Source: a virus
Lineage: Duplodnaviria; Heunggongvirae; Uroviricota; Caudoviricetes
IMG/VR virus record: IMGVR_UViG_3300032038_000051
Coordinates: 12,740-76,739 of that record
Direction: 5' to 3' (one strand)
DNA length: 64,000 bases
How positions within the stretch are numbered: the stretch's first letter is position 1; each line of letters opens with the position of its first letter. The position numbers and the translations under genes are program-made. Below are positions 1 to 64,000 of this stretch, one piece after another. The notes under the pieces are model-generated. The model was not told where the DNA came from, searched no databases, and worked only from the letters and a program-made list of their open reading frames with translations.

Positions 1-96
1 TGGTTCAGCTCATACGACAGCTACCGCGACTTCTGCCTGAAGTCGCACGAGAGGAGGGCCGTGGACTGTGGCACGGAAGATAGCAAGCCTTGCTAG
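1..96 (+). CDS. C-terminal fragment of an upstream gene (partial, hypothetical)
   Basis: Open frame from the window edge to TAG at 94-96, co-directional with the downstream operon. Confidence 0.3.
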   Translation, partial: WFSSYDSYRDFCLKSHERRAVDCGTEDSKPC

Positions 97-138
97 CGTG
101 GCTGCGGTGGCGTTGGCGATAGTCACGTCGCCGCTCTG

Positions 139-420
139 GTGCGGGCTGCTGATGCTCGCGATGGCGGCGGGGGTGGGCTGATGGGCGAGGTACCGGACGA
201 CGCCGTGTTCGTGTTCGTCGAGTACGAGCAGGACGTCTGCAAGAGGCACCCGACCACCGGCGAGCCGATACGTCCCCCGCTGTGCCTGACCGCGCTCTGC
301 ACGCCCGAGTCGGTCGGCTGGGTGAGGTCGAGCCTCATCAAGCTCAACGAATCCCGCGGATGGCACGGGAGGATGGCCGAGATGCCGGTCATGGAGGGCA
401 AGGGAGGTGACGGGAAATAG
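139..420 (+). CDS. hypothetical small protein
   Basis: Six-frame ORF with GTG start (alternative ATG at 181), balanced composition, ends just before the rusA start. Confidence 0.35.
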   Translation: MRAADARDGGGGGLMGEVPDDAVFVFVEYEQDVCKRHPTTGEPIRPPLCLTALCTPESVGWVRSSLIKLNESRGWHGRMAEMPVMEGKGGDGK

Positions 421-434
421 TCATCCAATTCAGT

Positions 435-908
435 GTGCCCTTCGTAAGGCAGAAGGAGCGCCCGAGGTTCTCGGTGGGCAAGAGGGGGCGCGCGCACGCA
501 TACACGCCCAAGGGCACCGCCGACGCCGAGAGGGCGGTCCGCGAGGCGTACATGGGCGAGTGCGTACGCATGTTCGGCCACGTGGTCACCGCGCCCGAGA
601 GGGCCAAGGTCATGCTCGCCGCGACGTTCCGAACGGCCGCCCCGAAGTCCCGGCCGAGGTGGGTCCCGAGGTGGCTCTGGGACAGTGGCCTCGTGCCGTT
701 CGTGACCAAGCCTGACGTGGACAACCTGCTCAAGTTGGTGCAGGACGCGCTCAACCCATACAAGGACAGGGACGGCGACGTCGTCCTGGTCGCGTGGCAC
801 GACGACTCGCAGGTCGTCGAGACACATGCATACAAGCTCGACCGCGAGAGGGGCGGTCGGGATATAACGACCGTAACCGTTTTCTGGGAGGAAGAAGATG
901 AAGGCTAA
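435..908 (+). CDS. rusA: RusA-family Holliday junction resolvase
   Basis: About 157 aa; KPDVDNLLKLVQDALN core typical of RusA endodeoxyribonuclease; sits beside the exonuclease/RecT module. Confidence 0.75.
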   Translation: MPFVRQKERPRFSVGKRGRAHAYTPKGTADAERAVREAYMGECVRMFGHVVTAPERAKVMLAATFRTAAPKSRPRWVPRWLWDSGLVPFVTKPDVDNLLKLVQDALNPYKDRDGDVVLVAWHDDSQVVETHAYKLDRERGGRDITTVTVFWEEEDEG

Positions 909-1227
909 AGAGGCAATGAGACTGCTCATGGACGCCGGCAAAGAGGCTTTTGCCTCGGCGGTACAAGACGACGAGAGCACCTTCGAGAAGATGTATCTCA
1001 TCGGCTTTGGCAACGCGCTCTCCATGACGCTGGACGTGATGATGTGCGGATTCGCCGACGGCAAGTCGGCGGACGACATGGCGAAGATCCTGCGCGACGC
1101 CGCAAAGGGCGCGACGCTCGCGGTCATGCTCAGCGACCCGTCCGTGCTGGCGAAGATACTCGATGTCGCCGCACGCGAGGCCGGCGAGAAGTCGGAAGAG
1201 AAAGAGGGGGACGCGAGTGAAGGCTAA
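898..1227 (+). CDS. hypothetical protein (MKAKEA... family)
   Basis: ORF overlapping the rusA stop; N-terminus MKAKEAMRLL resembles the next gene. Confidence 0.55.
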   Translation: MKAKEAMRLLMDAGKEAFASAVQDDESTFEKMYLIGFGNALSMTLDVMMCGFADGKSADDMAKILRDAAKGATLAVMLSDPSVLAKILDVAAREAGEKSEEKEGDASEG

Positions 1228-1528
1228 GGAGGCCATCCGCACGCTCGCCGAGGCGAGCGAGAAGATGCAGAGGATGCTCGACCCGCACGATAGCGGTGCC
1301 GTCATGTACGTCGCCGGCGTCAGCTTCGCCGCGGAATGGCTGCGCGAGGCGACCTCCGACGACGCGGAGGAGGTTAGCCCAGACGAGCTCGCCGAGGGCG
1401 TGATGGGGACGGTGCAGGCGTGCGCGCCGCTCGTCGGCATCATCGACGCCCTCGCGGCGCTCGACGGCAAGAAGCTCGGCAAGGACGACTTGGCTAAGCT
1501 CGCCAGCACGCTCAAGGACATGGCATGA
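1217..1528 (+). CDS. hypothetical protein, tandem paralog of 898..1227
   Basis: GTG start giving VKAKEAIRTL..., similar N-terminus and acidic C-terminus to the upstream gene. Confidence 0.5.
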   Translation: MKAKEAIRTLAEASEKMQRMLDPHDSGAVMYVAGVSFAAEWLREATSDDAEEVSPDELAEGVMGTVQACAPLVGIIDALAALDGKKLGKDDLAKLASTLKDMA

Positions 1529-2451
1529 GCCTGAAGAACGAGGGCGTGAACTTCACGACCGTGAGGTTCAAGGGCACCGAGCAGGAGGTCAACGACCAGT
1601 GGCTCCGGTTCCGTGGCGAGGGCATAGGCGGCTCCGAGGTCGCCGGCATCCTCGGCATGTCGGCATGGGCCACGCCGATAACGATATGGCTCGAGAAGAC
1701 CGGGCGCGCCGAGCACCAGGACATCTCCGGCAACGAGCGCGTCGAGTGGGGCGTGCGGCTCGAGCCGACCATCAGGGCGAAGTTCCGCGAGAGCCACCCG
1801 ACTTTCAAGGTTATCGAGCCGAGGGCCACGCTGGTGTCGATCGCCCGCCCGTGGGCGCATGCGTCGCTCGACGGCATGGTGTACGACCCCGACATGGGCT
1901 GGGGCGTGCTCGAGGTCAAGACCGCTGGCAGCCGCGACGGATGGTTCGACGGCGACGAGGAGACGGTCCCGACCTACTACCTGACGCAGGCGGTCCACTA
2001 CATGAGCGTCACCGGGTTCAGGTACGTGCGCTTCGCGGTGCTGATATCCGGCTCCACGTACATCGAGCGCACGGTCCTCTGGGACGACGAGGACGTGGCG
2101 CTGGTGGTCGACGCGGTCGACTCCTTCTGGAACGACAACGTGCTGAGGGACGTGATGCCGGACATGGTGACCGCGAGCCCCGGCGACTCCAAGGCGATGC
2201 ACAGGCTGTACGTCCACTCGGACGAGGACATGGACGAGGAGCACGAGGCCGAGGCCGAGGAGCTCATGTCGGAGTACCTGGCCGCATCCGAGGCCGAGAA
2301 GGCGGCGAAGGAGCGCAAGGCGGTCGCGTCGACGTCGCTGAAGCGGCTCATCGGGGGGCACAGGGGCATCGTCGGCTGCGACCACGTCGCGACGTGGTCC
2401 AGGAGCGAGAAGCGCGACGGAGGCGTGAGGGTGAAGCGCAAGGTCGCGTAG
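1525..2451 (+). CDS. YqaJ-like phage exonuclease (lambda-Exo / PD-(D/E)XK family)
   Basis: GIGGSEVAGILG motif characteristic of the YqaJ viral recombinase domain; directly upstream of RecT. Confidence 0.8.
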   Translation: MSLKNEGVNFTTVRFKGTEQEVNDQWLRFRGEGIGGSEVAGILGMSAWATPITIWLEKTGRAEHQDISGNERVEWGVRLEPTIRAKFRESHPTFKVIEPRATLVSIARPWAHASLDGMVYDPDMGWGVLEVKTAGSRDGWFDGDEETVPTYYLTQAVHYMSVTGFRYVRFAVLISGSTYIERTVLWDDEDVALVVDAVDSFWNDNVLRDVMPDMVTASPGDSKAMHRLYVHSDEDMDEEHEAEAEELMSEYLAASEAEKAAKERKAVASTSLKRLIGGHRGIVGCDHVATWSRSEKRDGGVRVKRKVA

Positions 2452-2590
2452 ACCAATTGGCATGGTTTGGCAGGCATGGCACGGTCCGGCGGGGCATGGC
2501 GTGGCTTGTCCAGGCACGTCGAGGCAAGTCGCGGACGCAGGTTCATCTGGCGCGGGACACTTCCGCGCCTTTCGTTTAGGAGGAAGCAAC

Positions 2591-3778
2591 ATGGGACAGC
2601 TTGCAAGAAAGACCAGGGAAACTCAGGTCCAGCGGCAGCAGGCGAGGCCGCAGGACGGCATAGCGGCGATGCTCAGGGACAGGTGGCCGCAGATACAGGC
2701 GGTGATGCCGCGCCACATGAGCAGCGAGCGGCTCTTCCAGCTCGCGGTGTCCTCGATCAACCACACGCCGCAGCTCCTCGAGGCCACGCCCGAGACGATA
2801 CTCGCTTGCGTGATGAAGTGCTCCGCGCTCGGCCTCGAGCCGTCGGCGGTCGACGGTCTCGGGAGGGCCTACATCCTCCCATACCGCAACCGCAAGGCGG
2901 GCATAGTCGAGGCGCAATTCATTTTAGGTTATAAAGGCATGCTCGAGCTGTGCAGGAACTCCGGCGAGCTGAGGAGCATCGAGGCGAGGGTCGTGCACGA
3001 GGGGGACGTGTTCGAGTTCGAGTACGGCCTCAACGAGACGCTGCGGCACGTCCCGTGCGCCAACGGCGGGAAAATGACGCACGTCTACTGCGTGGCGAAG
3101 TTCAAGGACGGCGGGCATTACATCGACGTTATGACGAAGGACGAGGTGGACGCGATACGCAAGCGCTCCAAGGCGTCGCAGAGCGGCCCGTGGGAGACCG
3201 ATTACGAGGCGATGGCGCGAAAGACCGTCATCCGCCGCGCGTTCCCGTACCTGCCGGTGTCCGTCGAGGCGCAGGAGGCTGCCGCGTCCGACGAGACGAC
3301 CCCCGACTACGGCGGCGTGCTCAACCCGGTCATCGAGGTCGCCGACGCCGTCGTGACAGACGCCGCGCCCGAGCAGCCCGCCGGTCCGACCGACGAGGAG
3401 AAGGCCGAGCTCCGCAAGCTCACCATCGGATGCGTCGCGGTGGGCGTCGCGGAGCAGGACGCCAAGAGGCAGCTCTTCGCCCTATGGCGCGAGGGTGGCA
3501 TGGACGCCGCGCGCTCCTACGTGCAGGGCCTCGCAGACGATGCTGCCGTCGATTCGCTCGTCGAGAGGTGCGTGGCGTCAGGCTACGACCGCGACGACAC
3601 CAAGACGTGGCTCCTCGGCATCCGCTCCGCGCAGGGCATGGACGCCGCGAGGTCCGAGGCCGAGCGCATCATCGCCGAGGCAGCGGCCAACGCCGAGGCC
3701 AGCGGCGTCGACGCGGAGACGGGTGAGGTCGTGGACGCGGTCGTCGGCGACCTCGCGAGCGAAGACATCGCTTTTTAG
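2591..3778 (+). CDS. recT: RecT-family single-strand annealing recombinase
   Basis: GYKGMLELCRNSGE and VMTKDEVDAIRKRS signatures of RecT; GGAGG RBS before ATG 2591; paired with the exonuclease. Confidence 0.85.
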   Translation: MGQLARKTRETQVQRQQARPQDGIAAMLRDRWPQIQAVMPRHMSSERLFQLAVSSINHTPQLLEATPETILACVMKCSALGLEPSAVDGLGRAYILPYRNRKAGIVEAQFILGYKGMLELCRNSGELRSIEARVVHEGDVFEFEYGLNETLRHVPCANGGKMTHVYCVAKFKDGGHYIDVMTKDEVDAIRKRSKASQSGPWETDYEAMARKTVIRRAFPYLPVSVEAQEAAASDETTPDYGGVLNPVIEVADAVVTDAAPEQPAGPTDEEKAELRKLTIGCVAVGVAEQDAKRQLFALWREGGMDAARSYVQGLADDAAVDSLVERCVASGYDRDDTKTWLLGIRSAQGMDAARSEAERIIAEAAANAEASGVDAETGEVVDAVVGDLASEDIAF

Positions 3779-3787
3779 GAGGGTGAC

Positions 3788-3967
3788 ATGAGGTACAAGG
3801 ACGCTGTCGACCTCGTCGGCGCGACGGTCGGTGTCGAGCTCGACGGCACGCTGCTCAACGGGACCATCACGGACGTCAAGCAGCTCCAGTCCGGCGCGGC
3901 GATGGCCCGCGTGTCGTGCGACGGCACGACCGTCTGGGTCGACATGGACGTGGTCGCCCATGGATAG
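3788..3967 (+). CDS. hypothetical small protein (59 aa)
   Basis: ATG after AGGAGGG RBS; stop overlaps the next start. Confidence 0.4.
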   Translation: MRYKDAVDLVGATVGVELDGTLLNGTITDVKQLQSGAAMARVSCDGTTVWVDMDVVAHG

Positions 3968-4361
3968 GCTGAGTGAGGACAGGGCGAGGATAATCGCCAA
4001 CGCGATCGAGAGCGACGGCTTCGCCGTCGGCTCCGTCCCATGGCTCGAGGAGCACCACGTCGAGGCGGACGAGTTCGCCTCATTCCTCGAGTACCCTGTG
4101 CGTCTCGCGCAGATGTACGACTGGAAGGAGCGAAACCTCGGCGTGGGCGGCGTGGGCGTCCAGCTGACGTTCGTCAAGCACACAGGCAAGGTCGGTTCCG
4201 GCGAGGAGACGTGGACGGTGCACGCGCCCGTCTCCGACACCACGAAGATCCTCATGGTCGCCGAGCACGGAGTGGTCGACGCGCAGCTCTTCCCGACGCA
4301 GCTCCCGCTCGACATCGACGGTTGCGTGACGGTCGACGTCGCGACGGGCGAGGTGGTCTAG
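3960..4361 (+). CDS. hypothetical protein
   Basis: ORF translationally coupled to its neighbours. Confidence 0.55.
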   Translation: MDRLSEDRARIIANAIESDGFAVGSVPWLEEHHVEADEFASFLEYPVRLAQMYDWKERNLGVGGVGVQLTFVKHTGKVGSGEETWTVHAPVSDTTKILMVAEHGVVDAQLFPTQLPLDIDGCVTVDVATGEVV

Positions 4362-4664
4362 GTGAGTGCGAAGACGCTGATAGCCGCCGCCGGCAGGGCC
4401 AGTGGCAAGACGACGCGCCTGATACAGCTCGCCAGGTCTTTCGACGCCACGATACTCACGACTGACGCGGGTCGTGCCGCCTACGTGCGCGAATCGGCCC
4501 GAGGTCTCGGGGCGAACGTCAGGGTCATGCCGTTCGCCGAGTACGTCTCGTCGGATGGGATCGACAAGACGGGCCACGTCGTAATCGACGACGCCGACGA
4601 CGTCCTCGAGGCGCTGATCGGCCACGGGGTGTCGGCCATCACCCTCAACGGGGCCATGCTCTGA
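4362..4664 (+). CDS. small P-loop (Walker A) protein
   Basis: GRASGKTT Walker A and VVIDDADD Walker B-like segments in a 100 aa product. Confidence 0.45.
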   Translation: MSAKTLIAAAGRASGKTTRLIQLARSFDATILTTDAGRAAYVRESARGLGANVRVMPFAEYVSSDGIDKTGHVVIDDADDVLEALIGHGVSAITLNGAML

Positions 4665-5005
4665 TGGACGGGCTGCTCATCTACCAGCAGCTGCTCGAAG
4701 CCGAGGAGGCGCAGGAGTTCTACACGGAACTCCTGCACTGGACCGACTCGGCGCTCCCGATGGCGGAGAACGTATACCAGAGGGGCAAGCACGACATCGA
4801 GCTGGAGCTGCGCGGGAAGCACGGGGCGACCACCGCGCGCGACATCGTGAGGGGCGACGAGAGGGTCGCCCACGCCAGGATGCTGCGCGACAGGCTCTCG
4901 TGCATGCGGCAGACGGCTAACAAGGAGCTCGCGCGGCTCACGTCGCTGCACCTCAGGCTGAGGGACGACATGAACCGCGAGTACAGCAGACCAAGCAACA
5001 GATAG
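4664..5005 (+). CDS. hypothetical protein
   Basis: ORF with TGATG overlap to the previous gene. Confidence 0.5.
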   Translation: MDGLLIYQQLLEAEEAQEFYTELLHWTDSALPMAENVYQRGKHDIELELRGKHGATTARDIVRGDERVAHARMLRDRLSCMRQTANKELARLTSLHLRLRDDMNREYSRPSNR

Positions 5006-5022
5006 ATAAGGAGAACACAGGC

Positions 5023-5448
5023 ATGAACATGGTGGGCCTGACGGGCAACCTGACGCGCGATCCCGTGATGAGTACGACCCCCGGAGGCACAGAGGTCCTC
5101 TCGTTCGGCGTCGCGTTCAACGATCGAAAGAAGAACTCGCAGACGGGCGAGTGGGAGGACGTGCCGAACTTCATCGACTGCGTGCTGTTCGGCAGCCGGG
5201 CGAACTTCCTCTCCACGGCACTCCACAAGGGCAGCAAGGTCGCCATCTCCGGCAAGCTGAAGTACAGCAGCTGGGAGCGCGACGGCGTGAAGCGCAGCAA
5301 GATCGAGATCGTCGCCGATGACGTGACGTTCATGTCGGCGCGTCAGGACGGGCAGCAGGCACCGCAGCAGCACCAGCCGACGCAGCCGACGCCCGCCCCC
5401 CGACCGGCCGCGACGACCGACGTCTATGACGAGGACATTCCGTTCTAA
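5023..5448 (+). CDS. ssb: single-stranded DNA-binding protein
   Basis: OB-fold N-terminus (MNMVGLTGNLTRDP...), Gln/Pro-rich linker and acidic C-terminal tail DEDIPF. Confidence 0.9.
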   Translation: MNMVGLTGNLTRDPVMSTTPGGTEVLSFGVAFNDRKKNSQTGEWEDVPNFIDCVLFGSRANFLSTALHKGSKVAISGKLKYSSWERDGVKRSKIEIVADDVTFMSARQDGQQAPQQHQPTQPTPAPRPAATTDVYDEDIPF

Positions 5449-5461
5449 GGAAGATGAAGAC

Positions 5462-5698
5462 ATGACATACGAACAGGCGAAGGAGCACGTCATCATCCTG
5501 CGCTACGACGAGACAGCAGACGACGACGGCAAGGTCATCGTGCGGGACCTCGGCCCCATGCGCAACGGCCACAAGTTCCGGATCGAGTCCAACCCGATCG
5601 GCATGACCGTCGGCATGGTCGCGCTGGTGTGCGACGGCGGCGGGCTTCCGTTCGGCTACGACGCCCAAGGAAACACCTTCACAGTCTGGACGGACTAG
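5462..5698 (+). CDS. hypothetical protein
   Basis: ATG after AAGGAAGA RBS. Confidence 0.45.
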   Translation: MTYEQAKEHVIILRYDETADDDGKVIVRDLGPMRNGHKFRIESNPIGMTVGMVALVCDGGGLPFGYDAQGNTFTVWTD

Positions 5699-5701
5699 CA
5701 C

Positions 5702-6391
5702 ATGCCGCGCCTTCACGTTTCCGGGGGCGGGTTCACGATCGTCCCCAACGAGATTGCGCGCAGCAAGGACATGACGAGCGCGGCCAAGGGTCGGCTCGTG
5801 GAGCTGATGTCCATGTCGGACGGATGGAGGTTCAACAAGGCGTACTTCTACAAGTCATCGAAGGACGGGAAGGACGCGACGAACCGCCAGCTCCGCGAGC
5901 TCGAGGAGCTGGGATACCTGCACATAGCGCCCGCGAAGGGGCTTGACGGAAGGTTCACGCCGGGGGACTGGTACCTGTACCTCTCTCCCGACGAGAACCC
6001 GTTCTTTCACGCGGAGCCAATCGAGGAGAAGGGGCAAGAGCAGATGACGCTTGACCTGCTGGGAACCAAGGAGACGGCCAAGGCCGACCATACGGAAGAG
6101 ATCGTGACGCGCGTCCTGGAGCACCTCAACGAGAGGGCCGGCAAGTCGCTCAGCACCAAGGCGGAGGGCAACCGCAAGCACGCCAGGGCGAGGCTGAGGG
6201 AGGGCTACACGGAGGCCGACCTCACCAAGGTCGTGGACGTCAAGTGCAGGGAGTGGGGCAGGACCGACATGGCGAGGTACATCCGCCCGCAGACCCTGTT
6301 CAGCGCCGAGCACTTCGACGTCTACCTGCACCAAGACGACGGTAGAAAGAGGGACGACGATGGCGGATGGTCGGACGCGAACGGCTGGTGA
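5702..6391 (+). CDS. phage replisome organizer (DnaD-like; conserved phage C-terminal domain)
   Basis: C-terminal ARARLREGYTEADLTKVVDVKCREW...YIRPQTLFSAEHFDVYLHQ matches the conserved phage replication-protein C-terminal domain; N-terminal wHTH. Confidence 0.75.
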   Translation: MPRLHVSGGGFTIVPNEIARSKDMTSAAKGRLVELMSMSDGWRFNKAYFYKSSKDGKDATNRQLRELEELGYLHIAPAKGLDGRFTPGDWYLYLSPDENPFFHAEPIEEKGQEQMTLDLLGTKETAKADHTEEIVTRVLEHLNERAGKSLSTKAEGNRKHARARLREGYTEADLTKVVDVKCREWGRTDMARYIRPQTLFSAEHFDVYLHQDDGRKRDDDGGWSDANGW

Positions 6392-7151
6392 GACATGCCA
6401 GTTCTGCGGGAGGTTGCTCCCCATGGTCAGGCACCAGCTCCCCGGCTTCAGGCCGATCCTCGTCCACGGGCAGTGCGACTGCCCGCAGGCGGTGGCCGAG
6501 GCCGAGGCCGAGAGACGCAAGGCCGAGCAGGAGGCGCGCGCCGAGAAGTTCCGCGCCGCGTGGAGGGCGTCCGGCATCCCCGCCGCGTTCTCCCACGTGG
6601 AGGCGGACTTCTCGATGGTGCCGGTCCTCGACGCCAACAGGGCGGTCTACCTCACGGGCAAGACGGGCCGCGGAAAGTCGTGGCGGGCCGCCCAGTACGT
6701 CAAGGGGTACCTCATCAGGCACACGGTGACGAAGAGGGTCGGGCCGGGGTCGATGACGTTCTGCGACAGGCAGGCCCGGTTCCTCGCCGCTGACGCCGTG
6801 CAGTCGCTCATCCGGTCCACGTATGGTAGGTGGAGCCAGTCCGAGGAGGACCTCTTCCGCCAGTGGACCGAGGTCGACCTGCTGCTGTTCGACGACGTCG
6901 GCAAGGGTGTGTCCGACGAGAGGAACGCCGAGACGACGTTCCGTATCCTGCGGACGCGCATGGACAACGAGAAGGCGACGGTCATCACGTCGCAGTACAC
7001 CACGGCGGACCTCGCCGACGCCCTGCGGGGACGCGACGAGACCCTCGACGCCATCAGGTCGAGGCTGCGCGGGTGGTGCGAGGGGGTCGTGCTCGACGGC
7101 CCCGACAGAAGGCTTGAACGGAGCGGCCCCGCGCAGGGACCGCAGTCATAA
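6360..7151 (+). CDS. DnaC/IstB-like AAA+ helicase-loader ATPase
   Basis: Walker A (LTGKTGRGKS), Walker B (LLLFDDVG), N-terminal Cys cluster; follows the replisome organizer. Confidence 0.7.
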   Translation: MADGRTRTAGETCQFCGRLLPMVRHQLPGFRPILVHGQCDCPQAVAEAEAERRKAEQEARAEKFRAAWRASGIPAAFSHVEADFSMVPVLDANRAVYLTGKTGRGKSWRAAQYVKGYLIRHTVTKRVGPGSMTFCDRQARFLAADAVQSLIRSTYGRWSQSEEDLFRQWTEVDLLLFDDVGKGVSDERNAETTFRILRTRMDNEKATVITSQYTTADLADALRGRDETLDAIRSRLRGWCEGVVLDGPDRRLERSGPAQGPQS

Positions 7152-7160
7152 GGGGGATGT

Positions 7161-7772
7161 GTGGAGTACTTGAGCATGTTACTGGATGGAGACTATTACG
7201 CGAGCATCGGCGTCGAAGACGGCACGACCGAGCGCGTGGTCGCCGAGACGAAGCGCGAAGGAGCGCACCTGGCCGTGCGGGGCATGGCGACGATCGCGGC
7301 CGCGCTCCTGGCCGTGCCTTACGGCCCGCGCCCGACGAAGGTGATCCTCAACGACCCGGCGACGGTCGTCCTGTGGGCAGACGGCACGAAGACCGTGTCC
7401 AAGGCGCGCGGCGGTGACGACGGCGACACGTTCCTCCCGACCGTGGGCGTCGCGGCGTGCGCGTTCAAGAAGGTGATGGGCAGGCACGCGAGGCTCGACG
7501 ACTTCGAGGTCCTCGTCAGGGACGTCGCGCGGCGCTACGTGACCTGCGGCCCGCACGAGCTGCGATCGGACGCAATGGCTATCCGGTTGGCGTACGCGAC
7601 GCGCAACGACATGACCGTCAGGGAGCTCGCCCCGACCAAGCTGAAGGTGCTTGACACCTGCGGGTGGGACGACGACACGTGGCTGTCCGTCGCCGACTTC
7701 CTCCTGACGCTCTGCGAAGCGCGCGAGCTGCCGCGCGGCGACGAGGTCTTCTGGCGGGAGGGCATGAGATGA
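7161..7772 (+). CDS. hypothetical protein
   Basis: ORF in the operon. Confidence 0.5.
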   Translation: MEYLSMLLDGDYYASIGVEDGTTERVVAETKREGAHLAVRGMATIAAALLAVPYGPRPTKVILNDPATVVLWADGTKTVSKARGGDDGDTFLPTVGVAACAFKKVMGRHARLDDFEVLVRDVARRYVTCGPHELRSDAMAIRLAYATRNDMTVRELAPTKLKVLDTCGWDDDTWLSVADFLLTLCEARELPRGDEVFWREGMR

Positions 7773-8131
7773 GCTTCAGCGTGAGTGGGATGAACTGCTA
7801 CCTGTCCGGCGCGATGACCGGGGTCGAACATTTCAACGCCCCAGAGTTCGCGAGGGGCCGCGCGATACTGCACGAGGCGGGAGCGAGGGAGATATTCGAC
7901 CCCACGCAGAAGTGGTTCCACACCAACAAGGAGAAGGAATACACGCACGAGCAGTGGATGGCGATCGACCTGCGCGAGCTGCTCAGGCGCGGGAGCACCG
8001 AGGGTTCCATGTTCTACGCGGTCCTGGTGCAGCTCCCCGGATGGGAGGAGTCGGAGGGCGCGCGCGTAGAGGCCGTCGTCGCGGAGGCGTGCGGTATGAC
8101 CGTCATATCGATCGACGAGGTGACGACGTGA
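7769..8131 (+). CDS. DUF4406-like protein (nucleoside 2-deoxyribosyltransferase-like fold)
   Basis: N-terminal MNCYLSGAMTG resembles the DUF4406 start (MKIYIAGPMTG-type). Confidence 0.5.
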   Translation: MSFSVSGMNCYLSGAMTGVEHFNAPEFARGRAILHEAGAREIFDPTQKWFHTNKEKEYTHEQWMAIDLRELLRRGSTEGSMFYAVLVQLPGWEESEGARVEAVVAEACGMTVISIDEVTT

Positions 8132-8433
8132 GCGTGGCGCTCGAGCGAATCGACATGTTCGCGGAGTCCGAGCCGCGCATCTGCGTGTGGTGCCGGAACT
8201 GCGGCATCGTCGTGTGCGACGGCCTGTGGGGCTACGTGTGCCTCGCGGCGTCCAACTCGCGCACCCTCAACAAGAGGGCGAAGGGCGTCATACAGCCCTT
8301 CCCCGTGAACACGGACAACACGAGGAGCGGCATCCAGTGCGTGAACCCCGACGAGGTGCACGACTGCTTCGTCCCGACGAGGCTTACGGACAAGAGGATA
8401 AGGCTCATGGACGCATTGGGGCTGATGCCATGA
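8128..8433 (+). CDS. hypothetical Cys-rich protein
   Basis: GTG start overlapping the previous stop; CVWCRNCGIVVCDG Cys cluster. Confidence 0.4.
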   Translation: MSVALERIDMFAESEPRICVWCRNCGIVVCDGLWGYVCLAASNSRTLNKRAKGVIQPFPVNTDNTRSGIQCVNPDEVHDCFVPTRLTDKRIRLMDALGLMP

Positions 8434-8627
8434 CATTCGGAGACAACTTCAAAAGGCTCCTCGCCGACCGTGGCGAGAGCCAGACGTCGTTCGCGAAGAG
8501 GATAGGCGTGCACCAATCCCAGATGTCGAACTGGGTGCGCGGGGCCAACTCGCCCACCCTGCAGACGCTGCGGAAGGTCAAGGCCGCGCTCGGCTGCACA
8601 TGGGACGAGCTGCTGGGGGCCGACTGA
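8430..8627 (+). CDS. XRE-family HTH transcriptional regulator (controller-protein-like, 65 aa)
   Basis: FAKRIGVHQSQMSNWVRGANSPTLQTLRKVKAALGCTWDELL is a typical Cro/C1-type HTH. Confidence 0.7.
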   Translation: MTFGDNFKRLLADRGESQTSFAKRIGVHQSQMSNWVRGANSPTLQTLRKVKAALGCTWDELLGAD

Positions 8628-9076
8628 TGCCGACGGCGTCGCAGCTCCAGGGCCTGTCGTACGACTGGGCGCACCTCTTCGGCATGCCGAACATAGGCGC
8701 CGAGTATGACGACTACGAGGCGGGCACGTACCGCCTGCTAGACGGCGAGCCGTGCGCCATGTGCCACGGCCTCGCCACCAACGTCCACCACCTCGTGCCG
8801 CGCTCGGTCAGGAAGACGTTCTTCATAGGCGGCACGATGCTCAGATCCCCGCTCTTCGCCCTGTGCGGGAGCGGAACCACCGGGTGCCACGACGGGTTCC
8901 ACGGAGGCGCCAGGTACAAGGCGCGCTGGGTATGGGACGACCCGGCCACGGAGGGCAGGTGGTGGTCCGGCGAGCTGCTCGGGCTGTACGGGCCGCACTC
9001 GGACGGGCTGTTCGGGCTCGGCGAGTACGTCGTGACCGACAGGCTCGCCGACACGGAGATACACATGAGGGCATGA
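8627..9076 (+). CDS. HNH-motif nuclease
   Basis: CAMCHG...NVHHLVPRS...CGSGTTGCHDGFHGG His/Cys arrangement of the HNH fold; TGATG coupling to the XRE gene. Confidence 0.6.
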   Translation: MPTASQLQGLSYDWAHLFGMPNIGAEYDDYEAGTYRLLDGEPCAMCHGLATNVHHLVPRSVRKTFFIGGTMLRSPLFALCGSGTTGCHDGFHGGARYKARWVWDDPATEGRWWSGELLGLYGPHSDGLFGLGEYVVTDRLADTEIHMRA

Positions 9077-9387
9077 CGGGCCTGATGGCCCGAGGAAGGA
9101 GGGCGCGCATGGCGACGGCGCGTCTCATAGAGGAGGAGGTGCCTCCCATCGGGTACGGCGAACCGCTGTATAAGCGGTACGTGCCTGTGGTGAGGCAGTT
9201 CTACGACTCCGGGATGAAGTCGGCACGGGTCGAGATCGAGGACGGGAGCGACGATCCGAAGGCGCTCGCCGGCAGGCTCCATAACGCGATATCGAGCCTC
9301 GGCCTCACGGGCGAGGTGAAGGTATCGAAGCGCGGGGACGCGACGTACCTGAGAAGGGTGAAGGGTGTGAACTCAGGTGCGCTATGA
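9073..9387 (+). CDS. hypothetical protein
   Basis: ORF between the HNH and methyltransferase genes, overlapping both. Confidence 0.4.
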   Translation: MTGLMARGRRARMATARLIEEEVPPIGYGEPLYKRYVPVVRQFYDSGMKSARVEIEDGSDDPKALAGRLHNAISSLGLTGEVKVSKRGDATYLRRVKGVNSGAL

Positions 9388-10591
9388 GATTCACAACGGG
9401 GAGTGCGCCGAGGTCATGGCGTCCATGGAGCCGGAGTCGGTAGACGCAATCGTGACAGACGCGCCTTACGGCCTGTCGTTTATGGGCGCAAAGTGGGACA
9501 GCTTCGGAGGCTCGACCGGCAATCAGACCGTGAGCGAGCGGCAGGCCGAGGGAAAGAGATACGCCGACGAGAACAAGGGCGCTCCAAGATACGGAAACTC
9601 CCATGGCAAGAAGGTCACGCAAGGCGAGATGGTCGCGTTCCAAGAAGCAATGACGCCGATATTCGAGGAGGCTCTCAGGGTTGCGAAGCCCGGCGCTCAC
9701 CTCCTCTGCTTCGGAGGCACGAGGACGTTCCACCGCATGGCGTGCGCCATAGAGGATGCTGGCTGGGAGATTCGCGATTGCATCATGTGGACATATGGGT
9801 CGGGCATGCCGCACGGACAGCGTGTCGAGAGGCTCATGGAGGGGCGGTACCCAGACGAGGTCGCTGAGTGGTCCGGGTGGAACACGGCGTTAAAGCCGGC
9901 ATGGGAGCCTGTTCTGGTGGCCCGCAGTCCGCTTGACGGGACCGTCGCGCACAACGTCGCCACTTATGGCACGGGCGCGATCAACATCGGCGCATGCAGG
10001 ATACCGACGGAGTCACATGACCCATCGCGTGACGGGGAGGCCACCAAGGACACACGGTACACCGACAGGGGTGCGACCAACTTCGCGGCGAAGCCGGGCC
10101 CGAGGGGCGGGGACCCAAGGGGTCGATTCCCTGCCAACCTGGTCCATGACGGCAGCGACGAGGTGCTTGCGTGCTTCCCGGACTCAGACGGGCAGATAGC
10201 CGACCGTGGGGCCATGTCGAAGTCGTCAGTCAATTGTTATGGCGACTATGGCGCGGACTCGGCGTTCGTCAAAAGAGGCGACTCCGGCAGTGCTGCTCGG
10301 TTCTTCTACTGCGCCAAGGCGAGCAAGAAGGACCGCAATCGCGGTGGCGTGAACAACAATCATCCATCGGTCAAACCCAACGACCTCATGCGATGGTTGG
10401 TCCGCCTCGTATGTCGTCCGGGAGGGGTCGTGCTCGACCCGTTCATGGGAAGCGGCTCAACCGGCGTCGCGTGCATGGACGAGGGGATGGACTTCGTCGG
10501 CATAGAGCTCGACCCGCACTACTGCGAGATAGCCGAGAAGAGGATGGCGGCGGCCAACGCCGAGACCGGGCAAATGGAGCTTGCGCTATGA
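9377..10591 (+). CDS. DNA methyltransferase (N6-adenine or N4-cytosine, beta class)
   Basis: Motif IV-like TDAPYG near the N-terminus and motif I VLDPFMGSGSTGVAC near the C-terminus. Confidence 0.8.
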   Translation: MRYEIHNGECAEVMASMEPESVDAIVTDAPYGLSFMGAKWDSFGGSTGNQTVSERQAEGKRYADENKGAPRYGNSHGKKVTQGEMVAFQEAMTPIFEEALRVAKPGAHLLCFGGTRTFHRMACAIEDAGWEIRDCIMWTYGSGMPHGQRVERLMEGRYPDEVAEWSGWNTALKPAWEPVLVARSPLDGTVAHNVATYGTGAINIGACRIPTESHDPSRDGEATKDTRYTDRGATNFAAKPGPRGGDPRGRFPANLVHDGSDEVLACFPDSDGQIADRGAMSKSSVNCYGDYGADSAFVKRGDSGSAARFFYCAKASKKDRNRGGVNNNHPSVKPNDLMRWLVRLVCRPGGVVLDPFMGSGSTGVACMDEGMDFVGIELDPHYCEIAEKRMAAANAETGQMELAL

Positions 10592-10782
10592 GCAGGGCAA
10601 CGTACGCGCTCTACAAGGGCGACAGGCTTCTCGGCGTGGGCACGCTTCAGGAGCTCGCGGAGCGCCGCGGCGTGAAGCCCGAGACCATCTACTACTACAG
10701 CATGCCGGCATATCGGCGGCGCGGCAAGGCGAACGGCAACAGGCTGGTGGCCGTGAGGGTCGCCGAGGGGAGCATGGCATGA
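10588..10782 (+). CDS. hypothetical small protein
   Basis: ATGA-coupled small ORF between two methyltransferase genes. Confidence 0.4.
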   Translation: MSRATYALYKGDRLLGVGTLQELAERRGVKPETIYYYSMPAYRRRGKANGNRLVAVRVAEGSMA

Positions 10783-11257
10783 GCAACTTCTACGAGCACG
10801 GAAAGGCCGCGATGACGTCCGAAAGGGACGACTGGGAGACGCCGCAGCGGCTATTCGACGAGCTGGACGCGATCCACCACTTCACGCTGGACCCGTTCTC
10901 GAACGGCGCAAACGCGAAGTGCGCCGAGTTCTTCACCAAGGAGACCGACGCGCTCGAACAGGACTGGGGGGGGGTCGCTTCTTTGCGAACCCGCCATACG
11001 GTCGCAGGATGGCGGACTTCGTCCGCAAGTGCGCGGAGGAGTCGGCACGCGCCAGCGGCGTGCTCCTCGTCCCCGCGAGGACGGACACCGCGTGGTTCTG
11101 GGACTGGGTCGTCCCGTACGCGAGCGTCAGGTTCCTTCGCGGCAGGCTCAAGTTCGAGGTCGGCGGGGTGCCGGGGCAGTCTGCGCCGTTCCCGTCGATG
11201 CTCGCGTTCTACGGCCTCGACGACCCCTTGGCGGTGAGGATACCGTGCGCATCCTAG
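10779..11257 (+). pseudogene. Dam-family (phage N6-adenine) DNA methyltransferase, frameshifted at a G9 tract (10966..10974)
   Basis: N-part MSNFYEHGKAAMTSERDDWETPQRLFDELDAIHHFTLDPFSNGANAKCAEFFTKE...DWGG in one frame; FANPPYGRRMADFVRK...LLVPARTDTAWFWDWV...RFLRGRLKF continues in another frame after GGGGGGGGG; both parts together match the phage Dam family. Confidence 0.75.
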
Positions 11258-11913
11258 TGGCGTGCGAGGAGTCCGGCACCGTCACGCAGGCGTTCAGGAG
11301 GAGGTGGGGCGACGCCCACCAGATATACTCCTGCGACCTGCTCCCCACGAGCGGCAGGCTGCCGCAGAGGCACATACAGGCCGACGTCCTCGAGCTGCTC
11401 AAGATGGACTGGGACATGGTGCTGGCGTTCCCGCCCTGCACGCACCTGGCCGTGTCCGGCGCGCTCCACTTCGACGAGAAGAAGCGCGACGGCAGGCAGC
11501 AGCGGGCGATAGGGTTCTTCCTGGCGTTCACGGCGCTCGACCACGTGCCGCACGTGTGCATAGAGAACCCGGTCGGCATCATGAGCAAGCTGTACCGCAA
11601 GCCCGACCAGTTCATACAGCCGTACCAGTTCGGCCACCCCGAGACCAAGAAGACGTGCCTGTGGCTCAAGGGCCTACCGCCGCTCGAGCCGACCAAGGAC
11701 CTCGAGGCGGAGGTCATGGCGATGGACCGCAAGGACAGGCAGGCGATCATGAAGCTCTCACCCAGCGCCGAGCGCGGGAGGATACGGAGCAAGACGTACG
11801 ACGGCATCGCGAGGGCGATGGCCGACCAGTGGGGAGACGAGGAGAGGCTCGTCCCCGCGCAAATGGAAATTGACGTGACGGACATGGGCGGCGCAAGCCG
11901 TCCTTCTTATTAG
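11245..11913 (+). CDS. DNA (cytosine-5)-methyltransferase-like protein (atypical)
   Basis: AFPPCTHLAVSGA (PC motif IV-like) and IENPVG (ENV motif VI-like); no Gly-rich motif I; GTG start overlapping the Dam gene. Confidence 0.5.
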   Translation: MRILVACEESGTVTQAFRRRWGDAHQIYSCDLLPTSGRLPQRHIQADVLELLKMDWDMVLAFPPCTHLAVSGALHFDEKKRDGRQQRAIGFFLAFTALDHVPHVCIENPVGIMSKLYRKPDQFIQPYQFGHPETKKTCLWLKGLPPLEPTKDLEAEVMAMDRKDRQAIMKLSPSAERGRIRSKTYDGIARAMADQWGDEERLVPAQMEIDVTDMGGASRPSY

Positions 11914-12044
11914 GGAGGCGTCCGATGGAGGCGTTCTTCGCAGGGGTCGTCGTCGGCGCCTTGGTCGCGGTCGTCGCGACCGCGCTGTGCGTGGCGTCAG
12001 GCAGGACCGACGAGGATATGAGCCACAGAGAGTAGGAGGGAAAG

Positions 12045-12326
12045 ATGGAAAAGGTTTTCGAGAACGAGGTTATGTCCGTATCCGTCGACGAGACGGTGGG
12101 CGGCTGCAAGGTGAGGGTGCTCACGAAGGAGGGGTTCTCCCTGTCGGGCGTGCGCTCGACGGGCAACGACGCCACGGTCGACGTCGCCGGAAAGGTCGTC
12201 CCGAGGCCGTTTCGCAGGTACATGATCGGCGGGAAGCTCGTCAAGGTCGTGGCCGTGCGTGACCCCGACGACTCCGGCGTCGTGACGGTGCTGTCCGACA
12301 CCGGCGAATGGGTGAGGTGGGAGTAG
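12045..12326 (+). CDS. hypothetical protein
   Basis: ORF with AGGAGGGAAAG RBS. Confidence 0.55.
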   Translation: MEKVFENEVMSVSVDETVGGCKVRVLTKEGFSLSGVRSTGNDATVDVAGKVVPRPFRRYMIGGKLVKVVAVRDPDDSGVVTVLSDTGEWVRWE

Positions 12327-13432
12327 TGCGGTTCGACATCTCCCAGACGTCGCTCGCGCGGGCCATGGCGACGGTCGGCAAGGGCGTCTCGTCGTCGGCG
12401 ACAACGTCGGTCTACGGCGGCGTCCGCATCGAGGCGCGAGACGGCGAGGTCGAGTTCCGGACCACGGACGGGCGAGTGTCCGTCTCCCACGTCGCGCCCG
12501 CGAACGTCGAGGGGCAGGGCGCCACGGTCCTCTCGTGGCACGTCCTCGATCGCGTGGTCAAGGGCATGCCCGACCGCGCCGTCGGCTTCGAGCTCGACGG
12601 GCAGAAGATGTCCGTGAGGTGCGGGAAGTCGAGGTGGAGCCTCAACGCCCTGGCCGACGGCGGGTTCCCGGACTTCCCGGAGTTCGACGTCAGGGCGTCG
12701 GTCACGCTGCCGAGGGCCACGCTCGCAGACATGGCGGGGCGCACGTGCGCGGCGGCGTCCCGCGACAGGAGCGAGTCCAACCAGGCCCTGCTCGGCATCC
12801 TGCTGACCGTCGGCGACGGGAGGCTGTCGCTCTCCGCGACCGACCGCAACCGCGCGACGGTATGCGAGACCTCGGTGCCGTGCAAGGACGAGACGTCGGT
12901 CATCATACCCGCGGACGCGCTGAGGAGCGCCCTGTCGATACCGTCGGACGCCCCGGACGTCGCCATACGCGTCGGCGACCGGCACGTCTCGCTCCGCATG
13001 GGCGGCTCGACGCTGGTGACGCCGAGGATAGTCTGGAACTACCCCAACCTCGCGCTGCTGTTCCCCAAGGGGAGCACCACCCGCATCAGGGTCGACGCCG
13101 GCGCGCTGTGCGACGCGCTCAAGAGGGTGTCCGCCGTCGCCGGCCTCGAGCGCAGGGTGACGCTCGTGGCCGAGGAGTCGCTCGCGCCGAGCATGACGCT
13201 GAGGTCGCGCTCCGTGGACGCGGGCAACTCCGTCGAGACGCTCGACGTCCAGTCGGTCGAGGGCGAGCGTCTGGAGATACACCTCAACCACGCGTACCTC
13301 AACGACGCGGCGGCGACCGTGGACGGCGAGGCGTGGCTCCTCGCCGAGGGCCCGCTGAAGCCGTTCGTCGTCAAGTCCGACGGCGACGTCTCGCAGACCT
13401 GGCTGATCATGCCGATGAGACCGGAGGCGTAG
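12308..13432 (+). CDS. dnaN: DNA polymerase III beta subunit (sliding clamp)
   Basis: About 370 aa; N-terminal SQTSLARAMATVGKG...GGVRIEARDGEVEF and C-terminal GPLKPFVVKSDGD...LIMPMR typical of DnaN. Confidence 0.8.
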   Translation: MGEVGVVRFDISQTSLARAMATVGKGVSSSATTSVYGGVRIEARDGEVEFRTTDGRVSVSHVAPANVEGQGATVLSWHVLDRVVKGMPDRAVGFELDGQKMSVRCGKSRWSLNALADGGFPDFPEFDVRASVTLPRATLADMAGRTCAAASRDRSESNQALLGILLTVGDGRLSLSATDRNRATVCETSVPCKDETSVIIPADALRSALSIPSDAPDVAIRVGDRHVSLRMGGSTLVTPRIVWNYPNLALLFPKGSTTRIRVDAGALCDALKRVSAVAGLERRVTLVAEESLAPSMTLRSRSVDAGNSVETLDVQSVEGERLEIHLNHAYLNDAAATVDGEAWLLAEGPLKPFVVKSDGDVSQTWLIMPMRPEA

Positions 13433-13434
13433 CG

Positions 13435-13731
13435 ATGGGTGACATGATTCCCTTGGCCGCGGCATGCGCGATCGTGGGAGCGATGGTCGGCGCCCTCCTC
13501 GCGCTCGCCTTCGCCGGACCGAGGGCAAAGGACGGATGGGCGGTCGGCAGGAGCGTGTGGATGCGCGTGACGAACGGCGGGCCGTGGGTCAGGCACGTCG
13601 TCATCGGGTCGTGGAGGGGGTCGCTGTGCGTGTGCGACGCGGCGATCTCCGGCACCGACTCGTTCCCGCGGAACGCCCGCTGGGTGGACGCGCGCGACGT
13701 CAGGCGCGAGGTGAGATGGGAGAGGCCATGA
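13435..13731 (+). CDS. hypothetical membrane protein
   Basis: N-terminal hydrophobic helix MIPLAAACAIVGAMVGALLALAFAG. Confidence 0.45.
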   Translation: MGDMIPLAAACAIVGAMVGALLALAFAGPRAKDGWAVGRSVWMRVTNGGPWVRHVVIGSWRGSLCVCDAAISGTDSFPRNARWVDARDVRREVRWERP

Positions 13732-13898
13732 ACAGGCACATGAGGGAGAAGACCAAGATGCAGCTCGACTTCGAGCGGGACTGCCGCAGGGCCGCGTTGC
13801 TCGAGGCCGTGAAGTTCGCGGCGATCTTCGCGGCCGTGATAGTCGCCTACCTCGCCGTCGTGTACCTGTGCGGCGCGACGATTGCGGTGCCGCAATGA
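13728..13898 (+). CDS. small membrane protein
   Basis: ATGA-coupled; C-terminal transmembrane helix. Confidence 0.35.
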   Translation: MNRHMREKTKMQLDFERDCRRAALLEAVKFAAIFAAVIVAYLAVVYLCGATIAVPQ

Positions 13899-14203
13899 CG
13901 GAAGAGCAGCTGGGCGAGCTCGTCGCCATGTGGCAGGACGGCGTTAAGGCCAAGGACATAGCGTCCGAGCTCGGAGTCACGAGGAGCGCGGTCTACTACC
14001 ATGCGTCCATGCACAGGGACCTCTGCGAGCGTCGCGGAAGCGGGAGGCATCGCATCGAGGTGACTCCCAGGATACGACGCATCGCCCTCCTTGCCGAGAG
14101 CACCTCGATCGCAGAGACCGCACGGCACTACGGGCTGTCGAAAAGGACCGTCGGAAGGTACATGGACCGCTACCGGGAGCACAGGGAGGAGAGGCATGGG
14201 TGA
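13895..14203 (+). CDS. HTH DNA-binding protein (two sigma-70 region 4 / resolvase-like HTHs)
   Basis: KAKDIASELGVTRSAVYYH and IAETARHYGLSKRTVGRY HTH segments. Confidence 0.5.
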   Translation: MTEEQLGELVAMWQDGVKAKDIASELGVTRSAVYYHASMHRDLCERRGSGRHRIEVTPRIRRIALLAESTSIAETARHYGLSKRTVGRYMDRYREHREERHG

Positions 14204-14489
14204 CGCGATATACGTGCCGTGCGACTGCGGATGCTGCGTGATCGAGGTGAGCAGGCACGACTGGGGCGACGGCGACGTCAACTACAACCTCGCCGTCCTC
14301 GACGGCAGGTACGACCACGAGGCCAACGGACTCCTCAACAGGGTCAGGCGCGCCGCGATGGCGCTGTTCGGCAGGAGGGTCTGCTTCAACGACGTGTACA
14401 TGACAGAGGAGGCGTTCGACGACCTGCTGTCGCGCATGGCTGGACTCCGGCACGGCGGGCACTTCGAGAAGACGTCCGACGGCGCCTAA
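14196..14489 (+). CDS. hypothetical Cys-rich protein
   Basis: ORF; PCDCGCC cluster. Confidence 0.45.
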   Translation: MGDAIYVPCDCGCCVIEVSRHDWGDGDVNYNLAVLDGRYDHEANGLLNRVRRAAMALFGRRVCFNDVYMTEEAFDDLLSRMAGLRHGGHFEKTSDGA

Positions 14490-14517
14490 GACGGACTTTC
14501 GAGAACGGAGACGAAGA

Positions 14518-14727
14518 ATGACGCAAGAAGAGCTCGACGCCAGGTTCGATTACCACCCGCCGAAGGGCTGCCAGCCCGCCAAGTACAGCCTCATCAGGGA
14601 CGAGGCCAAGGATTTTGCAAGAAAGGTAGACGCCTTTTGCCCGGAAGGCCGCGAGAAGTCGCTGGCCCTCACGAACATCGAGCAGGCGGTCATGTGGGCC
14701 AACGCCGCGATAGCAAGGAACGAGTAA
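14518..14727 (+). CDS. hypothetical protein
   Basis: ORF with RBS. Confidence 0.5.
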   Translation: MTQEELDARFDYHPPKGCQPAKYSLIRDEAKDFARKVDAFCPEGREKSLALTNIEQAVMWANAAIARNE

Positions 14728-14737
14728 GGAGAACCAA

Positions 14738-15301
14738 ATGAAGACGATGTATCCGACAATCCCCACCGTGCTTGGCGAAGGCGCGTCCATGCCGACCTAC
14801 GCGCACGAGGGCGACGCGGGACTCGACCTCTGCGCGACGGAGGACGTCGCGCTGTGCCCCGGCGAGTACAGGATGATTGGCAGCGGCGTGAGCATGGCGA
14901 TTCCCGAGGGTTTCGTCGGGCTGGTCGTGCCAAGAAGCGGGTTGGGCTGCAAAGGGCTGGTGATGAAGCACGACCTCGGTGTGATCGACTCGGGGTACCG
15001 CGGCGAGATAAAGGTGCCGCTGTACAACAACAACCCGCAGCTCGTCATTGCGGAGAGATACCCGAAGGCCAAGGCCCGGTTCCCGAGGGCGTACAAATGG
15101 CTGTGCGACAGGATGGGCGGCGAGCCGTTCAGCCTGGTCCCCAACGAGGAGGTCATATTCGTCCGCAAGGGCGACCGCGTCGCACAGTTGCTCATCGTCC
15201 CTGTCGCTCAGGCGACGTTCGTCCAGGTTGACACGCTCGACGAGACGGAGCGCGGAGACGGTTCCTTTGGGTCAAGCGGAGTGCAAAGCAGGAGGCTTTA
15301 A
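14738..15301 (+). CDS. dut: dUTP diphosphatase (trimeric dUTPase) with an internal insertion
   Basis: All five dUTPase motifs present (AGLDL, PRSGLG, GVIDSGYRGEI, GDRVAQL, RGDGSFGSSG), plus ~25-30 extra residues between motifs III and IV. Confidence 0.85.
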   Translation: MKTMYPTIPTVLGEGASMPTYAHEGDAGLDLCATEDVALCPGEYRMIGSGVSMAIPEGFVGLVVPRSGLGCKGLVMKHDLGVIDSGYRGEIKVPLYNNNPQLVIAERYPKAKARFPRAYKWLCDRMGGEPFSLVPNEEVIFVRKGDRVAQLLIVPVAQATFVQVDTLDETERGDGSFGSSGVQSRRL

Positions 15302-15383
15302 CAATGACTCGAAATAAAGCTGGAAAAGGCCCATTTGAAAACCAATTGCCTGCAAAGCCAATCGGAAGCTCCGGGGTGAGGCT

Positions 15384-15893
15384 GTGATGACGTACGACCA
15401 GATCGACGAGGCGTCCGACCTCTGGAAGCAGGGCGTCAGCGCCAAGAGAATATCTCAGACCGTCGGCTGCGACGTTGACGAGCTGTGCTACGTGGCGCAG
15501 AGTGACCGCGACCGCTTCCCGCTCCGCAGGGGCCGCCTCAGCCAGGACGCCGTCGAGCTGATTCGGGAGATGCGTGACGCCGGCATGACGATCAGGGCCA
15601 TCGCCGACAAGGTTGGCACCACCACGACGACGGTTTGCCGAAGGCTCAACGAGACACGACGGGACGACTGCGGAAACGCCCCGATCGACCGCCTCAGAAG
15701 CATGCTCGACGACGTCGGCGCTAGGTACTCGACGATCGGCAAGACCCTGTCCGTGAAGCACGACGGCCTCACGTGGCACGTGCGGTCACGGAGCACTGAC
15801 GGAGGACTGCATGTCGAGTGCATATCGGCGATGGAGCCGGAGCGTGCGCTCATGGCGATGGGGCTGCTCGACGGGACGGGAGGTGCGGAATGA
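15384..15893 (+). CDS. HTH domain protein
   Basis: Two HTH-like segments (VSAKRISQTVGCDVDEL; MTIRAIADKVGTTTTTVCRRL). Confidence 0.5.
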   Translation: MMTYDQIDEASDLWKQGVSAKRISQTVGCDVDELCYVAQSDRDRFPLRRGRLSQDAVELIREMRDAGMTIRAIADKVGTTTTTVCRRLNETRRDDCGNAPIDRLRSMLDDVGARYSTIGKTLSVKHDGLTWHVRSRSTDGGLHVECISAMEPERALMAMGLLDGTGGAE

Positions 15894-16055
15894 AGGACCT
15901 GTTGGTCGCGATATTCGGGATCGTTCTCGTCTTCGCCTTCGTCCTGCTCGTCGTCATGTCGCTCCTGAACTTCGGCACGGTGGCCGGGTGCCACTGCGCG
16001 CTGCTGGCGCTGGTCATGCTGGGCATATGCTCCATACGTCTATAGGGAGCCGGCC

Positions 16056-16253
16056 ATGAACCTCGACAGGACGCTCAAGTACCTGCGCCGCGTTGCGCTC
16101 GTCGGCGCGCTCGTCGCATCCGCGGCCTCGCTCGTCAAGGTAGCGCTGCATGACGTCGAGTCGGCCCAGATCTACATGCTGGTCGCCGTGAACGCCTACC
16201 TCATCAGCCAGATGCTCGATGCCAATGCGCTGCGGCGCGACGGGGGGAGATGA
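16056..16253 (+). CDS. hypothetical small membrane protein
   Basis: Hydrophobic ORF. Confidence 0.4.
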   Translation: MNLDRTLKYLRRVALVGALVASAASLVKVALHDVESAQIYMLVAVNAYLISQMLDANALRRDGGR

Positions 16254-16257
16254 GTCC

Positions 16258-16656
16258 ATGGACGGAAAGGACACCGTCAGCGGCCTGCTCGAAAAGCGTG
16301 GCGTCAGATGGTGGTCAGAAAACGACCTCGCCGCGCGCTTTGAGGGCACGTGCTGGGAGTCCGGCGGCCTGACGTGGGGATACGTCTCGAACGGCTGCCT
16401 CTCCCATCTTGCGGCATGCGAGAGCGACGTGACGCCGGAGCAGGCGGTCGTCGCGACGGTCGGCGCGAGAACGTGCAAGGACTTGGGTGGCACGGACGCG
16501 AACGGCAGTCCCGTGTTCAACTGCTCCGAGTGCGGGTGCGTGCTCTCGCTGTATGACGCTGAGGGCGCGAACACCCTGTGCACGAGCTTCATATTCGACT
16601 ACCCGCGCTTCTGCCCGGAATGCGGCGCGAGAGTCGAGGATGGTGAGGGCGTATGA
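16258..16656 (+). CDS. zinc-ribbon protein
   Basis: NCSECG...FCPECGARVEDGEGV C-terminal ribbon. Confidence 0.5.
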   Translation: MDGKDTVSGLLEKRGVRWWSENDLAARFEGTCWESGGLTWGYVSNGCLSHLAACESDVTPEQAVVATVGARTCKDLGGTDANGSPVFNCSECGCVLSLYDAEGANTLCTSFIFDYPRFCPECGARVEDGEGV

Positions 16657-16832
16657 GCTGCGTGTGGACCGACGAGCAGCGCAAGCGGCTCGTCGAGTGC
16701 GCGTTCCACATGACGCAAATCACCGAACACAACTTCACGGAATGCACATACGAGCTCCGCAGCCTCAAGAAGAGGATCGAGAGGGGCGAGGTCAACGACG
16801 ACGGCACCACGAGGCCGAAGCGACGAAAGTGA
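16653..16832 (+). CDS. hypothetical small protein (59 aa)
   Basis: ATGA-coupled ORF. Confidence 0.35.
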   Translation: MSCVWTDEQRKRLVECAFHMTQITEHNFTECTYELRSLKKRIERGEVNDDGTTRPKRRK

Positions 16833-16843
16833 GCGTGTGGACG

Positions 16844-17002
16844 ATGGTACTGTTTGTGATCCTGGAAATGGCGACGTGCGCCATTGACATGTACTGCCTG
16901 GCGAACTACCTCGCGGAAGACGTCGGCTGGATGTCCTTTCTGTGGCTCGTCGCCGCATGCATGCTGACCGCATTGATGCTAGTTATGCGCAACTGCTGGT
17001 AA
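16844..17002 (+). CDS. small hydrophobic peptide
   Basis: Two predicted TM segments. Confidence 0.3.
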   Translation: MVLFVILEMATCAIDMYCLANYLAEDVGWMSFLWLVAACMLTALMLVMRNCW

Positions 17003-17018
17003 AGAAGGGTGATGTGAT

Positions 17019-17384
17019 ATGAGCAAGACAGAGTTCCAAGTACTCGATACGATTCACCCCAAGAACATCTACCCACTCATCAACATCACGCCCGTGCTAT
17101 GGCATCGCGGCGACTTCTGCGGCATCGATCGCATAGAAGTCCGCTGGCCCGACGAGCTGCGACTGTTCTACGACGAGCAGTCCTTCGAGCAGATGAAGGC
17201 CAGGCTCGAGGAGCACGGGGGCGCGTCCTCGTACGAGGATGGCTACTCGGACGGCTTCGACAAGGGGGAGGAGGCCGTCGTCCAGCAGATTGACGCCATC
17301 ATCGACGAGCACTGGTCGAGCGACGAGGCGGTGAAGAGCATACGCCGTTGGATCGCCGACTTCTGGAAGGAGCGCGAATCATGA
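17019..17384 (+). CDS. hypothetical protein
   Basis: ORF with RBS. Confidence 0.55.
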   Translation: MSKTEFQVLDTIHPKNIYPLINITPVLWHRGDFCGIDRIEVRWPDELRLFYDEQSFEQMKARLEEHGGASSYEDGYSDGFDKGEEAVVQQIDAIIDEHWSSDEAVKSIRRWIADFWKERES

Positions 17385-17815
17385 GCGAAGAGACGAACGG
17401 GAGCGGGAGGTATTGCGCCGAATCCCAGAGGGTCGGGAATGCCCTGCTTGAGTACCGCGACAACCCGCCATGCAACGAAGTGGGTGGAACGCTTTGCGGA
17501 CAATGGTACGTGCCCGGTGACGTCATGGCGATAATCATGGAGCCGAAGACCGTCTTCACGACGGCGGACTACCTCACGCGCCTCGCCCACCTGATGGGGG
17601 TGGACGACGGAGCGGGCACGGAACTCAAGCCCTGCCCGTTCTGCGGAAGCGATGCCGAGATGGACACCTTGATGATAGAGCCTTGCTGGTGGACTGCGGA
17701 AGTCCGTTGCAAGGGAATACGCGAAAACAAGTGCTCGGCGCTCATGGTATGCGGAGGAGACACCGAGAAGGAGGCGGTCGAGGCCGTCACGAAGGCTTGG
17801 AACAGACGGGCTTAG
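17381..17815 (+). CDS. Lar-family restriction-alleviation-like protein (C-terminal Lar domain)
   Basis: C-terminal LKPCPFCGSD...C..C...EAVEAVTKAWNRRA matches the Lar family zinc-ribbon/WNRR signature. Confidence 0.55.
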   Translation: MSEETNGSGRYCAESQRVGNALLEYRDNPPCNEVGGTLCGQWYVPGDVMAIIMEPKTVFTTADYLTRLAHLMGVDDGAGTELKPCPFCGSDAEMDTLMIEPCWWTAEVRCKGIRENKCSALMVCGGDTEKEAVEAVTKAWNRRA

Positions 17816-17830
17816 AAAGGTGTGTGAGCG

Positions 17831-18094
17831 ATGACGAACGGCAAGTACTACGTCGAACCCCAATACTGGGGGCATTGGCCCAAGACGCTGGTCGTGCACC
17901 ACAAGGCGTCCGGCGGAGTCGACGAGACGCGCAAGTACGCCCATGTCGGCTCGTGCGAGGTGACGCGCAACCATCCCGACACAAGCTGCTTCATGTGGCA
18001 ATGCTCCGAGTGCGGCGAGCACTTCAGCACGTGCCAGCAGCCCAAGCACTGTCCGTCGTGTGGGCGGGCGGTGTCGCGCGTGGAGGAACGTTGA
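17831..18094 (+). CDS. zinc-ribbon protein
   Basis: CSECGEHF...HCPSCGRAV. Confidence 0.5.
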   Translation: MTNGKYYVEPQYWGHWPKTLVVHHKASGGVDETRKYAHVGSCEVTRNHPDTSCFMWQCSECGEHFSTCQQPKHCPSCGRAVSRVEER

Positions 18095-18135
18095 GGCGAC
18101 CGCAGGCTCGGACGGACGCTGACGGAGGGAGAGGA

Positions 18136-18828
18136 ATGAGCAAGGACGACTACCCGGAGCCGACGACGGTCCGGGATTTGTGGCTTATGGGCGAGACGTG
18201 CGGGAAGTACCGCAACTGCGTCGAGTACGAGCGCGCCGATGGGGTGCCCGACAACGGCATCGACTACCGCGAGGGCATGGTGGTGTGCCACACGATGAGG
18301 GTCCTGCCCGACGCGTACGCCGACACCGTCGAGGTCGTCGTGCAGAGGGTCGAGGTCGACCACACGTACCCCGACGGCTCCTACTGCCCGCGCGAGGTGA
18401 CGCTGTGGAGGAGGACGTACGGCGGCATCAAGGGGTTCCGCGAGTCGCCGTTCTGGGGCCTGACGTTGGCGTCGTGGGGCACCGCGCGGGCGTCGTGGGA
18501 CACGCGCAAGCTCGACGACCATGACGTCGGCTTCGACGGCGACCGTGGCGGCCTATGGCTCCACTACCTCAAGCACCGCACGGACTGGCTCGGGAACGAC
18601 AAGCTCAGCGGCGAGATAGGGTCGCTCTGCTTCTCGGCACGGCAGGACGGGAGCGTGGCTCTGGCGATCGACGGCAACGAGGTGTTCGACGGCCTCGTGC
18701 AGGACCTGGCGACGGCGCTCGAGGAGTACTTGGAGATGAAGGAGAAGCTGGAAACGCTAAAGGAGCACGGGGTCGACCTCGACGAGGGGACCCTGTCCAT
18801 AAGGCTGTGGGGCGACGGCGATGAGTAG
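18136..18828 (+). CDS. hypothetical protein (230 aa)
   Basis: ORF with GAGGGAGAGG RBS. Confidence 0.55.
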   Translation: MSKDDYPEPTTVRDLWLMGETCGKYRNCVEYERADGVPDNGIDYREGMVVCHTMRVLPDAYADTVEVVVQRVEVDHTYPDGSYCPREVTLWRRTYGGIKGFRESPFWGLTLASWGTARASWDTRKLDDHDVGFDGDRGGLWLHYLKHRTDWLGNDKLSGEIGSLCFSARQDGSVALAIDGNEVFDGLVQDLATALEEYLEMKEKLETLKEHGVDLDEGTLSIRLWGDGDE

Positions 18829-19048
18829 CGGCGCGAGCGTGTCCAGGATGGTGCGCGAGTACCTCGCGAGGAACGGCTACGACGGGCTGTGCAACGCCGT
18901 CGCCGAGTGCGGGTGCACCCTGGACGACCTCTTCCCGTGCTCGGGGCCCAACGTCAAGGAGTGCCGCGCGGCCCACAAGTCCGACTGCATGACGTACGTG
19001 GGAGAGGGCCTCTGCGGCCCCGACCACGCCGAAGGAGATGGTGACTAA
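18821..19048 (+). CDS. hypothetical Cys-rich protein
   Basis: ORF. Confidence 0.45.
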   Translation: MSSGASVSRMVREYLARNGYDGLCNAVAECGCTLDDLFPCSGPNVKECRAAHKSDCMTYVGEGLCGPDHAEGDGD

Positions 19049-19220
19049 TGAATCCACCGATGATGTCGTACTCGACGATGCTGAGCCTAATGAGCATCAT
19101 GCGCGGGGGCGGGACGACGCCCGTTGACTACGCCCGTACGCACAGGAGCAAGAAGCACAAGGCGCGGCGAGGGCACCGGAACCGAAGGCACTACATAAGG
19201 TCGATGGGGAGCCGGTAGCG

Positions 19221-19547
19221 ATGGGCGACATGGCGAACTGCCCGAATTGCGGGGCAGTCGTCCATGACTGCGTCTGCGAGTATTGCGGCACGGTCTTTCC
19301 GAGCTCATTGAGCAGCTTTTGTGGCAAGCCGTGCGTATTGGTCACGATACGCGACGGCAACCTGTTCGCCATGGCCCTTGATGTTCATGCCATAGAGCGA
19401 AACCCACAGACGGATTACTTCACGGACAACATGGAACTCATATGCGTCAACCGTTCGAACGAGGTGACCGTGACGGGGACGTTGGGTGACACGCAGGCGT
19501 TGTTTCGCATCGCGCACGACATAAAGAAACGTTTGGAGGATGCATGA
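19221..19547 (+). CDS. zinc-ribbon protein
   Basis: CPNCG...CEYCG N-terminal ribbon. Confidence 0.5.
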   Translation: MGDMANCPNCGAVVHDCVCEYCGTVFPSSLSSFCGKPCVLVTIRDGNLFAMALDVHAIERNPQTDYFTDNMELICVNRSNEVTVTGTLGDTQALFRIAHDIKKRLEDA

Positions 19548-19646
19548 GCGAACAAACGGCAACCTACCGTCTCCGCGGGCTGTGCTACGCGGACGCCATG
19601 ACAATCGAGGAGTGCATCGGGGCTTACTTCTCAGGGAGGAAGAGGA

Positions 19647-19874
19647 ATGGATAGGGAACCCGCGCTAAAGTCCTGCCCATTCTGCAAAAGCATCGCGGAG
19701 TACGTGATGAACAGCCCGAAGGGTCACCCAACGAGGTGGGCGGCGGCATGCTCGAACACCAGCAACGTGGCAAGAGACGATGGCGACGTCATGTGCAGAT
19801 GCAGGACGCCGTTCGTGAGGAGCAAAGAGCATGCGGCGCAAATCTGGAACAGGAGGGCAGGGGATGAAGGCTAA
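19647..19874 (+). CDS. Lar-family restriction-alleviation protein
   Basis: 75 aa; SCPFCKS...C.C...EHAAQIWNRRA Lar family signature. Confidence 0.6.
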   Translation: MDREPALKSCPFCKSIAEYVMNSPKGHPTRWAAACSNTSNVARDDGDVMCRCRTPFVRSKEHAAQIWNRRAGDEG

Positions 19875-20256
19875 GGAAGAGCAGTTCCCGTTCATACCGG
19901 AGGTGCGCCTTTTCCACGACAAGAAGAAGTGCAGGCGGTTTATGAGGAAGCACTTCGACGGTGAGCGGGAGTTCATGGGCGACGAATTCGCCCAGACGTG
20001 GTACGAGCGCGGCGTGGCCGTGATCCTGTTCCCGTTCGACCGCGATTGGCACGGCGACGCGGCGCTGCTGTGCCACGAGGCGTATCACGCAATCATGCGG
20101 CACTTCGAGTACCTCGGCGAGGACGCGCCGGGAGAGGAGTTCGTCGCCTACGGCATCCAGTCGATAAGCAAGTCCCTGTTCGAGGCCCATGAGAAGTGGA
20201 AGGCGAAGAGGAGAAGGACGAATCTGAGAGGGAGGAAATACCAACATGCTGATTAA
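19864..20256 (+). CDS. small HExxH-motif protein (putative metallopeptidase-like)
   Basis: LLCHEAYHAIM contains an HExxH zinc-binding motif. Confidence 0.45.
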   Translation: MKAKEEQFPFIPEVRLFHDKKKCRRFMRKHFDGEREFMGDEFAQTWYERGVAVILFPFDRDWHGDAALLCHEAYHAIMRHFEYLGEDAPGEEFVAYGIQSISKSLFEAHEKWKAKRRRTNLRGRKYQHAD

Positions 20257-20677
20257 AGTATACGAAGATGGTATCGGCAACTGTCTCGGATTGTTGCACG
20301 TCAACCTCTCGCACGTGACGACGGTATACAAGATTCGCAAGAACGTTAACAGCGAATACACCTACCACGTTCGACTTGACGACGGCAGGGATTACGCCAC
20401 GTGCGAGAGCTGTTACGACCGTATCACACAATGGATGGCTGACCAAGAGGACGCGCGCGACCTCATGCACGCCGTGGCGGTGGGCGCGGGGACGTGTGAG
20501 GTTGAGGTAATTGACACGGGCAACGAGGCCGCATATGAGCACTACGAGTACATCATGCACTGCAAGCACTGCAACCACGAATACGGTTACGTCCAGTACG
20601 ACGAAGACGGCGACACTTGGATGGACGAGCCACCGAACTTCTGCCCAAACTGCGGTGCGAAAGCGTTGAGCGAATGA
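20246..20677 (+). CDS. hypothetical protein with C-terminal zinc ribbon; low-GC gene
   Basis: Visibly lower GC than its neighbours; CKHCNHEYG...FCPNCGAKALSE. Confidence 0.55.
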   Translation: MLIKVYEDGIGNCLGLLHVNLSHVTTVYKIRKNVNSEYTYHVRLDDGRDYATCESCYDRITQWMADQEDARDLMHAVAVGAGTCEVEVIDTGNEAAYEHYEYIMHCKHCNHEYGYVQYDEDGDTWMDEPPNFCPNCGAKALSE

Positions 20678-20910
20678 GCGCAGAGAAGCGCTATCGCTGC
20701 ATAAAGGAGTTCAGCGTTCCCCTTTGCGATGATGACGGTTGCGCCGTCGAGAGTGGCGAGACGATGCCCGTAGAAGTCGGTGAGACGTTCTATCGAAGCG
20801 ACGTGACTTGGATGAATGACGTGCGTCTTGAAGGCGTTGGCGATACCTATGTATGGCTGGAAGTCAGCGAGGAAACGTTCAGAGAGCACTTTGAGGAGGA
20901 AGCCGAATGA
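20674..20910 (+). CDS. hypothetical protein
   Basis: ATGA-coupled ORF. Confidence 0.45.
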   Translation: MSAEKRYRCIKEFSVPLCDDDGCAVESGETMPVEVGETFYRSDVTWMNDVRLEGVGDTYVWLEVSEETFREHFEEEAE

Positions 20911-21125
20911 CCATCTGGGAGACGCTGTTCGGCACGCCGGAACGCACGGCCAAAACGCTTGGCTACGTCGACCAAATCGACGCCTGTGACTTCATGGCAA
21001 GCGTGCGCGAAGCGAAGATCCCGCCTGAAAGGTGCGAAGGATGCCTGTTCGACTATGACCACTATGGCTGCGGGCGGACTGACATGACGCTTGTCGAGTG
21101 GCTGAATCAGGAGATGGGCGAATGA
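20907..21125 (+). CDS. hypothetical protein
   Basis: ORF. Confidence 0.5.
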   Translation: MTIWETLFGTPERTAKTLGYVDQIDACDFMASVREAKIPPERCEGCLFDYDHYGCGRTDMTLVEWLNQEMGE

Positions 21126-21394
21126 CCGAATACGTAGGGTACAAAGACCAGATCGGCGAGGGCCTGTACAACATGGGCCTGACAGAAGAGCGAATCATCA
21201 GGTGCCGCGACTGCCAGTTCGGCCACCAGCACGACTGCAAGCGGTACCCGAAGGACAAGAAGTACATGGGCAAGTGGTACTGCATCGTGTGGGGAGACGG
21301 CATGCAGGGCGAGTGGACGCGTGAGGACGGCTTCTGCCATCGCGGAAAGCCGAGGATGGGAGAGTTGGTTCGGGACGCGAAGGGAGCTTGCTAG
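21122..21394 (+). CDS. hypothetical Cys/His-rich protein
   Basis: ORF. Confidence 0.5.
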   Translation: MTEYVGYKDQIGEGLYNMGLTEERIIRCRDCQFGHQHDCKRYPKDKKYMGKWYCIVWGDGMQGEWTREDGFCHRGKPRMGELVRDAKGAC

Positions 21395-21397
21395 CCA

Positions 21398-21670
21398 ATG
21401 AGCAAGTACGTAATAGAAATAGACGACGGCGACCTCGTCGACGGGTGTGCCCACTGCCCGCTCAACTACGACTACCAATATTGCGTCGCATACCATGGCG
21501 ACTGGTCGGAGGAGCCTGTGTCCAACTCCTCGTTTGAGGGTTGTAAGGAAGGGCGTCCGAAGAATTGCCCGCTGGTACCGCTAAAGACCACGACCAGGGA
21601 CGGAAAGGGCAAGACGAAGTTATGGCCGCTGGGTACCTCTTTGCGAATGCTGTGGATACGCGATAGGTGA
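21398..21670 (+). CDS. zinc-ribbon protein, possibly frameshifted (an alternate-frame tail ends at 21722)
   Basis: CAHCP...C N-terminus; a +1 frame continues as CECCGYAIGDRRYNFCPRCGAEIVGE and ends at a TAG that overlaps the next ATG. Confidence 0.4.
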   Translation: MSKYVIEIDDGDLVDGCAHCPLNYDYQYCVAYHGDWSEEPVSNSSFEGCKEGRPKNCPLVPLKTTTRDGKGKTKLWPLGTSLRMLWIRDR

Positions 21671-21722
21671 CAGGAGATACAACTTCTGCCCCAGATGTGG
21701 CGCGGAGATAGTGGGGGAATAG

Positions 21723-22022
21723 ATGGCTGACGTAATGACCGAAATACTGGCTAGGGTATACGTCCTCTTGGCGTGCCACATGCTCGGGGACTACGCTCTG
21801 CAAAACGACTACATAGCGAAGACGAAGGGAAGCAACCCGTGGCACATGGTCGCCCATTGCGTGCTGTACGCCGTGCCGTTCGCGGTCGTGTTCGGCATCG
21901 ACTGGCGCGTTGGGTGGCTGCTGCTGTCGCACATCATAATCGACGAGCTGAAGGTGCACGGCAAGATCGACTACAAGTCCGACCAGGTGCTGCGCCTGTT
22001 CTTTGCGTTGCTCTATTTTTAG
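21723..22022 (+). CDS. DUF3307-like membrane protein
   Basis: HMLGDYALQ...HMVAHCVLY His-containing TM pattern of DUF3307. Confidence 0.5.
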   Translation: MADVMTEILARVYVLLACHMLGDYALQNDYIAKTKGSNPWHMVAHCVLYAVPFAVVFGIDWRVGWLLLSHIIIDELKVHGKIDYKSDQVLRLFFALLYF

Positions 22023-22102
22023 GGCGAAAAACCTAATTATGACATTTGAAAGTAAATGACTATGAAGATTTGTGACAGTGGAGCACACATGCGAGGTGGG
22101 CA
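22023..22102 (+). promoter_or_regulatory. AT-rich intergenic patch, candidate promoter
   Basis: Sharp local GC drop with TTGAAA / TATGAA-like hexamers upstream of the gene starting at 22103. Confidence 0.3.
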
Positions 22103-22330
22103 ATGAGCCTCATAAAGAGTGGCTCCATGACCTGTGAGTACTGCCACCCGAACGAGGCCGGGAGCCTGAAGTGGCTGCGGGACGAACCCGACAACTGGGC
22201 ATGGCTTGAGGAGTCGAGCGACGAGTGGGGCATCGTGGTTGGCGGCAGCGCGCGATGCTGCGGAACCGATTGCACGTCCGAGCTGTACGTGAAGATAAAG
22301 TGCTGTCCGATGTGCGGAAGGGAGCTGTAA
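22103..22330 (+). CDS. zinc-ribbon protein
   Basis: CEYCHP...CCGTDC...CCPMCGREL. Confidence 0.5.
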   Translation: MSLIKSGSMTCEYCHPNEAGSLKWLRDEPDNWAWLEESSDEWGIVVGGSARCCGTDCTSELYVKIKCCPMCGREL

Positions 22331-22334
22331 GGCT

Positions 22335-22691
22335 ATGTGGAGAGAGCAATCCGAGTGGGAAGAAATCATCAAGACGGCCATCGAGAAGATCGAGCGTGGT
22401 GAAGAGCTCGAAGAAGAGGAGCTTAGGGCGCTCGCCTGCGAGGTCGAATACGCGGATCTGGATGAGATCGAGCATGTGACGGAAATCGAAGGCGAAGACC
22501 ATAGGTGGCAGCGGGAGGTAAGCACCGTCATAAAGGCGCATGGACGATACTGGCGCATTGACTGGATGCGCGCGCTCACAGAGACGTCAGAGGACGAATT
22601 CTGGGACCAGCCTGTGGAGGTAAGGCCAGTAACGCGAACCATACCGGCCCGTGAGGTCGTAGAGTACGAGGCCATATGCGATTCCGAGTAA
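22335..22691 (+). CDS. hypothetical acidic protein
   Basis: ORF. Confidence 0.5.
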   Translation: MWREQSEWEEIIKTAIEKIERGEELEEEELRALACEVEYADLDEIEHVTEIEGEDHRWQREVSTVIKAHGRYWRIDWMRALTETSEDEFWDQPVEVRPVTRTIPAREVVEYEAICDSE

Positions 22692-23068
22692 CCAACATCA
22701 AGCCCGGTTACTGTGAGGTGTGGGCGAACGAGCGCGACGGCGAACGGTATAAGCACTTGGCCGTCGTCCTTCGTGACGAAAGCTCGAACGGCAGGGGCAA
22801 GAGCTGGCACTGGTCTGCAAAACCCGACGAGCCGCCGTTCTACATGCCGTATCGCACCAACGAGTTCGACACACGCCGAGAGTGTGTCAACCACTGCATG
22901 AAGACGGCGCTCGAACGGCTTGTCAAGCGTGCCATCAATCAGCAGCCCGATGAAAGCCGACATTGGCACAGCCCGAGAAACGATGCTTGGTGCACGGTCA
23001 CGGCAAGCAGCCTATTCACGCAAGACGAGCTGAGAGCGATTAAAAAAGAGTTGGTTACCTTCCAGTAA
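22676..23068 (+). CDS. hypothetical protein
   Basis: ORF. Confidence 0.45.
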   Translation: MRFRVTNIKPGYCEVWANERDGERYKHLAVVLRDESSNGRGKSWHWSAKPDEPPFYMPYRTNEFDTRRECVNHCMKTALERLVKRAINQQPDESRHWHSPRNDAWCTVTASSLFTQDELRAIKKELVTFQ

Positions 23069-23085
23069 GGAATTGAGGAGAAGCA

Positions 23086-23421
23086 ATGAGCAAGGCAATG
23101 CAAGCGCTAAAGAACTTTCTCACTGTCTCCCCGAGCGTCGTGTACCCCGACGAGGTTCTGGAGCTTTTGGGGCCAGTGGAGCGTGAAAACGCAAGGCTGC
23201 GGGAGATAGTGAGGGACATGCATAGGGCGTTCTTCAGGCTTGACATTGACCATTGCCAAGCATGCCCACGGGACACCATTAACGGACCGTGCACGAAATA
23301 CCTTGTTGGAGGAAGCGACGAATGCGATTTCGAAGAGGAAATGCGCGAGCTTGGAATCGAGGCAAAAAATGACGCTGGACGAGGCCATAGAGCACGCCAA
23401 AGAGGTAGCGAGGACGTGTGA
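23086..23421 (+). CDS. MRELGI-tail coiled-coil family member 1
   Basis: VERENARLREIV motif and C-terminal MRELGIEAKND. Confidence 0.5.
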   Translation: MSKAMQALKNFLTVSPSVVYPDEVLELLGPVERENARLREIVRDMHRAFFRLDIDHCQACPRDTINGPCTKYLVGGSDECDFEEEMRELGIEAKNDAGRGHRARQRGSEDV

Positions 23422-23728
23422 CGACAAATCTTGCTCCGCCGAGCACGCGCAACTCGCGGAATGGCTGTCATTGCTCAAGGTCTATACGGACACACATATG
23501 GCGGAGGAAGTGCAACGTTCCCGCCACGAGATGCACGGGTGGCAGCTTGAGTGGAAGCGCGAGAAGGAGCGCAGGGAAGAGTTGGAGTCCGAGAACGCAA
23601 GGTTGCGTGAGCTATGTAAAAATCTGTACGACTTTGTATGGTTCGAGGCTCCGACGATCACGGAGCTTAACTTCGCGGTGAACATGGAAGAACTCGGAAT
23701 CGAGATCAAAAATGAAGATGAAGGCTGA
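23369..23728 (+). CDS. MRELGI-tail coiled-coil family member 2
   Basis: ESENARLRELCKNLYDF and C-terminal MEELGIEIKNEDEG; start sits in a CAAAAAATGA junction inside the previous gene's tail. Confidence 0.5.
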   Translation: MTLDEAIEHAKEVARTCDDKSCSAEHAQLAEWLSLLKVYTDTHMAEEVQRSRHEMHGWQLEWKREKERREELESENARLRELCKNLYDFVWFEAPTITELNFAVNMEELGIEIKNEDEG

Positions 23729-24167
23729 GGACGGCAAGCTGTACGCCGAGATTACGCTGCGTGATGTGGTCGAGAAGAACGACGTGAGCGACATGCCGAT
23801 ACTTGCGGAGGTCAAACGGCTGTACGCCGAGAACGACAAGCTGCGAGAGCAGATTCACTGGCTTGAGCGGGGCGACGTCATGCATGTGCTGACTGACCAA
23901 GAGTACATCGACCAGTGCGAGCGCGAGCGTCTGATGCAGGTGAGCATCGACGCGCTTGATACGGAGAACAACAAGCTACGGGAGCTTTTTAGCAAGGTGT
24001 ATGGCTACTACGTGAGCGGCACGCTGACGCCATGTGACTTCTGCGACAAATACTGCTGCGAGGGAGACGCGCCGACAACATGCAAGTCCGACGAGTACGA
24101 CCTAGACGGGGTCGTGGTCGAGGAGGTCGAGCGCCGCATGCGCGAGTTGGGGATTGGGGTGAGCTAG
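23712..24167 (+). CDS. MRELGI-tail coiled-coil family member 3
   Basis: NDKLREQIHWLERGD and ENNKLRELFSKVYGYY repeats; C-terminal MRELGIGVS; Cys cluster CDFCDKYCCEGD. Confidence 0.55.
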   Translation: MKMKAEDGKLYAEITLRDVVEKNDVSDMPILAEVKRLYAENDKLREQIHWLERGDVMHVLTDQEYIDQCERERLMQVSIDALDTENNKLRELFSKVYGYYVSGTLTPCDFCDKYCCEGDAPTTCKSDEYDLDGVVVEEVERRMRELGIGVS

Positions 24168-24569
24168 ATGAATGAAAACGAACGGATAGTGTGCGAGTTT
24201 CTACGCAAAATTGCGCCGCCGCGCGAGTGGGAATACCTTGGCGAAGTCGAGCACTACTGGATTAGCCAACTTTGTGACGAGCTGAACAAGCAGCTCAAGA
24301 CCGAGAACGCCAAGCTGCGGGAGGAGCTTGCCAAATGGGAGCGGCTTGCCGCTGGCATTGACCTGCCCGAGTATCCCGTGACGCAATTCATACCGAAGGA
24401 CTTGGAACGCGAAAACTCAAAGCTGCGGGAACTTGTGGCGGACATGTTGGTGTGCGTAAGCGAGGGGGACTGGGACTGCTCAGACTGCCCTCGATACGCC
24501 AGATGCGACGAGGGCGTAAGTGAGTTCATTGACCGCGCACGCGAACTGGGAGTTGGGGCGGACGTATGA
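24168..24569 (+). CDS. MRELGI-tail coiled-coil family member 4
   Basis: ENAKLREELAKWERL and ENSKLRELVADMLVCV; C-terminal ARELGVGADV; CSDCPRYARCDEG. Confidence 0.55.
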   Translation: MNENERIVCEFLRKIAPPREWEYLGEVEHYWISQLCDELNKQLKTENAKLREELAKWERLAAGIDLPEYPVTQFIPKDLERENSKLRELVADMLVCVSEGDWDCSDCPRYARCDEGVSEFIDRARELGVGADV

Positions 24570-25159
24570 GCGAGCTGTACGAACTAAGGCCCGCGTGCGA
24601 GGGCATGAGCAGGTCGGAGATTACCGACCTGTTGGACAGGGAGCTCGTCCGTCTCAGGCTTACCAAGAAGAACGCTTATGGCTACTGGGCGCACGAGGTA
24701 TGGCTTGACCGGTACAAGGAGAAGGGCGAGGCCAAGAGGGTGGACTTCGTGGATTTCGTGCCGAAGGGCGGGCCGATGTACAGCGACGGCCCGCACGTCG
24801 AGCATGGGACGTTCACTTTCTACGAGGTCAAGTCATGCATGGCAGACCTCAAGAGCGGCCACGGGCTTACCTTCGAGGGTGACGAGAACTTCCTCGTCAT
24901 GCCAGTGGAGTTGTACGAGCCATACCTAAAGGAGAGCATGAAGGACGAGCACCTTCGCCAGAGTACGCGATACGCGCGATGCCTTCTTTACGGCACCGGG
25001 AGGAGCGGCAAACCGACGTTCTGGGAGCAGCCTAAGAAGCTTGAAAACGACTGGTACTGCCGCAAGAGAAGCGCGTCAGAGCTGCTCTTCTGCCTGATGC
25101 GCGCGATGATAGCCAACAGCGACCACTCAAGCGTTGAGCACCCAGTGAAAAGGATGTAG
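24566..25159 (+). CDS. putative PD-(D/E)XK nuclease (MmcB-like)
   Basis: RVDFVDFVP (Asp) ... FTFYEVKSC (E-x-K) arrangement. Confidence 0.4.
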   Translation: MSELYELRPACEGMSRSEITDLLDRELVRLRLTKKNAYGYWAHEVWLDRYKEKGEAKRVDFVDFVPKGGPMYSDGPHVEHGTFTFYEVKSCMADLKSGHGLTFEGDENFLVMPVELYEPYLKESMKDEHLRQSTRYARCLLYGTGRSGKPTFWEQPKKLENDWYCRKRSASELLFCLMRAMIANSDHSSVEHPVKRM

Positions 25160-25331
25160 GCATGTGCAGCAAAGACCCAGATCGAAGGTGCGACGGCAGA
25201 TTCAGTAGGTCGTCGGACCTGTCTTCGGGGGTGGTCCCGCTTTACTACTGTCCGTCGGTGAACCGCTCCATCTATATGGAGAGGGGCGCGATGTTCTGTC
25301 CCCTTTGCGGTGGAAGAATCGAGGCGTCAGA

Positions 25332-25754
25332 ATGAGGCCGTCAATAACCGGGGAACTGCGCGAATGCGCGTCACGCCTTGAGCGCGGCGGCATGGATCGC
25401 GGTGTCATAGACGCGCTGCGAAGCATCGCGGACAACATCGACCTCGAGCACTCGAGGCGCATGGACCAACAGGCATGCGACATACGCGAGGCGACATGCA
25501 AGTATTTCGGAGGCGTGGTCAATGACTACCGCCACGGAATCAAGAGGACTGGCGCGCGAAAGGGGAACGCGGAGCTTCGGAAGAGCCTGAGTGGCATGGT
25601 CGTTGGCACATATGCCGAGCTGTGCACGGAGAGGGACAGGACGCAATGCAGGAAGTGCTCCATGCGCGGTGAGTCCGACGACGATTGCGAGCCTGCAAGA
25701 GCCATGAGACTGCTTGGCATCGACATGTATGGGGAAGAGGTTCGGTATGACTGA
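25332..25754 (+). CDS. hypothetical protein (paralog of 27698..28003)
   Basis: C-terminal TQCRKCSMRGESDDDCEPARAMRLLGIDMYGEEVRYD parallels ETCTRCSMNNADHNGCLVTVAMRSLGIDEHGKDVTYE. Confidence 0.5.
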   Translation: MRPSITGELRECASRLERGGMDRGVIDALRSIADNIDLEHSRRMDQQACDIREATCKYFGGVVNDYRHGIKRTGARKGNAELRKSLSGMVVGTYAELCTERDRTQCRKCSMRGESDDDCEPARAMRLLGIDMYGEEVRYD

Positions 25755-26139
25755 CAGTCAAGATACGACCACGATAACCGTGCGCACGTTTCTCATCGGA
25801 ACGGACAAGGAAGCGGCACTCAAATCGCTGGAGGAGGCTTCTGAGGTCTACGGATCATGGCAGGATTGGGAAGCATGCGCCCCATACGCCCCGCCAGACC
25901 CGTGTCGCGAGGCCGGCTATCCGCAGCAATATGAGTGTGACCGCAAGGGGGAGTGCGACACGCTCTGCATTCGGACTCCGGTGAATTGCGGCTCCAGAAT
26001 CCTCGCCGACGAGATAGCAGATTGCATACAGGCGTGCTGCAACCTCGCGGCGCGCTACCACATCGACCTGCAAGCGGCCATGGACCGCTGCTACGAGCGC
26101 AACCGCGCAAGAGGGAGGATTCAAGATGGCGAGGAATAA
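25747..26139 (+). CDS. protein with MazG-like C-terminal helical segment
   Basis: IADCIQACCNLAARYHIDLQAAMDRCYERNRARG resembles the MazG/NTP-pyrophosphohydrolase helical pair; weak. Confidence 0.35.
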   Translation: MTDSQDTTTITVRTFLIGTDKEAALKSLEEASEVYGSWQDWEACAPYAPPDPCREAGYPQQYECDRKGECDTLCIRTPVNCGSRILADEIADCIQACCNLAARYHIDLQAAMDRCYERNRARGRIQDGEE

Positions 26140-26353
26140 GACTTACACGTGCGACCGCTGCGGCGCGCAGTTCGACGAAACGGACGGGTTCTCGCTTAGG
26201 CTCTACCACAAGTCACATGCACGTCGCGAATGGCACAAGTACGAAGCCGCGACTCTCGACTTCGACCTGTGCGAAAGCTGCGCGGGTGCCATAGCGGACG
26301 GAGTGAGGGACGTGGCTATGCACCGTGCGGCGGAGAAAGAGGTGACGGCATGA
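26126..26353 (+). CDS. zinc-ribbon protein
   Basis: CDRCGAQF...CESCAGAI. Confidence 0.45.
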   Translation: MARNKTYTCDRCGAQFDETDGFSLRLYHKSHARREWHKYEAATLDFDLCESCAGAIADGVRDVAMHRAAEKEVTA

Positions 26354-26604
26354 TAACGGAATGGAACATGATGCGCGACTCGGAGCCGCAACCCGGCGAG
26401 GGGAGGTTCCTGGTCATGGGCGTGAAGGGCGGCCTCTACATCGCCAAGGAGTACATGGACGACAGCGCCATCTGCGCCATCTTCGGTCGCTGCTTCCGCA
26501 CCTACAACGGGAACTACGTCGAGGCGGACAAGGTCGTGGCGTGGGCGGAGGTGCCGACGCTGGACGAGCTCATGTCCACGCGAGAACGGGGAGGTAAACG
26601 ATGA
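26350..26604 (+). CDS. hypothetical protein
   Basis: ATGA-coupled ORF. Confidence 0.45.
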   Translation: MITEWNMMRDSEPQPGEGRFLVMGVKGGLYIAKEYMDDSAICAIFGRCFRTYNGNYVEADKVVAWAEVPTLDELMSTRERGGKR

Positions 26605-26837
26605 ACAGAAACGCGAACACGTTGGCGTCCGTCGCCGACGACATATTCCACATGAACGGCGGGATCATGTCGCAGGAAGACTACTACCGCCTGTACGGCC
26701 TGGCCTCCGACATAGACACGGTCGAGGACGAGCGCCTGAGACTGCTCGAGCTGGCCGGCGAGATGTACGAGGACCAGGTGCCGGACGAGGAGCGGTGGAG
26801 GTACCGCGACCGGCTGCGCGAGCTGGGGGCGATCTGA
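26601..26837 (+). CDS. hypothetical protein
   Basis: ORF. Confidence 0.5.
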   Translation: MNRNANTLASVADDIFHMNGGIMSQEDYYRLYGLASDIDTVEDERLRLLELAGEMYEDQVPDEERWRYRDRLRELGAI

Positions 26838-27448
26838 TGGGCGCGAATGCCGAAAACCCACCGTCACACCCGCTCGTGTCGTACGCTGAGTACCTCGACT
26901 GGAACCGGGCGGAATGCGACGACGTCGCCCGCAGGCTGAAGGAAATCGCCGCCGAGATAGACGCGAGGGTCATCGAGACCAATGGACGGTACAGGGACCT
27001 GCTCGCCAAGGCGCTCGGATGCATAGACGTGATCGCAAAGCATGGGCAGACCCTGTCGTGCGGAGCGTGCCACGAGTGGTACGGCAAGTGCCCGCTTAGG
27101 GACGGGGCGTCCGAACTCGGTGTGACGGACGCGAAGCAACCACCGGTCGATGACGACCGAGGGCTGGCGGAGGAGTGCGCCGAGCTAAGGCACATGCTCC
27201 GCGAGGCGCATGACGCCTACGACAGGCTGCTGCACACAAACCGCATGACGGTCGACGAGGACGCCAGGATCAGGAACGAGCTCTCCGGCTTGAGGGTCGA
27301 GAGGGACAGGCTGGTCGAGCTCGCCTTGGACATGCGCGACGCCCTCGGCGGGGTCGACGAGCCACCGGACTTCGACCGACCGTGGCTGGGCGGCTTCGAC
27401 GAGCGCATGCGCGATCTGGGGATACTGGAGAAGGGAGACGGTCGATGA
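26837..27448 (+). CDS. MRELGI-tail family member 5 (distant)
   Basis: ECAELRHMLREAHDAYDRL and C-terminal FDERMRDLGILEKGDGR; CGACHEWYGKCP cluster. Confidence 0.5.
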   Translation: MGANAENPPSHPLVSYAEYLDWNRAECDDVARRLKEIAAEIDARVIETNGRYRDLLAKALGCIDVIAKHGQTLSCGACHEWYGKCPLRDGASELGVTDAKQPPVDDDRGLAEECAELRHMLREAHDAYDRLLHTNRMTVDEDARIRNELSGLRVERDRLVELALDMRDALGGVDEPPDFDRPWLGGFDERMRDLGILEKGDGR

Positions 27449-27684
27449 TTCATTCGATCGCAATGAAGGTGGTGGTCGTGTGCGCCGCCGTGTACGTCGC
27501 GTCGTTCACGACGATAAAGCTCATAGGCAGCGGCATCGACGCCGGGGAGCTCATGAGCATGCTGCTGGACCACAGGCGCTGCTATGAGCACCCGTGGTTC
27601 ATGATCGCATCGGTGGTCTCATGCTGCTCTCCAAGGTCGTGGGCGTCGTGTCGCTGCTTGTCATGGCCGTGGCGTGGGCGATAG
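27445..27684 (+). CDS. hypothetical membrane protein (frame uncertain)
   Basis: N-terminal TM helix; an alternate frame gives a cleaner TM tail (MLLSKVVGVVSLLVMAVAWAIGA). Confidence 0.3.
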   Translation: MIHSIAMKVVVVCAAVYVASFTTIKLIGSGIDAGELMSMLLDHRRCYEHPWFMIASVVSCCSPRSWASCRCLSWPWRGR

Positions 27685-27697
27685 GGGCGTGACGGGC

Positions 27698-28003
27698 ATG
27701 GACGTGCAGGACCGGCTCTGGACGACCTCCTGGACACTCCATATGCGCGCCTCCGCCGACCTTGACGACGAGCTGGCCGAGTGCGCCAACGCGGTCGATG
27801 TCGCCGCTGGCGAGATGGACATGATCGCAGGCTTCCTCAGGAGACTCACCGTCGGTGTCTTCGCGGAGGTATGCGCCGATGCCGACCACGAGACATGCAC
27901 CAGGTGCTCGATGAACAACGCCGACCACAACGGCTGCCTCGTGACCGTCGCCATGAGATCCCTCGGGATCGACGAGCACGGAAAGGACGTGACGTACGAA
28001 TGA
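27698..28003 (+). CDS. hypothetical protein (paralog of 25332..25754)
   Basis: Shared C-terminal C.RCSM...AMR.LGID..G..V.Y tail. Confidence 0.5.
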   Translation: MDVQDRLWTTSWTLHMRASADLDDELAECANAVDVAAGEMDMIAGFLRRLTVGVFAEVCADADHETCTRCSMNNADHNGCLVTVAMRSLGIDEHGKDVTYE

Positions 28004-28335
28004 GGACTTCGCAGGAGGATGGGCTGCTGCACAAGTACAGGCCGCTCCCCGAGGACGGTCCGCGCCACAAGAAGAGGACGAGGAAGGCCCACGTGAGGAG
28101 CGACCACAAGCACGCGTACGAGACGGTGTGCGTCGACTCGGGCGACTGGGTGTACGCGTGCGGCGAGCGGTACCACGTCTACCACACGGCGACGAGGTGC
28201 TCCGTGTGCGGAAGGATAGGGGACGTTACGATGCGCGACCTGCGCGAGGTTCCCGAGGACATGCCGCTTTACGAGGTCGACGGCATCAACGACCTGCTCG
28301 CAAAGACCCTGCCCGACGAGAGGAGGGCGTCATGA
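28000..28335 (+). CDS. zinc-ribbon protein
   Basis: CVDSGDWVYACGERYH...RCSVCGRIG. Confidence 0.5.
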   Translation: MRTSQEDGLLHKYRPLPEDGPRHKKRTRKAHVRSDHKHAYETVCVDSGDWVYACGERYHVYHTATRCSVCGRIGDVTMRDLREVPEDMPLYEVDGINDLLAKTLPDERRAS

Positions 28336-28994
28336 GCACGGGCTATGCCAGCCAGCTAACCAAGAAGTCGTTCCTTGCGGGCGCCCTGATATCGGTCGGG
28401 GCGCTCTTCTCGTTGGCGGCGAGGGAGTACGGGCCGGTGGTGCAGGGACTCTGCTTCGGCGTCGGCCTCACCGGAGTCATGTGGACCCAGTCGAGCCTGT
28501 TCACCGGCAGGGTGCTTGACTCGGGTGCGGTCATGCGCGCGGAGCCCGGCCACGAGCGGGCGACGGCGCTCGACAGGCTCGTCGGCGAGCTTACCGTCGC
28601 GTGGGCGCTCAACCTGCTTGGCGCCGTGGTCGTCGCCCTTCATGCGAGAGCGATGCACTTCGACGCGTCCGCCGTCGCGACGGCCAAGGCGGCGATGCCG
28701 TGGCGCGAGCTGGTCATACGCGCCATCTTCTGCAACGTCATGGTATGTCTGGCCGTGTTCGCGAACCGCCGCGCCAACGGATCGCCATTGGCGGCGCCCG
28801 TCATATGCGCGCTGCCGGTCGCCTGCTTCGTCGCGTGCGGGTTCGAGCACTGCGTGGCCGACATGCTGTACATGCCGCTCGGCTTTATGCAGGGGGCCGT
28901 CACCCCAATGGACTGCGTCCGCGTCATCGGACTCGCGACAGTCGGCAACGTCATGGGCGGAGTCGCGTTCGCATGGCTCGCGGAGGCGCGCTGA
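28332..28994 (+). CDS. formate/nitrite transporter (FNT) family channel protein, short form (~220 aa)
   Basis: SSLFTGR (FNT signature-1-like LFTG), IFCNVMVCLAV (signature 2 [GA]xxCN[LIVMFYW]2VC[LV]A), ACGFEHCVADMLYMP (FEH-IANM region); six hydrophobic segments. Confidence 0.7.
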   Translation: MSTGYASQLTKKSFLAGALISVGALFSLAAREYGPVVQGLCFGVGLTGVMWTQSSLFTGRVLDSGAVMRAEPGHERATALDRLVGELTVAWALNLLGAVVVALHARAMHFDASAVATAKAAMPWRELVIRAIFCNVMVCLAVFANRRANGSPLAAPVICALPVACFVACGFEHCVADMLYMPLGFMQGAVTPMDCVRVIGLATVGNVMGGVAFAWLAEAR

Positions 28995-29215
28995 TGGCCG
29001 CGCACGACTTCGAGACGCACAGGTGCGGCGGCTCCCTCGATGCGCGCTGCTCGATACGGAGATACGGACAGGACGGCTCCAAGCTGTTCCAGAGGTTCCG
29101 CAGGGACGGGGAGTGGCACCTGTACCGACAATACGTCGACTTTGACTACGACTACACGGGCTTGGACGAGGTTGCGAGGATATCCCACTGCCCGTGGTGC
29201 GGGAAGGAGCTTTGA
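28994..29215 (+). CDS. zinc-ribbon protein
   Basis: C-terminal HCPWCGKEL. Confidence 0.45.
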   Translation: MAAHDFETHRCGGSLDARCSIRRYGQDGSKLFQRFRRDGEWHLYRQYVDFDYDYTGLDEVARISHCPWCGKEL

Positions 29216-29216
29216 C

Positions 29217-29474
29217 ATGGCGTGCGAGTACTGCGACCAAGAGCACTTGGAGCCCATCGCCGTCTGCGCCAGCGAGGGCTGGTCGATGACCCTCGTCAAC
29301 GACGAGGGGCGCGGGTGCTGGGAACTTGTCCACGAGAGGCTCACGCCTCCATACGGCTGCGTCGTCGAGAGCCGCGCGCGCGTACGCAACTGCCCGATGT
29401 GCGGCAGGGCGCTTCCGTCGTCGTGCGACGACGGCACCCCTCCCGACGGTCACGCGGGAGGTGACATGACGTGA
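29217..29474 (+). CDS. zinc-ribbon protein
   Basis: CEYCDQ...NCPMCGRALP. Confidence 0.45.
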   Translation: MACEYCDQEHLEPIAVCASEGWSMTLVNDEGRGCWELVHERLTPPYGCVVESRARVRNCPMCGRALPSSCDDGTPPDGHAGGDMT

Positions 29475-29689
29475 GCGACTTCTACCTATGCGACCTGTGC
29501 ATGGGGAACCTGAGCGACCCGGCATGGGGGCGCCAAGAGTATCAGGCGTACCGGCACGACGAGTGCGAGTGCGACTGGCACGGACGCACGAAGAAGGTGA
29601 CGGCGCACGACGACGGCGGGGGAGGGCCGCACGTGTCGTGCAGGCTGTTCGTGCCGCGGACAGAGACGCTGACGGGAACGGAGCATTGA
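29471..29689 (+). CDS. hypothetical Cys-rich protein
   Basis: GTG start; CDLCMG...CECDWHG. Confidence 0.4.
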   Translation: MSDFYLCDLCMGNLSDPAWGRQEYQAYRHDECECDWHGRTKKVTAHDDGGGGPHVSCRLFVPRTETLTGTEH

Positions 29690-30006
29690 TGGAAGACTTC
29701 TTTCAGGAAATCTTGGTGTATTCGGCCGGCGTGAGGAGACGGGCGCTGATCGTCATAACCGTGTTGCTCGCGCTCCTCACGCTCGTCGCCGCGTACTTCA
29801 CGAGCGGGGTCGTGTCAGAGCAGGACGCGATCGGAGCCAACGCGCACGAGTTCGAGTCGGACAATGCGTGGGACACGTTCGACACGGTGACCGACATGGG
29901 CACCGGCGTCACGTACGTGGTTTGGACCAACGGGCACGGCAGCGGCATGGCGCCGCTGCTCGACAGGAACGGGAGGCCGGTGATTTCGGAGGTGGTTGGC
30001 GAATGA
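29689..30006 (+). CDS. membrane-anchored hypothetical protein
   Basis: N-terminal TM helix RRALIVITVLLALLTLVAAYF. Confidence 0.45.
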   Translation: MEDFFQEILVYSAGVRRRALIVITVLLALLTLVAAYFTSGVVSEQDAIGANAHEFESDNAWDTFDTVTDMGTGVTYVVWTNGHGSGMAPLLDRNGRPVISEVVGE

Positions 30007-30869
30007 ACAAGGACGAGAGGGCGCGCATGACCGAGTACCACAGGGGCTGGACCGACGGGCGAGCTGCGCGCACCGCCGACGAGTGGTCGCTCGACATGGA
30101 GCGCAAGGCGGTCTCACACAGGCTTCGCGGCGTCACCTTGCCGGAGGACGCCGACAGCTACGGGAATCTCAGCGCGATATGTGGCGCCATCTTCCACGCG
30201 AAGTACGGATGGACGCGCGGGGCGTGCGACGCGCTGCGCGAAAGGCTCGTGCACCTGCTCGTCGGCGATCGTGCGGACGTGCAGCCGGACGAGGCGACCG
30301 AGTTCGCGGACCGACTCAGGGAGTGCGCGGAGCACGGCGAGGACGTGACGCTCTTCGGCGTCGACTACACGCCGTCCAGCCGCGCGTCCGAGGAGTCGGA
30401 GCGGCTTGCGAGCTACGTCCTCGACATAGCGGACCACCTCGGAGTGGAGGCGGGCGACCACGATGGCCCCGCCGACGCGTACGCGAAGGTGGTCGAGAGC
30501 CTCCAGGACTACAACCCGCTCGACGACACCGCGGAGGCGGTCGCCGAGTACCACAAACAGCTCAGGAGGTGGATGGGCGAGGCGAAGAACCTCGCCGACG
30601 CGCTGAGGCAAAGGGTCGACGCGAGGCCCGCCAGCGTGGTGCCGGACGGGTACACGGAGCTTCCGAAGGTCAGCAACGGGCACGTGCACATGGGAGACAC
30701 CATCGAGTGGGACAGTCCGTCGGGCACGTGCGTGCTCGGGCCGATAGACCGCATCTCCCTGCAAGCCTACGGCACGAGCGTATTTTCGATGAGTTCCCCC
30801 AGCGGACGGTACATAACGGGCGACGAGAGGGTCGTGCGGCACAACGAGAAGGACGGAGAGCACGCATGA
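30003..30869 (+). CDS. hypothetical protein (288 aa)
   Basis: ATGA-coupled ORF. Confidence 0.55.
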   Translation: MNKDERARMTEYHRGWTDGRAARTADEWSLDMERKAVSHRLRGVTLPEDADSYGNLSAICGAIFHAKYGWTRGACDALRERLVHLLVGDRADVQPDEATEFADRLRECAEHGEDVTLFGVDYTPSSRASEESERLASYVLDIADHLGVEAGDHDGPADAYAKVVESLQDYNPLDDTAEAVAEYHKQLRRWMGEAKNLADALRQRVDARPASVVPDGYTELPKVSNGHVHMGDTIEWDSPSGTCVLGPIDRISLQAYGTSVFSMSSPSGRYITGDERVVRHNEKDGEHA

Positions 30870-31618
30870 GAGACAACATCGAGTTCATAGGCCAGTCCGT
30901 CGAGTACGTCGGCGGCTACGGCGGGGACGACACCATCGAGAGCGCCGCGAGGACGTGCACCCAGACGGTCGGGAGGAAGTCTGCGTCCGACTTCGTCAGG
31001 GGCCTCGTCAGGAGAGGACACATGTCCCCCACCGAGTTCGGTTTCGCCGACTTCCTCATCGAGGTCGACCGGGCCATCCAGCAGGAGCTCACGAGGCACA
31101 GACACTTCTCGTTCAACATCGAGAGCACCCGTTGGATTAACTACCTGAAAAAGCCGGTGCGCTTCGTCACGAAGCCCGCGAAGGGATGGGACGTGCCCGA
31201 CGAGGCGGTCGAGCTGCTCGAGCGGTGGTGCGAGCTGTCCGTGCTGGTGTACGAGGCGCTGCTCGCACTGCACGCCGACAGGGACTACGCCAGGAAGGCG
31301 TGGCCGCTCGCGCTGGCGTCCAACGTGAGGATGGCCGGCAACAGCCGCGCGTGGTTCGAGATGATCGCCAAGCGGATAGTCGGGGCCGCGCACCCGGAGG
31401 CGCGCGAGGTGGCGGTCGAGTGCGCTCGGGAGCTTGGAGGGCGGTTCGTCGGGCTGTTCTCGGCGAAGGCCGGCGGAAGATACAGGCCGAGGCAGCATAC
31501 CGCCAGGCCGCAGGGGTCGAACCACACCGTCGTGTCCGCGAACGTCGAGCTGTGGGACGACGACCCGCCGGCGTCGATCGAGCTCGGAAGCCACACGTAC
31601 ACCATCGAGTCCGCGTAG
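30866..31618 (+). CDS. thyX: flavin-dependent thymidylate synthase ThyX
   Basis: ThyX motif RHRHFSFNIES (RHR-x7-S), ~250 aa, FAD-binding N-terminal region. Confidence 0.85.
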   Translation: MRDNIEFIGQSVEYVGGYGGDDTIESAARTCTQTVGRKSASDFVRGLVRRGHMSPTEFGFADFLIEVDRAIQQELTRHRHFSFNIESTRWINYLKKPVRFVTKPAKGWDVPDEAVELLERWCELSVLVYEALLALHADRDYARKAWPLALASNVRMAGNSRAWFEMIAKRIVGAAHPEAREVAVECARELGGRFVGLFSAKAGGRYRPRQHTARPQGSNHTVVSANVELWDDDPPASIELGSHTYTIESA

Positions 31619-31691
31619 TGCGGTCGCGAGACAAGCAAGCCGTTTCAACGGGCCGTCCGCAGTGGGCGGCCCTCGTTCTTGGGAGGACGAG

Positions 31692-32624
31692 ATGTTCCAA
31701 CTTGTAATAGCCGTGATCCTGCTCCTCGTTGCGCTGGCGGCGCCGTCCGTCGTGAGGAGCTACAACAGGGAGTACAAGGCCGACGCGAGCGCGAGGCCGT
31801 TCGTGGTCGGCGCGCTGGCCTTAGCTGCGGTGGCGGTCGCCACGGCGTGCGTGTACGGGCAGGACGCAGGCGAGGTCATCGTCAGGATAAACCTCGGCGG
31901 GTCTCTTGCCGGCTATACGGAAGAGGCCGGCTTCCACGTCAAGGCCCCGTGGCAGAGCACGGTGAGCTACGACGTCCGAAACAATTTAATAAACTTGTAT
32001 CGCGACGCCGAGTACTCGTACGACGGCGGAGCCGCGGAAGGTGCGTGCGTGACCGTCAACGACAGAGGAGGGGCGTCGGCCGACATCGACCTCCAGGTGG
32101 TGTACTCGCTCGACGGGGCCTCAGCCCTCAAGCTCTACGAGGACTACGGCACGCAAGAAAAATTTACGTCCGACGTAATCCTCAACGCCGTGCGCGCGAC
32201 GGCACGCGAGGTGGCCGGAGCGTATGACACGATAACATTGCTCACCAACAGAGGGGAGTTCACCAAGGGGATCCGCGACGCGCTCACCTCGCGGTGGGCC
32301 GAGCTCGGGCTGAACGTCGAGCAGGTGTCCGTTCAGGACGTCCGCTACCCCGAGTCCATCAAGGACCGCTACGCCGAGGCGCAGGCAGCCGAGGTCGCCA
32401 AGGCCAAGGCGCTGAACGAGCAGGAGACCGCCCGCGTGACTGCCGAGACGAAGAAGATTAACGCGCAGGGCGAGGCCGACGCCAACCGAATCCTCACCGA
32501 GTCCCTCACTCCCGAGGTCATTCAGCAGCACTACATCGACACGCTCGGGGAGATAGGCAACAAGGGCAACATGGTCGTGGTTCCGCAGGGCTCGACGCCC
32601 ATGGTGCAGGTCGGTGAAAAATAA
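31692..32624 (+). CDS. SPFH/band-7 (stomatin/prohibitin/HflKC-like) membrane protein
   Basis: N-terminal TM anchor, SPFH core (QVSVQDVRYPESIKDRYAEAQAAEVAKA...) and C-terminal coiled-coil. Confidence 0.75.
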   Translation: MFQLVIAVILLLVALAAPSVVRSYNREYKADASARPFVVGALALAAVAVATACVYGQDAGEVIVRINLGGSLAGYTEEAGFHVKAPWQSTVSYDVRNNLINLYRDAEYSYDGGAAEGACVTVNDRGGASADIDLQVVYSLDGASALKLYEDYGTQEKFTSDVILNAVRATAREVAGAYDTITLLTNRGEFTKGIRDALTSRWAELGLNVEQVSVQDVRYPESIKDRYAEAQAAEVAKAKALNEQETARVTAETKKINAQGEADANRILTESLTPEVIQQHYIDTLGEIGNKGNMVVVPQGSTPMVQVGEK

Positions 32625-32864
32625 ATGACGAATGAGCACGAGTACAGGGTCCTGCACGGGAAGCTGGTCGACCACTGCGGCACGCTGTGCCTCGGCGACA
32701 TAGACGTGTGGGACAAGCGGTACGACACGCTCGAGGCCGCGCACTACGAGCTCATGACGATGGGGTGCGACTCGGTGGGCGAGTGGGCGTGCTGGCCGTT
32801 CGCCGAGGGCTTCGAGCCCGAGCTCGCATACCTCCACGCCGACGACTTCTACGCCGTCATCTAG
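32625..32864 (+). CDS. hypothetical protein
   Basis: ORF abutting the SPFH stop. Confidence 0.5.
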   Translation: MTNEHEYRVLHGKLVDHCGTLCLGDIDVWDKRYDTLEAAHYELMTMGCDSVGEWACWPFAEGFEPELAYLHADDFYAVI

Positions 32865-33122
32865 GAGACCCCGGCGGGCGGTCGAGGCCGCCCGCCATCG
32901 GAGGGAGGCAACGAATGGCACACGGAAGGGCATGCGTATCGACGCCCGAGGACTTCGTCCGCAGGGACACGACGTCGATGCCACGCGCCGACAACCCGGA
33001 GGACCGCATGCGTGCCCGCGTGACGCGCGGAGGGGCCGCGTCGCGCGAGATTCCCGAAGGCGCGGACAATCAGCCCGAGTCGGTACTCGATGGCCGCAGA
33101 CGCCGCGAGAACGCGCCGGACG

Positions 33123-33419
33123 ATGACGGTGGCTACGTTGGCCGAGAGGTCGTGCGCCCACATGCGTGACGACGTGTTCCTCAAGGACGCGAGCTACATA
33201 TTCTCGAGCACCCTGTGCGACATGATGGACGAGTACGGGATGATGGCGGACGGCTCCGACAGGGAGTTCAACCGCGAGACCATACGCATGTGCACGGAGG
33301 AGTTCGGCCCTGCGCTCGACGAGCTCATCGCATGGGTCGAGGAGCGCAGCGCCGCCGACGTGACGCGCATGCTGGTGAGGTCGCGGCTCGCGCGCGGCGG
33401 CACGCCATGGAGGAGGTGA
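33123..33419 (+). CDS. hypothetical protein (boundaries uncertain)
   Basis: ORF in a stretch where several GC-frame ORFs overlap. Confidence 0.3.
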   Translation: MTVATLAERSCAHMRDDVFLKDASYIFSSTLCDMMDEYGMMADGSDREFNRETIRMCTEEFGPALDELIAWVEERSAADVTRMLVRSRLARGGTPWRR

Positions 33420-33527
33420 CGGCATGCACGTGCCACATTACGAGCCGACGCCAGTCAACGACGACGATTGGGCGTTCGGCATCTTCTACTCGAAGGCCAT
33501 ACGCAAGGCGATTGAGAGGTGGGGCTG

Positions 33528-34001
33528 ATGGCATGGGATGACGACAGGCCGTACGCGCCGTTCTACCTTGGAGAGGGCTCCAAGCCCAACCCAGACAGGA
33601 CGCGCCTTGAGCGGCTCGAGTACGAGAGACGGACCGGCGACATGGTCGAGCACGTCGACACGAACCCCGGCAAGGACGACATAGACGCGATGTACGCAGG
33701 CGCGCACGTGCCGGCATGGACGTACGACAGGTGGCGCGACTACGAGACCGACTACGCGTTCAGGCCGTTCAGGGAGGTTCGCCTCAAGCTGAGGCTCGCG
33801 GGCTTCTCGCCGCGCAGGAGCGCCGGCACGTTCATGTTCGAGGACGAGCATGGCCGCGCGTACCCGATGACGGCGGGCGAGTTCAACCGCCTGTGCGAGG
33901 ACGGCGTGCTGTCGTCCGAGATCGACGGCTTCTGGAGCGCCGTGAAGCGCGGACGGACGTACGGGGTGACGCTCGTGCGGCTGGCGGGGGAGGAGCCATG
34001 A
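33528..34001 (+). CDS. hypothetical protein
   Basis: ORF. Confidence 0.5.
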   Translation: MAWDDDRPYAPFYLGEGSKPNPDRTRLERLEYERRTGDMVEHVDTNPGKDDIDAMYAGAHVPAWTYDRWRDYETDYAFRPFREVRLKLRLAGFSPRRSAGTFMFEDEHGRAYPMTAGEFNRLCEDGVLSSEIDGFWSAVKRGRTYGVTLVRLAGEEP

Positions 34002-34459
34002 GGAACGCGGGGAACGCGGGCGTCGACTGGGAGATGGTCAGATGCGTCCTCGAAAAGTGCAGGCGGCCACAGGACGTCACCGACGGTCGCGAGTGCGTCA
34101 GCACGCAGGACGTCTTCTTTGACGCCCACAATGAGGTATTGCGTCGTCGCCTCATATGGGACGAGGACGAGCACAAGGCGTTCCAAGCGTCGTATTGCTA
34201 CGCCATCGACAAGGACCTCGTGGTGCTCGGAGGGTATCCGCCCCACCAACAGGTCTGGGGCCTGACCCACAAGGGCCGGGACCTGCTGTCCGTGCTGGAG
34301 AGCGACGGCGTGCTGCGGGAGGCGCTGTCGGCGGCGCGCGAGGGCGGCCTGTCGCTCACGGCGGACGCATTGATCGAGGCCGGCAGCCGCATCATGGCGG
34401 GGCGGATACTCGACGCAATCGCGAATAGGGGCAAGACGTCGAAGCATTTGGAGGCATGA
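33998..34459 (+). CDS. hypothetical protein
   Basis: ATGA-coupled ORF. Confidence 0.5.
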   Translation: MRNAGNAGVDWEMVRCVLEKCRRPQDVTDGRECVSTQDVFFDAHNEVLRRRLIWDEDEHKAFQASYCYAIDKDLVVLGGYPPHQQVWGLTHKGRDLLSVLESDGVLREALSAAREGGLSLTADALIEAGSRIMAGRILDAIANRGKTSKHLEA

Positions 34460-34463
34460 CCAG

Positions 34464-34778
34464 ATGACCAAGTACGTGGTCGACCTGCCCGACGACGTGA
34501 CGTGCGCGACATGCCCCATGGCGGACGCGGTGGGAGAGGACGTGGCCGTGTGCGCGCAAGGCGGAGGGTACGTCGCCACATGCATCGACCTCAGGCCAAC
34601 GTCCTGCCCCCTGCGTCGAGTCTCCGACTACACGCGCCCGCTTGAGTCGAAGATCACGTCGCAGCGCACCGCGATAGCGAGGCTCACCAAGCGCGAGGCG
34701 GTCTACAGGCGCGTCATGGCTAGCAAGGACGCGCAGATACTCGACCTCCTGAACAAGGTCGAGGGACGCGCCGAGTGA
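34464..34778 (+). CDS. hypothetical Cys-rich protein
   Basis: CATCP...CAQGGGYVATC...CPL. Confidence 0.5.
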   Translation: MTKYVVDLPDDVTCATCPMADAVGEDVAVCAQGGGYVATCIDLRPTSCPLRRVSDYTRPLESKITSQRTAIARLTKREAVYRRVMASKDAQILDLLNKVEGRAE

Positions 34779-34851
34779 CGGCGCGGAGCACATGAACTGT
34801 CAACGAGGGGACGGCAATCTGGCCGCCCCCTTTTTGTTGGAGGGAGAAAGA

Positions 34852-35988
34852 ATGAACGAGAACCGCAAGATGGCGACCGTGCGCAAGGTCGCCGGGACCA
34901 TGCCCATCGAGGGCGCCGACCGCATCGAGCGCGTCATGGTCGACGGGTGGGTGGTCATCGACCGCAAGGACGAGTGGCATGAGGGCGACCTCTGCGTCTA
35001 CCTCGAGCCCGACACCTTCGTCAGCAAGGACGTCGAGCCGCTGTCGTACCTCATGGCGAGGGGCACCAAGCGCATGGAGCACGACGGCGTGGAGTGCGAG
35101 GGGCATGTCCTGCGCACCATCCGGCTGCGCGGGGTCTACAGCGCCGGCCTCATTGCCAAGCCGTCCGACTTCTTCATGTCGCCGGACGAGGTTCGTGCGG
35201 CATACGAGAGCGGCGAGGCGCTCGACGAGCGCATCGGCGTCTGGGAGTATCAGAGGCAGGTCAAGTGCCCCGATGGCACCACGAGACAGGTCTCCAACCC
35301 CTACGACCAGAGCGTCGCGCCAGTCACAGACGCCCAGCGCATCCAGAACTGCGCCGACGTCTGGGACGCGCTCAAGAAGGTCGACGCGTACGCCACGGTC
35401 AAGGTCGACGGCATGAGCATGACCACGGTGCTCGACCCCCGCACCAACAGGTTGCGGCTCTTCTCGCACCACAGGGAGCTCGGCTACTCCGACGAGCCCG
35501 CCGACTCCGGCGCGTCCGACGCCACGAGGGGGCAGCGCTCCTACGACGCCGCCAAGGCGCAGGGCATCGTCGACTTCTGCCTCGGCCATCCGGGGATCAC
35601 GGTGCAGTACGAGCTGACGGGGCCAAAGATCCAGCGCGGCATCACCGGCGGGTTCAGGTGCCACGTGTTCGCCGTGTGGGACATGGCGAAGATGCGCAAG
35701 ATCCCCTACGACGAGATCGTCGAGAGCGGCTGGGACGCCATCGTGGCGTCGCACGTGAGGGTGCTCGACATGAGGGCGTCCGACTACGACACCGTGGCGG
35801 ACGCGCTGATGGCCGTCGACAAGCTGAGCGGGAACGTGGTCAAGGGCAAGCCCGACGAGGGCGTGGTCTTCCACGTGACCGGCCAAGGCTCCGCCGACGA
35901 GTACGAGTGGGCGCGCGTCAGGAACAAGCTGGGCCCGAACGCCGAGTTCAAGGTCGTGTCCCAGCGATACCTGTCGAAGGAGAAGTAG
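34852..35988 (+). CDS. ATP-dependent RNA ligase, DRB0094-like family
   Basis: N-terminal MATVRKVAGTMPIEGADRIERVMVDGWVVIDRKDEWHEGDLCVYLEPDTFV resembles the DRB0094-family start (..HPNADKLE..GW..VVKKGEF..GDL.VY.E.D); nucleotidyltransferase motif I VKVDGMSMT (KxDG). Confidence 0.7.
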   Translation: MNENRKMATVRKVAGTMPIEGADRIERVMVDGWVVIDRKDEWHEGDLCVYLEPDTFVSKDVEPLSYLMARGTKRMEHDGVECEGHVLRTIRLRGVYSAGLIAKPSDFFMSPDEVRAAYESGEALDERIGVWEYQRQVKCPDGTTRQVSNPYDQSVAPVTDAQRIQNCADVWDALKKVDAYATVKVDGMSMTTVLDPRTNRLRLFSHHRELGYSDEPADSGASDATRGQRSYDAAKAQGIVDFCLGHPGITVQYELTGPKIQRGITGGFRCHVFAVWDMAKMRKIPYDEIVESGWDAIVASHVRVLDMRASDYDTVADALMAVDKLSGNVVKGKPDEGVVFHVTGQGSADEYEWARVRNKLGPNAEFKVVSQRYLSKEK

Positions 35989-35990
35989 GC

Positions 35991-36623
35991 ATGGAACGCA
36001 GCTTCGAGGACGCGTTCTTCTGGTCGCTCAAGTACGACGGCTGGGACATGCACGCCGACGCCATGTACGAGTACCTGAGGGACCCGGCGAACAGGGATGA
36101 GTTCGGCAACGTGTGCTTCCCGCATGGCGCGAGCGCGTGCGTCACATACGACGACGTCGAGCGCGACAACCCGAACAGCATCCTGTGGATGTGCCTGGTG
36201 CAGATGTTCGGCGACTGCGGCGCGAGCCCGAGGTACGGCTGGATTCTCCACCCGGACGAGGCATGCGCGTGGCTGCGCAGGAGGCAGCGGGCCACGTACC
36301 ACTGCGGCCAGACGTTGCTCGACGACGGCGGCATGGTCTGGTCGCAGACCGACGAGGACATACGCGACGCCGTCGTCGCATGGGAAAGCACACGCACCGC
36401 CGCGTTCGAGAGGAGCGTCTGGGACGAGATCCACGCCGTCTTCGAGCGGGCGCAGGACAGATGGATCGCCGCATGCGAGGAGGAAAACCACGGCAGGCTG
36501 AGCGACGCGCAGTACGCCGCGTGCCTGAGGGCCTACGCGAGGTCAGTTGGCGACGCGATCCTGCGCGTCTCAATGGGGCTCGATTCGATGGTCGCGCCCC
36601 CCGACGGGACGGCGAAGCGATGA
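35991..36623 (+). CDS. hypothetical protein (210 aa)
   Basis: ORF directly after the RNA ligase. Confidence 0.55.
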   Translation: MERSFEDAFFWSLKYDGWDMHADAMYEYLRDPANRDEFGNVCFPHGASACVTYDDVERDNPNSILWMCLVQMFGDCGASPRYGWILHPDEACAWLRRRQRATYHCGQTLLDDGGMVWSQTDEDIRDAVVAWESTRTAAFERSVWDEIHAVFERAQDRWIAACEEENHGRLSDAQYAACLRAYARSVGDAILRVSMGLDSMVAPPDGTAKR

Positions 36624-36988
36624 GCGCCACTGGACTAGAGGGTCTGCTGCGAGACTTCGCGGCGGCCCTCCTCGGCCGCACGTCGTACTACGACACGGAT
36701 GAGACCGATGTGACGATAGCCGAGTTCATGCCCGAGTTCCTGACGACGCTCAAGCCCGACGGCTCGACCGGCTTCGAATGGCATCTGATGGCCGAGGACG
36801 TCCCGCCGGAGGGCAAGGGCGACTACGTCATCCTTGGCAAGCGCGGCGGTAAATACTACGCGAGCAGCTACAACACGTGGGCCAATGGGGCGGGCTACTT
36901 CTTTGTGCCAAACAACAGAGATTCCTACAAGTACGCGGAGGCAGTGAAGGCATGGGCGGTCATACCGCCACTGGAAGGAAGGGACTGA
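36620..36988 (+). CDS. hypothetical protein
   Basis: ATGA-coupled ORF. Confidence 0.5.
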   Translation: MSATGLEGLLRDFAAALLGRTSYYDTDETDVTIAEFMPEFLTTLKPDGSTGFEWHLMAEDVPPEGKGDYVILGKRGGKYYASSYNTWANGAGYFFVPNNRDSYKYAEAVKAWAVIPPLEGRD

Positions 36989-37068
36989 CGCTAACCCCGT
37001 GAAGCGGGGTCGTGTGCGAAGAGGGACGAGGAGGCGTCAGGCGCGATGAGGTTGTTCTGAAAGGAGAC

Positions 37069-37659
37069 ATGATGCCAGACGACCTGATACCGCTGTACAG
37101 CGACGGCGTTCCGTTCGTCGCGCTGCGCAGCGACACGATGGGCGATCGCATGGGACGCCGGCCGACGCGCAAGGTCGATGTGCCCAAGCCGCTGTGGACG
37201 ATGACGGCGCGGCGTCCACCAACGGAAATGATGCGGTGCCCGTACTGCGGCATGGCGTATGACGGGGCCAAGCACGAAAACTGCCCGCACTGCCTCGCGC
37301 CCAGGACGGTGGAGGAGGGGCCGTGCGACATCCCGAAGCCAACGGCCCCTCCCCCGTACGGGCTGGTGTCCAACAACGAGTGCAGGAGGCTCGGCTTCAC
37401 GAAGCTGGCGACGGACGACGCCTCGTCGCCAGACCATAAGACCTTCGGCGACCTGAATGACAGGCGCGACGCCGGACGCGCGATGGTCGCAAGCCGCGTC
37501 CTATGGGCGTGCACGGCGGTGTCCGCGCTCGCGTTCTTCATGTTGCCGGAGATCAGACCGCTGGCGGCGCTGCTCATGTTCGCGCAGCTCGCCGCGATAT
37601 CGGCATTCGACCGACGGAAGGGGAAGGCATGGACTACGAGACGTTCAAGGACCTCGTAG
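37069..37659 (+). CDS. zinc-ribbon protein with C-terminal TM segment
   Basis: RCPYCGMAY...CPHCLAP ribbon; hydrophobic C-terminus. Confidence 0.5.
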   Translation: MMPDDLIPLYSDGVPFVALRSDTMGDRMGRRPTRKVDVPKPLWTMTARRPPTEMMRCPYCGMAYDGAKHENCPHCLAPRTVEEGPCDIPKPTAPPPYGLVSNNECRRLGFTKLATDDASSPDHKTFGDLNDRRDAGRAMVASRVLWACTAVSALAFFMLPEIRPLAALLMFAQLAAISAFDRRKGKAWTTRRSRTS

Positions 37660-37835
37660 AGGTCACAGCCTCGCCGGAGATGAGGGCCATGCACGTGAAC
37701 GTCGTCATCAGCGTGAGGATGAACCAGACCGACCTGTGCAGGCCGGAGAACGTCGACGATATGACCGAGCGACTCACGAGGCGCTTGTACAAGCGGTTCT
37801 GCGAGAGGCTCGGCATCGAACCGGAGGAGGAGTGA
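37629..37835 (+). CDS. hypothetical protein
   Basis: ORF with RBS. Confidence 0.45.
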   Translation: MDYETFKDLVEVTASPEMRAMHVNVVISVRMNQTDLCRPENVDDMTERLTRRLYKRFCERLGIEPEEE

Positions 37836-38179
37836 TGAAGACACTGAAGGCGCCCGAGAGCGTCGTGTACGACTACGTCGCATCCTACGCGAGGGCGAAC
37901 GGCAGGGGGCCGACGTACAGGGAGATTGCGCACGCCCTCTCGGTGGGCACGACGACCATCAAGAAGAGGATAGACGCGCTGTCCGCGCAGGGCCTCGTCG
38001 AGCTGCCGAGGTGCGGCCCGAGGACGGGCGTGATGCCGTCCCCGAGGCCGTCGCACCCGGTCGAGACGGGCGTCGTCGACGGATGCCGCTCCATGCGGTG
38101 CGACGCGTGCGGCGGCGAGTACGTGATGGGCGCGTCGAGGTACCTGCTGTGCCCGATGTGCGGCACGCAGATAGCATGA
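37835..38179 (+). CDS. LexA-type winged-HTH DNA-binding protein with C-terminal zinc ribbon
   Basis: YDYVASYARANGRGPTYREIAHALSVGTTTIKKRIDALSAQGLVE resembles the LexA N-terminal DNA-binding domain; CDACGG...CPMCG. Confidence 0.55.
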   Translation: MKTLKAPESVVYDYVASYARANGRGPTYREIAHALSVGTTTIKKRIDALSAQGLVELPRCGPRTGVMPSPRPSHPVETGVVDGCRSMRCDACGGEYVMGASRYLLCPMCGTQIA

Positions 38180-38221
38180 CGATTGGAGGAGCATCATGGT
38201 TTCCAGGGACGGTGACGCCCG

Positions 38222-38539
38222 ATGAGCGGGAGGGCTGCGCCCCAGACCCCGAAGCGCGTGTCGGCGGCGAGGAGCAGGCGCGCGAGGAGGCGCCGCAGGG
38301 CGAAGGAGCGCGACGCCGAGCGACGCAGGCAGGTCATCGCGCGGTACGGGCAGGAGGCGTACAGCTCATGCGCCAAGAAGAGGCGATACGCGTCCGAGAC
38401 CGCCGCGAGCATGGCCGCGGCGCACTGCGAGCACGAGCGCGGCGAGCCGCTGAGGTACTACAAGTGCAGGTACTGCGGAGGGTACCACCTCACGCACACG
38501 GCGAAGGGAGAATGGGGTGCCGATGGCCAAGGACGCTAG
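38222..38539 (+). CDS. basic zinc-binding hypothetical protein
   Basis: Arg-rich N-terminus; HCEHE...CRYCGGYH. Confidence 0.4.
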   Translation: MSGRAAPQTPKRVSAARSRRARRRRRAKERDAERRRQVIARYGQEAYSSCAKKRRYASETAASMAAAHCEHERGEPLRYYKCRYCGGYHLTHTAKGEWGADGQGR

Positions 38540-38735
38540 GGAAGGATACGCAGACGGGAGGCTCAAGGTGATGGCGTGGCGCATGAACATGGGCGGCATT
38601 GATAGGTCCGAGATATGCAGGATGCTGGACCGCCCCATGCCGACCGTGAACAACTGGGTGTCGGAGGTCGACTCCGCCGTGCGGGCCGTCCTAAACGCCA
38701 TAGCGAGCGGCACCGTGAGGGGCTGGTCGAAATGA
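38523..38735 (+). CDS. small HTH protein
   Basis: ICRMLDRPMPTVNNWVSE HTH-like segment. Confidence 0.4.
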   Translation: MAKDAREGYADGRLKVMAWRMNMGGIDRSEICRMLDRPMPTVNNWVSEVDSAVRAVLNAIASGTVRGWSK

Positions 38736-39223
38736 GGCCGTCCGACGTGTTCGAGTGCGCGCGTGAGTCCGCCATCAGGATTCACGAGATAGACGACGAG
38801 TTGGAGACGCTGAGGAGCAGGGTCGGGGGGCAGGGGACGGGCTTCGGCACGTCGATCTCCCACAGCACGGTGCTCGACCCGACGCGCAGCCTCGACGACC
38901 TGATGGAGAGGGAGCCCGTGCTGGAGGCGGAGCGGGCGGAGTGCTCCGGCGACGTGGAGGACGCATGGGTGCTCATAACCGGCCTCGAGGCCGGCGGCAA
39001 GCGCGACTACGCCGACATGCTCGCTAGGTTCTACGTCTACGCTCACGACGAGGAGAAGGTGGCGACCGACACCGTCATGGTCATGGCCGCGATGAGGGGC
39101 GACGACGTGCCGCTCGAGCGGGCCGTGCGCATGTGCGGCGCCATGAGGAGAGGGGCACTGCGATACTGCGACAGGGTCGGTATCGCCAAGCTGAGAGGAG
39201 ACGCGCTATGCCACTCAAGGTGA
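38732..39223 (+). CDS. hypothetical protein
   Basis: ATGA-coupled ORF. Confidence 0.5.
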   Translation: MRPSDVFECARESAIRIHEIDDELETLRSRVGGQGTGFGTSISHSTVLDPTRSLDDLMEREPVLEAERAECSGDVEDAWVLITGLEAGGKRDYADMLARFYVYAHDEEKVATDTVMVMAAMRGDDVPLERAVRMCGAMRRGALRYCDRVGIAKLRGDALCHSR

Positions 39224-39837
39224 TAGACGGCGGGACGCCGAAGGATGCGGGCGGCAGGTACGGGAAGGTCGCCATACTAGCGACCGGCGACGCGTTCGGC
39301 GCCGTCACGTCGTACCGGGAGGCCGTCGAAAGGCTGGGCCGCGGCGAGTCGTTCCTGACGACGCAGGTCGCGCTCCTGGCGCACCCGGCGATAAAGAGGT
39401 ACGGCCTCGTGGAGATACACGGCGACACCGGCGTCGTCCGCCTGCGCAGGGACGGCGGCCTCTACGTGGTCGAGCCGAGGCAGAAGATCCAGGTGAGGGC
39501 GTCGAGGAACCTGCTCTCCCTCTGGACGTCCGGCGCGCTGGTCGGCGACGGCACGCACCCGTACGAGACGCAGTGGCCCCCGACGAGACTGATGGGCACG
39601 ATGGCCGAGACCGAGGTGATGGTGCGCAGGTTCTTCGACTCCCAGAGGGCCCTCATGAGGGGCGGTGGCGACGGGTCGAAGGCCGACCTCGTCGAGAGGG
39701 TCGTGTACCAGACCGAGCTCCGCATCCTCGACGCCGTCGCCCCGCAGAGGGCGAGGCCGGAGCTCGCCGCAGACGTCGCCTTCATGGACGCCGAGCGGAA
39801 GTACGCCCACGCCGTGCTTGGCGACGCAACCAAATAA
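39208..39837 (+). CDS. hypothetical protein
   Basis: ORF. Confidence 0.5.
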   Translation: MPLKVIDGGTPKDAGGRYGKVAILATGDAFGAVTSYREAVERLGRGESFLTTQVALLAHPAIKRYGLVEIHGDTGVVRLRRDGGLYVVEPRQKIQVRASRNLLSLWTSGALVGDGTHPYETQWPPTRLMGTMAETEVMVRRFFDSQRALMRGGGDGSKADLVERVVYQTELRILDAVAPQRARPELAADVAFMDAERKYAHAVLGDATK

Positions 39838-39935
39838 ACATAAACCATTTATATCGAAACGAACCCTAGAACGCCACCTCAGCTGGGGTACAATTGCATG
39901 ACGACACGCACGTTAACCCACGGGAGGGGCGAAAG
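39838..39935 (+). promoter_or_regulatory. AT-rich intergenic patch, candidate promoter
   Basis: GC drop (aaacataaaccatttatatcgaaacg) upstream of the gene at 39936. Confidence 0.3.
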
Positions 39936-40316
39936 GTGATTCTCAAGTGCAAGGAGACCTTCGAGGGCGGGATACGCCACCGCGAGACCATCGAGTACGG
40001 CGAGCTGTACATGAAGTCGAGCTACTTCCAGACCCACGGCGGGTACGAGTACGTAGACATGTGCAGGTTGAGGGAGGACGGCACGCTCGACCACGCGATT
40101 CCGGTGCCGATAGACAGGCTCGCCGACTGCTTCGACACGGTCCCGCTGTTCGAGTGGGAGGTCGAGAAGCCTGAGCCGGAACCAGAACCCGAGCCCGTAG
40201 AGCCCGACCCGGAGCCGGTCGAGCCGGACCCGGAGGAGCCGGAGCCTGGTGGCGGCGAGGACGGCGGAAGTACAGCTGAAAATGAAAACACCACAGAAAA
40301 TATGCAGAATGGCTAG
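39936..40316 (+). CDS. hypothetical protein with PEPEPEP low-complexity repeat
   Basis: GTG start after GGGAGGGG RBS; PEPEPEPEPVEPDPEPVEPDPEEPEP tract. Confidence 0.5.
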   Translation: MILKCKETFEGGIRHRETIEYGELYMKSSYFQTHGGYEYVDMCRLREDGTLDHAIPVPIDRLADCFDTVPLFEWEVEKPEPEPEPEPVEPDPEPVEPDPEEPEPGGGEDGGSTAENENTTENMQNG

Positions 40317-40407
40317 GTATTTCTGCTAGAATATGCATTGCGCCGGTGCCAAACACAGACCAAGCCCCACCGGCGCGCCCGTTCTTCACCGTCACGAAGG
40401 GACACGC

Positions 40408-40893
40408 ATGCCTGAAACCGATTTGCGAGCGCCGTGGGTAAACAAGGCCAAGGAAGTCGCCGGCCTTTTCGAGTACGACGACGAGGTCGAGGTCGAGTAC
40501 GAAGAGGAAGGCCCGACCGTCGTGCTCAATGTGGACAACCCCATCAAGGCAGAGTACTTGGGCAGGTGCATGCCCGAGGCGTACACCTTCGGCAACGTCG
40601 AGCTCGGCGTGAAGATCGTCCCGAGCAACGACGAGCCGACCATTGGGCAGATCATAAAGGCCGCGTTCATCGGCAACCCCGTGCTGTCCGACGTCGTGGT
40701 CGACCCGGAGCACGCCGCCGAGTACGCGCTCTTCCTTCCCGAGGTCTTCCAGTACGATTCCGACGACATCTCGTCCGCGTACGGCATTGCCACCAAGACG
40801 TACGAGGACGTCGCGAAGGGGGTTCTCGCCGTAGAGGCGGGGACGTTCATCTGCAGCGACGTGCTCGAGGAAGTCTTCGTCCCGCTCGACTAG
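40408..40893 (+). CDS. hypothetical acidic protein
   Basis: ORF; last CDS before the tRNA cluster. Confidence 0.55.
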   Translation: MPETDLRAPWVNKAKEVAGLFEYDDEVEVEYEEEGPTVVLNVDNPIKAEYLGRCMPEAYTFGNVELGVKIVPSNDEPTIGQIIKAAFIGNPVLSDVVVDPEHAAEYALFLPEVFQYDSDDISSAYGIATKTYEDVAKGVLAVEAGTFICSDVLEEVFVPLD

Positions 40894-40977
40894 CGTCGGG
40901 CTCCCGCCGACAGGGGCGGTGGCTTCGCAGGGCCCGAAATCTGCGTGTCGGGGAGCCTGTCCGACCCCCGACGGCAT

Positions 40978-41052
40978 CGCGGGGTAGAGTAACGGTCACT
41001 CGGCAGCCTCATGAGCTGCTACATGCCGGTTCGAGTCCGGCCCCCGCGACCA
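40978..41052 (+). tRNA. tRNA-Met (anticodon CAT), elongator-type or Ile2-like
   Basis: Cloverleaf folded by hand: acceptor CGCGGGG/CCCCGCG, D stem GAGT/ACTC, anticodon stem GCAGC/GCTGC with loop CTCATGA, T arm GCCGG-TTCGAGT-CCGGC, encoded CCA; C1-G72 paired; G at position 37 is unusual. Confidence 0.7.
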
Positions 41053-41053
41053 A

Positions 41054-41129
41054 GCCCGAGTAGCTCAGCTGGCAGAGCGGCTGCCTAGTAAGCAGCGGGT
41101 CACGGGTTCGATTCCTGTCTCGGGCTCCA
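41054..41129 (+). tRNA. tRNA-Thr (anticodon AGT)
   Basis: Acceptor GCCCGAG/CTCGGGC, D stem GCTC/GAGC, anticodon stem GCTGC/GCAGC with loop CTAGTAA, T arm ACGGG-TTCGATT-CCTGT, encoded CCA. Confidence 0.65.
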
Positions 41130-41143
41130 TGTCACACCCGTAC

Positions 41144-41231
41144 GGAGGCGTGGCAGAGCGGCAATGCAGCTCCCCGCTAAGGAGTACACGTCCGCCGACG
41201 TGCGTAGGTTCGATCCCTACCGCCTCCGCCA
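41144..41231 (+). tRNA. tRNA-Ser (anticodon GCT), type II with long variable arm
   Basis: Acceptor GGAGGCG/CGCCTCC, 3-bp D stem, anticodon stem GCTCC/GGAGT with loop CCGCTAA (C at position 33), long variable arm ACACGTCCGCCGACGTGCGT, T arm AGG(T)TCGATCC, encoded CCA. Confidence 0.65.
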
Positions 41232-41236
41232 TGAAC

Positions 41237-41310
41237 AGGCCCTTGATGTAACGGCAGCATGACGGTCTCCAAAACCGTCCGTGGGGGTTCGAGTCCCTCA
41301 GGGCCTGCCA
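41237..41310 (+). tRNA. tRNA-Trp (anticodon CCA)
   Basis: Acceptor AGGCCCT/AGGGCCT, anticodon stem ACGGT/ACCGT with loop CTCCAAA, T arm GGGGG-TTCGAGT-CCCTC, encoded CCA. Confidence 0.7.
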
Positions 41311-41450
41311 TCTTTCTCACCACACCATCAGCATCGCTGCGCCTCGTCTCCATGGCGGAGAATGGCTTCGGAACGCTGATCGACGAGATAGAGCTGGTCG
41401 AGCTGTAGGCGTACGGAATGGCGGACCGCCCACCTTATTTGGAGGATGAG

Positions 41451-42149
41451 ATGGCATACGTGATCCACGACTGTGACGACTGTCCGCTTGACTGCGTGGG
41501 CGAGCGCGAGTGGTGCCCGATGAGGCGGTTCTTCATTGGCAAGCCCGTCGTGTTCATCGCGTACAAGGAGTACTGCGACGACTACCTCGACACGCATGAG
41601 AGCGACGCCCGCGCGTTCGACAGCTTCGACGACGCCAAGAGGTTCATCGAGAAGCAGCGGATGGTGGCGGTCGAGGTCCCGCCCCAGAGCTACGTGCGCA
41701 GTGACAAGCTCATGACGATGCTGTGGTACGACCACGACTCGGAGGTGTTCGAGGACGCGCATGAGCCGGTGTACATTCCGTTCGCCGACGGTTCGCGCGA
41801 AATGCTCGACCCGCCCGACGAGTTCGACCCAGAGATCGCGAGGTGCGTGGCGAGCGGCATGGACGCACGTCAGGCGTACACCTCGAACATCCTCTCGCCG
41901 CACGCGAAGTACTTCCACTATGACCGCATGGTCAGGTGGTACAGGCGCTCCGACGTGACCGACACGGCGGTCGCGACGTTCAGTCTGGTCGGCGACCCGT
42001 ACGTCGGCGACGGACGCGAGCTCGGAAGGCGCGTGATATGGCACGCGTACCCGTATGTCATCGACAGGTGGGGCGAGCGCGCGGAGGTGCGATGGCCGAG
42101 GTTCTGGTGGTCCATATCGGTCGTCGAGTTCGGAGAAAAACTTACTTGA
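41451..42149 (+). CDS. hypothetical protein (232 aa)
   Basis: ATG after GGAGGATGAG RBS; N-terminal CDDCPLDC cluster. Confidence 0.55.
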   Translation: MAYVIHDCDDCPLDCVGEREWCPMRRFFIGKPVVFIAYKEYCDDYLDTHESDARAFDSFDDAKRFIEKQRMVAVEVPPQSYVRSDKLMTMLWYDHDSEVFEDAHEPVYIPFADGSREMLDPPDEFDPEIARCVASGMDARQAYTSNILSPHAKYFHYDRMVRWYRRSDVTDTAVATFSLVGDPYVGDGRELGRRVIWHAYPYVIDRWGERAEVRWPRFWWSISVVEFGEKLT

Positions 42150-42291
42150 TTTGGCCCCATGACGCCCGGATGGGCCGCGAGACGCGGCTCGGGGGCGAGT
42201 TTCGGGGCATGGAGACGGCCCGACCGGGCCAAAGACGGTGCCGAGACGCCCCAAATCGGGCTCTCAAGGCGAAAACGCGCTCATTAAGCGC

Positions 42292-42350
42292 GAAAAAGGC
42301 CCCTCCGACGTCAAATCGACGCCCCGGAGGGGCCTTGTGGGTGATTTTCC
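42292..42350 (+). terminator. hairpin terminator candidate
   Basis: GGCCCCTCCG...CGGAGGGGCC 10-bp stem followed by TTGTGGGTGATTTT. Confidence 0.45.
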
Positions 42351-42497
42351 AGGCAAAAACGCGTCGAGACGCTGGTTTGGAGGCAGAAATGGCCGACAAG
42401 GAGGCCCTCCTCGCCGTCGTGAGGGCCGAGTTGGGCGTCAGGTACCGCTCAATCAACTACGGGGACGCGATTGGCACACTTCATGAGGGGGATTGGC

Positions 42498-42737
42498 ATG
42501 GAAACACCAAGGGAGACGTTCAAAAAGCAGACGGAGGACGCGCTGGGCATGTGCGCGACGTACTTGGAGGCCAACAAGGGCAGGCTGGCGGACCAGCTGT
42601 GCGCGATGCCGTCCAAGGGATGGTCCATCGAGTTCCGTGCGGGCGACGACGGCATCTTCCCGTACGTCGAGGTCCTACTGAGGCAGCAGAACGTGGACAT
42701 GATCAACGCCTACATGTCGGCGGGACTGCCCGCCTGA
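42498..42737 (+). CDS. hypothetical protein (79 aa)
   Basis: Balanced composition; an upstream ORF in another frame (from ATG 42389, good RBS) could fuse to it via a frameshift. Confidence 0.4.
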   Translation: METPRETFKKQTEDALGMCATYLEANKGRLADQLCAMPSKGWSIEFRAGDDGIFPYVEVLLRQQNVDMINAYMSAGLPA

Positions 42738-42851
42738 GTCATTCTGACACCCGGCGTGCGCGTTTGCGGGTGTTTGGACGTCCGTGGCGTGAAAACGGCT
42801 ACAATCTATGCGAGAGCGGCCCAGACGGGCACTTGACGGGAGGATGGGCGC

Positions 42852-43487
42852 ATGGCGTTCGAGGATTTCAAGAGAAACGTGGCGGTGGAACATGAAAGGA
42901 CGTTCGACGAGTTCACGAATCAGTACGTCGAGCACGCGAGGGCCACGTACACGATGCGTGCGGGGGCCAAGGCACGCGTGAGCGGCCACGTGTACGACCT
43001 CGACGGCTCGGTGGGAGTCATGAGGGACATGCTCGAGCGGAACGCGCTCGAGCTCCTTTGGAACGGCGTCCGAGAGCAGTGCGACGCCCCCGCGGCCAAG
43101 GCGACGCGGTACGACGACGCCGTGGGGACGATCAAGCGCATGGCGGAGTCCGTGATGGCCGTGTCGTACAGGTACCCGTGGGTCATCAGCCGGAACATGT
43201 ACGAGGACTACGTCGACGCGCTCCGCTGCGTCGGGCTCATAGGCGACGACGAGCGCCTGAGGCTGATCCTCGGGTACCACAATCTGATTCTCGGGTACGA
43301 CGCGTCCGCGAGGCTCCCCGACGTGGCCTTGGACGACTTGGGCCGCGTCGACTGGAAGGCGAACGGGTGGCCCGAGCCGACTCCGTTCTTCTGGGAAGTC
43401 GACACGTCGATGATGCCCGAGCCGGTGCGCGACTACTGGGAGGAGACGTCTCGGGGCGCGGAGGAGGCGTACTCCAACCAGCCATGA
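42852..43487 (+). CDS. hypothetical protein (211 aa)
   Basis: ORF with GGAGGATGGG RBS; last rightward gene. Confidence 0.6.
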   Translation: MAFEDFKRNVAVEHERTFDEFTNQYVEHARATYTMRAGAKARVSGHVYDLDGSVGVMRDMLERNALELLWNGVREQCDAPAAKATRYDDAVGTIKRMAESVMAVSYRYPWVISRNMYEDYVDALRCVGLIGDDERLRLILGYHNLILGYDASARLPDVALDDLGRVDWKANGWPEPTPFFWEVDTSMMPEPVRDYWEETSRGAEEAYSNQP

Positions 43488-43544
43488 GCACGAACGTTGG
43501 TGACGCGTACCTTTCCGGCATCTAGCAAAACTCGTATGCAAAGC

Positions 43545-43591
43545 AAAAAGCCCCCACGCTCCCGATGATGGGAACGTGGGGGCTTTTTTCA
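43545..43591. terminator. bidirectional rho-independent terminator at the strand switch
   Basis: AAAAAGCCCCCACG...CGTGGGGGCTTTTTT: 9-bp GC stem with an A-tract on one side and a T-tract on the other; convergent genes on either side. Confidence 0.7.
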
Positions 43592-43613
43592 TGCCGGTCT
43601 CGTCGCTGTTATC

Positions 43614-43877
43614 CTATGCCGCCTTCCTCGCGGCGTGACGGAGCGTGCCGTGCAGGAAGTCGTACATAGCCTCGGTCGTCGTATGCCCCGGCTTGGCGGG
43701 GTCGAACGTGACGATGCTGACGATCACGTCGTCATTCTTGCCCACGAGCGGGAGGGCGGCGCATATTGCGTCCGACAATCTGTCGAAACGACCGATGCGC
43801 TTGGCTTCCCACTCCTCGTGAGGGCACCAAAAGCCCTCGATGCGTGCGTTCTGCACATCGACTATAAACGCTATCAT
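43614..43877 (-). CDS. hypothetical protein
   Basis: ORF; first leftward-block gene after the terminator. Confidence 0.5.
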   Translation of the reverse strand: MIAFIVDVQNARIEGFWCPHEEWEAKRIGRFDRLSDAICAALPLVGKNDDVIVSIVTFDPAKPGHTTTEAMYDFLHGTLRHAARKAA

Positions 43878-43907
43878 TGCTTCCCCTTTCGGTCGCTAGT
43901 ATTTTTC

Positions 43908-44930
43908 TCATTTTCGCGACGCCTCGTGCGTGACGGTTACCGCGTCGGTGCCGCCGTTCACGAAGGTGGGCATCACCCACCTCAGGACGAGCTCTCGCTT
44001 CTCCGGCTCGGAGCGCGGCCCGGTCCAGTAGTGGTGCCAGTGGGCGGCCCGGACGTGCGGCCTTACGGTCCTGTCTCCCTCCGTGCCGCCTTCGCCGACG
44101 TACCTGACCTTGGCGGCCCCTATCGCCCTCCCGACGCGCCTGCCGACCGCGTGGATGGTGGACTCGCAGCGCCCCTTGCGCCTCGACTTGCCCGACGGGC
44201 GGTACTCCACCTCCTGGTCGCTGTTGTCGGCGACCACGTACAGCAGGTGGCTCAGCACCTGGTTGTAGTGCTCGCGCAGCATGCGCTCGTAGTCCCTCGC
44301 GAACGTCACGTAGGCGTCGCGCGACCCGTTCACGCGCCTCGCCTCCGCCAGGTCGAACTCCATCGCCTCCGATATGACCTCGCCGAGCGTGTCGACGTCG
44401 AGGTTTATGGACATGACGCTCCTCGGCTGCCCGTCAACGAGCTGCATGATCGACACGCATTCGGCCCCGTCCTCGAACGCCAGGGCCTCGGCCCTTATCG
44501 TGCGGTCCGTCCACGCGAAGAACCCGCTGGTCATGGCGACGCTGCCGTCGCTCATGCTCATGGGCATCCGAGCCTCCACGAACAGGCACGGGTACGGCAG
44601 CCTCCTGAGCATCCCGACTGGCATCGAGTCGGGGAAGCTCGTCTTGAGCAGCTCGCTCGTGAGCGCCTTATCGAACCTGTACACGTGCCTCGACGACTGC
44701 CAGTTCGCCCAGAGGGACACGTCCTCGCAGAGCAGGTACGTCGGGTCGTTCGATATGCGCCACGCCCTCTCCGCGTCGCTGATCCTCCCGTTCACCTCGA
44801 CCGACCTCGCCTCTATGGCCTCCTGGCTGAACGAGAAGCACGGCCCCGTCACGCGCGCGAGCTGCGGATGCGCCTTGAGCAGCTCGCTGACGTGCCTGTC
44901 GGCCACCGTGGCCGGTCGCCTATGACTCAT
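43908..44930 (-). CDS. hypothetical protein (340 aa) with His-rich C-terminal motif
   Basis: Long ORF with balanced composition; RPHVRAAHWHHYWTG segment is a possible HxH/Tyr metal-binding motif; no family confidently recognised. Confidence 0.55.
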   Translation of the reverse strand: MSHRRPATVADRHVSELLKAHPQLARVTGPCFSFSQEAIEARSVEVNGRISDAERAWRISNDPTYLLCEDVSLWANWQSSRHVYRFDKALTSELLKTSFPDSMPVGMLRRLPYPCLFVEARMPMSMSDGSVAMTSGFFAWTDRTIRAEALAFEDGAECVSIMQLVDGQPRSVMSINLDVDTLGEVISEAMEFDLAEARRVNGSRDAYVTFARDYERMLREHYNQVLSHLLYVVADNSDQEVEYRPSGKSRRKGRCESTIHAVGRRVGRAIGAAKVRYVGEGGTEGDRTVRPHVRAAHWHHYWTGPRSEPEKRELVLRWVMPTFVNGGTDAVTVTHEASRK

Positions 44931-45378
44931 CCCCGAGCCTCCTCTCCACCGACCTCGCGTACACCATCTGCCCCCTCGGGAGCCTGACGCCGTCGAGCTT
45001 GCCCTCCTTCAGCAGGGCGTACACCCTCTGCGTGGACACGCCGAGCGCGCCAGCCGCGTCCCTGACCGTCATGGTGCGGAAGTCGCCCTTCTGCATCCAC
45101 TCCAGGACGTACGGCCCCTGCTTCACGACCGGTATGTTGTCGGTCGTGCAGTCGTTGGCGTCTATGTCCGCCCCGAGGGCCGCTATCATGTCACCCACCA
45201 CCGGCTTTGACAGCAGGCCGTGCTCGGCCGCAAGCCTCGTGAGCTCGACCATCCCGCGCCCCGGCGTGAGCTGGTAGTCTCCGACCCTTGCGTCGTTCAA
45301 CCTTATGCCCACGTTTCGCAGCTCGTTCACCAGGTAGTGGTTGTACCTGGCGAGCGCCCTTATCGTGTCATCTCGCAT
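44920..45378 (-). CDS. DNA-binding protein with excisionase/MerR-type HTH
   Basis: C-terminal MTVRDAAGALGVSTQRVYALLKEGKLDGVRLPRGQMVYARSVERRL; start placed at ATG 45378 with GGGAGGA RBS, because the upstream ATG at 45444 lies inside the repeat array. Confidence 0.55.
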   Translation of the reverse strand: MRDDTIRALARYNHYLVNELRNVGIRLNDARVGDYQLTPGRGMVELTRLAAEHGLLSKPVVGDMIAALGADIDANDCTTDNIPVVKQGPYVLEWMQKGDFRTMTVRDAAGALGVSTQRVYALLKEGKLDGVRLPRGQMVYARSVERRLGDES

Positions 45379-45405
45379 GCGTCCTCCCAACAAACGATGA
45401 GTTAC

Positions 45406-45455
45406 TTGCAATGCAATTGTACTCTGGTTGCAATAGGGTTGCAAGAGGGTTGCAA
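45406..45455 (-). promoter_or_regulatory. array of palindromic TTGCAA hexamers with 11-bp phasing (operator/iteron-like)
   Basis: TTGCAA at 45406, 45428, 45439 and 45450 (cttgcaatgcaattg ... ggttgcaatagg gttgcaagagg gttgcaaatga) immediately upstream of the HTH gene start. Confidence 0.5.
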
Positions 45456-45658
45456 ATGAACTGACGGCATGGCAAAACTCGTTCCAGACGGGGCTAGAGA
45501 AAGACGGACCCCTCGGCGCGGATGCACGCGAGGGGTCACACCCCGCTTACGCGGGGAACAGTCGCCTCCCGAAAAGCGTACGATACTGCTTAACGGGTCA
45601 TTCCCGCCTCGGCGGGCAATGGCGATGCCTGCATTATGCCCCGACGTCGAGCCAACGT

Positions 45659-46264
45659 TTACGACTCTTCGGCGAGCGGCGCGTCAGCGAGGTATCCCGC
45701 CGCGACGACGTTCGACACCACCCTCTCCATCCATTCTTCCCATCCGTCTCTCCCGAGCCTGTCGAACTCCGCGATCGTGTCGGCGACGTATGGCCCGTTG
45801 CCTCGCATGTCCTCGGACGGGTACCACACGACCGAGTTTGGCATGCTCGCCACGAGGTCGCGCAACCGGTCGTCGGGCACGGCCGAGCACACGAACAGCA
45901 CGTCGCTGACGTCGATGTCGAACTCCCTTATCAAGTTGATGTAGTCGTGCCCGTCCCTTCGCACGTGCTTGCCGTTCTCTGGCAGCGCGCATCGCCTCGG
46001 CTTGCCCAACCCGCGCTCGGGGTACGCGGCGTCGTACCTGTCGACGCACAGGTACTCGTCGAAGCCCTCGAACAACCATCCCTGCACGCCGACGAAGCCC
46101 CCGACGTCCACGACGGCCATGCCCTTGGGCCACGTCGCGGCGACGGCCTGATAAAAGCGCTCGAAACACAGGTGGTCCGGCCCGATTTCGGCGCTGGCGG
46201 ACCTCATCACGGCGTCAAGCTCGCCCTTAGGCACCCTGAGAAACAACGGAGTCGGAAATCTCAT
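45659..46264 (-). CDS. hypothetical protein, possible SAM-methyltransferase-like fold
   Basis: VVDVGGFVGVQG resembles SAM-binding motif I; GGAGG RBS. Confidence 0.45.
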   Translation of the reverse strand: MRFPTPLFLRVPKGELDAVMRSASAEIGPDHLCFERFYQAVAATWPKGMAVVDVGGFVGVQGWLFEGFDEYLCVDRYDAAYPERGLGKPRRCALPENGKHVRRDGHDYINLIREFDIDVSDVLFVCSAVPDDRLRDLVASMPNSVVWYPSEDMRGNGPYVADTIAEFDRLGRDGWEEWMERVVSNVVAAGYLADAPLAEES

Positions 46265-46293
46265 GCCATAACCTCCAAAATTCGCTTGCGATG

Positions 46294-46806
46294 TCAGAAA
46301 AGGGCCATCTGGGAGCCGTCTGGACGCACTCCAGGCTCGACTACGTCCATTCTGCGGCCGTTTTTCTCACCGAACGCCCTCTTGGACGCATTTTCGAGCC
46401 TCGCGGCCTCAGAAACGGCCTCCGGGCGTCCATTTGCGGCCTCCGACGTGCCGTCGTGCCCGTTTTTCGCGTCCGTTGGGCCGTCTTGCGACGAAATCTC
46501 GCGCAAGAGCGCCTCCAAGGCCGACTTTTCGCCCTGCAAGGCCCAAAACTCGTCCTCCGGGACCACGTAGAGGTCGTTTTGCGCCGGCGAGGCGAAAACG
46601 CGGTCCGCAAGGCCGAAAACGAGCCGGTTTCCGGCCCTGTAGACGGGCTTCGGCGAGTACTGGTCCGACGAGTGCCTCCCGACGGGCATCTGGCCGCTCC
46701 CGGAGCCCCTCACGCACGCCCAGAACGATAATCCGGTGTCGACGGGCGTCACGTCAGCCTTTGAGACGTCGAACCGCTCGTACGTGACGTCCGCGCGTCC
46801 GCTCAA
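46294..46806 (-). CDS. hypothetical protein
   Basis: ORF with TTG start, coupled to the upstream gene. Confidence 0.4.
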   Translation of the reverse strand: MSGRADVTYERFDVSKADVTPVDTGLSFWACVRGSGSGQMPVGRHSSDQYSPKPVYRAGNRLVFGLADRVFASPAQNDLYVVPEDEFWALQGEKSALEALLREISSQDGPTDAKNGHDGTSEAANGRPEAVSEAARLENASKRAFGEKNGRRMDVVEPGVRPDGSQMALF

Positions 46807-47000
46807 CGCCCCTCACCGTCCCCGACGACCTTCCATCTGTTCGAGAAGCGCCACATCTCGTCGTTGGCTACTTTGAACGTGTTTTTCTTGCGCCTCCTCA
46901 CGATGTGGCCGTGGGAGTCGCGTATCGTGAGCACGAAGCCGCTTCGGAGCCTCATTATCTCGGCACTGAAGCCATCCCCGACGTAGCTCGTAGTCCTCAT
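46803..47000 (-). CDS. hypothetical small protein
   Basis: ORF. Confidence 0.45.
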   Translation of the reverse strand: MRTTSYVGDGFSAEIMRLRSGFVLTIRDSHGHIVRRRKKNTFKVANDEMWRFSNRWKVVGDGEGR

Positions 47001-47191
47001 GCCGCCTCGCCTCCCTGTTCCCTCACAATCCTGGCGATCGCCGCCCTCAGCGTCCTCGTGGACGCCAGATGCTCGATGTGGGCCATCAGATAGGCTTCAC
47101 CACCCCCGTCCACGTATGCGTCGAACGCCTGCTGCGCCAGCATGGCGTTCCGGGTCGCCATGTCGTTCAGAATCTCCGTCTCCCTGCTCAT
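46997..47191 (-). CDS. hypothetical small protein
   Basis: ORF. Confidence 0.5.
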   Translation of the reverse strand: MSRETEILNDMATRNAMLAQQAFDAYVDGGGEAYLMAHIEHLASTRTLRAAIARIVREQGGEAA

Positions 47192-47200
47192 CTTTCCCTC

Positions 47201-47266
47201 CTAGTGGCGGACGAAGCCGCCCGCGAACAACGTCAACAGAATCAGCGCCGTGACTGCCACTTCCAT
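47201..47266 (-). CDS. 21-aa hydrophobic micro-peptide
   Basis: MEVAVTALILLTLFAGGFVRH preceded by GGAGGTGA RBS. Confidence 0.35.
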   Translation of the reverse strand: MEVAVTALILLTLFAGGFVRH

Positions 47267-47273
47267 CGCCGCG

Positions 47274-47591
47274 TCACCTCCCACGGGCCGTCACGAGCGC
47301 CACGGGGTAGCTCATGTCGTCTGCGGAGCCGAAGTCGACCTCTGGCATGCACTCAAGAAGCGCGTACGGCCTCGACGCGCCATTCCCGTCGCAGTCCTCG
47401 TCGTCCACGACCGAGACGGCCAGGAAGTCGTCGTCCGAACCAGACCACTCGTCCCTGATGTAGTCGAGAACCTCGTCCGTGGCGCCGGGGTTCATCCAGA
47501 GCAGCGCCTCCTCCAACTTGTCTTCCGGCACGTGCCTCACGACCGCGTACGCCGCCGTGTCTATTACTGCCATCAATCCGTCGCCCATCAT
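47274..47591 (-). CDS. hypothetical strongly acidic protein
   Basis: GAGGAGGAG RBS; Asp/Glu-rich. Confidence 0.55.
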   Translation of the reverse strand: MMGDGLMAVIDTAAYAVVRHVPEDKLEEALLWMNPGATDEVLDYIRDEWSGSDDDFLAVSVVDDEDCDGNGASRPYALLECMPEVDFGSADDMSYPVALVTARGR

Positions 47592-47709
47592 GTCTCCTCC
47601 TCAAAAAAAGGGGCCGCCCGGATGCTCGGACGGTCCCAATCGACCTTTATCTTCCTGCGAATGCGAACGAGCCGCCCGGTTGCGTCGTCGTGCGGCTCGG
47701 CCTGGCCGA

Positions 47710-48315
47710 TTACCTCGTCGGGCACATCCTGCGTGCCTGGCGGTAGTTCTCCATCGCGCAGCGCATGGCGTGCGTCTGCTCCACGGAGAGCAGCGCATCT
47801 CCTGGCGTGCGTGTCGAAAGGCCCTCGATGTGGGCCGCGTTGAGTTCCTCCTGCTCGTTTCTCAACGCCGACATCACGTTCTTGCTCCCGTTTCTCGCTT
47901 TCCAATACTGCTTTGCGCCACGCGTTGGCGGAACCATGTTGGGAACCGTGTCCCACGCATGGGCCTTGACCTTCTTCCATTCGGGAAGAATTCCGCTGAC
48001 AATCTCCTCGCGGACGGCCCTTGCGTCGTCGTACCGCATCCTCGACACGTCGAACTCCGCCTCGTTTCCGTCGCTGTCGTACTCGTTCGTGCTCCACCCG
48101 TCGTCGTCACGGAACGCCGTGACTGACGGCTCGTCCCAGTCGAAGTCGTCGGCGGCGTACACAGTGATTTGTGTTACGTCGTCGCCTATCGAGAAGGTGC
48201 TTAGATTGTCCAGAATGTATGCCATCAGCTCGCGTGCGCTAACTGCGTCGAACGTTCCATAATCCCCGTCAAGGTCGTCTGCGTTGACACGAGAAATTAT
48301 GCTAAAGCTCTTCAT
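47710..48315 (-). CDS. hypothetical acidic protein (201 aa)
   Basis: AGAGGTAAGGA RBS. Confidence 0.55.
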   Translation of the reverse strand: MKSFSIISRVNADDLDGDYGTFDAVSARELMAYILDNLSTFSIGDDVTQITVYAADDFDWDEPSVTAFRDDDGWSTNEYDSDGNEAEFDVSRMRYDDARAVREEIVSGILPEWKKVKAHAWDTVPNMVPPTRGAKQYWKARNGSKNVMSALRNEQEELNAAHIEGLSTRTPGDALLSVEQTHAMRCAMENYRQARRMCPTR

Positions 48316-48338
48316 TTCCTTACCTCTTTCTCTGTTTT

Positions 48339-49037
48339 TTATTCTGCCAGATAGTTCTCTATGCTTGCGAGCCGCCCGCGCAGCTCCTCCCGCTCGTCGT
48401 GCCTCAGTCTTGAGAGCGACGGCTTGATCTCCAATATCGCCGCCTGCTCCAGGTCGGCGAGCAGGCTATCCTCGTCCAGCGCGTGACCTGTCGCGCTCAC
48501 GAACGCACTGTCGAACAGCCAGTTGATCTTCATCTCGAGCAACCTTGTTTGCGCGTCTGCCCGTGCCTTCTCGTGAGCTTTGCGTGCGAGGGCGTCTTGT
48601 CGTTTCATGGTTGCGGCCTTGGCCTTCGGGGTCAGCAGCCGCAGTGCGTTGTCGACCTCGTTTCCCTTTGCGGCGTTGCAGCGCTTGCACATTGTCTGGA
48701 AGTTATCCAGACTGTCTTTTCCGCCACGACTGACGGGGATAATGTGATCCTTCGTCATTAGCACTTGGTCGTCCGAGAACAGCTCAAAGTGCCTGCGCTT
48801 CGACTTGTCGTCACCTACCAACACGAAGTGCGTGCCGACTCTGCCGCACTTGGTACACGTGAATCCCTTCTGGAAGAAGGTCTTATATCGCATGGAGTGG
48901 ACGTAGACTTGGAACCCGTCCACGTCAACCGAAAGCTTCTTCTCCCCACGAGGGATGGTCGGTGTCATAGCAGCGTGCTCGCCGATGATTGCGAGTACCT
49001 CGTCCGGTGTGTACTCCTTCTCTTCCATGACTTCCAT
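48339..49037 (-). CDS. HNH endonuclease
   Basis: CTKCGRVG...LMTKDHIIPVSRGGKDSLDNFQTMCKRCNAAKGN is a canonical HNH motif. Confidence 0.8.
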   Translation of the reverse strand: MEVMEEKEYTPDEVLAIIGEHAAMTPTIPRGEKKLSVDVDGFQVYVHSMRYKTFFQKGFTCTKCGRVGTHFVLVGDDKSKRRHFELFSDDQVLMTKDHIIPVSRGGKDSLDNFQTMCKRCNAAKGNEVDNALRLLTPKAKAATMKRQDALARKAHEKARADAQTRLLEMKINWLFDSAFVSATGHALDEDSLLADLEQAAILEIKPSLSRLRHDEREELRGRLASIENYLAE

Positions 49038-49046
49038 TCATCGCTC

Positions 49047-49244
49047 CTAAACCTTGTACCTGAGGTCGACGGGTACCTCGGTGCCGTCAACCTCGTCCAA
49101 CCGTATTGTAAACCTTCCCTCCTTATGGAATGCCTCGTGCGCCTTTCGACACAGCTTCTCGAGGTCGCCATCCCTCATGGAGAACGTGACCTCGAGAAGC
49201 TTTCCGTCCCAGTTCGTCGCCTTCGCCTGGTGTACTCCCATCAT
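49047..49244 (-). CDS. hypothetical small protein
   Basis: ORF. Confidence 0.5.
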   Translation of the reverse strand: MMGVHQAKATNWDGKLLEVTFSMRDGDLEKLCRKAHEAFHKEGRFTIRLDEVDGTEVPVDLRYKV

Positions 49245-49246
49245 CT

Positions 49247-49858
49247 CTAGAGTTTGATGCCGAACCTGGCTGCGACGCTTCTCAAGGCGCCGTCCTTGTA
49301 GTTGTACGCCTTGTCGATCTGCTTCCTCAGTTCCTCCTCTAACAGCTCCCTCGTCAGGTCGAACTTACCGTTCCAGCAGTTGTCCCTGCCGGTCGACACG
49401 ACCACTACCTCTGCGAGGGCGTCCGTGATGGGCTTCCAGTGGTAAGTGACGAAGTGCCCGAGCTTATCGGCGCAGTCGTAGTAGCTTATGCTCGACACCA
49501 TTGCCTTGTCGCCGAGTACATCGCTAGGCCCTTCGTCCGTGCTTCCCTCGCATGGGACGCACTCGTGCCCCGTCAGCATCCTCAGGAATCGGCGGCGCCA
49601 CTCGTCGTCCTGCTCGTGTTCGACGAGCTCTCGCTGAACCATTATTTTCTGGTTCAGGAGCGGCGTGCTCTTCGGCTCATCGTCCTCGAACCAAACGCCG
49701 AGGCCACCAAATCCCTCTGTCTCGTCGTCTATGAACCCGACGTTTTCGCTGCAGTCGTCGAGTTTGTCAGAATACACACATGCTGTGACGTTCTGCTTCA
49801 TGTCGAACCCGCCGTCATTGAGTCGGTTCAATTCGTCGAGCATCTCTTCGTAGGTCAT
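49247..49858 (-). CDS. hypothetical acidic protein
   Basis: ORF; GGGAGGCAA RBS. Confidence 0.55.
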   Translation of the reverse strand: MTYEEMLDELNRLNDGGFDMKQNVTACVYSDKLDDCSENVGFIDDETEGFGGLGVWFEDDEPKSTPLLNQKIMVQRELVEHEQDDEWRRRFLRMLTGHECVPCEGSTDEGPSDVLGDKAMVSSISYYDCADKLGHFVTYHWKPITDALAEVVVVSTGRDNCWNGKFDLTRELLEEELRKQIDKAYNYKDGALRSVAARFGIKL

Positions 49859-49878
49859 CTTTGCCTCCCAAGTCTAAC

Positions 49879-49892
49879 GCACCCGCAGGTGC
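49879..49892. promoter_or_regulatory. start-associated GC hairpin GCACC-CGCA-GGTGC
   Basis: Member of the recurring GGGCACC(N3-5)GGTGCCC palindrome family placed just upstream of the RBS of leftward genes. Confidence 0.45.
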
Positions 49893-49947
49893 TGCCAATG
49901 CCCAGCAGGGGAGGCTCTCCCGAGGAAGAGCCCCATACTGACGGGCA

Positions 49948-50628
49948 TTACTCGCCCGGGTTCTCCGTCCAGTCAGACGCCGTGGACACCGCCCACAGCA
50001 CGGGCATGGCGTCATTGCCGCTCTCCTCGCCGAACACCATCGACGAGTGCTCGTAGTCGGCGAGCAGGTCGGTCGTCCACGACTCGTCCGCCCCGTACGT
50101 GAGTGCCAAATACTCGATGTGGTCGGCGAGCGTGTCGCTGTCGAGCGGAATCACGTCGACCGACCGCTCTCCGTTGCTCCACTCGTTGTACTCGACCACC
50201 ATGCCGAGCGTGGGGGAGTAGACCGCCCCGCTTGATACGAGCATGTCGAAGAACTTCTCCGCACGGGCGCGCAGCACCTCGTTGCCCTCGTGAGACGCAA
50301 CTACATCGTCGCGAACAGCCTTCAAATCCGTCATTTCCAATCCCCCCTCTAGCAAGTGATCGAAACCTGAGTGCCAGTCGTCGATGCACTTATTCGTGAA
50401 TGCTTTCATCGCTTCGCGCAGAACCTCGACGAGCTGGTCCTGGTAGCCTTCCCTTTCCATGAAGTCCTCGAACCTTGAAAAGACGCCGCCCTTGCAGCTT
50501 CGGTCGGCTGCCTTCTCTGCCACGTTTTCGAGGAACTTGTCCCACCTGATAGCGTCGCTGCACTCAACGAGCGCGTCGACAAAGTCGAACGTGTCTACCA
50601 CGTGCTCGAACACGTTCCTTTCCGTCAT
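49948..50628 (-). CDS. hypothetical acidic protein (226 aa)
   Basis: ORF; AAGGAGGAAG RBS. Confidence 0.55.
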   Translation of the reverse strand: MTERNVFEHVVDTFDFVDALVECSDAIRWDKFLENVAEKAADRSCKGGVFSRFEDFMEREGYQDQLVEVLREAMKAFTNKCIDDWHSGFDHLLEGGLEMTDLKAVRDDVVASHEGNEVLRARAEKFFDMLVSSGAVYSPTLGMVVEYNEWSNGERSVDVIPLDSDTLADHIEYLALTYGADESWTTDLLADYEHSSMVFGEESGNDAMPVLWAVSTASDWTENPGE

Positions 50629-50647
50629 AACTTCCTCCTTATGAATT

Positions 50648-50665
50648 GGGCACCTGCAGGTGCCC
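50648..50665. promoter_or_regulatory. start-associated GC hairpin GGGCACCTGCAGGTGCCC (perfect palindrome)
   Basis: 18-bp perfect inverted repeat about 18 nt upstream of the start codon at 50628. Confidence 0.5.
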
Positions 50666-50670
50666 GTCCC

Positions 50671-50910
50671 TTATTGTGCCTTGCGAGAAAACCTGCGGAC
50701 CTGCTCGTCAATCTCATCTCTACTTGCGCAGACAGTCGACGAGAGCCTGCGAACCCTCTCGGCGACCGCTTCTTTCTTGACGCAGGCGATCTCGTCGTAC
50801 GCCTTTTCGATCCTGCTGTCATTCGCCCAAAGCAACGTTCCGAGCGCATGCAGCGCGTAGTTGAGCTGGTGCAGCAGATTGTCAAGCTCGTTTTCGCTCA
50901 GTCGATCCAT
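50671..50910 (-). CDS. hypothetical protein
   Basis: ORF; TTAAGGAGG RBS. Confidence 0.5.
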   Translation of the reverse strand: MDRLSENELDNLLHQLNYALHALGTLLWANDSRIEKAYDEIACVKKEAVAERVRRLSSTVCASRDEIDEQVRRFSRKAQ

Positions 50911-50928
50911 GATGCCTCCTTAAACCAA

Positions 50929-50946
50929 GGGCACCCGCAGGTGCCC
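50929..50946. promoter_or_regulatory. start-associated GC hairpin GGGCACCCGCAGGTGCCC
   Basis: Hairpin followed (on the - strand) by TTGGTTTAAGGAGG and ATG 50910. Confidence 0.5.
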
Positions 50947-50957
50947 TAATCCGTTCC

Positions 50958-51434
50958 TTACCAAGATGCCATGTATGAGAAGTACACATCCGGCGGGGTC
51001 TCGTCGAGCAATTCCTCAATCACACGCGCCGTGCGTCTCACCTCCCACAAATAAAGCCAATCGTATGACTGGCTCCCGAACCAATACCCGCTCATTACTG
51101 GAAGAAGTCTCTCGGCGAGGCTCGTGTCTGCCAGGGCCTCACGCTTGACGGGGACACTTACGTACTCCCCATCCGCCACTCCGTCTCGGAAGTCGTCGAC
51201 TAGCACGGTCTCCGACTCGCCTATCTCCTTGCACACTGCCCCGAGGCTGGCGAGCTGCGTCCTGCTGACGTCGTACCACACGCCGTTCTCGCACTCACCG
51301 TTGCACACGTTGCGGACGAACCAGCCGTGGATCTGGTTCGCCTTTCCCCACTCGAGGGCGTAATCGTAGCAGGTGAACGGGCCGTCATCGTCGACTCCGT
51401 CCCACGCGGTTTCAAGGTACATGTCAAGTCCCAT
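50958..51434 (-). CDS. hypothetical protein
   Basis: ORF. Confidence 0.5.
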   Translation of the reverse strand: MGLDMYLETAWDGVDDDGPFTCYDYALEWGKANQIHGWFVRNVCNGECENGVWYDVSRTQLASLGAVCKEIGESETVLVDDFRDGVADGEYVSVPVKREALADTSLAERLLPVMSGYWFGSQSYDWLYLWEVRRTARVIEELLDETPPDVYFSYMASW

Positions 51435-51447
51435 TACCACTCTCCGT

Positions 51448-51753
51448 TCACTCGTACCAGTAGCTGTTCTCGCTGACCTCAATCTCGTGGTGCCACCGTA
51501 CGTCCTCGTCGACTCCGTCGTAGACCAGCGCGTGCATCTCTGCCTCGCCTTGGCCGTCGTGAGTCTGCCCGACCACTGCGAGCTGCAATATCTTGCCGTC
51601 GTCCGTATGGAACTCGACGAACACCTCCGAGTAGTTGTCCGTGTCGCTGCCGACGTAGGCGACGACCTTGCCGCCCACGGCGTCGACGCTTATGGCCGGC
51701 ATACTGATACCAGCCTTCTTTATTCCGTTCTCGTGGATCTCTATGCCATTCAT
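51448..51753 (-). CDS. hypothetical acidic protein
   Basis: ORF. Confidence 0.5.
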   Translation of the reverse strand: MNGIEIHENGIKKAGISMPAISVDAVGGKVVAYVGSDTDNYSEVFVEFHTDDGKILQLAVVGQTHDGQGEAEMHALVYDGVDEDVRWHHEIEVSENSYWYE

Positions 51754-51813
51754 GTCTGTTCCTCCTCCATGTTCTCGTACTCGTACCTGCTTGCCAGCAA
51801 TTGGTTGGGCGGT

Positions 51814-52077
51814 TCACACCCATGTGACGCCGAGGTTTTCCTTCACCCACTCCCATGCGGTTCGCGTGCGGTCGAAACCCCAGAAATCAGGCTCGCTAGG
51901 CAGCTCGAACAGGTGGCGCATGTCTTGATAGATGTGGACGACGCATTGGCCGTCGGGGTCTAGGTCGGAAAGCATGTTCAGTTCTCCGACCCGCGCCAAG
52001 CTCCCGTCGTCAAGCTCCGAGTAGATGACGGTGTGCCCCGTAGCGCTGTTGATGTTCCTCATTGGAACTATTCTCAT
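51814..52077 (-). CDS. hypothetical protein
   Basis: ORF with internal start chosen (MRIVPMRNINS). Confidence 0.45.
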   Translation of the reverse strand: MRIVPMRNINSATGHTVIYSELDDGSLARVGELNMLSDLDPDGQCVVHIYQDMRHLFELPSEPDFWGFDRTRTAWEWVKENLGVTWV

Positions 52078-52081
52078 GCCC

Positions 52082-52381
52082 CTACTCCTCTCCGAAGTTC
52101 TCGTCCTCGTACCTGCTTGCCAGCAGCGAACCGAGCAGGTACCCGAATCCGTCGTTCCATGCCGTGTCATAGGAGTCCTGCATACTTATCACCCACGCCA
52201 TGAGGTCGGTGATCTCGCTGTCTCCAAGCGCGAGATAGTCCATCGCGTCTGCAGAAGCCCTGTCCCAGCACGAGTTCTCGTCATAGAACTCGTGCTCATA
52301 CCAGAGTGCAACGTCCTCACGCTCAAGGATTGTTTTGTATATCTCGTTGGCGACTTCCTCGCCGTGCCTTGCGTCAAACAT
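52082..52381 (-). CDS. hypothetical acidic protein
   Basis: ORF. Confidence 0.5.
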   Translation of the reverse strand: MFDARHGEEVANEIYKTILEREDVALWYEHEFYDENSCWDRASADAMDYLALGDSEITDLMAWVISMQDSYDTAWNDGFGYLLGSLLASRYEDENFGEE

Positions 52382-52391
52382 GTTGGTCTCC

Positions 52392-52946
52392 TTATCCGCG
52401 CAGCTCTACGCCGTACTCATTCAGTACCCTTGCCGCTATATAGCGGTCATATGAGGGATAGTCGCTGATCCTGAAGTAGAACGGTCCGTCCCATTCGTTG
52501 ACGAGGCCGAGCGACACCGCGGCTTCGAACACCTCGTCCCCGTAGTTACAGGCCCCGTCCGCGAACCCGTCCCCACTAGGCGGAAGCTCATCGAGGGAGA
52601 ACGTGTCAAGTGCGAGCTCGCAGTCGAACACCTCATCCCTGACGTAGTTCGCGTAGTCTCTCACCCAAACTTGGAGCTCGGTGCTTGACTCGACTCTCAC
52701 TCTTGTAGGACTCACGACGTTGCTTGCCATGTTCGCTGCGATAATTCGCGATATGGCCTCGGAGATTTCGTTCTCCGACTCCTCTATGACGTGGGCGATG
52801 ACGTCTGGTGTCAGGTTATGTGCGTGGTACTCGCTTGCGATGTAGCCGCCGTCTATGTCGATGTGGTAGGTCGGGAAGTATCCCTTCTTGCCATTGTCGT
52901 TGGTGTATCCTGCCAAGGTAGCGTACTCCTCTAGCTTAAATTCCAT
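52392..52946 (-). CDS. hypothetical acidic protein (184 aa)
   Basis: ORF. Confidence 0.55.
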   Translation of the reverse strand: MEFKLEEYATLAGYTNDNGKKGYFPTYHIDIDGGYIASEYHAHNLTPDVIAHVIEESENEISEAISRIIAANMASNVVSPTRVRVESSTELQVWVRDYANYVRDEVFDCELALDTFSLDELPPSGDGFADGACNYGDEVFEAAVSLGLVNEWDGPFYFRISDYPSYDRYIAARVLNEYGVELRG

Positions 52947-52996
52947 GCTTGTCTCCTTTCGTTAGACAATCGCCCAGCGGGGGATGCTCTGTCCTC

Positions 52997-53221
52997 CTAG
53001 ACGTTCTCTACTTCTCTTATGACCCAGTGGACGTCGTCTATGAACGCCTCGCGCTCGTAGACGTTGGACTCTGCATGCCATCCGCAGCCGAGCAGGCGGC
53101 AACGCTCTTCCTCGAGCTGGGCCAGCATGTCACGACGCGCCGCATCGAAGGTCTCGAAGCAGCGCGTCCCGTCGTTGTCGAAGCGTCCGTAGCGGACGCA
53201 TATCACCACGTAGCCGTTCAT
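52997..53221 (-). CDS. hypothetical protein
   Basis: ORF. Confidence 0.5.
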   Translation of the reverse strand: MNGYVVICVRYGRFDNDGTRCFETFDAARRDMLAQLEEERCRLLGCGWHAESNVYEREAFIDDVHWVIREVENV

Positions 53222-53649
53222 GGCTCCCTCGCAATGACCTTGTTCTTTCCGAGCAGCTTGTCAATCTCCCGCATCGCAATGCTCAGGTCTATGCCGTCCT
53301 CGTACAGATCGTGTGCGAGCTCTGCGATGGTTCCGCAGTCGTAGCCGTCGTCGGCGATGCGCCATACGCCGTCCGTATGGTACTCGTCCTCCATGCACTC
53401 GTTCGTGCTGTGGTATCCCGTGTAGAGGGCATCGCCGAACTGGAATCCGTAGACGGTGTCCTCCTGATAGTGGTTGCCGAGCTCGTAGAACCCGATGAGG
53501 CAGCCGATGCAGCCAGCCTCGTAGTCAACGTCGTCATCGTCCGTCTCCCTGATCGAAAAGATGATCTCGCCGTCATAGTAGAGGCCGCCGTCGCACTGGC
53601 CGGCGGTCTTTGGGTCGTACTTCGTGGGCTTCCAGTCGAAGTTATGCAT
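53218..53649 (-). CDS. hypothetical highly acidic protein (143 aa)
   Basis: ORF; ETDDDDVDYE... Asp/Glu/Tyr-rich. Confidence 0.55.
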   Translation of the reverse strand: MHNFDWKPTKYDPKTAGQCDGGLYYDGEIIFSIRETDDDDVDYEAGCIGCLIGFYELGNHYQEDTVYGFQFGDALYTGYHSTNECMEDEYHTDGVWRIADDGYDCGTIAELAHDLYEDGIDLSIAMREIDKLLGKNKVIAREP

Positions 53650-53651
53650 AC

Positions 53652-54008
53652 CTACTCCTCATGTCCGATGCTAATACCCGTTTCGCTCAGCGAGCATGGC
53701 TCCCACACCTTGACTGTTTGTTCACAGGTCACTTTCCCGTCCTTTATGTCCACCGTGACCTCGTTGAAGTCCTCATCCTCGAAGCGATACCACGCATGGA
53801 GGACAAGCCCCTTAACCTCGTCAAGAGGCATGCCGAACAGCTCTACGAGGTCTTCCAAGATGTGCTCCGCATAGCCCCCGTCTCCTTCGTACTCGATTTC
53901 GTAATGGTCGTCTTCGTCCTGCACGAGTTTGTAGTCCCGGCTCTCCGGGTTTATTTTTGTGTCCTTCGGGAAGCTCGCACCGTAGCTCCAACTGCTCCAC
54001 ACGCTCAT
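53652..54008 (-). CDS. hypothetical acidic protein
   Basis: ORF; AAAGGAG RBS. Confidence 0.55.
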   Translation of the reverse strand: MSVWSSWSYGASFPKDTKINPESRDYKLVQDEDDHYEIEYEGDGGYAEHILEDLVELFGMPLDEVKGLVLHAWYRFEDEDFNEVTVDIKDGKVTCEQTVKVWEPCSLSETGISIGHEE

Positions 54009-54073
54009 TGCCGTGCTCCTTTCTCGTTAGCCAAATGCCAGGCATGTAGGGCACCACATGGGTGCCTCTTCTC

Positions 54074-54352
54074 TTAGTAGACGAACGTCTTGCTATCTTC
54101 GCTGTCGAAGATGAGGTACTTCTCGTAGTACCTCCAGTCGCATCCGTCTCCGTCGACCAGCACGCCCTGGTCTTCGCTGACCTTGACGGTGAATGCCCCT
54201 TTGTCTGCGCCGTACTCGATCGCCCAGTCGCTCCGGTGGGTGCCGATGAGCTCGACCATGGCTTCGTACGCCTCTTGTTGGGTCTCGAACACGCCCTTGA
54301 GCGTGCTTTGCAGGGATTCGCCGTCCCCGCTGTTGCAGATAAGAACAAACAT
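54074..54352 (-). CDS. hypothetical protein
   Basis: Internal start MFVLICNSGD chosen; the upstream part of the ORF looks like a GC-frame artefact. Confidence 0.45.
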   Translation of the reverse strand: MFVLICNSGDGESLQSTLKGVFETQQEAYEAMVELIGTHRSDWAIEYGADKGAFTVKVSEDQGVLVDGDGCDWRYYEKYLIFDSEDSKTFVY

Positions 54353-54354
54353 CG

Positions 54355-54597
54355 TTACTCCTCCGTTATGTCCCACTCGCGATCCGGCACCTCGCACTCT
54401 ATTGGAGTACCCTCGGGCGGTACGAGCCTTAACGCACCCTCCCAGACTCCATCGGGAACTCCTCCGTCTGGAAGCACTTGATACGGCTCTCCGAGAAGGA
54501 CGTCGTGAGCCTTGTCCCACGCGGCATCCTCGTCTGCCGCCTCTACCTCGAACGTGTACACCGCTGTCTCGTAGCACTTGACCTTGTACTTCGCCAT
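54355..54597 (-). CDS. hypothetical small acidic protein (MAKYK...)
   Basis: ORF; possible paralog of 54600..54842. Confidence 0.5.
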   Translation of the reverse strand: MAKYKVKCYETAVYTFEVEAADEDAAWDKAHDVLLGEPYQVLPDGGVPDGVWEGALRLVPPEGTPIECEVPDREWDITEE

Positions 54598-54599
54598 GT

Positions 54600-54842
54600 C
54601 TACACCTCCTCGTTGTCGGCAAGCTCGTCCTCAGGCGCGATGCCTTCTACTTCTGTCTTTATGTACTTGGCTCTGTATCCCTCGTAGTCGTTGTCGAACG
54701 AGTCGATGAGGTCCTCCCGCCACTCGTCGTTGTACTTGAGTTCCTCCGCTATGCGCAGCGCGTCCTCCTCTGACTCCGCTGCGATAACCCTTCCCGCCGT
54801 GAGGGTCACGTCGTACGAAACGTAAAACTTCTTCTTCGCCAT
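54600..54842 (-). CDS. hypothetical small acidic protein (MAKKK...)
   Basis: ORF; N-terminus resembles the adjacent gene. Confidence 0.5.
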   Translation of the reverse strand: MAKKKFYVSYDVTLTAGRVIAAESEEDALRIAEELKYNDEWREDLIDSFDNDYEGYRAKYIKTEVEGIAPEDELADNEEV

Positions 54843-54914
54843 GCCTGTCTCCCTTCGTTGGCCCCAGTGCCAATCAGCCCGCAGGCTCGTCTCCAAGCCT
54901 GCGGACGGGTGACG

Positions 54915-55388
54915 CTATTGGTAGGCGTATTCCTCACCTTCTACCCAATGGAAGTTCGGCATGTCCTTCAAGTCCTCGCAGGACTTCGGCTGTAGCCCGT
55001 CCCAGTCGTTCGGGAAGTACTCCATGTCCCCCTCGGTGGTGACGAACACCGAGATGTCCATGTCGAATAGGTCCATGTGCAGGTTGTACAGAGTCCCGTC
55101 CTCAGCATGTCCGAGGACGGTGATCCCGGGCATGTCCTCGTAGTCCCACAGCGCCCCGGCCATCGGGTCGTAGTCGTAGACCCGCTCGACGCTGAGGCCC
55201 AGATACACCTCCCAACCCCAGGTGCCGCCCGTGCACTCGCCGCGGCTGAGTTCCTCGACGAGCCCGTCGATGGCCTCCTCGACCTCTTCCGGGGCCTCGG
55301 GGAAGAGCGCCTCGAAGGTCTCGTGGCTAACGTCGGTCGTCATGAGGACTTCCCCGGTTATGTTGTCCGTTATCTTGTAAGCGACCAT
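54915..55388 (-). CDS. hypothetical acidic protein
   Basis: ATG after TTAAGGAGGAAAAA RBS. Confidence 0.55.
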   Translation of the reverse strand: MVAYKITDNITGEVLMTTDVSHETFEALFPEAPEEVEEAIDGLVEELSRGECTGGTWGWEVYLGLSVERVYDYDPMAGALWDYEDMPGITVLGHAEDGTLYNLHMDLFDMDISVFVTTEGDMEYFPNDWDGLQPKSCEDLKDMPNFHWVEGEEYAYQ

Positions 55389-55422
55389 TTTTTCCTCCTT
55401 AACAAACAGGGCACCTTCGGTG

Positions 55423-56280
55423 CTATACCGCCTTCGCCATCCACATTTCGTAGATGGCGCCGTAGTCAACGCCGCTCATCATTGCAAGATGCTCGAACAT
55501 CCGCTCCCTCACGAGCGAGTCCCCGACTCCCATCACCTCGTACACGTCGCATCCGCTTGCCAGTCGGTCGTAGAGCTGCTTGAAGGTGACGTCCGCATTG
55601 AGCTCGAAGCCCAGAGGGTCGGTCGGATACTCGCTCAGGTACCAGTCCCGGATGTGGGTGAGCTTGCGGAACTCGTCGTCATCTGCCGCCAGAAGCTCGC
55701 AGTCCAGCGGGTTGACCAGCTTCGTCGCGACCCTGGCTCGCAGCTCGTGGCACCGCCACTGACGCTTTCCCGGCTTCTTTGTTAGTTTCACGGTGCATCC
55801 CGCAAGGCTCATGCCGCCGCAGGTGACGCCGCTGTCCTCTGGTATGTGCCACAGCACCGACTCGCCGGGGGAGACGTTCTTGAACGCGGTGGGCGAGTCC
55901 TTGATGCGCAGGTTCTCGCGGCAAGCCTCGCGCCATGCCTTGGCATGCCCATCGCTGTCGTATTCGTCCGTGCAGGGGCACACCTCGTCGGCGAGGTCGA
56001 GGATTGCCTTCGGGCAGCCCTTCTCGTACGGGCTGCAGGTGTCGGTCATGTCCTTGTACCTGAACTCGTCGGCTCCCCTCGCAACGTGGATCAGGCTCAC
56101 GACCAGCCACGCCCTGCCGTCCCTCTCTCTGACGACGCCGTACCAGACGCCGCCCGACATAGTTGATTTGATGACCGTCGAGCCCCACGACTCGAACTCG
56201 CGGTCCATCGTCTTCTTTTTGTTGACACTACCGTTCTTGTTGAACTCGCAGTAGTGCAGGTCCATTCCCGTCCAGCCCAT
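55423..56280 (-). CDS. hypothetical protein (~285 aa)
   Basis: Start at MGWTG; Cys-containing. Confidence 0.5.
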   Translation of the reverse strand: MGWTGMDLHYCEFNKNGSVNKKKTMDREFESWGSTVIKSTMSGGVWYGVVRERDGRAWLVVSLIHVARGADEFRYKDMTDTCSPYEKGCPKAILDLADEVCPCTDEYDSDGHAKAWREACRENLRIKDSPTAFKNVSPGESVLWHIPEDSGVTCGGMSLAGCTVKLTKKPGKRQWRCHELRARVATKLVNPLDCELLAADDDEFRKLTHIRDWYLSEYPTDPLGFELNADVTFKQLYDRLASGCDVYEVMGVGDSLVRERMFEHLAMMSGVDYGAIYEMWMAKAV

Positions 56281-56282
56281 CT

Positions 56283-56786
56283 CTATGCCGCCTTTCTCGG
56301 GTCTCCGCTTGCCAATGCCTTCTGGTAGTGCTCGTTCGCCATACGAATCGCCTCGTCCCCCGTCTTGTCGGTGGGGAACACGTAGGTCTTGTTCTCGAAC
56401 TTGAACCCCGCCGCCAGGTACGCTTCGTGCCTGTGGAGCGCGTACCACACGAGCTCCTCCAAGTACTCGATGCCCAGCGTCTCTCCGATCGCGCACAGCT
56501 CCTTCCAGTTGCGGCGCGGGCGCTCGTCCCCGACGTACTCGGAGTTGTGAAGCTCGTTGACGTGACAACCGTTCCAGTCCAGCTCGTCGTCGAGCTGGAA
56601 CCACATCGCCACGTACGGCCGCTTGTCCCCCTCGTCGGGACGGCTGAAGTCGGCTGGTGCCCAGTAGAGCCTAGCCTCGGTGTGATACCCGCACACCTCG
56701 CCGACGAACCGCAGCCCGTCGGCCTTCGGTGTCTCGTTGGTGCGGTAGTGGGACCAGATCCCAACGCCTTGCTTTTTCGTTGCCAT
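56283..56786 (-). CDS. hypothetical protein
   Basis: ORF; AAAGGGAG RBS preceded by a GC hairpin. Confidence 0.55.
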   Translation of the reverse strand: MATKKQGVGIWSHYRTNETPKADGLRFVGEVCGYHTEARLYWAPADFSRPDEGDKRPYVAMWFQLDDELDWNGCHVNELHNSEYVGDERPRRNWKELCAIGETLGIEYLEELVWYALHRHEAYLAAGFKFENKTYVFPTDKTGDEAIRMANEHYQKALASGDPRKAA

Positions 56787-56797
56787 TTCTGCTCCCT

Positions 56798-57055
56798 TTA
56801 ACCAAGGACGGCACCCGCCTTGCGGATGCCGTTCCTCTCCCTTATTTCGTTCAGGCCGAGCAGGCCAATCCTTCGGCCCGCCCGGCTAACTTCGACCACG
56901 AGCGCCCCGTGGTCGCGGGCGGCTACTGTTTTGATGATCCTCGCGGCCTCCCTCAGCGTGCTTGCGGACGCCACCGCTCGGCAGCGTCCGTACTTCCCCT
57001 TGCTCACCAGCTCGTAGTGGGCGGGCGACGGTTGCGAGTTGTCGAGAATTTCCAT
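56798..57055 (-). CDS. hypothetical protein
   Basis: ORF. Confidence 0.45.
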   Translation of the reverse strand: MEILDNSQPSPAHYELVSKGKYGRCRAVASASTLREAARIIKTVAARDHGALVVEVSRAGRRIGLLGLNEIRERNGIRKAGAVLG

Positions 57056-57283
57056 TTAGATCACCTCGATTATCATGTGTGGTCCAATGTGGCCCGTTCG
57101 CCTCGGGTACACCACGTACCCGTCCTTCACTTGGCAGCTCCGTCGTACGACGTATCCGCGGGCCCGGAGCTCGTCGGCGAGTTCCTTGCGGTCACAACCG
57201 AGGAACATCTCCATAACGCCGCCGATGATGCACTCGCCTCGCTGCTTGACGATGTTGTCGACCTGCTTGATCGCGTTGTCCAT
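57056..57283 (-). CDS. hypothetical protein
   Basis: Internal start MDNAIKQ. Confidence 0.45.
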   Translation of the reverse strand: MDNAIKQVDNIVKQRGECIIGGVMEMFLGCDRKELADELRARGYVVRRSCQVKDGYVVYPRRTGHIGPHMIIEVI

Positions 57284-57297
57284 CTGCCCATCCTTTC

Positions 57298-57516
57298 CTA
57301 TGCCCTCCAATGGGGCACTTCCTTCTCGATGCCGTTGTGCTCGCAGAACCACGGCAACGGCACGGAGTTCGTGACCACACCGTTCCGTATCCCGAGCACT
57401 TGGAACACGCTCGGGTCTTTGGCACCCAACAGAAACTTCGCCGTTCGCTTGACCAGTTCGGCGTCGCCGGTCGGACGGAGCCATAAGGTCTCGCCGTCAG
57501 TGATTGCGTACTTCAT
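57298..57516 (-). CDS. hypothetical protein
   Basis: Start MKYAITDG after GAAAGGAGAG RBS. Confidence 0.5.
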   Translation of the reverse strand: MKYAITDGETLWLRPTGDAELVKRTAKFLLGAKDPSVFQVLGIRNGVVTNSVPLPWFCEHNGIEKEVPHWRA

Positions 57517-57586
57517 GACTCTCCTTTCTCTCGGGCAAGTACCCGTCTTGGAAGGCTGGGGGATTCCCAGCCCTCGGGGTCGGGCG

Positions 57587-57820
57587 CTAGGCCGACATGA
57601 CCGCCATGAACTCGTGCTTGCGTTCACGGAGGATCGCCCTCATGGCGTCGTCGCTCTCGGCCTCCGCCATCTCGTTCACGATGTCGAACAGTGCGTCACG
57701 CGCCTCGTCGTCGTCGCGGTCGTTGTATGCGTCCAGAAGGTCGTGACCGTCCGGACCCGCGAACACCTCAAGGTCGAACAACTCGTTCGCCCTTGCATAT
57801 GGTGTGTCCCAATAGCTCAT
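57587..57820 (-). CDS. hypothetical highly acidic protein (77 aa)
   Basis: ORF. Confidence 0.5.
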   Translation of the reverse strand: MSYWDTPYARANELFDLEVFAGPDGHDLLDAYNDRDDDEARDALFDIVNEMAEAESDDAMRAILRERKHEFMAVMSA

Positions 57821-57896
57821 TGGTTCTCCTTTCTAGTAGTCGTAGTCCCGGTTCGTGCTGCGGATAGCCTCGAGGACCTCGTCATGTCGCCACCCC

Positions 57897-58514
57897 TTAC
57901 TCGTCTGCCCAATACGTCCATGTGCGAACCTTGCTCAACCCGTACCGCTTGAGGTACGTCCTGAGCCGCTTGCAGAATTTCATCTGCTCCTCGAAGCAGA
58001 TCCGATACAGCTCGGTGAGGTCATCAATGGTCAGTTCCTCGTCGGTCTTCCTCCCGTAGGTGTTCCACCTGTCGACCCACACGACGTTGCCCATGCGGCA
58101 GTCGTCGTCCTGCGACGTGTACCTAACTCGGTTGAGGTACGGAGTCAGGCTGTGCCACGACTCGTCTAGGCTGTCCTCGGCCATGAGGCCGTCGATGAGC
58201 CGCATGATCTCGTATGCGTCCGTGCCCTCGACGTTCCTCCTTACGAAATAGTCCTCGTGCGTCGCCGCGTAGTCGGCCATCCTCCGTGCGTCGTCAGACT
58301 CGTCGAAGTAGACGCTGCTCCTGTATCCGAAGCAGAAGTTCTTCTCGATGTCCGGTTTGTCCAGTGTCACCAACGCGCCCCTGACGAACACGTAGGCGCT
58401 CGTCTTCTTCATGCAGAAGTCGACCATCTCTTGGTCGATGCTCCCGTCGCGCCTTCGCCACGCCTTGCGGAACTCGTCGGTCAGCATGGCCTTGTCTTGC
58501 TTCGTGAGATTCAT
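57897..58514 (-). CDS. hypothetical protein (205 aa)
   Basis: ORF. Confidence 0.55.
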   Translation of the reverse strand: MNLTKQDKAMLTDEFRKAWRRRDGSIDQEMVDFCMKKTSAYVFVRGALVTLDKPDIEKNFCFGYRSSVYFDESDDARRMADYAATHEDYFVRRNVEGTDAYEIMRLIDGLMAEDSLDESWHSLTPYLNRVRYTSQDDDCRMGNVVWVDRWNTYGRKTDEELTIDDLTELYRICFEEQMKFCKRLRTYLKRYGLSKVRTWTYWADE

Positions 58515-58569
58515 TCGATACCTCCCCAGTCATATCGAATCGTCAGTCTTTGTGCCGTTTGCTCCTTAC

Positions 58570-58881
58570 TTAATGCGGGATGCAGTGCTCCGTATCCCAG
58601 TCGGTCCAATACTGGCTCATGCTCGGCTTCCCCAGCTCGTGCGGGTCGCCTCCGTCCATCAGGAAGTCGAAGGCCGCGTTGGCCTCTGCTTCCGTCTTGT
58701 AGTCGTAGTTGATGCGCGCTCTCTCGCCACCCCTCAGAAAGTGGCTTTGACGCGGGTTTGCTTGGAGAGTTGCGTACAACGCCACCGTGTAGTAGGTGAT
58801 GCCGGGGTAGACCTTCGTCCAGTCCTCCACTTGGACTCGTCCCAACCGGCACTCTCCCTTGCGGGTTATGGTGTGTGCCAT
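58570..58881 (-). CDS. hypothetical protein
   Basis: ORF. Confidence 0.5.
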   Translation of the reverse strand: MAHTITRKGECRLGRVQVEDWTKVYPGITYYTVALYATLQANPRQSHFLRGGERARINYDYKTEAEANAAFDFLMDGGDPHELGKPSMSQYWTDWDTEHCIPH

Positions 58882-58891
58882 CGTTACTTCC

Positions 58892-59230
58892 CTAGTACCA
58901 GAGCAGTTCGACTGCGTGATTCCCGCGCTCGTCTATCAACACCGGGTACAGCCCCGGGTACTCCCACTTGAGGCCGTACGCCACAAGCTCGTTGTCAAGC
59001 TTCTTGCCGAGGGCGGCAAGCAGCTCTCCCTCGCGCCCGTGATGCTCCCACTGCCACTTGCTGTAGTGGCCGGAGCCGTTGGCGCGCATCTCACCCCAAC
59101 GGAAGTACCGTTTGCAGTAGCGGACGCACCGGTTGTACATGTGCTTGGCGGCGAACTCGTCGCCGTCCTTGCGTGACGCGAGAGCGCGGATCTGATGCTC
59201 ACGGCACGTCTTGATTTCGTTGAATGTCAT
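58892..59230 (-). CDS. hypothetical protein
   Basis: Start MTFNEIK. Confidence 0.5.
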   Translation of the reverse strand: MTFNEIKTCREHQIRALASRKDGDEFAAKHMYNRCVRYCKRYFRWGEMRANGSGHYSKWQWEHHGREGELLAALGKKLDNELVAYGLKWEYPGLYPVLIDERGNHAVELLWY

Positions 59231-59679
59231 TTCGTATCCCTCCTGAAATACTCGTCGCCCACGACCTTTCGGGGCTCGCATGCCATGAACCTTCGGTGTA
59301 TCTCGTCTAGGATTCGATGGAGGTTCTCGTCCGTAGCCTCGAGAAGCCAGTCGAAGTCGATGACCGGGCGCACCGTCTGGTGCCCGTTCCTGTCGGGCCT
59401 CCCTCGGTACGTCATCTCCTGCGGGTTATAGGCCCCGAAGCAGTTTCCCTTGGTGTCGTAGACGTAGGTGTCGATGTGCCACCACGTTCTGAAGCTTCCA
59501 TCGACTCGTCCGTTGCGCTTCCAGATGTAGCCTAGGCTGTGGCTGTGCTTGAAGTCCATCTCGCAGGTGTGGATGTCCACGAGCATGGCCTCGCCACGCT
59601 CGTTGGTGTCGGTGCAGTCTAGCCACATGTGCGTGGCGTCGCTGCGATATTCCTTGTGAAGCTTGAACTTGTCGTGCAT
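59227..59679 (-). CDS. hypothetical protein
   Basis: Start MHDKFKLH; ATGA-coupled. Confidence 0.5.
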   Translation of the reverse strand: MHDKFKLHKEYRSDATHMWLDCTDTNERGEAMLVDIHTCEMDFKHSHSLGYIWKRNGRVDGSFRTWWHIDTYVYDTKGNCFGAYNPQEMTYRGRPDRNGHQTVRPVIDFDWLLEATDENLHRILDEIHRRFMACEPRKVVGDEYFRRDTK

Positions 59680-59690
59680 GGTTCTCCTCC

Positions 59691-60155
59691 CTAGATCCTG
59701 TTGTGAATCCACGTGGACTCGTCGTAGTAGTCCACGGTCGCGCTGTAGTAACGGGTCTCGCCGTCTACGTAGGCCCTCGCGTATTGCGTGGTGTATACGC
59801 TGTGGTCGAACTCGCTCATGCAGAATTCGTTCACCCTGCAGCGGTGCTTCTCGCAGGTGCGGTCCACCCACTTGAGCGGCGGGAGGACGTTGAGCATCTC
59901 ATTGAACGTCTCCTCGTCCACCTCGATGACGCCTCGGGCCAGCGTGAACTGGCGATCTAGTGCTTCGAACTCCTTGAGCGTCATGATCTCGCAGCCATCT
60001 TCCGGATGGTGCTCCTGCGCCTTCCGCAGGATCTCCTCGGCTGTCTCGCCCTCACTCTCGTAGTCGTACACCACGGGCATGGAGATGCGGCGTCCGTCGT
60101 GGGAGATGTACTCCCAGCGGTAGGCCACCATCTTGGTGTCGTCGGTCAGTTTCAT
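59691..60155 (-). CDS. hypothetical protein
   Basis: Start MKLTDD after AAAAAGGAGAAGAA RBS. Confidence 0.5.
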   Translation of the reverse strand: MKLTDDTKMVAYRWEYISHDGRRISMPVVYDYESEGETAEEILRKAQEHHPEDGCEIMTLKEFEALDRQFTLARGVIEVDEETFNEMLNVLPPLKWVDRTCEKHRCRVNEFCMSEFDHSVYTTQYARAYVDGETRYYSATVDYYDESTWIHNRI

Positions 60156-60221
60156 TTCTTCTCCTTTTTCGTAGGCCAGTACCCTCATAGCCCGCGCCCC
60201 GCAGGACGCCGGCCTGAAGAT

Positions 60222-60262
60222 GCTGAATATTCATAAAGCTGAAACTCGTAGGATAAAAAATA
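60222..60262 (-). promoter_or_regulatory. AT-rich patch, candidate promoter for the leftward transcript
   Basis: gaatattcataaagctgaaactcgtaggataaaaaatatatg in a GC-rich background. Confidence 0.35.
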
Positions 60263-60268
60263 TATGTG

Positions 60269-60415
60269 TCAGTCAACCACGCGCCCAGTGGGAACGACGA
60301 CCACGAACTCACCCTCGTTCATATAGTCGCTTATGATCTCGCATGCCTTCTGGTACGTACTCGCAAAGACCCAGCCATGCCAGCCGTCCGGCTTGATGTA
60401 CTTGTATTCGTTCAT
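60269..60415 (-). CDS. hypothetical small protein (48 aa)
   Basis: MNEYKYIKPDGWHGW...; ATGA-coupled to the upstream gene. Confidence 0.45.
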   Translation of the reverse strand: MNEYKYIKPDGWHGWVFASTYQKACEIISDYMNEGEFVVVVPTGRVVD

Positions 60416-60717
60416 TTGAATGTCACCTCAATTCCATGTTTCCTGAAGAACTCGGTCACGCACTTGCGATACGCCCCGCGTGGCCCATCGATCTCGTGAA
60501 CCTTCTTGTACGCCTCGGAGACGTTGAAGCCCTCGTCCGTGACGTAGAGTGCCGTCTTCTCGCCGTCGAAGTGCGCGAGAAGCTCGCCCCATTTCCTGCC
60601 GTCGCTGTTGAGCGTCACCCCGGTGTACAGGCGGGTCCGCTCGTCGACCCAATCGGGCTTGCGGAGGCCGCGCCAGTTAGACGCGACGGTGAACTCGTGC
60701 AGGACGATCGTTATCAT
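60412..60717 (-). CDS. hypothetical protein
   Basis: Start MITIVLHEF after GGAGGG RBS. Confidence 0.5.
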   Translation of the reverse strand: MITIVLHEFTVASNWRGLRKPDWVDERTRLYTGVTLNSDGRKWGELLAHFDGEKTALYVTDEGFNVSEAYKKVHEIDGPRGAYRKCVTEFFRKHGIEVTFK

Positions 60718-61136
60718 TTCGCCCTCCTTCCGAAGGCTCGCTTGGCCTTCCTGAGATTCCCCGCCGCCGTCTTGACGGTCGGGAACTTCTGGAACTGGTA
60801 GTAAACCCTGCACGTCGGGCAGTATGCATCCACGAACAGGTACATCGTGTTCATGATGCCGTCGTACTCGACATCGCTTCCGCAGAACGGGCAATGCTCG
60901 CCGTCAGTGTCGGCGCGCTCGTTCCAGCGCTCGATTGTCTCCGACAGCTTAGGCCCTCCGATCCGGTGCTTACCCGCGGGCGGGTAGAACGTGAACTCGG
61001 TCTTACATCCGTTGCAGTACACATGATCGTAGGAATAAGGACCACCGGCCCTCCACTCGGTGTCGGTCGAGCCGCAGAACGGGCACGTTCTCTGCTCGCC
61101 GCCGTCGCTCGTCACATACGAACTCTTCAACAACAT
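60714..61136 (-). CDS. Lar-family-like restriction-alleviation protein with two CPFCGS zinc ribbons
   Basis: TCPFCGSTDTEW...YCNGCKTEF...LSETIERWNERA then HCPFCGSDVEYDG...YCPTCRVYY. Confidence 0.5.
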   Translation of the reverse strand: MLLKSSYVTSDGGEQRTCPFCGSTDTEWRAGGPYSYDHVYCNGCKTEFTFYPPAGKHRIGGPKLSETIERWNERADTDGEHCPFCGSDVEYDGIMNTMYLFVDAYCPTCRVYYQFQKFPTVKTAAGNLRKAKRAFGRRAK

Positions 61137-61219
61137 TTGAGCCTCCAAATCGTCACCAGCACCGCCGCGCAGAACGCGACGAGCGGCGCTATCAGAATCG
61201 TTATGAACTCGGGAACCAT
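61127..61219 (-). CDS. 30-aa hydrophobic micro-peptide
   Basis: MVPEFITILIAPLVAFCAAVLVTIWRLKCC; TGATG-coupled on both sides. Confidence 0.35.
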   Translation of the reverse strand: MVPEFITILIAPLVAFCAAVLVTIWRLKCC

Positions 61220-61302
61220 CACAGCCACCCCTTCTTGCAGAGCGCCGCGATGACCACTCCCACCGCCACGTATAGCGGTAAACATTGCGTGAGCCAATAC
61301 AT
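61219..61302 (-). CDS. 27-aa hydrophobic micro-peptide
   Basis: MYWLTQCLPLYVAVGVVIAALCKKGWL after GAAGGAGAAACG RBS. Confidence 0.35.
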   Translation of the reverse strand: MYWLTQCLPLYVAVGVVIAALCKKGWL

Positions 61303-61415
61303 CGTTTCTCCTTCTTTTGCGGCTCGTACGGAATCCCTCACCTACGCCCACCCTGGCCGCGAACGGCTAGGCGACTTACGCCGGGATGGGGTCGGATTGT
61401 CGGGCGTGGATTTTT

Positions 61416-61661
61416 TCACACGTAGTTGTTGCATCCGAACTCGCGGCGGAGCACCTCCCAGAGGCTGCACTCGTCGTCGGAATAGGTGCCGTCCGGAACG
61501 ACGCCCTCATGGGCAAGCATCGCGATGTGCTCCACCTGCTCGAAGGTGAACTTGCAGACGCGGAAGCGCGACTCGTGGATCGCCTGCTTGTGCTCGCGGT
61601 GCTGCGCGCGCTTGCGCTCGGCGAACTTGACGCGCGGGTCGTGGATCATCTCCCTGAACAT
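61416..61661 (-). CDS. hypothetical protein
   Basis: Start MFREMIHD after GGAGG RBS. Confidence 0.5.
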   Translation of the reverse strand: MFREMIHDPRVKFAERKRAQHREHKQAIHESRFRVCKFTFEQVEHIAMLAHEGVVPDGTYSDDECSLWEVLRREFGCNNYV

Positions 61662-61669
61662 GACGCCTC

Positions 61670-61768
61670 CTACTCGTTGTCCCAGTCGAGGGACACGGGC
61701 GCGGCCTCGATGGCCGCCAGTTCCTCGAGCGTCGGCTCGAAGTCGTAAATCTCGTCGTACGTGGTCAT
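61670..61768 (-). CDS. 32-aa acidic peptide
   Basis: MTTYDEIYDFEPTLEELAAIEAAPVSLDWDNE after TTAAAGGAGGAAAG RBS. Confidence 0.4.
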   Translation of the reverse strand: MTTYDEIYDFEPTLEELAAIEAAPVSLDWDNE

Positions 61769-61859
61769 TTTTCTTTCCTCCTTTAACTAGGTTGTTCCGG
61801 GCTCGTTTGCCCAGCGGTGAACGCGCGGCAACCCGTGCGCTCGTCGGCGGGTAAGCGAA

Positions 61860-61877
61860 GGGCCTCCGAAGAGGCCC
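61860..61877 (-). terminator. hairpin GGGCCTC-cgaa-GAGGCCC downstream of the secreted-protein gene
   Basis: 7-bp GC stem with tetraloop; weak T-run. Confidence 0.35.
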
Positions 61878-61888
61878 AGACTCGTTAA

Positions 61889-62290
61889 TCACTTGACATA
61901 CTTGACGCGTGCTCCCGTGGCTCGTAGCCACTCGAAGACGCCCCGGTTCGTGGCTCGTACATCGACGTGCCACAATCGCTCGTCCTCGCAGGTGTCCAAG
62001 ACGGCTCGCAGGTTCACGCGGCGCACCTGCTTTGGTATTGCGCCGCCCCAGATCGCACGGACACGGTACGTGCGGCCGCGGTACTTTATGGCTTTGGGAA
62101 TCGTCACGGCCTTACGGGTCGCGACTCGTTTGACCGCCGCCGCTCGTAGCCGAGGTGCGACGGCGTACGTGATGCCGTCAACCTTGTAAGCGTCGGTGAA
62201 GTCTCGCGGCGCCGCGTGCGCCGTGGACGGGAGAACCGCCGCGAGTGCGACGGCAACCGTAAAGAGAATGGCAAAAACTCGTTTGTGCAT
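61889..62290 (-). CDS. secreted/exported hypothetical protein
   Basis: N-terminal signal peptide MHKRVFAILFTVAVALAAVLPSTAHAAP; basic mature part. Confidence 0.55.
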   Translation of the reverse strand: MHKRVFAILFTVAVALAAVLPSTAHAAPRDFTDAYKVDGITYAVAPRLRAAAVKRVATRKAVTIPKAIKYRGRTYRVRAIWGGAIPKQVRRVNLRAVLDTCEDERLWHVDVRATNRGVFEWLRATGARVKYVK

Positions 62291-62358
62291 GATGGCCTCC
62301 TAGCTCGTATGGCGTGCGGGCGCACGTCGCAGGCCCGGCCGCATGGGTCGGGCACACG

Positions 62359-62604
62359 TCATGCGCCCCACAGCTCGTGAGGCTCCACGTCCCAGTAGAT
62401 CCAGCCGTCTGGATCGTCTGGGTTTCCAACGCACCCGCCGTTATGGTCGACGTACGTGTGGGGGTCGTCTGCAGCGTCGGGATTGTCCTCTATCGCGGCG
62501 TCGTACCGCGAGAACATCAATTTGATTGCGTCCGCCTTCTCGGCGAACACGCCGACGGTGTTAGAGCCGTACGGCTCCGTTTCGACGAGAACGTATGCTT
62601 TCAC
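62359..62604 (-). CDS. hypothetical acidic protein
   Basis: ORF. Confidence 0.5.
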   Translation of the reverse strand: MKAYVLVETEPYGSNTVGVFAEKADAIKLMFSRYDAAIEDNPDAADDPHTYVDHNGGCVGNPDDPDGWIYWDVEPHELWGA

Positions 62605-62738
62605 ATGAACCTCCCTTCAAGCCGTTGTTCCCCTAGCTCGTTTGTTACCCTACGAAAAAGGCACCCATGCAATGCACAGGCGCCCTTTACGTAAGGGGGA
62701 CGGCGCGGAGGCCGTCCCTGGATTTTTGGTGTGCTCGT

Positions 62739-63023
62739 TTACTTGTTGTCGCCGGGTGGGATCAAAAACTCGTACCCGTCCGACCTGTCCCTCAAAATCA
62801 GGTCGTACCCTAGCGCGTCGGCGACATTCGCAAGTACGTCGCTTCTTGGACTCGATTTCGTGCGGTTGATCATGGTGCCGACGTACGATGCCTTTTGCCC
62901 CATCATGACGCTCGTGTGCGCCGCCGTGGTACCAGCTCGTTTTATCATATTGCGTATGATGGCGCCCTCATTCATCTTCACTCCCAACTCGTTGCGTGAG
63001 ACACCATCATATCTTATACTCAT
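62739..63023 (-). CDS. XRE-family HTH transcriptional regulator (candidate repressor)
   Basis: IKRAGTTAAHTSVMMGQKASYVGTMINRTKSSPRSDVLANVADALGYDLIL HTH; lower GC than its neighbours; faces the palindrome-rich region. Confidence 0.55.
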   Translation of the reverse strand: MSIRYDGVSRNELGVKMNEGAIIRNMIKRAGTTAAHTSVMMGQKASYVGTMINRTKSSPRSDVLANVADALGYDLILRDRSDGYEFLIPPGDNK

Positions 63024-63059
63024 CCTGTTGTCCCTACTGTCCTTTGAAAATCGTATTCC

Positions 63060-63245
63060 CTAACCGGCGGTCGCGGCGTACCACACCATGAGCGCATGGA
63101 CTGTCTTCCCGTCGCGCTCGACGCAGTACGCCATGTACTCATCGTCTGGGAAGTCATGCACGAATAAATCCTCGTCCATATCCCGCAACGCGACGAACAA
63201 GTCTATGAGACGCGCGATAACCTCAAGCTTCTTATTCCTTGGCAT
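63060..63245 (-). CDS. hypothetical small protein
   Basis: ORF. Confidence 0.4.
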   Translation of the reverse strand: MPRNKKLEVIARLIDLFVALRDMDEDLFVHDFPDDEYMAYCVERDGKTVHALMVWYAATAG

Positions 63246-63520
63246 CGTTCCTCCTTCAACGGCCTATCCTACACACGAAACGCCTCGCAGCTCGTGCGCC
63301 TGGCGTACCTTGTGTAAGATGCTGCATTCGTGCAGCTCGTACGTTCCCTCACGCGGCGAAACGAACCCGCACGACTTCTCGCCTTCACACGGGCTCGTTT
63401 CGCTTGTCGCGCAAGTGCGCGCTCTTCCTAATGGCGGAGTCTTCGCGCGCTCTGACTGTTCTTGCATCCTCGCGGATGCGGTCGGGCATTGATTCCGGTG
63501 GGAGTCGCCCACCTTGTAAC
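63246..63520. promoter_or_regulatory. palindrome-rich control region (candidate operators/promoters for the leftward early transcript)
   Basis: GCTGCATTCGTGCAGC, CGCGCAAGTGCGCG, GGTGGGAGTCGCCCACC inverted repeats upstream of the XRE gene. Confidence 0.35.
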
Positions 63521-64000
63521 GGCCTAGGATTTGTTTCCCGCAGCCGTCCCCTTCGCAGCTTTTGACCGGAGCCGCGCCGCCGTCGTCTTTTGGACGATAT
63601 ACTCAGGCACCCGCGCAACGCGCGGATGTGCAGGCCATTGGTGGCTACTGCAATACCTCTCGCAAGTATCGCGTCGTGTGCGCGTAGTGCATGACTGCGC
63701 CACAGTAACGGCTAGCCTTTTGGATCCTAATAGGCATCGGCATTCCAGTATGCGCCCGGAACGCTTATCCTCGGGTGATTTCACGCATGGTGGTATTCCC
63801 CGATTGTTTCTAGTGTGAATTGCTTTGGCGACCCCGCGGCACGCACGCCACGTTACAACGAGGTACGCTAGCGCGTTCCACGTTGTAGGCCGTCGCTGGT
63901 CACACCTTGCGGGTCTAGGAAGTTCCCTTATCGCCAATTTTGGGCGCGTCTGCGAATACAGACGCAGTGACTGTGCACACACCCATAATGACGCCTCGGT

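What the first reader, a model, noticed from the sequence alone, without database searches (positions are those of the whole stretch)
34852..35988. DRB0094-family RNA ligase encoded about 5 kb from the tRNA cluster: candidate tRNA-repair counter-defence
The ORF has the N-terminal domain signature of the DRB0094 RNA ligase family and a KxDG adenylation motif. Phage RNA ligases are best known for resealing tRNAs cleaved by host anticodon nucleases. Co-occurrence with phage tRNAs suggests a two-pronged answer to tRNA-targeting immunity, replacement plus repair. No polynucleotide kinase/phosphatase was recognised nearby, so the adjacent unknown genes (33998-34459, 35991-36988) are candidates for end-healing partners.
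Basis: partly seen in the sequence, partly recalled or inferred. Interest (0 to 1): 0.6.

Follow-up and report, generated by a model that had tools for sequence, protein, structure and literature searches.

The report
Phage Rnl5-type nick-sealing RNA ligase
The gene really does encode an intact RNA ligase of the Deinococcus/Naegleria "Rnl5" type, common in phages, but nothing in this window shows that its neighbours prepare broken tRNA ends for it, so the tRNA-repair role stays a plausible guess.

Summary
Observation confirmed. ORF 34852-35988 (+), 378 aa, has the Rnl5 architecture: an N-terminal OB domain (PF21189) plus an RNA-ligase nucleotidyltransferase domain (PF09414). It carries KVDG (K184) and intact motifs III (E254), IIIa (F273), IV (E336) and V (K367). 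A profile of its clade matches Naegleria NgrRnl at E 8e-101, against about 1e-5 for T4 Rnl2 and DNA ligases.

Interpretation partly supported.
- **Against:** characterised Rnl5 enzymes seal 3'-OH/5'-PO4 nicks in duplexes, not the 2',3'-cyclic-P/5'-OH ends that the literature read here describes for tRNA-cleaving nucleases. I found no kinase, phosphatase, RtcB or DNA ligase in the 64 kb.
- **Neighbours:** the proposed partner genes are ORFans. "35991-36988" is really two genes. The 210-aa protein is mostly helical and also occurs without a ligase. None of the immediate flanking genes is conserved next to the ligase in relatives.
- **For:** across about 37 Rnl5 lineages in phage and MAG contigs, the gene repeatedly sits near tRNA genes (9 lineages within 2 kb), RtcB (6 lineages) or Pnkp (2 lineages). 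Two syntenic relatives keep the same arrangement, with a tRNA array about 5 kb downstream of the ligase. One of them has RtcB directly upstream of the ligase.

Verdict: an ordinary but divergent new member of a known family. The RNA-repair role is inferred, not shown.

The parts
34839..34846 (+). Ribosome-binding site GGAGGGAG, 5 nt upstream of the ATG at 34852
   Evidence: Read directly from the sequence. It supports 34852 rather than 34792 as the start, and homologues share the MNENRK N-terminus.
34852..35988 (+). Rnl5-family (DraRnl/NgrRnl-type) ATP-dependent RNA ligase gene, 378 aa
   Evidence: PF21189 plus PF09414. PHROG 968 at E 4.8e-42. NgrRnl 5COT at E 1e-17 with the single sequence and 7.8e-101 with the clade profile. 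GC3 is 0.94, typical of the window's genes.
34870..35154 (+). N-terminal OB domain (aa 7-101), the signature module of Rnl5. R5 and D54 correspond to the ATP/metal contacts Arg4 and Asp53 of NgrRnl.
   Evidence: PF21189 E 8.6e-21. R5 is found in 44 of 46 homologues and D54 in 46 of 46. The residue roles come from PMC7261155.
35326..35340 (+). T159-D160-A-Q-R163, equivalent to NgrRnl Thr145/Asp146/Arg149 (ribose and ATP gamma-phosphate contacts)
   Evidence: Alignment with the NgrRnl sequence added. T is found in 43 of 46 homologues and R in 45 of 46.
35401..35412 (+). Motif I, K184-V-D186-G187. K184 is the predicted adenylylated lysine.
   Evidence: Invariant in 46 of 46 homologues. Aligns to NgrRnl 170-KLDG (PMC4408790).
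35464..35469 (+). Motif Ia position, S205-H206. His replaces the Lys of DraRnl (S185-K186) and the Arg of NgrRnl (R190).
   Evidence: this column is His in 25 and Arg in 21 of 46 homologues. His is invariant in the 20 closest relatives. DraRnl K186 is essential for adenylylation (PMC1807946), so this is a clade-level variant whose effect is unknown.
35605..35613 (+). Motif III, Q252-Y-E254 (equivalent to NgrRnl Glu227)
   Evidence: Q252 and E254 are invariant.
35668..35670 (+). Motif IIIa aromatic residue F273 (matched to DraRnl F281 by motif order and invariance; no DraRnl alignment was made)
   Evidence: Invariant column. The role of F281 is from PMC1807946.
35857..35868 (+). Motif IV, E336-G-V-V (equivalent to NgrRnl Glu312 and DraRnl 305-EGVVV)
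   Evidence: E336, G337 and V339 are invariant.
35950..35952 (+). Motif V lysine K367 (equivalent to NgrRnl Lys326 and DraRnl Lys326). The protein ends 11 residues later, so there is no C-terminal domain.
   Evidence: Invariant in 46 of 46 homologues. The alignment to NgrRnl runs to its C-terminus.
40978..41310 (+). tRNA array (Met-CAT, Thr-AGT, Ser-GCT, Trp-CCA), 4,990 bp downstream on the same strand. This is context, not a demonstrated partner.
   Evidence: ARAGORN and Rfam. Relatives L092 (4 tRNAs at +5.3 kb) and L013 (8 tRNAs at +5.5 kb) keep the same arrangement. No terminator-like site lies on the + strand between 31672 and 43718.
35991..36623 (+). 210-aa ORFan starting 2 nt after the ligase stop codon. 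Tested as a candidate end-healing partner and not supported.
33998..34459 (+). 153-aa ORFan upstream of the ligase. Tested as a candidate partner; no support, and the structure test was inconclusive.
   Evidence: No family hit. Only 3 homologues, all 85-90% identical. The AF2 model has pLDDT 41 and is unusable. The Walker-A-like string AIANRGKT sits at residue 140 of 153, too near the C-terminus to begin a P-loop domain.

Best explanation
The gene encodes a catalytically intact, divergent member of the Rnl5 family of ATP-dependent polynucleotide ligases (prototypes DraRnl and NgrRnl).

**Mechanism, inferred by homology.**
1. K184 attacks ATP to form ligase-AMP. The catalytic metal is held through D186, E254 and E336. 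The triphosphate is held by K367 and R163, with help from the N-terminal OB domain (R5, D54).
2. AMP is transferred to a 5'-PO4 end.
3. A 3'-OH ribonucleotide end attacks, sealing a nick held in register by base pairing.

**Biological role, inferred from context only.** It is carried in the early/accessory arm of a large phage of gut or rumen Coriobacteriia. It most likely acts as an RNA-break sealer in the phage's RNA-maintenance toolkit, alongside the phage tRNAs, on broken RNAs that still hold together through helices (nicked tRNAs are the obvious candidates).

In this 64-kb window it stands alone. It could therefore only seal ends that already carry 3'-OH and 5'-PO4. Otherwise it must rely on a kinase/phosphatase or RtcB encoded by the host or by the unsequenced rest of the phage genome. 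The genes flanking it are not its partners.

**Confidence by part.** Enzyme identity and competence about 0.9. RNA-repair (rather than DNA-side) role about 0.5. tRNA as the specific substrate about 0.3.
For: **Identity**
- Domain architecture and E-values.
- All residues that contact ATP or metals in the NgrRnl Michaelis complex are conserved, except the dispensable Lys121 (PMC7261155, PMC1807946).
- There is no C-terminal domain.

**Role**
- In Microbacterium phage Cece the homologue lies inside the tRNA array, 2.3 kb from an RtcB-like ligase.
- In a T4-like Aeromonas phage it lies 2.3 kb from Rnl1 and 4.6 kb from polynucleotide kinase.
- Across 160 phage and MAG loci, about 37 lineages at 60% identity:
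  - a tRNA lies within 10 kb in 16 lineages, within 2 kb in 9 and within 500 bp in 5;
  - RtcB lies within 10 kb in 6;
  - a Pnkp match (full kinase-phosphatase in L033, phosphatase half only in L043) lies within 10 kb in 2.
- The RtcB and Pnkp identities were confirmed by Pfam.
- A within-locus shift test for tRNA proximity gives a combined p of about 0.009.
- Syntenic relatives L013 and L092 keep the order ligase, then homologues of 38732, 39208 and 40408, then the tRNA array. L013 has RtcB 356 bp upstream of the ligase.
- A published comparative analysis already proposes that phage tRNAs are supplemented by RNA ligases (PMC7824862).
Against: - No end-healing enzyme or RtcB was found in 64 kb.
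- The anticodon-loop attacks described in the literature I read come from metal-independent RNases, which leave cyclic or 3'-phosphate ends (PMC7824862). M. tuberculosis VapC toxins leave 5'-OH (PMC6459853). Rnl5 cannot use such ends directly.
- Characterised Rnl5 enzymes need a duplex nick. An anticodon-loop break is not a duplex nick.
- In this window the tRNAs are about 5 kb and 11 genes away, a distance that is not significant on its own.
- A first version of the proximity test, which let tRNAs overlap the ligase gene, gave p = 0.23. I corrected the null after seeing that result.
- tRNAs and accessory genes both tend to collect in the same variable regions, which could produce this association without any functional link.
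- Several lineages place the gene next to a DNA ligase or a primase-helicase instead.
- The motif Ia Lys/Arg is His here, so activity is not guaranteed.
Confidence: 0.6

Rival explanations
1. DNA-side role. The ligase seals nicks whose 3'-OH side ends in ribonucleotides, such as RNA-primed or ribonucleotide-patched ends. It would do this during phage DNA replication, recombination or repair, working with the phage RecT/YqaJ/SSB/clamp machinery.
For: - DraRnl and NgrRnl seal nicks with an RNA 3'-OH strand and a DNA 5'-PO4 strand. Deleting DraRnl sensitises Deinococcus to ionising radiation, and the authors raise a DNA-repair function (PMC5397189).
- The window carries RecT, YqaJ, SSB, a DnaN clamp, RusA, dUTPase and ThyX on the same strand. 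I found no DNA ligase in the window.
- In KPP10 the homologue lies 1.5 kb upstream of the primase/helicase and DNA polymerase genes.
- An ATP-dependent DNA ligase lies 0.5-0.9 kb away in L044, L054, L081 and L085. A primase-helicase family recurs near the ligase in 4 ligase clusters.
Against: - Association with RtcB, Pnkp and tRNA genes is seen in more lineages than association with DNA ligase.
- In this window the recognisable replication and recombination genes all fall in the 1-26.6 kb part of the window scanned, at least 8 kb from the ligase.
- A phage that pairs this gene with its own DNA ligase does not need it for DNA sealing.
Confidence: 0.2
2. The ligase is a dedicated tRNA-anticodon-break repair enzyme, and the adjacent unknown genes (33998-34459, 35991-36988) supply the kinase and phosphatase end-healing activities, as T4 Pnkp does for Rnl1.
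For: - The downstream genes are tightly packed: the 210-aa gene starts 2 nt after the ligase stop, and the next gene overlaps it.
- Family-level links to RNA-repair genes exist elsewhere.
- In L033 a genuine Pnkp ends 28 bp before the ligase start, so such pairings do exist.
Against: - The neighbours have no kinase or phosphatase hit in Pfam, PHROGs, NCBIfam or PDB sequences.
- The 210-aa protein is mostly helical, with no Rossmann or P-loop sheet.
- Its family usually comprises only the N-terminal ~140 aa and occurs without any ligase.
- None of the flanking genes accompanies the ligase in L001-L005, L012, L013, L092 or L093.
- The only Walker-A-like string is at the extreme C-terminus of the 153-aa ORF.
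- Rnl5 is not the Rnl1-type loop-sealing ligase.
Confidence: 0.05
3. The protein is a decayed or repurposed ligase homologue. For example, it might only bind RNA, or adenylylate something else, because the motif Ia basic residue is lost.
For: - Motif Ia is Ser-His here, whereas DraRnl K186 is strictly required for adenylylation (PMC1807946).
- The protein scores below the TIGR02306 equivalog cut-off.
- Relative to NgrRnl there is an insertion of about 24 aa between motifs IV and V.
Against: - Every catalytic and metal-binding residue is invariant across the clade.
- His at motif Ia is invariant in the 20 closest relatives and found in 25 of 46 family members. That pattern indicates purifying selection on a working variant rather than decay.
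- The reading frame is intact and codon usage is native.
Confidence: 0.05

Closest known systems
Naegleria gruberi RNA ligase NgrRnl (PDB 5COT; Rnl5 family)
   Same: Same two-domain architecture: an N-terminal OB domain, then the NTase domain, with no C-terminal domain. The clade profile matches it at E 7.8e-101 over its full length. Equivalents of Arg4, Asp53, Thr145, Asp146, Arg149, Lys170, Asp172, Glu227, Glu312 and Lys326 are all present.
   Different: The pairwise match is weak (phmmer E 1e-17). The protein is 378 aa against 339. It has an insertion of about 24 aa between motifs IV and V and a longer linker between the OB and NTase domains. The Lys121 equivalent is Glu, and the Arg190 (motif Ia) equivalent is His. 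It comes from a phage, not a eukaryote.
Deinococcus radiodurans DraRnl (DR_B0094), founder of the family; NCBIfam TIGR02306
   Same: Motifs I, III, IIIa, IV (EGVV) and V are present as defined by the DraRnl alanine scan (PMC1807946). The N-terminal OB module is present.
   Different: It scores 63 bits against the TIGR02306 cut-off of 151. Motif Ia is S-H rather than S-K. DraRnl lies close on the megaplasmid (DR_B0094 vs DR_B0098) to an operon that includes a 5'-OH polynucleotide kinase (PMC5397189). I found no kinase here.
Phage Rnl5 homologues annotated 'RNA ligase' (PHROG 968), e.g. Microbacterium phage Cece gp153, Pseudomonas phage KPP10 gp041, Aeromonas phage 50AhydR13PP gp156
   Same: Same family and length class. 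310 phage records carry a homologue and 491 IMG/VR stretches encode one. Cece and others place it among tRNA genes.
   Different: Identity to any isolated phage is at most 33%, and 30% or less over near-full-length matches. The close clade (40-61% identity) is known only from metagenomes of gut and rumen origin. Cece and L013 pair it with RtcB. This window does not.
T4 Rnl1 + Pnkp tRNA-repair pathway (counter to the PrrC anticodon nuclease)
   Same: A phage-encoded ATP-dependent RNA ligase. The conceptual model is 'repair what the host breaks'.
   Different: Different ligase family: Rnl1 is the ligase of the T4 anticodon-break repair pathway (own knowledge). No Pnkp is found in the window. Rnl5 needs a templated nick and pre-healed ends (PMC4408790, PMC1807946).
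T4 Rnl2 (nick-sealing RNA ligase)
   Same: Same in vitro substrate class: a 3'-OH RNA / 5'-PO4 nick in a duplex (PMC5397189). It is a distant NTase homologue, profile E 2.5e-5. Its biological role in phage is likewise unknown.
   Different: Rnl2 has a C-terminal domain for nick recognition. Rnl5 uses an N-terminal OB domain instead (PMC1807946).

Membership tests
Rnl5 (DraRnl/NgrRnl) RNA ligase family | Signature N-terminal OB domain (Pfam PF21189) | tested here: met
   E 8.6e-21, 74.6 bits against a cut-off of 27, aa 7-101.
Rnl5 (DraRnl/NgrRnl) RNA ligase family | Covalent nucleotidyltransferase domain with motif I KxDG lysine | tested here: met
   PF09414 at 33 bits against a cut-off of 27. 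K184-V-D-G is invariant in 46 of 46 homologues and aligned to NgrRnl K170.
Rnl5 (DraRnl/NgrRnl) RNA ligase family | Motifs III, IIIa, IV and V with the essential Glu, Phe, Glu and Lys | tested here: met
   E254, F273, E336 and K367 are invariant columns. The equivalents were shown to be essential in DraRnl and NgrRnl (PMC1807946, PMC7261155).
Rnl5 (DraRnl/NgrRnl) RNA ligase family | Motif Ia Ser followed by a basic residue (S-K in DraRnl; R190 in NgrRnl) | tested here: inconclusive
   Here it is S205-H206. The column is His in 25 and Arg in 21 of 46 homologues. His is conserved within the clade, but its functional equivalence is untested.
Rnl5 (DraRnl/NgrRnl) RNA ligase family | No C-terminal domain after motif V | tested here: met
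   The protein ends 11 aa after K367, and the alignment reaches the NgrRnl C-terminus.
Rnl5 (DraRnl/NgrRnl) RNA ligase family | NCBIfam TIGR02306 equivalog trusted cut-off | tested here: not met
   63.4 bits against a cut-off of 151.15. This is a divergent subclade. It is a member of the family in the broad (Pfam / structural-homologue) sense, not at equivalog level.
Rnl5 (DraRnl/NgrRnl) RNA ligase family | Seals 3'-OH/5'-PO4 nicks only when the 3'-OH strand is RNA; Mn2+-dependent; forms lysyl-AMP | not testable with these tools
   This is a biochemical property (PMC4408790, PMC1807946) and needs recombinant protein.
T4-type heal-and-seal tRNA repair system (Pnkp + ligase) | A 5'-OH polynucleotide kinase and a 2',3'-cyclic/3'-phosphatase encoded alongside the ligase | tested here: not met
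   - No such family turned up among about 120 window ORFs scanned with Pfam. In one search only the 25 best of 45 families were listed.
The same query did recover true Pnkp genes in L033 and L043, confirmed by Pfam.
- This covers only the 64-kb window. The phage genome is larger.
T4-type heal-and-seal tRNA repair system (Pnkp + ligase) | Rnl1-type ligase specialised for anticodon-loop breaks | tested here: not met
   The ligase here is Rnl5. The best PDB matches are NgrRnl, then Rnl2 and DNA ligases, and no Rnl1 appears.
RtcB direct-ligation repair | An RtcB gene (PF01139) in the locus | tested here: not met
   Absent from the window. Present 356 bp upstream of the ligase in the syntenic relative L013, and near the ligase in 5 other lineages.

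The most novel reading that the evidence does not exclude
In this lineage of Coriobacteriia phages, the Rnl5 ligase and the tRNA array belong to one conserved module. Sister phages add RtcB to it, and possibly a metallophosphoesterase. Rnl5 would then be the 'clean-end' arm (3'-OH/5'-PO4) of a two-ligase tRNA-repair system that complements RtcB, and phages would keep Rnl5 to undo nicks in the helical parts of tRNAs made by a so far uncharacterised class of host nuclease. That would supply the first physiological substrate for the Rnl5 family, whose function is described as 'uncharted'.
Probability: 0.2. Interest if true: 0.6.

Novelty: new member of a known kind. Interest (0 to 1): 0.3.

Why it matters
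On its own this is a routine annotation: a divergent Rnl5 RNA ligase in an uncultured phage. The wider point is that no physiological role is known for Rnl5 ligases in any organism (PMC5397189). The comparative pattern found here places Rnl5 genes near tRNA genes, RtcB or Pnkp in about 14 of 37 phage/MAG lineages. This lineage also has a conserved ligase-to-tRNA-array arrangement. Together these give a concrete, testable hypothesis and point to tractable isolated phages for testing it, such as Microbacterium phage Cece and the T4-like Aeromonas phages. The analysis also warns against carrying the T4 Rnl1/Pnkp story over to any phage gene labelled 'RNA ligase'.

Tried and rejected
1. **Recovering the source contig.** I wanted to see the roughly 14.6 kb outside the window. 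The identical protein P0001 is recorded on a 78.6-kb contig. Exact-protein look-ups failed for both candidate starts and for P0001 itself. An exact 50-nt search with the window's first bases in metagenome contigs found nothing. Absence of Pnkp or RtcB is therefore shown only for the window.
2. **Near-identical phage in INPHARED.** None found.
3. **Structure test of the 153-aa neighbour.** The model has pLDDT 41 and is unusable.
4. **Fold search of the 210-aa neighbour.** Only generic helical matches. Its profile against PDB sequences also found nothing.
5. **Conserved ORFans between the ligase and the tRNAs (38732, 39208, 40408).** PDB-sequence, Pfam and PHROG searches found nothing.
6. **VapC as a source of ligatable ends.** I considered that PIN-domain VapC toxins might give directly ligatable 5'-PO4 tRNA breaks. 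I rejected this because the literature reports 5'-OH products for M. tuberculosis VapCs (PMC6459853).
7. **First tRNA-proximity permutation test.** It allowed tRNAs to overlap the ligase gene and gave p = 0.23. After excluding impossible placements the result is p = 0.009. The null was changed after seeing the first result, and the test covers only 12 informative lineages with no matched control gene family, so I treat the signal as modest.
9. **Remnant of RtcB in the window.** I looked for one at the position syntenic with L013. None was found even at E = 10.
Full report
**1. What is at 34852-35988**

An intact + strand ORF of 378 aa starts at the ATG at 34852. A GGAGGGAG ribosome-binding site sits 5 nt upstream. 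An in-frame ATG also exists at 34792, but homologues begin with the same MNENRKMATVR sequence, so 34852 is the better start. GC3 is 0.94, like the other genes in the window.

Family matches:
- Pfam gives PF21189 (the PHA02142/DRB0094-type OB domain; E 8.6e-21; aa 7-101) followed by PF09414 RNA_ligase (E 8.5e-8; aa 180-343).
- PHROG 968 'RNA ligase' matches end to end at E 4.8e-42.
- Against PDB sequences, the single protein finds only Naegleria gruberi RNA ligase at a significant level, E 1e-17.
- A profile built from 46 homologues matches NgrRnl over its whole length at E 7.8e-101. T4 Rnl2 and ATP-dependent DNA ligases follow at about 1e-5 to 1e-3.

The protein therefore groups with Rnl5 and not with DNA ligases or capping enzymes. 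The NCBIfam equivalog model TIGR02306 (RNA_lig_DRB0094) scores 63 bits against a cut-off of 151. An exhaustive search of 1.84 billion cluster representatives finds 3,511 relatives at E<=1e-3 but only 23 at E<=1e-30. This is a small, divergent subclade of a large family.

**2. Motifs**

[quoted passage not shown] I did the same for the positions shown to be essential in DraRnl (PMC1807946). All of the following are present:
- R5 and D54 in the OB domain, equivalent to Arg4 and Asp53.
- T159, D160 and R163, equivalent to Thr145, Asp146 and Arg149.
- K184-V-D186-G187, motif I.
- E254, motif III.
- F273, motif IIIa.
- E336-G-V-V, motif IV.
- K367, motif V.

K184, D186, G187, E254, F273, E336 and K367 are invariant in 46 of 46 sequences. 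The protein ends 11 residues after K367, so it has no C-terminal domain, as expected for Rnl5.

Deviations:
- The Lys121 equivalent is Glu. The K121A mutant of NgrRnl was well tolerated.
- The motif Ia basic residue is His206. The column is His in 25 and Arg in 21 of 46 sequences, and His is invariant among the 20 closest relatives.
- An insertion of about 24 aa lies between motifs IV and V.

**3. The neighbours**

None of 33519-34001, 33998-34459, 34464-34778, 35991-36623 or 36620-36988 hits any Pfam, PHROG or NCBIfam model.

The 210-aa protein:
- It has 16 detectable homologues. Most are proteins of about 140 aa that cover only its N-terminal domain.
- In the contigs I could inspect, these homologues lie with no RNA ligase nearby, for example directly after a Band_7 gene in L006.
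- Its AlphaFold model (pLDDT 78) is mostly helical with two tiny hairpins.

The 153-aa protein:
- It has three near-identical homologues, and its model is unusable at pLDDT 41.
- Its one Walker-A-like string (AIANRGKT) is at residue 140 of 153 and cannot begin a P-loop domain.

In the closest ligase-bearing contigs (L001-L003 at 54% identity; L004, L005 and L012 at 41%; L092 at 44%; L093 at 40%; L013 at 37%), the genes that flank the ligase differ from those in the window. The idea that the adjacent ORFans are end-healing partners therefore has no support. For the 210-aa protein there is positive evidence against it.

**4. The rest of the window**

I called about 130 ORFs from third-position GC content and scanned about 120 of them against Pfam.

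Recognisable functions on the + strand arm (1-43.5 kb):
- RecT, a YqaJ exonuclease, SSB, a DnaN clamp, RusA, dUTPase, an N6/N4 methylase and an IstB-like ATPase.
- An Acb2/Tad1-type hairpin protein and Lar.
- A formate/nitrite transporter (28332-28994).
- ThyX (30866-31618).
- An SPFH/Band_7 protein (31662-32624).
- A LexA-type winged-helix protein (37832-38179).

The convergent − strand arm (43.6-63 kb) gave only HNH, Lar, HTH and zinc-ribbon hits.

I found no polynucleotide kinase, HAD, HD or metallophosphatase, 2H phosphoesterase, RtcB or DNA ligase. tblastn with RtcB, T4 Pnkp, a Cys-phosphatase and a DNA ligase also found nothing in the window, even at E = 10.

I found no structural genes either, and the identical ligase protein is recorded on a 78.6-kb contig. 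The phage genome is therefore clearly larger than the window, and absence in the window is not absence in the phage. I could not retrieve the remainder.

The likely host group is ruminant-gut Coriobacteriia. The closest genome hits are contigs from an Atopobiaceae MAG and a Coriobacteriaceae MAG, followed by Bifidobacterium species. The window's GC content is 62.7%.

**5. What the family is known to do**

- DraRnl and NgrRnl seal 3'-OH/5'-PO4 nicks in duplexes only when the 3'-OH strand is RNA. They use the classic lysyl-AMP pathway, and the OB domain is needed for adenylylation and nick sealing (PMC1807946, PMC4408790, PMC7261155).
- Their physiological roles are called 'uncharted'. The one genetic result is that a DraRnl deletion sensitises Deinococcus to ionising radiation. 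The authors leave open whether Rnl5 and Rnl2 enzymes act in DNA repair, RNA repair or both (PMC5397189).
- The tRNA-repair ligase of T4 is Rnl1, which works with Pnkp.
- A widespread attack on tRNA is anticodon-loop cleavage. [quoted passage not shown]
- I checked whether PIN-domain VapC toxins might be an exception. The literature reports 5'-OH products for them too (PMC6459853).

A stand-alone Rnl5 therefore cannot, by itself, reverse the known tRNA attacks.

**6.

Rnl5 homologues are common in phages: 310 INPHARED records and 491 IMG/VR stretches.

Isolated phages:
- In Microbacterium phage Cece, the best isolated-phage hit, the gene lies inside the giant tRNA array and 2.3 kb from an RtcB-like ligase.
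- In a T4-like Aeromonas phage it lies 2.3 kb from Rnl1 and 4.6 kb from polynucleotide kinase.
- In Pseudomonas phage KPP10 it lies just upstream of the primase/helicase and DNA polymerase genes, with no tRNA nearby.

Systematic survey. I fetched 80 IMG/VR loci and 80 genome or MAG loci with ±10 kb flanks. I located tRNAs with ARAGORN and searched for accessory enzymes. After collapsing to about 37 ligase lineages at 60% identity:
- 16 lineages have a tRNA within 10 kb, 9 within 2 kb and 5 within 500 bp. One Ruminococcus group has a tRNA-Gln about 30 bp upstream on the same strand.
- 6 lineages have RtcB within 10 kb.
- 2 lineages have a Pnkp match within 10 kb.
- The RtcB calls (L013, L052, L060, L091) and the Pnkp calls (L033 with the full kinase plus HAD_PNKP; L043 with the phosphatase half) were confirmed by Pfam.
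- Adjacent ATP-dependent DNA ligases (L044, L054, L081, L085) and a recurring primase-helicase family show that some lineages put the gene in a replication context instead.

Statistics. A within-locus circular-shift test of tRNA proximity, using one representative per lineage, gave a combined p = 0.23 when tRNAs were allowed to land on the ligase gene. It gave p = 0.009 when such impossible placements were excluded. I corrected the null after seeing the first result. The signal is real but modest. It has no matched control gene family and is open to the confound that tRNAs and accessory genes share variable regions.

This lineage. L013 (116-kb IMG/VR contig) and L092 (Atopobiaceae MAG contig) are syntenic with the window. 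L013 shares the FNT transporter, DUF6440 and Band_7 genes (Band_7 at 74% identity). Both then share the ligase, homologues of 38732, 39208 and 40408, and a tRNA array starting 5.3-5.5 kb downstream of the ligase. L013 also carries:
- RtcB 356 bp upstream of the ligase, where the window has its ORFans;
- homing-endonuclease genes on both sides;
- a borderline metallophosphoesterase hit between the ligase and the tRNAs, at 21.1 bits against a cut-off of 21.5.

On the + strand of the window, the simple scan finds no terminator-like site between 31672 and 43718. This is compatible with, but does not show, co-transcription of the ligase and the tRNAs.

**7. Conclusion**

- **Inferred by homology.** The three-step adenylylation and nick-sealing mechanism, with a requirement for an RNA 3'-OH and a 5'-PO4.
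- **Inferred from context, with moderate confidence.** It belongs to the phage's RNA-maintenance repertoire together with the tRNAs.
- **Not supported.** The flanking ORFans are not healing enzymes, and this gene alone cannot reseal anticodon-nuclease breaks. A DNA-side role in sealing ribonucleotide-terminated nicks remains a serious rival.

The concept of tRNA supply plus RNA ligation is already published for large phages (PMC7824862). This is a new member of a known kind and of modest interest. Its main value is the comparative lead on the still-unknown biology of Rnl5.

Noticed in passing
window 28332-28994 (+): A formate/nitrite transporter family protein (PF01226, E 1.5e-37) is encoded in the phage arm. 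Homologues are present in related contigs L001-L003, L006, L013 and L092. This is unusual cargo for a phage and is conserved across this phage group.
   Followed up: partly
window 14518-14727 (+); L001 10306-10650: A small protein is homologous to an ORF in L001 and L002 that overlaps the gene annotated there with the Acb2/Tad1 hairpin domain (PF24729). The window's first 26 kb also contains one PF24729 hit at E 2.7e-22. It is probably an anti-CBASS/Thoeris signal sponge. Two Lar restriction-alleviation genes are also in the window.
   Followed up: partly
window 40408-40893 (+); L092 15789-16352; L013 16024-16551: A 161-aa ORFan lies directly upstream of the tRNA array in the window and in both syntenic relatives (51% and 35% identity). 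It has no Pfam, PHROG or PDB-sequence hit.
   Followed up: partly
L006 771-2222: A related phage contig that has the 210-aa-family gene but no ligase encodes a TROVE/Ro60 plus vWA protein (PF05731, PF25045), an RNA quality-control component.
   Followed up: no
L013 7663-8505, 8548-9648, 11202-12065, 14674-15261: In the syntenic 116-kb relative, the RtcB-Rnl5 pair is bracketed by HNH_3 and I-HmuI-like homing-endonuclease genes. A borderline calcineurin-like phosphoesterase (21.1 bits against a cut-off of 21.5) lies between the ligase and the tRNAs. A YAcAr SLOG-domain gene lies upstream.
   Followed up: partly
window 31662-32624 (+) and 30866-31618 (+): An SPFH/Band_7 membrane-scaffold protein (E 8e-29; 74% identical to the L013 homologue) and a ThyX thymidylate synthase lie just upstream of the ligase block.
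   Followed up: no
window 1-64000: No capsid, terminase or tail family appeared among the Pfam hits returned for the 64 kb. The window is two convergent arms of mostly small genes meeting near 43.6 kb, and the − strand arm has lower GC3. The phage genome must be considerably larger than the window.
   Followed up: no
window 36620-36988 (+) and 26350-26604 (+): Both window proteins match the same ORF in L004 and L012 (44% and 35% identity), so a short domain appears to recur in these phages. I did not compare the two window proteins directly. Function unknown.
   Followed up: no
L007 4753-5901: An IS605 OrfB/TnpB (Cas12f-like) gene sits inside a related phage contig. A similar element recurs near the ligase in the L014-L030 group, for example L023 5650-6867.
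   Followed up: no

Follow-up and report, generated by a model that had tools for sequence, protein, structure and literature searches.

A phage tRNA array with inherited departures from the canonical anticodon loop and a possible part in evading host nucleases

A 64,000-nt stretch of viral DNA (here called the window) comes from an uncultured bacterial phage and includes a variable tRNA hot-spot. The array there comprises four tRNA genes, against five in close relatives. Three unusual features of the array (C33 in tRNA-Ser, A34 in tRNA-Thr, and G37 together with a paired C1-G72 in tRNA-Met) are, as judged by comparison with related contigs, fixed and inherited. We tentatively read the array as a working set that replaces depleted or cleaved host tRNAs and whose loop changes would make its members poor nuclease substrates at little decoding cost, a reading to which we give somewhat less than even confidence. 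A previous sequence-only reading of this DNA had described a phage with four tRNAs carrying C33, A34, G37 and C1-G72, and all of these are present. The features discussed below are as follows.

34792..35988, + strand: RNA ligase, Rnl5 type (Naegleria/Deinococcus), 5 kb upstream of the array; PHROG 968 "RNA ligase", E = 3.9e-42
40333..40893, + strand: 186-aa ORF, function not assigned; syntenic marker of the tRNA hot-spot, one homologue cluster found
40894..40977, + strand: leader/spacer of 84 nt upstream of the array; 10 of 84 columns variable in close relatives
40978..41052, + strand: tRNA-Met(CAU); ARAGORN, Rfam 57.1 bits, CCA encoded
41054..41129, + strand: tRNA-Thr(AGU); ARAGORN, Rfam 64.2 bits, CCA encoded
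41144..41231, + strand: tRNA-Ser(GCU), type II with long variable arm; ARAGORN, Rfam 52.3 bits, CCA encoded
41237..41310, + strand: tRNA-Trp(CCA); ARAGORN, Rfam 56.3 bits, CCA encoded
41311..41313, + strand: deletion junction at which tRNA-Cys(GCA), the fifth gene of close relatives, is gone from the window; alignment with relatives
43908..44930, - strand: AcrVA2-like protein (PF26125), 2.6 kb downstream of the array, opening a convergent minus-strand block; PHROG 6160

ARAGORN and Rfam both recover four tRNA genes on the + strand at 40978-41310 (Met-CAU, Thr-AGU, Ser-GCU and Trp-CCA), with ARAGORN coordinates and isotypes identical to those proposed from the sequence alone. All four match RF00005, whose gathering score is 29, at 52.3 to 64.2 bits (E from 2e-8 to 1e-11), each ends in N73-CCA, in keeping with the encoded CCA claimed earlier, and the anticodon arms, with their 7-nt loops, agree between the Infernal alignment and the ARAGORN cloverleaf. 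The four genes are canonical cloverleaves with bacterial-type identity elements, namely the long arm and G73 in tRNA-Ser, A1-U72 and G73 in tRNA-Trp (which also has a canonical loop, CUCCAAA), G1-C72, C2-G71 and G35U36 in tRNA-Thr, and CAU in tRNA-Met. In L013, L015 and L016 ARAGORN additionally calls tRNA-Cys(GCA), with the T-loop UGCGAGU (G55).

The unusual bases are unchanged in independent metagenome contigs that are ~97% identical to the window, with the same loops in four to five assemblies. Among the close relatives (L012-L016), variable columns are about eight-fold fewer in the tRNAs (5/313) than in the spacers (13/103; Fisher P = 1.9e-5), and all five variable tRNA columns fall in D-, T- or variable loops, which points to purifying selection on the array tRNAs. 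A scan of the 84-nt leader detected neither a sigma-70-like promoter nor an intrinsic terminator. It is highly improbable that C33 in tRNA-Ser, G37/G72 in tRNA-Met or the other deviations mark decaying pseudo-tRNAs or assembly errors: gene loss has occurred in the window, which is already without the ancestral tRNA-Cys, and the tRNA-Ser copy of L019 (with an acceptor mismatch and an insertion) is no longer called by ARAGORN, but all four window genes score 52-64 bits with intact stems, independent assemblies have identical loops, variation is far below that of the spacers and confined to loops, and stem changes in the tRNA family are compensatory (at 9 of 20 stem pairs in the tRNA-Ser family). 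We therefore reject the pseudogene reading on scores, covariation and constraint, and sequencing error on the identity of the odd bases in five independent assemblies.

That tRNA-Ser has C33 (loop CCGCUAA) had been proposed from a hand fold, with the reservation that a stem assignment off by one would place a U there. Infernal and ARAGORN both return the anticodon stem GCUCC/GGAGU and the loop C32 C33 G C U A37 A38, with C33 at 41175; the register is thus not off by one, and relatives with U33 share the same stem. The tRNAs for Met, Thr and Trp all have the U33 of a canonical elongator loop, and tRNA-Ser departs from it while retaining the 6-bp variable stem, G73 and GCU of a bacterial type II tRNA-Ser; the long variable arm and G73 have a role in SerRS recognition. 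U33 is among the most conserved nucleotides in biology. It has been called "almost invariant," the chief known carriers of C33 being eukaryotic initiators (PMC5041475).

C33 is also found in the tRNA-Ser of L013-L016, L017/L019, L006 and L018, and in L017 it persists although the variable and T arms differ and the flanking protein is just 38% identical. A third lineage, represented by a related 124-kb contig (ENA ERZ28613763 scaffold_98), shows C33 in its tRNA-Tyr and has RtcB, TROVE (Ro) and RlaP within 5 kb of it; the base occurs in ~2.4% of ~250 other phage tRNAs sampled, in several isotypes and always as C32-C33. The carriers are without clear monophyly, and U33 and C33 versions stand side by side in the tRNA-Ser family, a coexistence that is compatible with near-neutrality; the C33 pattern could equally represent tolerated U-to-C transitions under relaxed constraint. 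A search of 185,579 species genomes for the anticodon arm of tRNA-Ser, allowing C or U at position 33, gave no match, which leads us to reject a recently captured host tRNA and places the gene in a phage-only tRNA family. Members of this family with 76-82% overall identity to the window's tRNA-Ser(GCU) are present in the cultured phages Erwinia N4-like Fifi067, Acinetobacter ABPH49 and Salmonella vB_SenP_UTK0001. These share its D and anticodon arms (GGCAGAGCGGUAAUGC / GCUCC-C?GCUAA-GGAGU) but have the canonical U33, in contrast to the C33 of the window lineage, L017/L019, L006 and L018.

In tRNA-Met, the tool folds contain both the G37 and the paired C1-G72 noted earlier. The loop reads C U C A U G37 A, where G37 lies at 41013, C1 (40978) and G72 (41048) form a Watson-Crick pair in the acceptor stem CGCGGGG/CCCCGCG, and the anticodon stem is GCAGC/GCUGC (G27-C43, C28-G42, A29-U41, G30-C40, C31-G39). 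Its best full-length match in E. coli is the initiator gene metY, located between argG and rimP, with which it shares CAU, the 5' acceptor strand CGCGGGG (7/7 positions), G2-C71, C3-G70, A73, A11:U24 and a similar T arm. It differs from metY in having C1-G72 where the initiator has the unpaired C1xA72, G37 instead of A37, and an anticodon stem without three consecutive G-C pairs (29-31:39-41). The sequence is identical across L012-L016, the homologue in the more distant relatives L017 and L021 is clearly of initiator type and has C1xC72 mismatched, and G37 is unique to the window's tRNA-Met among 20 CAU tRNAs sampled. Together these comparisons indicate a remodelled initiator-type tRNA. C1:G72 mutants of E. 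coli tRNA-fMet, in work by Seong and RajBhandary in 1987 and Varshney et al. in 1991, are said to be poor formylase substrates that can act in elongation.

The same CAU anticodon could in principle belong to a tRNA-Ile2, in which C34 is converted to lysidine, serving heavily used AUA codons; ATA accounts for 31-32% of Ile codons at 63% GC, and ARAGORN finds no second AUA decoder in the window. We nevertheless consider this identity very unlikely and reject it on the initiator-like body, given that metY is the best E. coli match and that the homologue in distant relatives is clearly of initiator type. E. coli TilS reportedly uses C4-G69 and C5-G68 (a finding attributed to Ikeuchi et al. in 2005), and the window has G4-C69 and G5-C68 rather than these pairs, with the qualification that TilS rules vary between species. 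Furthermore, 36-UAA-38, a strict signature of ANN decoders, is present in the Thr and Ser tRNAs but reads UGA in tRNA-Met, so that G37 would exclude the t6A37 typical of tRNA-Ile2; U33 is not read by bacterial TsaBD, and C33 in tRNA-Ser therefore need not cost t6A (PMC13276492).

The A34 anticodon (AGU) reported for tRNA-Thr is seen in both Infernal and ARAGORN folds, in the loop C U A34 G U A A (A34 at 41087), within a gene that has G1-C72, C2-G71 and U73. This loop is invariant in L012-L016, where the three variable sites of the gene all lie in the D- and T-loops. The description of its codon, ACU, as rare in a GC-rich background is correct, since 3-4% of the Thr codons in window ORFs are ACT, at ~63% GC; in view of so low a share, Thr-AGU is not plausible as a plain codon supplement. 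Conversion of A34 to inosine is doubtful because the loop does not match the TadA motif U33-A34-C35-G36 (CUAGUAA versus CUACGAA/CUACGGA in sampled Arg-ACG tRNAs), and the E. coli enzyme has high specificity (PMC11066159). An A34-encoded Thr tRNA is likewise known from Mycoplasma, whose tRNA-Thr(AGU) has an unmodified A34 and decodes ACU, ACC and ACG in vitro (PMC11066159), but that tRNA belongs to a minimal tRNA set, whereas the window's is an accessory gene of a GC-rich phage in which ACG and ACC dominate. A34 tRNAs are also found in other phages (Thr-AGU and Ser-AGA in L002/L010).

The window is phage DNA without a close cultured relative. It encodes RecE/RecT, SSB, a beta clamp, methylases, RusA, dUTPase and the RNA ligase, together with Acb2/Tad1-, Lar- and AcrVA2-like proteins of anti-defence type. 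An archaeal virus, hinted at by high AGG and ATA use, is rejected on the bacterial beta clamp, RecET, LexA-like and Lar proteins and on the bacterial tRNA identity elements. A 20-kb segment around the array had no megablast match in 50,697 phage records, blastn of the array returned generic tRNA similarity only, and no match was obtained from IMG/VR scans with two flanking ORFs, exact-protein look-ups of the RNA ligase and P0005, PADLOC on ten neighbouring proteins or Pfam over 50-64 kb of the window; a genome scan with RecT found no relatives. "Serglycin" matches were dismissed as artefacts of the Gly-Ser linkers between joined ORFs. By tblastn, homologues of the 186-aa ORF occur in L020/L021 (47% identity) and L017 (38%), in each case adjoining tRNAs.

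The RNA ligase has an N-terminal OB fold (Pfam PHA02142) and a nucleotidyltransferase domain (RNA_ligase), and it aligns with NgrRnl (PDB 5cot, E = 1.2e-17, residues 25-302), as befits the Rnl5 type (NgrRnl/DraRnl), making it a candidate RNA or tRNA repair enzyme. No Pnkp-like end-healing enzyme, the partner of the ligase in T4-type tRNA repair (Pnkp + Rnl), was matched by Pfam in any predicted ORF of the 64-kb window, out of a source contig of 78.6 kb. In the relative L021 we observe RtcB and TROVE, as in large-actinophage arrays with RNA ligase, RtcB and Ro. The AcrVA2-like protein, which served as the anchor by which the 124-kb relative was found, carries a precomputed Pfam assignment (PF26125) that had no match in a second Pfam copy, and a homologue is named "AcrVA2 family anti-CRISPR protein" by NCBI.

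Nuclease evasion by array tRNAs is plausible here, and the idea is already published. We know of no nuclease whose action on tRNA-Ser(GCU) depends on U33. Phage tRNA loop mutations have been considered against VapC, PrrC and colicins in a mycobacteriophage survey that treats tRNA-Ser(GCU) as not targeted (PMC10264068), and T5 tRNA variants resist the PARIS effector AriB, which reads U36-A-A-U39 and cuts ANN decoders between positions 40 and 41 (PMC12409363). In the mechanism that we propose, the array would be transcribed with the + strand gene block and excised by RNase P and 3' trimming, the CCA being already encoded, and would supply Met, Thr, Ser(AGY) and Trp decoding once infection depletes or cleaves host tRNAs. 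With their changes in the anticodon region, the phage copies would be attacked poorly by host enzymes that recognise the anticodon loop, at little decoding cost: C33 would change both the U-turn base and the U33-N34 step, A34 would give tRNA-Thr an anticodon carried by no host tRNA-Thr, G37 would break the U36-A37-A38 signature of ANN decoders, and G72 would turn an initiator body into an elongation-usable tRNA. The nearby Rnl5-type ligase, and RtcB/Ro/RlaP in a relative, may form a complementary repair arm of the same conflict. This reading is favoured by the conservation of the deviant bases, by a tRNA-Ser that is not a host copy, and by the RNA-repair and anti-defence genes near the array in this phage group.

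A supply-and-demand explanation, in which the array tops up heavily used or low-copy tRNAs (Met, Trp, Cys, Ser-AGY) and C33, G37 and A34 are tolerated near-neutral quirks with no evasion, is possible, if on the doubtful side. In window ORFs AGC is the commonest Ser codon (29-35%), and Trp, Cys and Met make up 1.9%, 2.4% and 2.9% of codons, high for Cys and Trp; the relatives add a tRNA-Cys. Such demand does not extend to Thr-AGU, with its infrequent codon, and the strikingly over-used ATA (31-32% of Ile) and AGG (36% of Arg), the most host-atypical codons, have no tRNA in the array. Substitutions at position 33 are reportedly tolerated in part in translation (Bare et al. 1983, Nature 305:554), and the low rate of C33 across many isotypes and phages and the persistence of both versions of one family fit such tolerance, but C33 is kept across lineages with rewritten stems, and a G37 unique among the sampled CAU tRNAs removes a universal motif. 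In addition, phage tRNAs can beat tRNA-depleting defences by abundance alone, without resistance, and overexpression suffices to rescue phages from tRNA depletion (PMC11555353). The proposal that these tRNAs are nuclease-proof and not codon supplements is partly supported, on circumstantial grounds (fixed bases, a non-host tRNA-Ser, a rare ACU, a G37 that removes 36-UAA-38, and repair and anti-defence genes beside the array), with supply and demand as a rival.

In the T-loops of the Cys, Trp, Ser and Met tRNAs of this uncultured phage group, U55 is replaced by G or C. A broader interpretation, which we regard as unlikely, is that the group swaps near-universal tRNA bases (U33, U55, A37) for a translation-competent set invisible to host enzymes that read them, with RNA repair as a backup; it would imply an undescribed class of defence against tRNAs, one directed at the U-turn or the T-loop and not at the anticodon. 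An elongator tRNA-Ser with C33 maintained through long divergence would suggest that the U-turn base is replaceable in a natural bacterial translation system. Should C33 and G37 protect from a host enzyme, the pairs C33 versus U33 and G37 versus A37 would offer a handle on tRNA-targeting defences in uncultured anaerobes, and the idea that phage tRNAs evade anticodon nucleases would extend beyond mycobacteria and enterobacteria; should they be neutral, C33 at ~2% in phage tRNAs would gauge relaxed constraint on accessory tRNAs. In either case, the finding extends a known theme incrementally and does not amount to a new kind of system.

With respect to known systems, phage cognates with anticodon stem-loop substitutions are likewise found in mycobacteriophage cluster C1 against VapC and in the T5 tRNA-Lys/Thr/Asn against AriB (PMC10264068, PMC12409363). 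Resistance of those cognates to host tRNA nucleases has been either predicted or demonstrated. The substitutions differ in position: those of cluster C1 and T5 hit stem and loop positions that vary among tRNAs, whereas those of the window hit the near-universal U33 and R37 next to U36. The ligase family found beside the tRNAs here recurs in Microbacterium phage Cece and Streptomyces phage GiJojo, where the homologues lie within tRNA arrays, and a Band-7/SPFH protein nearby is common to both settings, but Cece and GiJojo carry 35-50 tRNAs compared with four in the window, and protein identity is only ~30%. The likeness to T5 extends to the class of target, in that AriB acts on ANN decoders and three of the four window tRNAs are ANN decoders, encoded by a counter-defence-rich phage.

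ARAGORN predicts four tRNA genes and no others, all on the plus strand, and all four score 52 to 64 bits against the Rfam tRNA model (threshold, 29), with no other RNA family above any Rfam threshold in a scan of the 64-kb window:

40978-41052, +, tRNA-Met(cat), ARAGORN and Rfam
41054-41129, +, tRNA-Thr(agt), ARAGORN and Rfam
41144-41231, +, tRNA-Ser(gct), ARAGORN and Rfam
41237-41310, +, tRNA-Trp(cca), ARAGORN and Rfam

Each gene has N73-CCA at its 3' end, and the coordinates, isotypes, and encoded CCA proposed in a sequence-only reading of this DNA are the same in ARAGORN and in the sequence. The anticodon arms of the Infernal alignment equal those of the ARAGORN cloverleaves. In tRNA-Ser, the stem GCUCC/GGAGU encloses the loop C-C-G-C-U-A-A, with C at position 33 (41175); the sequence-only reading had noted this C33 and feared a stem register off by one, but both tools place C, not U, there. 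Its other observations are borne out as well, namely, A34 in tRNA-Thr (41087; loop C-U-A-G-U-A-A) and, in tRNA-Met, G37 (41013; loop C-U-C-A-U-G-A) together with a paired C1-G72 (41048; acceptor stem CGCGGGG/CCCCGCG). The array's four tRNA genes are intact, under constraint, and of phage lineage; they bear bacterial identity elements and, among them, three deviations that are inherited.

The open reading frame (ORF) just 5' of the array (40333-40893, +) has a single homologue cluster among 5.8 billion proteins. The contigs of that cluster, which originate in five different samples and match the window at about 97% identity, all show this array with identical loops. Across the window and these close relatives, 5 of 313 tRNA columns are variable, all in D-, T-, or variable loops, versus 13 of 103 spacer columns (Fisher, P = 1.9e-5), indicating that the tRNA genes are under purifying selection. 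The odd bases are inherited and are not errors, and we consider an explanation by pseudogenes or artefact most improbable. In close relatives, a fifth gene, tRNA-Cys(GCA), follows tRNA-Trp (L013, 1504-1577; L015, 1166-1239; L016, 1674-1748); it is cleanly deleted from the window (junction 41311-41313). The T-loop of this tRNA-Cys is non-canonical (UGCGAGU or UGCGAAU), with G55 instead of U.

With respect to tRNA-Ser(GCU), when position 33 is left free, the anticodon arm matches 11 IMG/VR contigs, of which ten have U there and one has C. The same arm is present, with U33, in the cultured Erwinia (N4-like) phage Fifi067 and Acinetobacter phage ABPH49, a close variant with U33 occurs in Salmonella phage UTK0001, and there is no exact match among 185,579 bacterial and archaeal species (one representative genome each). 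The D arm and anticodon arm are nearly invariant across the family (these three cultured phages and loci L001 to L011), in which hosts and GC content are very different. Ten family members show compensatory double changes in 9 of 20 stem pairs, and we judge them, from sequence, to be functional molecules. Given the lack of a match in the 185,579 species genomes, the window tRNA-Ser belongs to a phage-borne tRNA family and is not a host gene copy, and this family appears to be a tRNA lineage circulating among phages. In a simple identity matrix, the C33 carriers are not clearly monophyletic, so C33 is either old or recurrent.

A metagenome scan with the Ser anticodon arm in its C33 form yielded three further contigs (L017, L018, and L019). 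The arrays of L017 and L019 read Met-Gln-Ser(-Trp), adjoined in L017 by an upstream-ORF homologue (38% identical). Their tRNA-Ser has the acceptor stem and C33 of the window gene, but its variable arm and T arm differ; ARAGORN makes no call for the copy in L019, where the acceptor contains a mismatch and there is an insertion. L018 (Ga0326514_10000579) is a phage contig of 33% GC with C33 in both Ser-GCU and Ser-UGA, and a CUA-anticodon (amber-reading) tRNA occurs along with these two (11161-11237 and 14566-14751). Using the AcrVA2-like protein as an anchor, we reached a 124-kb relative (L020/L021; ENA ERZ28613763 scaffold_98), whose upstream-ORF homologue (47% identical) lies beside a seven-tRNA array, Asp-Asn-Met-Tyr-Arg-Trp-Cys. 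In this array, position 33 of tRNA-Tyr is C (loop CCGUAAA), and the T-loops of the Trp, Cys, and Met tRNAs contain G55 or C55. RtcB, a Ro/TROVE protein, and RlaP are encoded within 5 kb of this array (region 14448-20044), with no Y-RNA family above the Rfam threshold in that region. Array contents and the distribution of C33 across lineages indicate that the locus is a tRNA hot-spot with content turnover, in which C33 recurs.

U33 is described as almost invariant in tRNAs, with C33 reported mostly from eukaryotic initiators (PMC5041475). In a sample of 259 distinct phage tRNAs taken from the fetched loci, three cultured actinophages among them, position 33 is C wherever it is not U, and C32 then precedes it. 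When the tRNA-Ser copies retrieved by the C33-arm search are set aside, C33 remains in Val-UAC (two related contigs), Ala-UGC, Ser-UGA, Tyr-GUA, and Leu-GAG of Microbacterium phage Cece, a rate of about 6/245 (2.4%) of sampled phage tRNAs; C33 is thus rare but recurrent in phage tRNAs and not unique to the window. UGC T-loops, in which G55 replaces the universal U55/pseudouridine, were found in 11 of 271 distinct phage tRNAs (all fetched loci) and are concentrated in contigs L006, L009/L010, L017, and L020 to L022 and in tRNA-Cys of the window's relatives. Several of these contigs carry C33 as well.

The best full-length Escherichia coli match of tRNA-Met is metY, an initiator gene flanked by argG and rimP, with which it has in common the whole 5' acceptor strand, G2-C71, C3-G70, A73, A11:U24, and most of the T arm; set beside this, identity of the CAU gene as tRNA-Ile2 is very unlikely. 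The homologues in L017 and L021 have an initiator-like C1xC72 mismatch and A37; in the window lineage, position 72 has changed to G, closing the pair. Unlike bacterial initiators, the window tRNA-Met lacks the three consecutive G-C pairs, and it carries G37. By E. coli genetics, formylase acts poorly on an initiator with C1:G72, and such a tRNA can function in elongation. Given this behavior and the sequence features, we read the gene as an initiator-derived tRNA that would now serve mainly or partly as an elongator Met tRNA. G37 after U36 is confined to this lineage among the 20 distinct CAU tRNAs sampled; t6A37 strictly needs 36-UAA-38 (PMC13276492), and G37 is predicted to rule it out in tRNA-Met.

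A34 tRNAs other than Arg-ACG were found on two unrelated IMG/VR contigs (Thr-AGU and Ser-AGA). Since the Thr-AGU loop is unlike the Arg-ACG loop read by TadA, which in E. coli is very specific, A34 of tRNA-Thr probably stays unmodified; the unmodified Mycoplasma Thr-AGU decodes ACU, ACC, and ACG (PMC11066159 for both). In codon counts covering about 19,000 codons of predicted ORFs and a high-confidence subset, ACT accounts for 3-4% of Thr codons (ACC, 31-42%; ACG, 47-56%), as rare as the sequence-only reading had it, so Thr-AGU is not a plain codon supplement. That reading had extended this view to the whole array; Ser-GCU, Trp, and Met, with Cys in the relatives, may nonetheless be demand-driven. 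AGC is the commonest or second commonest Ser codon (29-35%), and Trp, Cys, and Met make up 1.9%, 2.4%, and 2.9% of codons, respectively. The shares of ATA (31% of Ile) and AGG (36% of Arg) are surprising for 63% GC, and the array has no tRNA for either codon. The window also encodes many CxxC-rich small proteins; together, the odd codon use, the Cys content, and these proteins give a hint that the host is an anaerobe whose codon preferences are unusual.

The window is phage DNA, with 57-69% GC and short, tightly packed genes, which lie on the plus strand as far as about 43.5 kb and thereafter on the minus strand. It seems to derive from a metagenome contig of 78.6 kb. Its products include a RecE-like exonuclease, RecT, a DNA methylase, a bacterial-type beta sliding clamp, RusA, SSB, a dUTPase, and an HNH endonuclease, as well as the following:

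14518-14727, +, Acb2/Tad1 hairpin-domain protein, 69 aa (E = 2.7e-22), counter-defence candidate
17348-17815, +, Lar-like restriction-alleviation domain, counter-defence candidate
28332-28994, +, short formate/nitrite-transporter homologue, 220 aa
31434-32624, +, SPFH/Band-7 membrane protein
34792-35988, +, RNA ligase of the Naegleria/Deinococcus Rnl5 type (NgrRnl-like; PDB 5cot, E = 1e-17)
43908-44930, -, AcrVA2-like protein (PF26125, precomputed annotation only), counter-defence candidate

Megablast of 20 kb around the array against 50,697 phage records returned no match, no cultured phage is close, and protein identities to cultured phages are 25-30%. The RNA ligase lies 5 kb upstream of the tRNAs, and in Microbacterium phage Cece and Streptomyces phage GiJojo, ligases of this family are embedded in the tRNA arrays; the window's predicted ORFs yielded no polynucleotide kinase/phosphatase. 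This phage group carries RNA-repair and anti-defence genes beside the tRNA hot-spot. A Band-7-like protein likewise borders the tRNA region of Cece. The transporter homologue has about 100 metagenomic homologues (200-225 aa, 46-64% identical), several on contigs of 60-124 kb, with cellular FocA-like proteins only about 35% identical, and looks like a member of a phage-borne transporter family.

The array tRNAs may sustain phage translation under depletion of host tRNAs, and the anticodon-loop deviations would lessen recognition by host enzymes reading that loop. We hold this nuclease-evasion reading tentatively, with somewhat less than even confidence. Loop substitutions in phage tRNAs are predicted to block VapC, PrrC, and colicins (PMC10264068), and T5 tRNA-Lys, Thr, and Asn variants are experimentally resistant to PARIS AriB, which reads U36-A-A-U39 and, in ANN decoders, cuts between positions 40 and 41 (PMC12409363). 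The window's Thr and Ser tRNAs have U-A-A-G at positions 36-39, and its Met tRNA has U-G-A-G. Base 33 is not read by bacterial TsaBD, so C33 need not cost t6A (PMC13276492). Counting against evasion, no enzyme requiring U33 of tRNA-Ser(GCU) is known, and phages can be rescued from tRNA depletion by tRNA abundance alone (PMC11555353). Near-neutral drift, too, would fit both the background rate of C33 and the occurrence of U33 and C33 forms side by side, and a supply-and-demand array with neutral quirks is a possible, slightly less likely account. The nuclease-evasion reading reasonably applies a hypothesis already in print and gains new support of a circumstantial kind, but is not a demonstrated function. 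In kind, this is a phage tRNA array, a type already known, as is the evasion idea; its variant features are the conserved C33 elongator tRNA-Ser in a phage-only family and the remodelled, initiator-derived tRNA-Met with G72 and G37.
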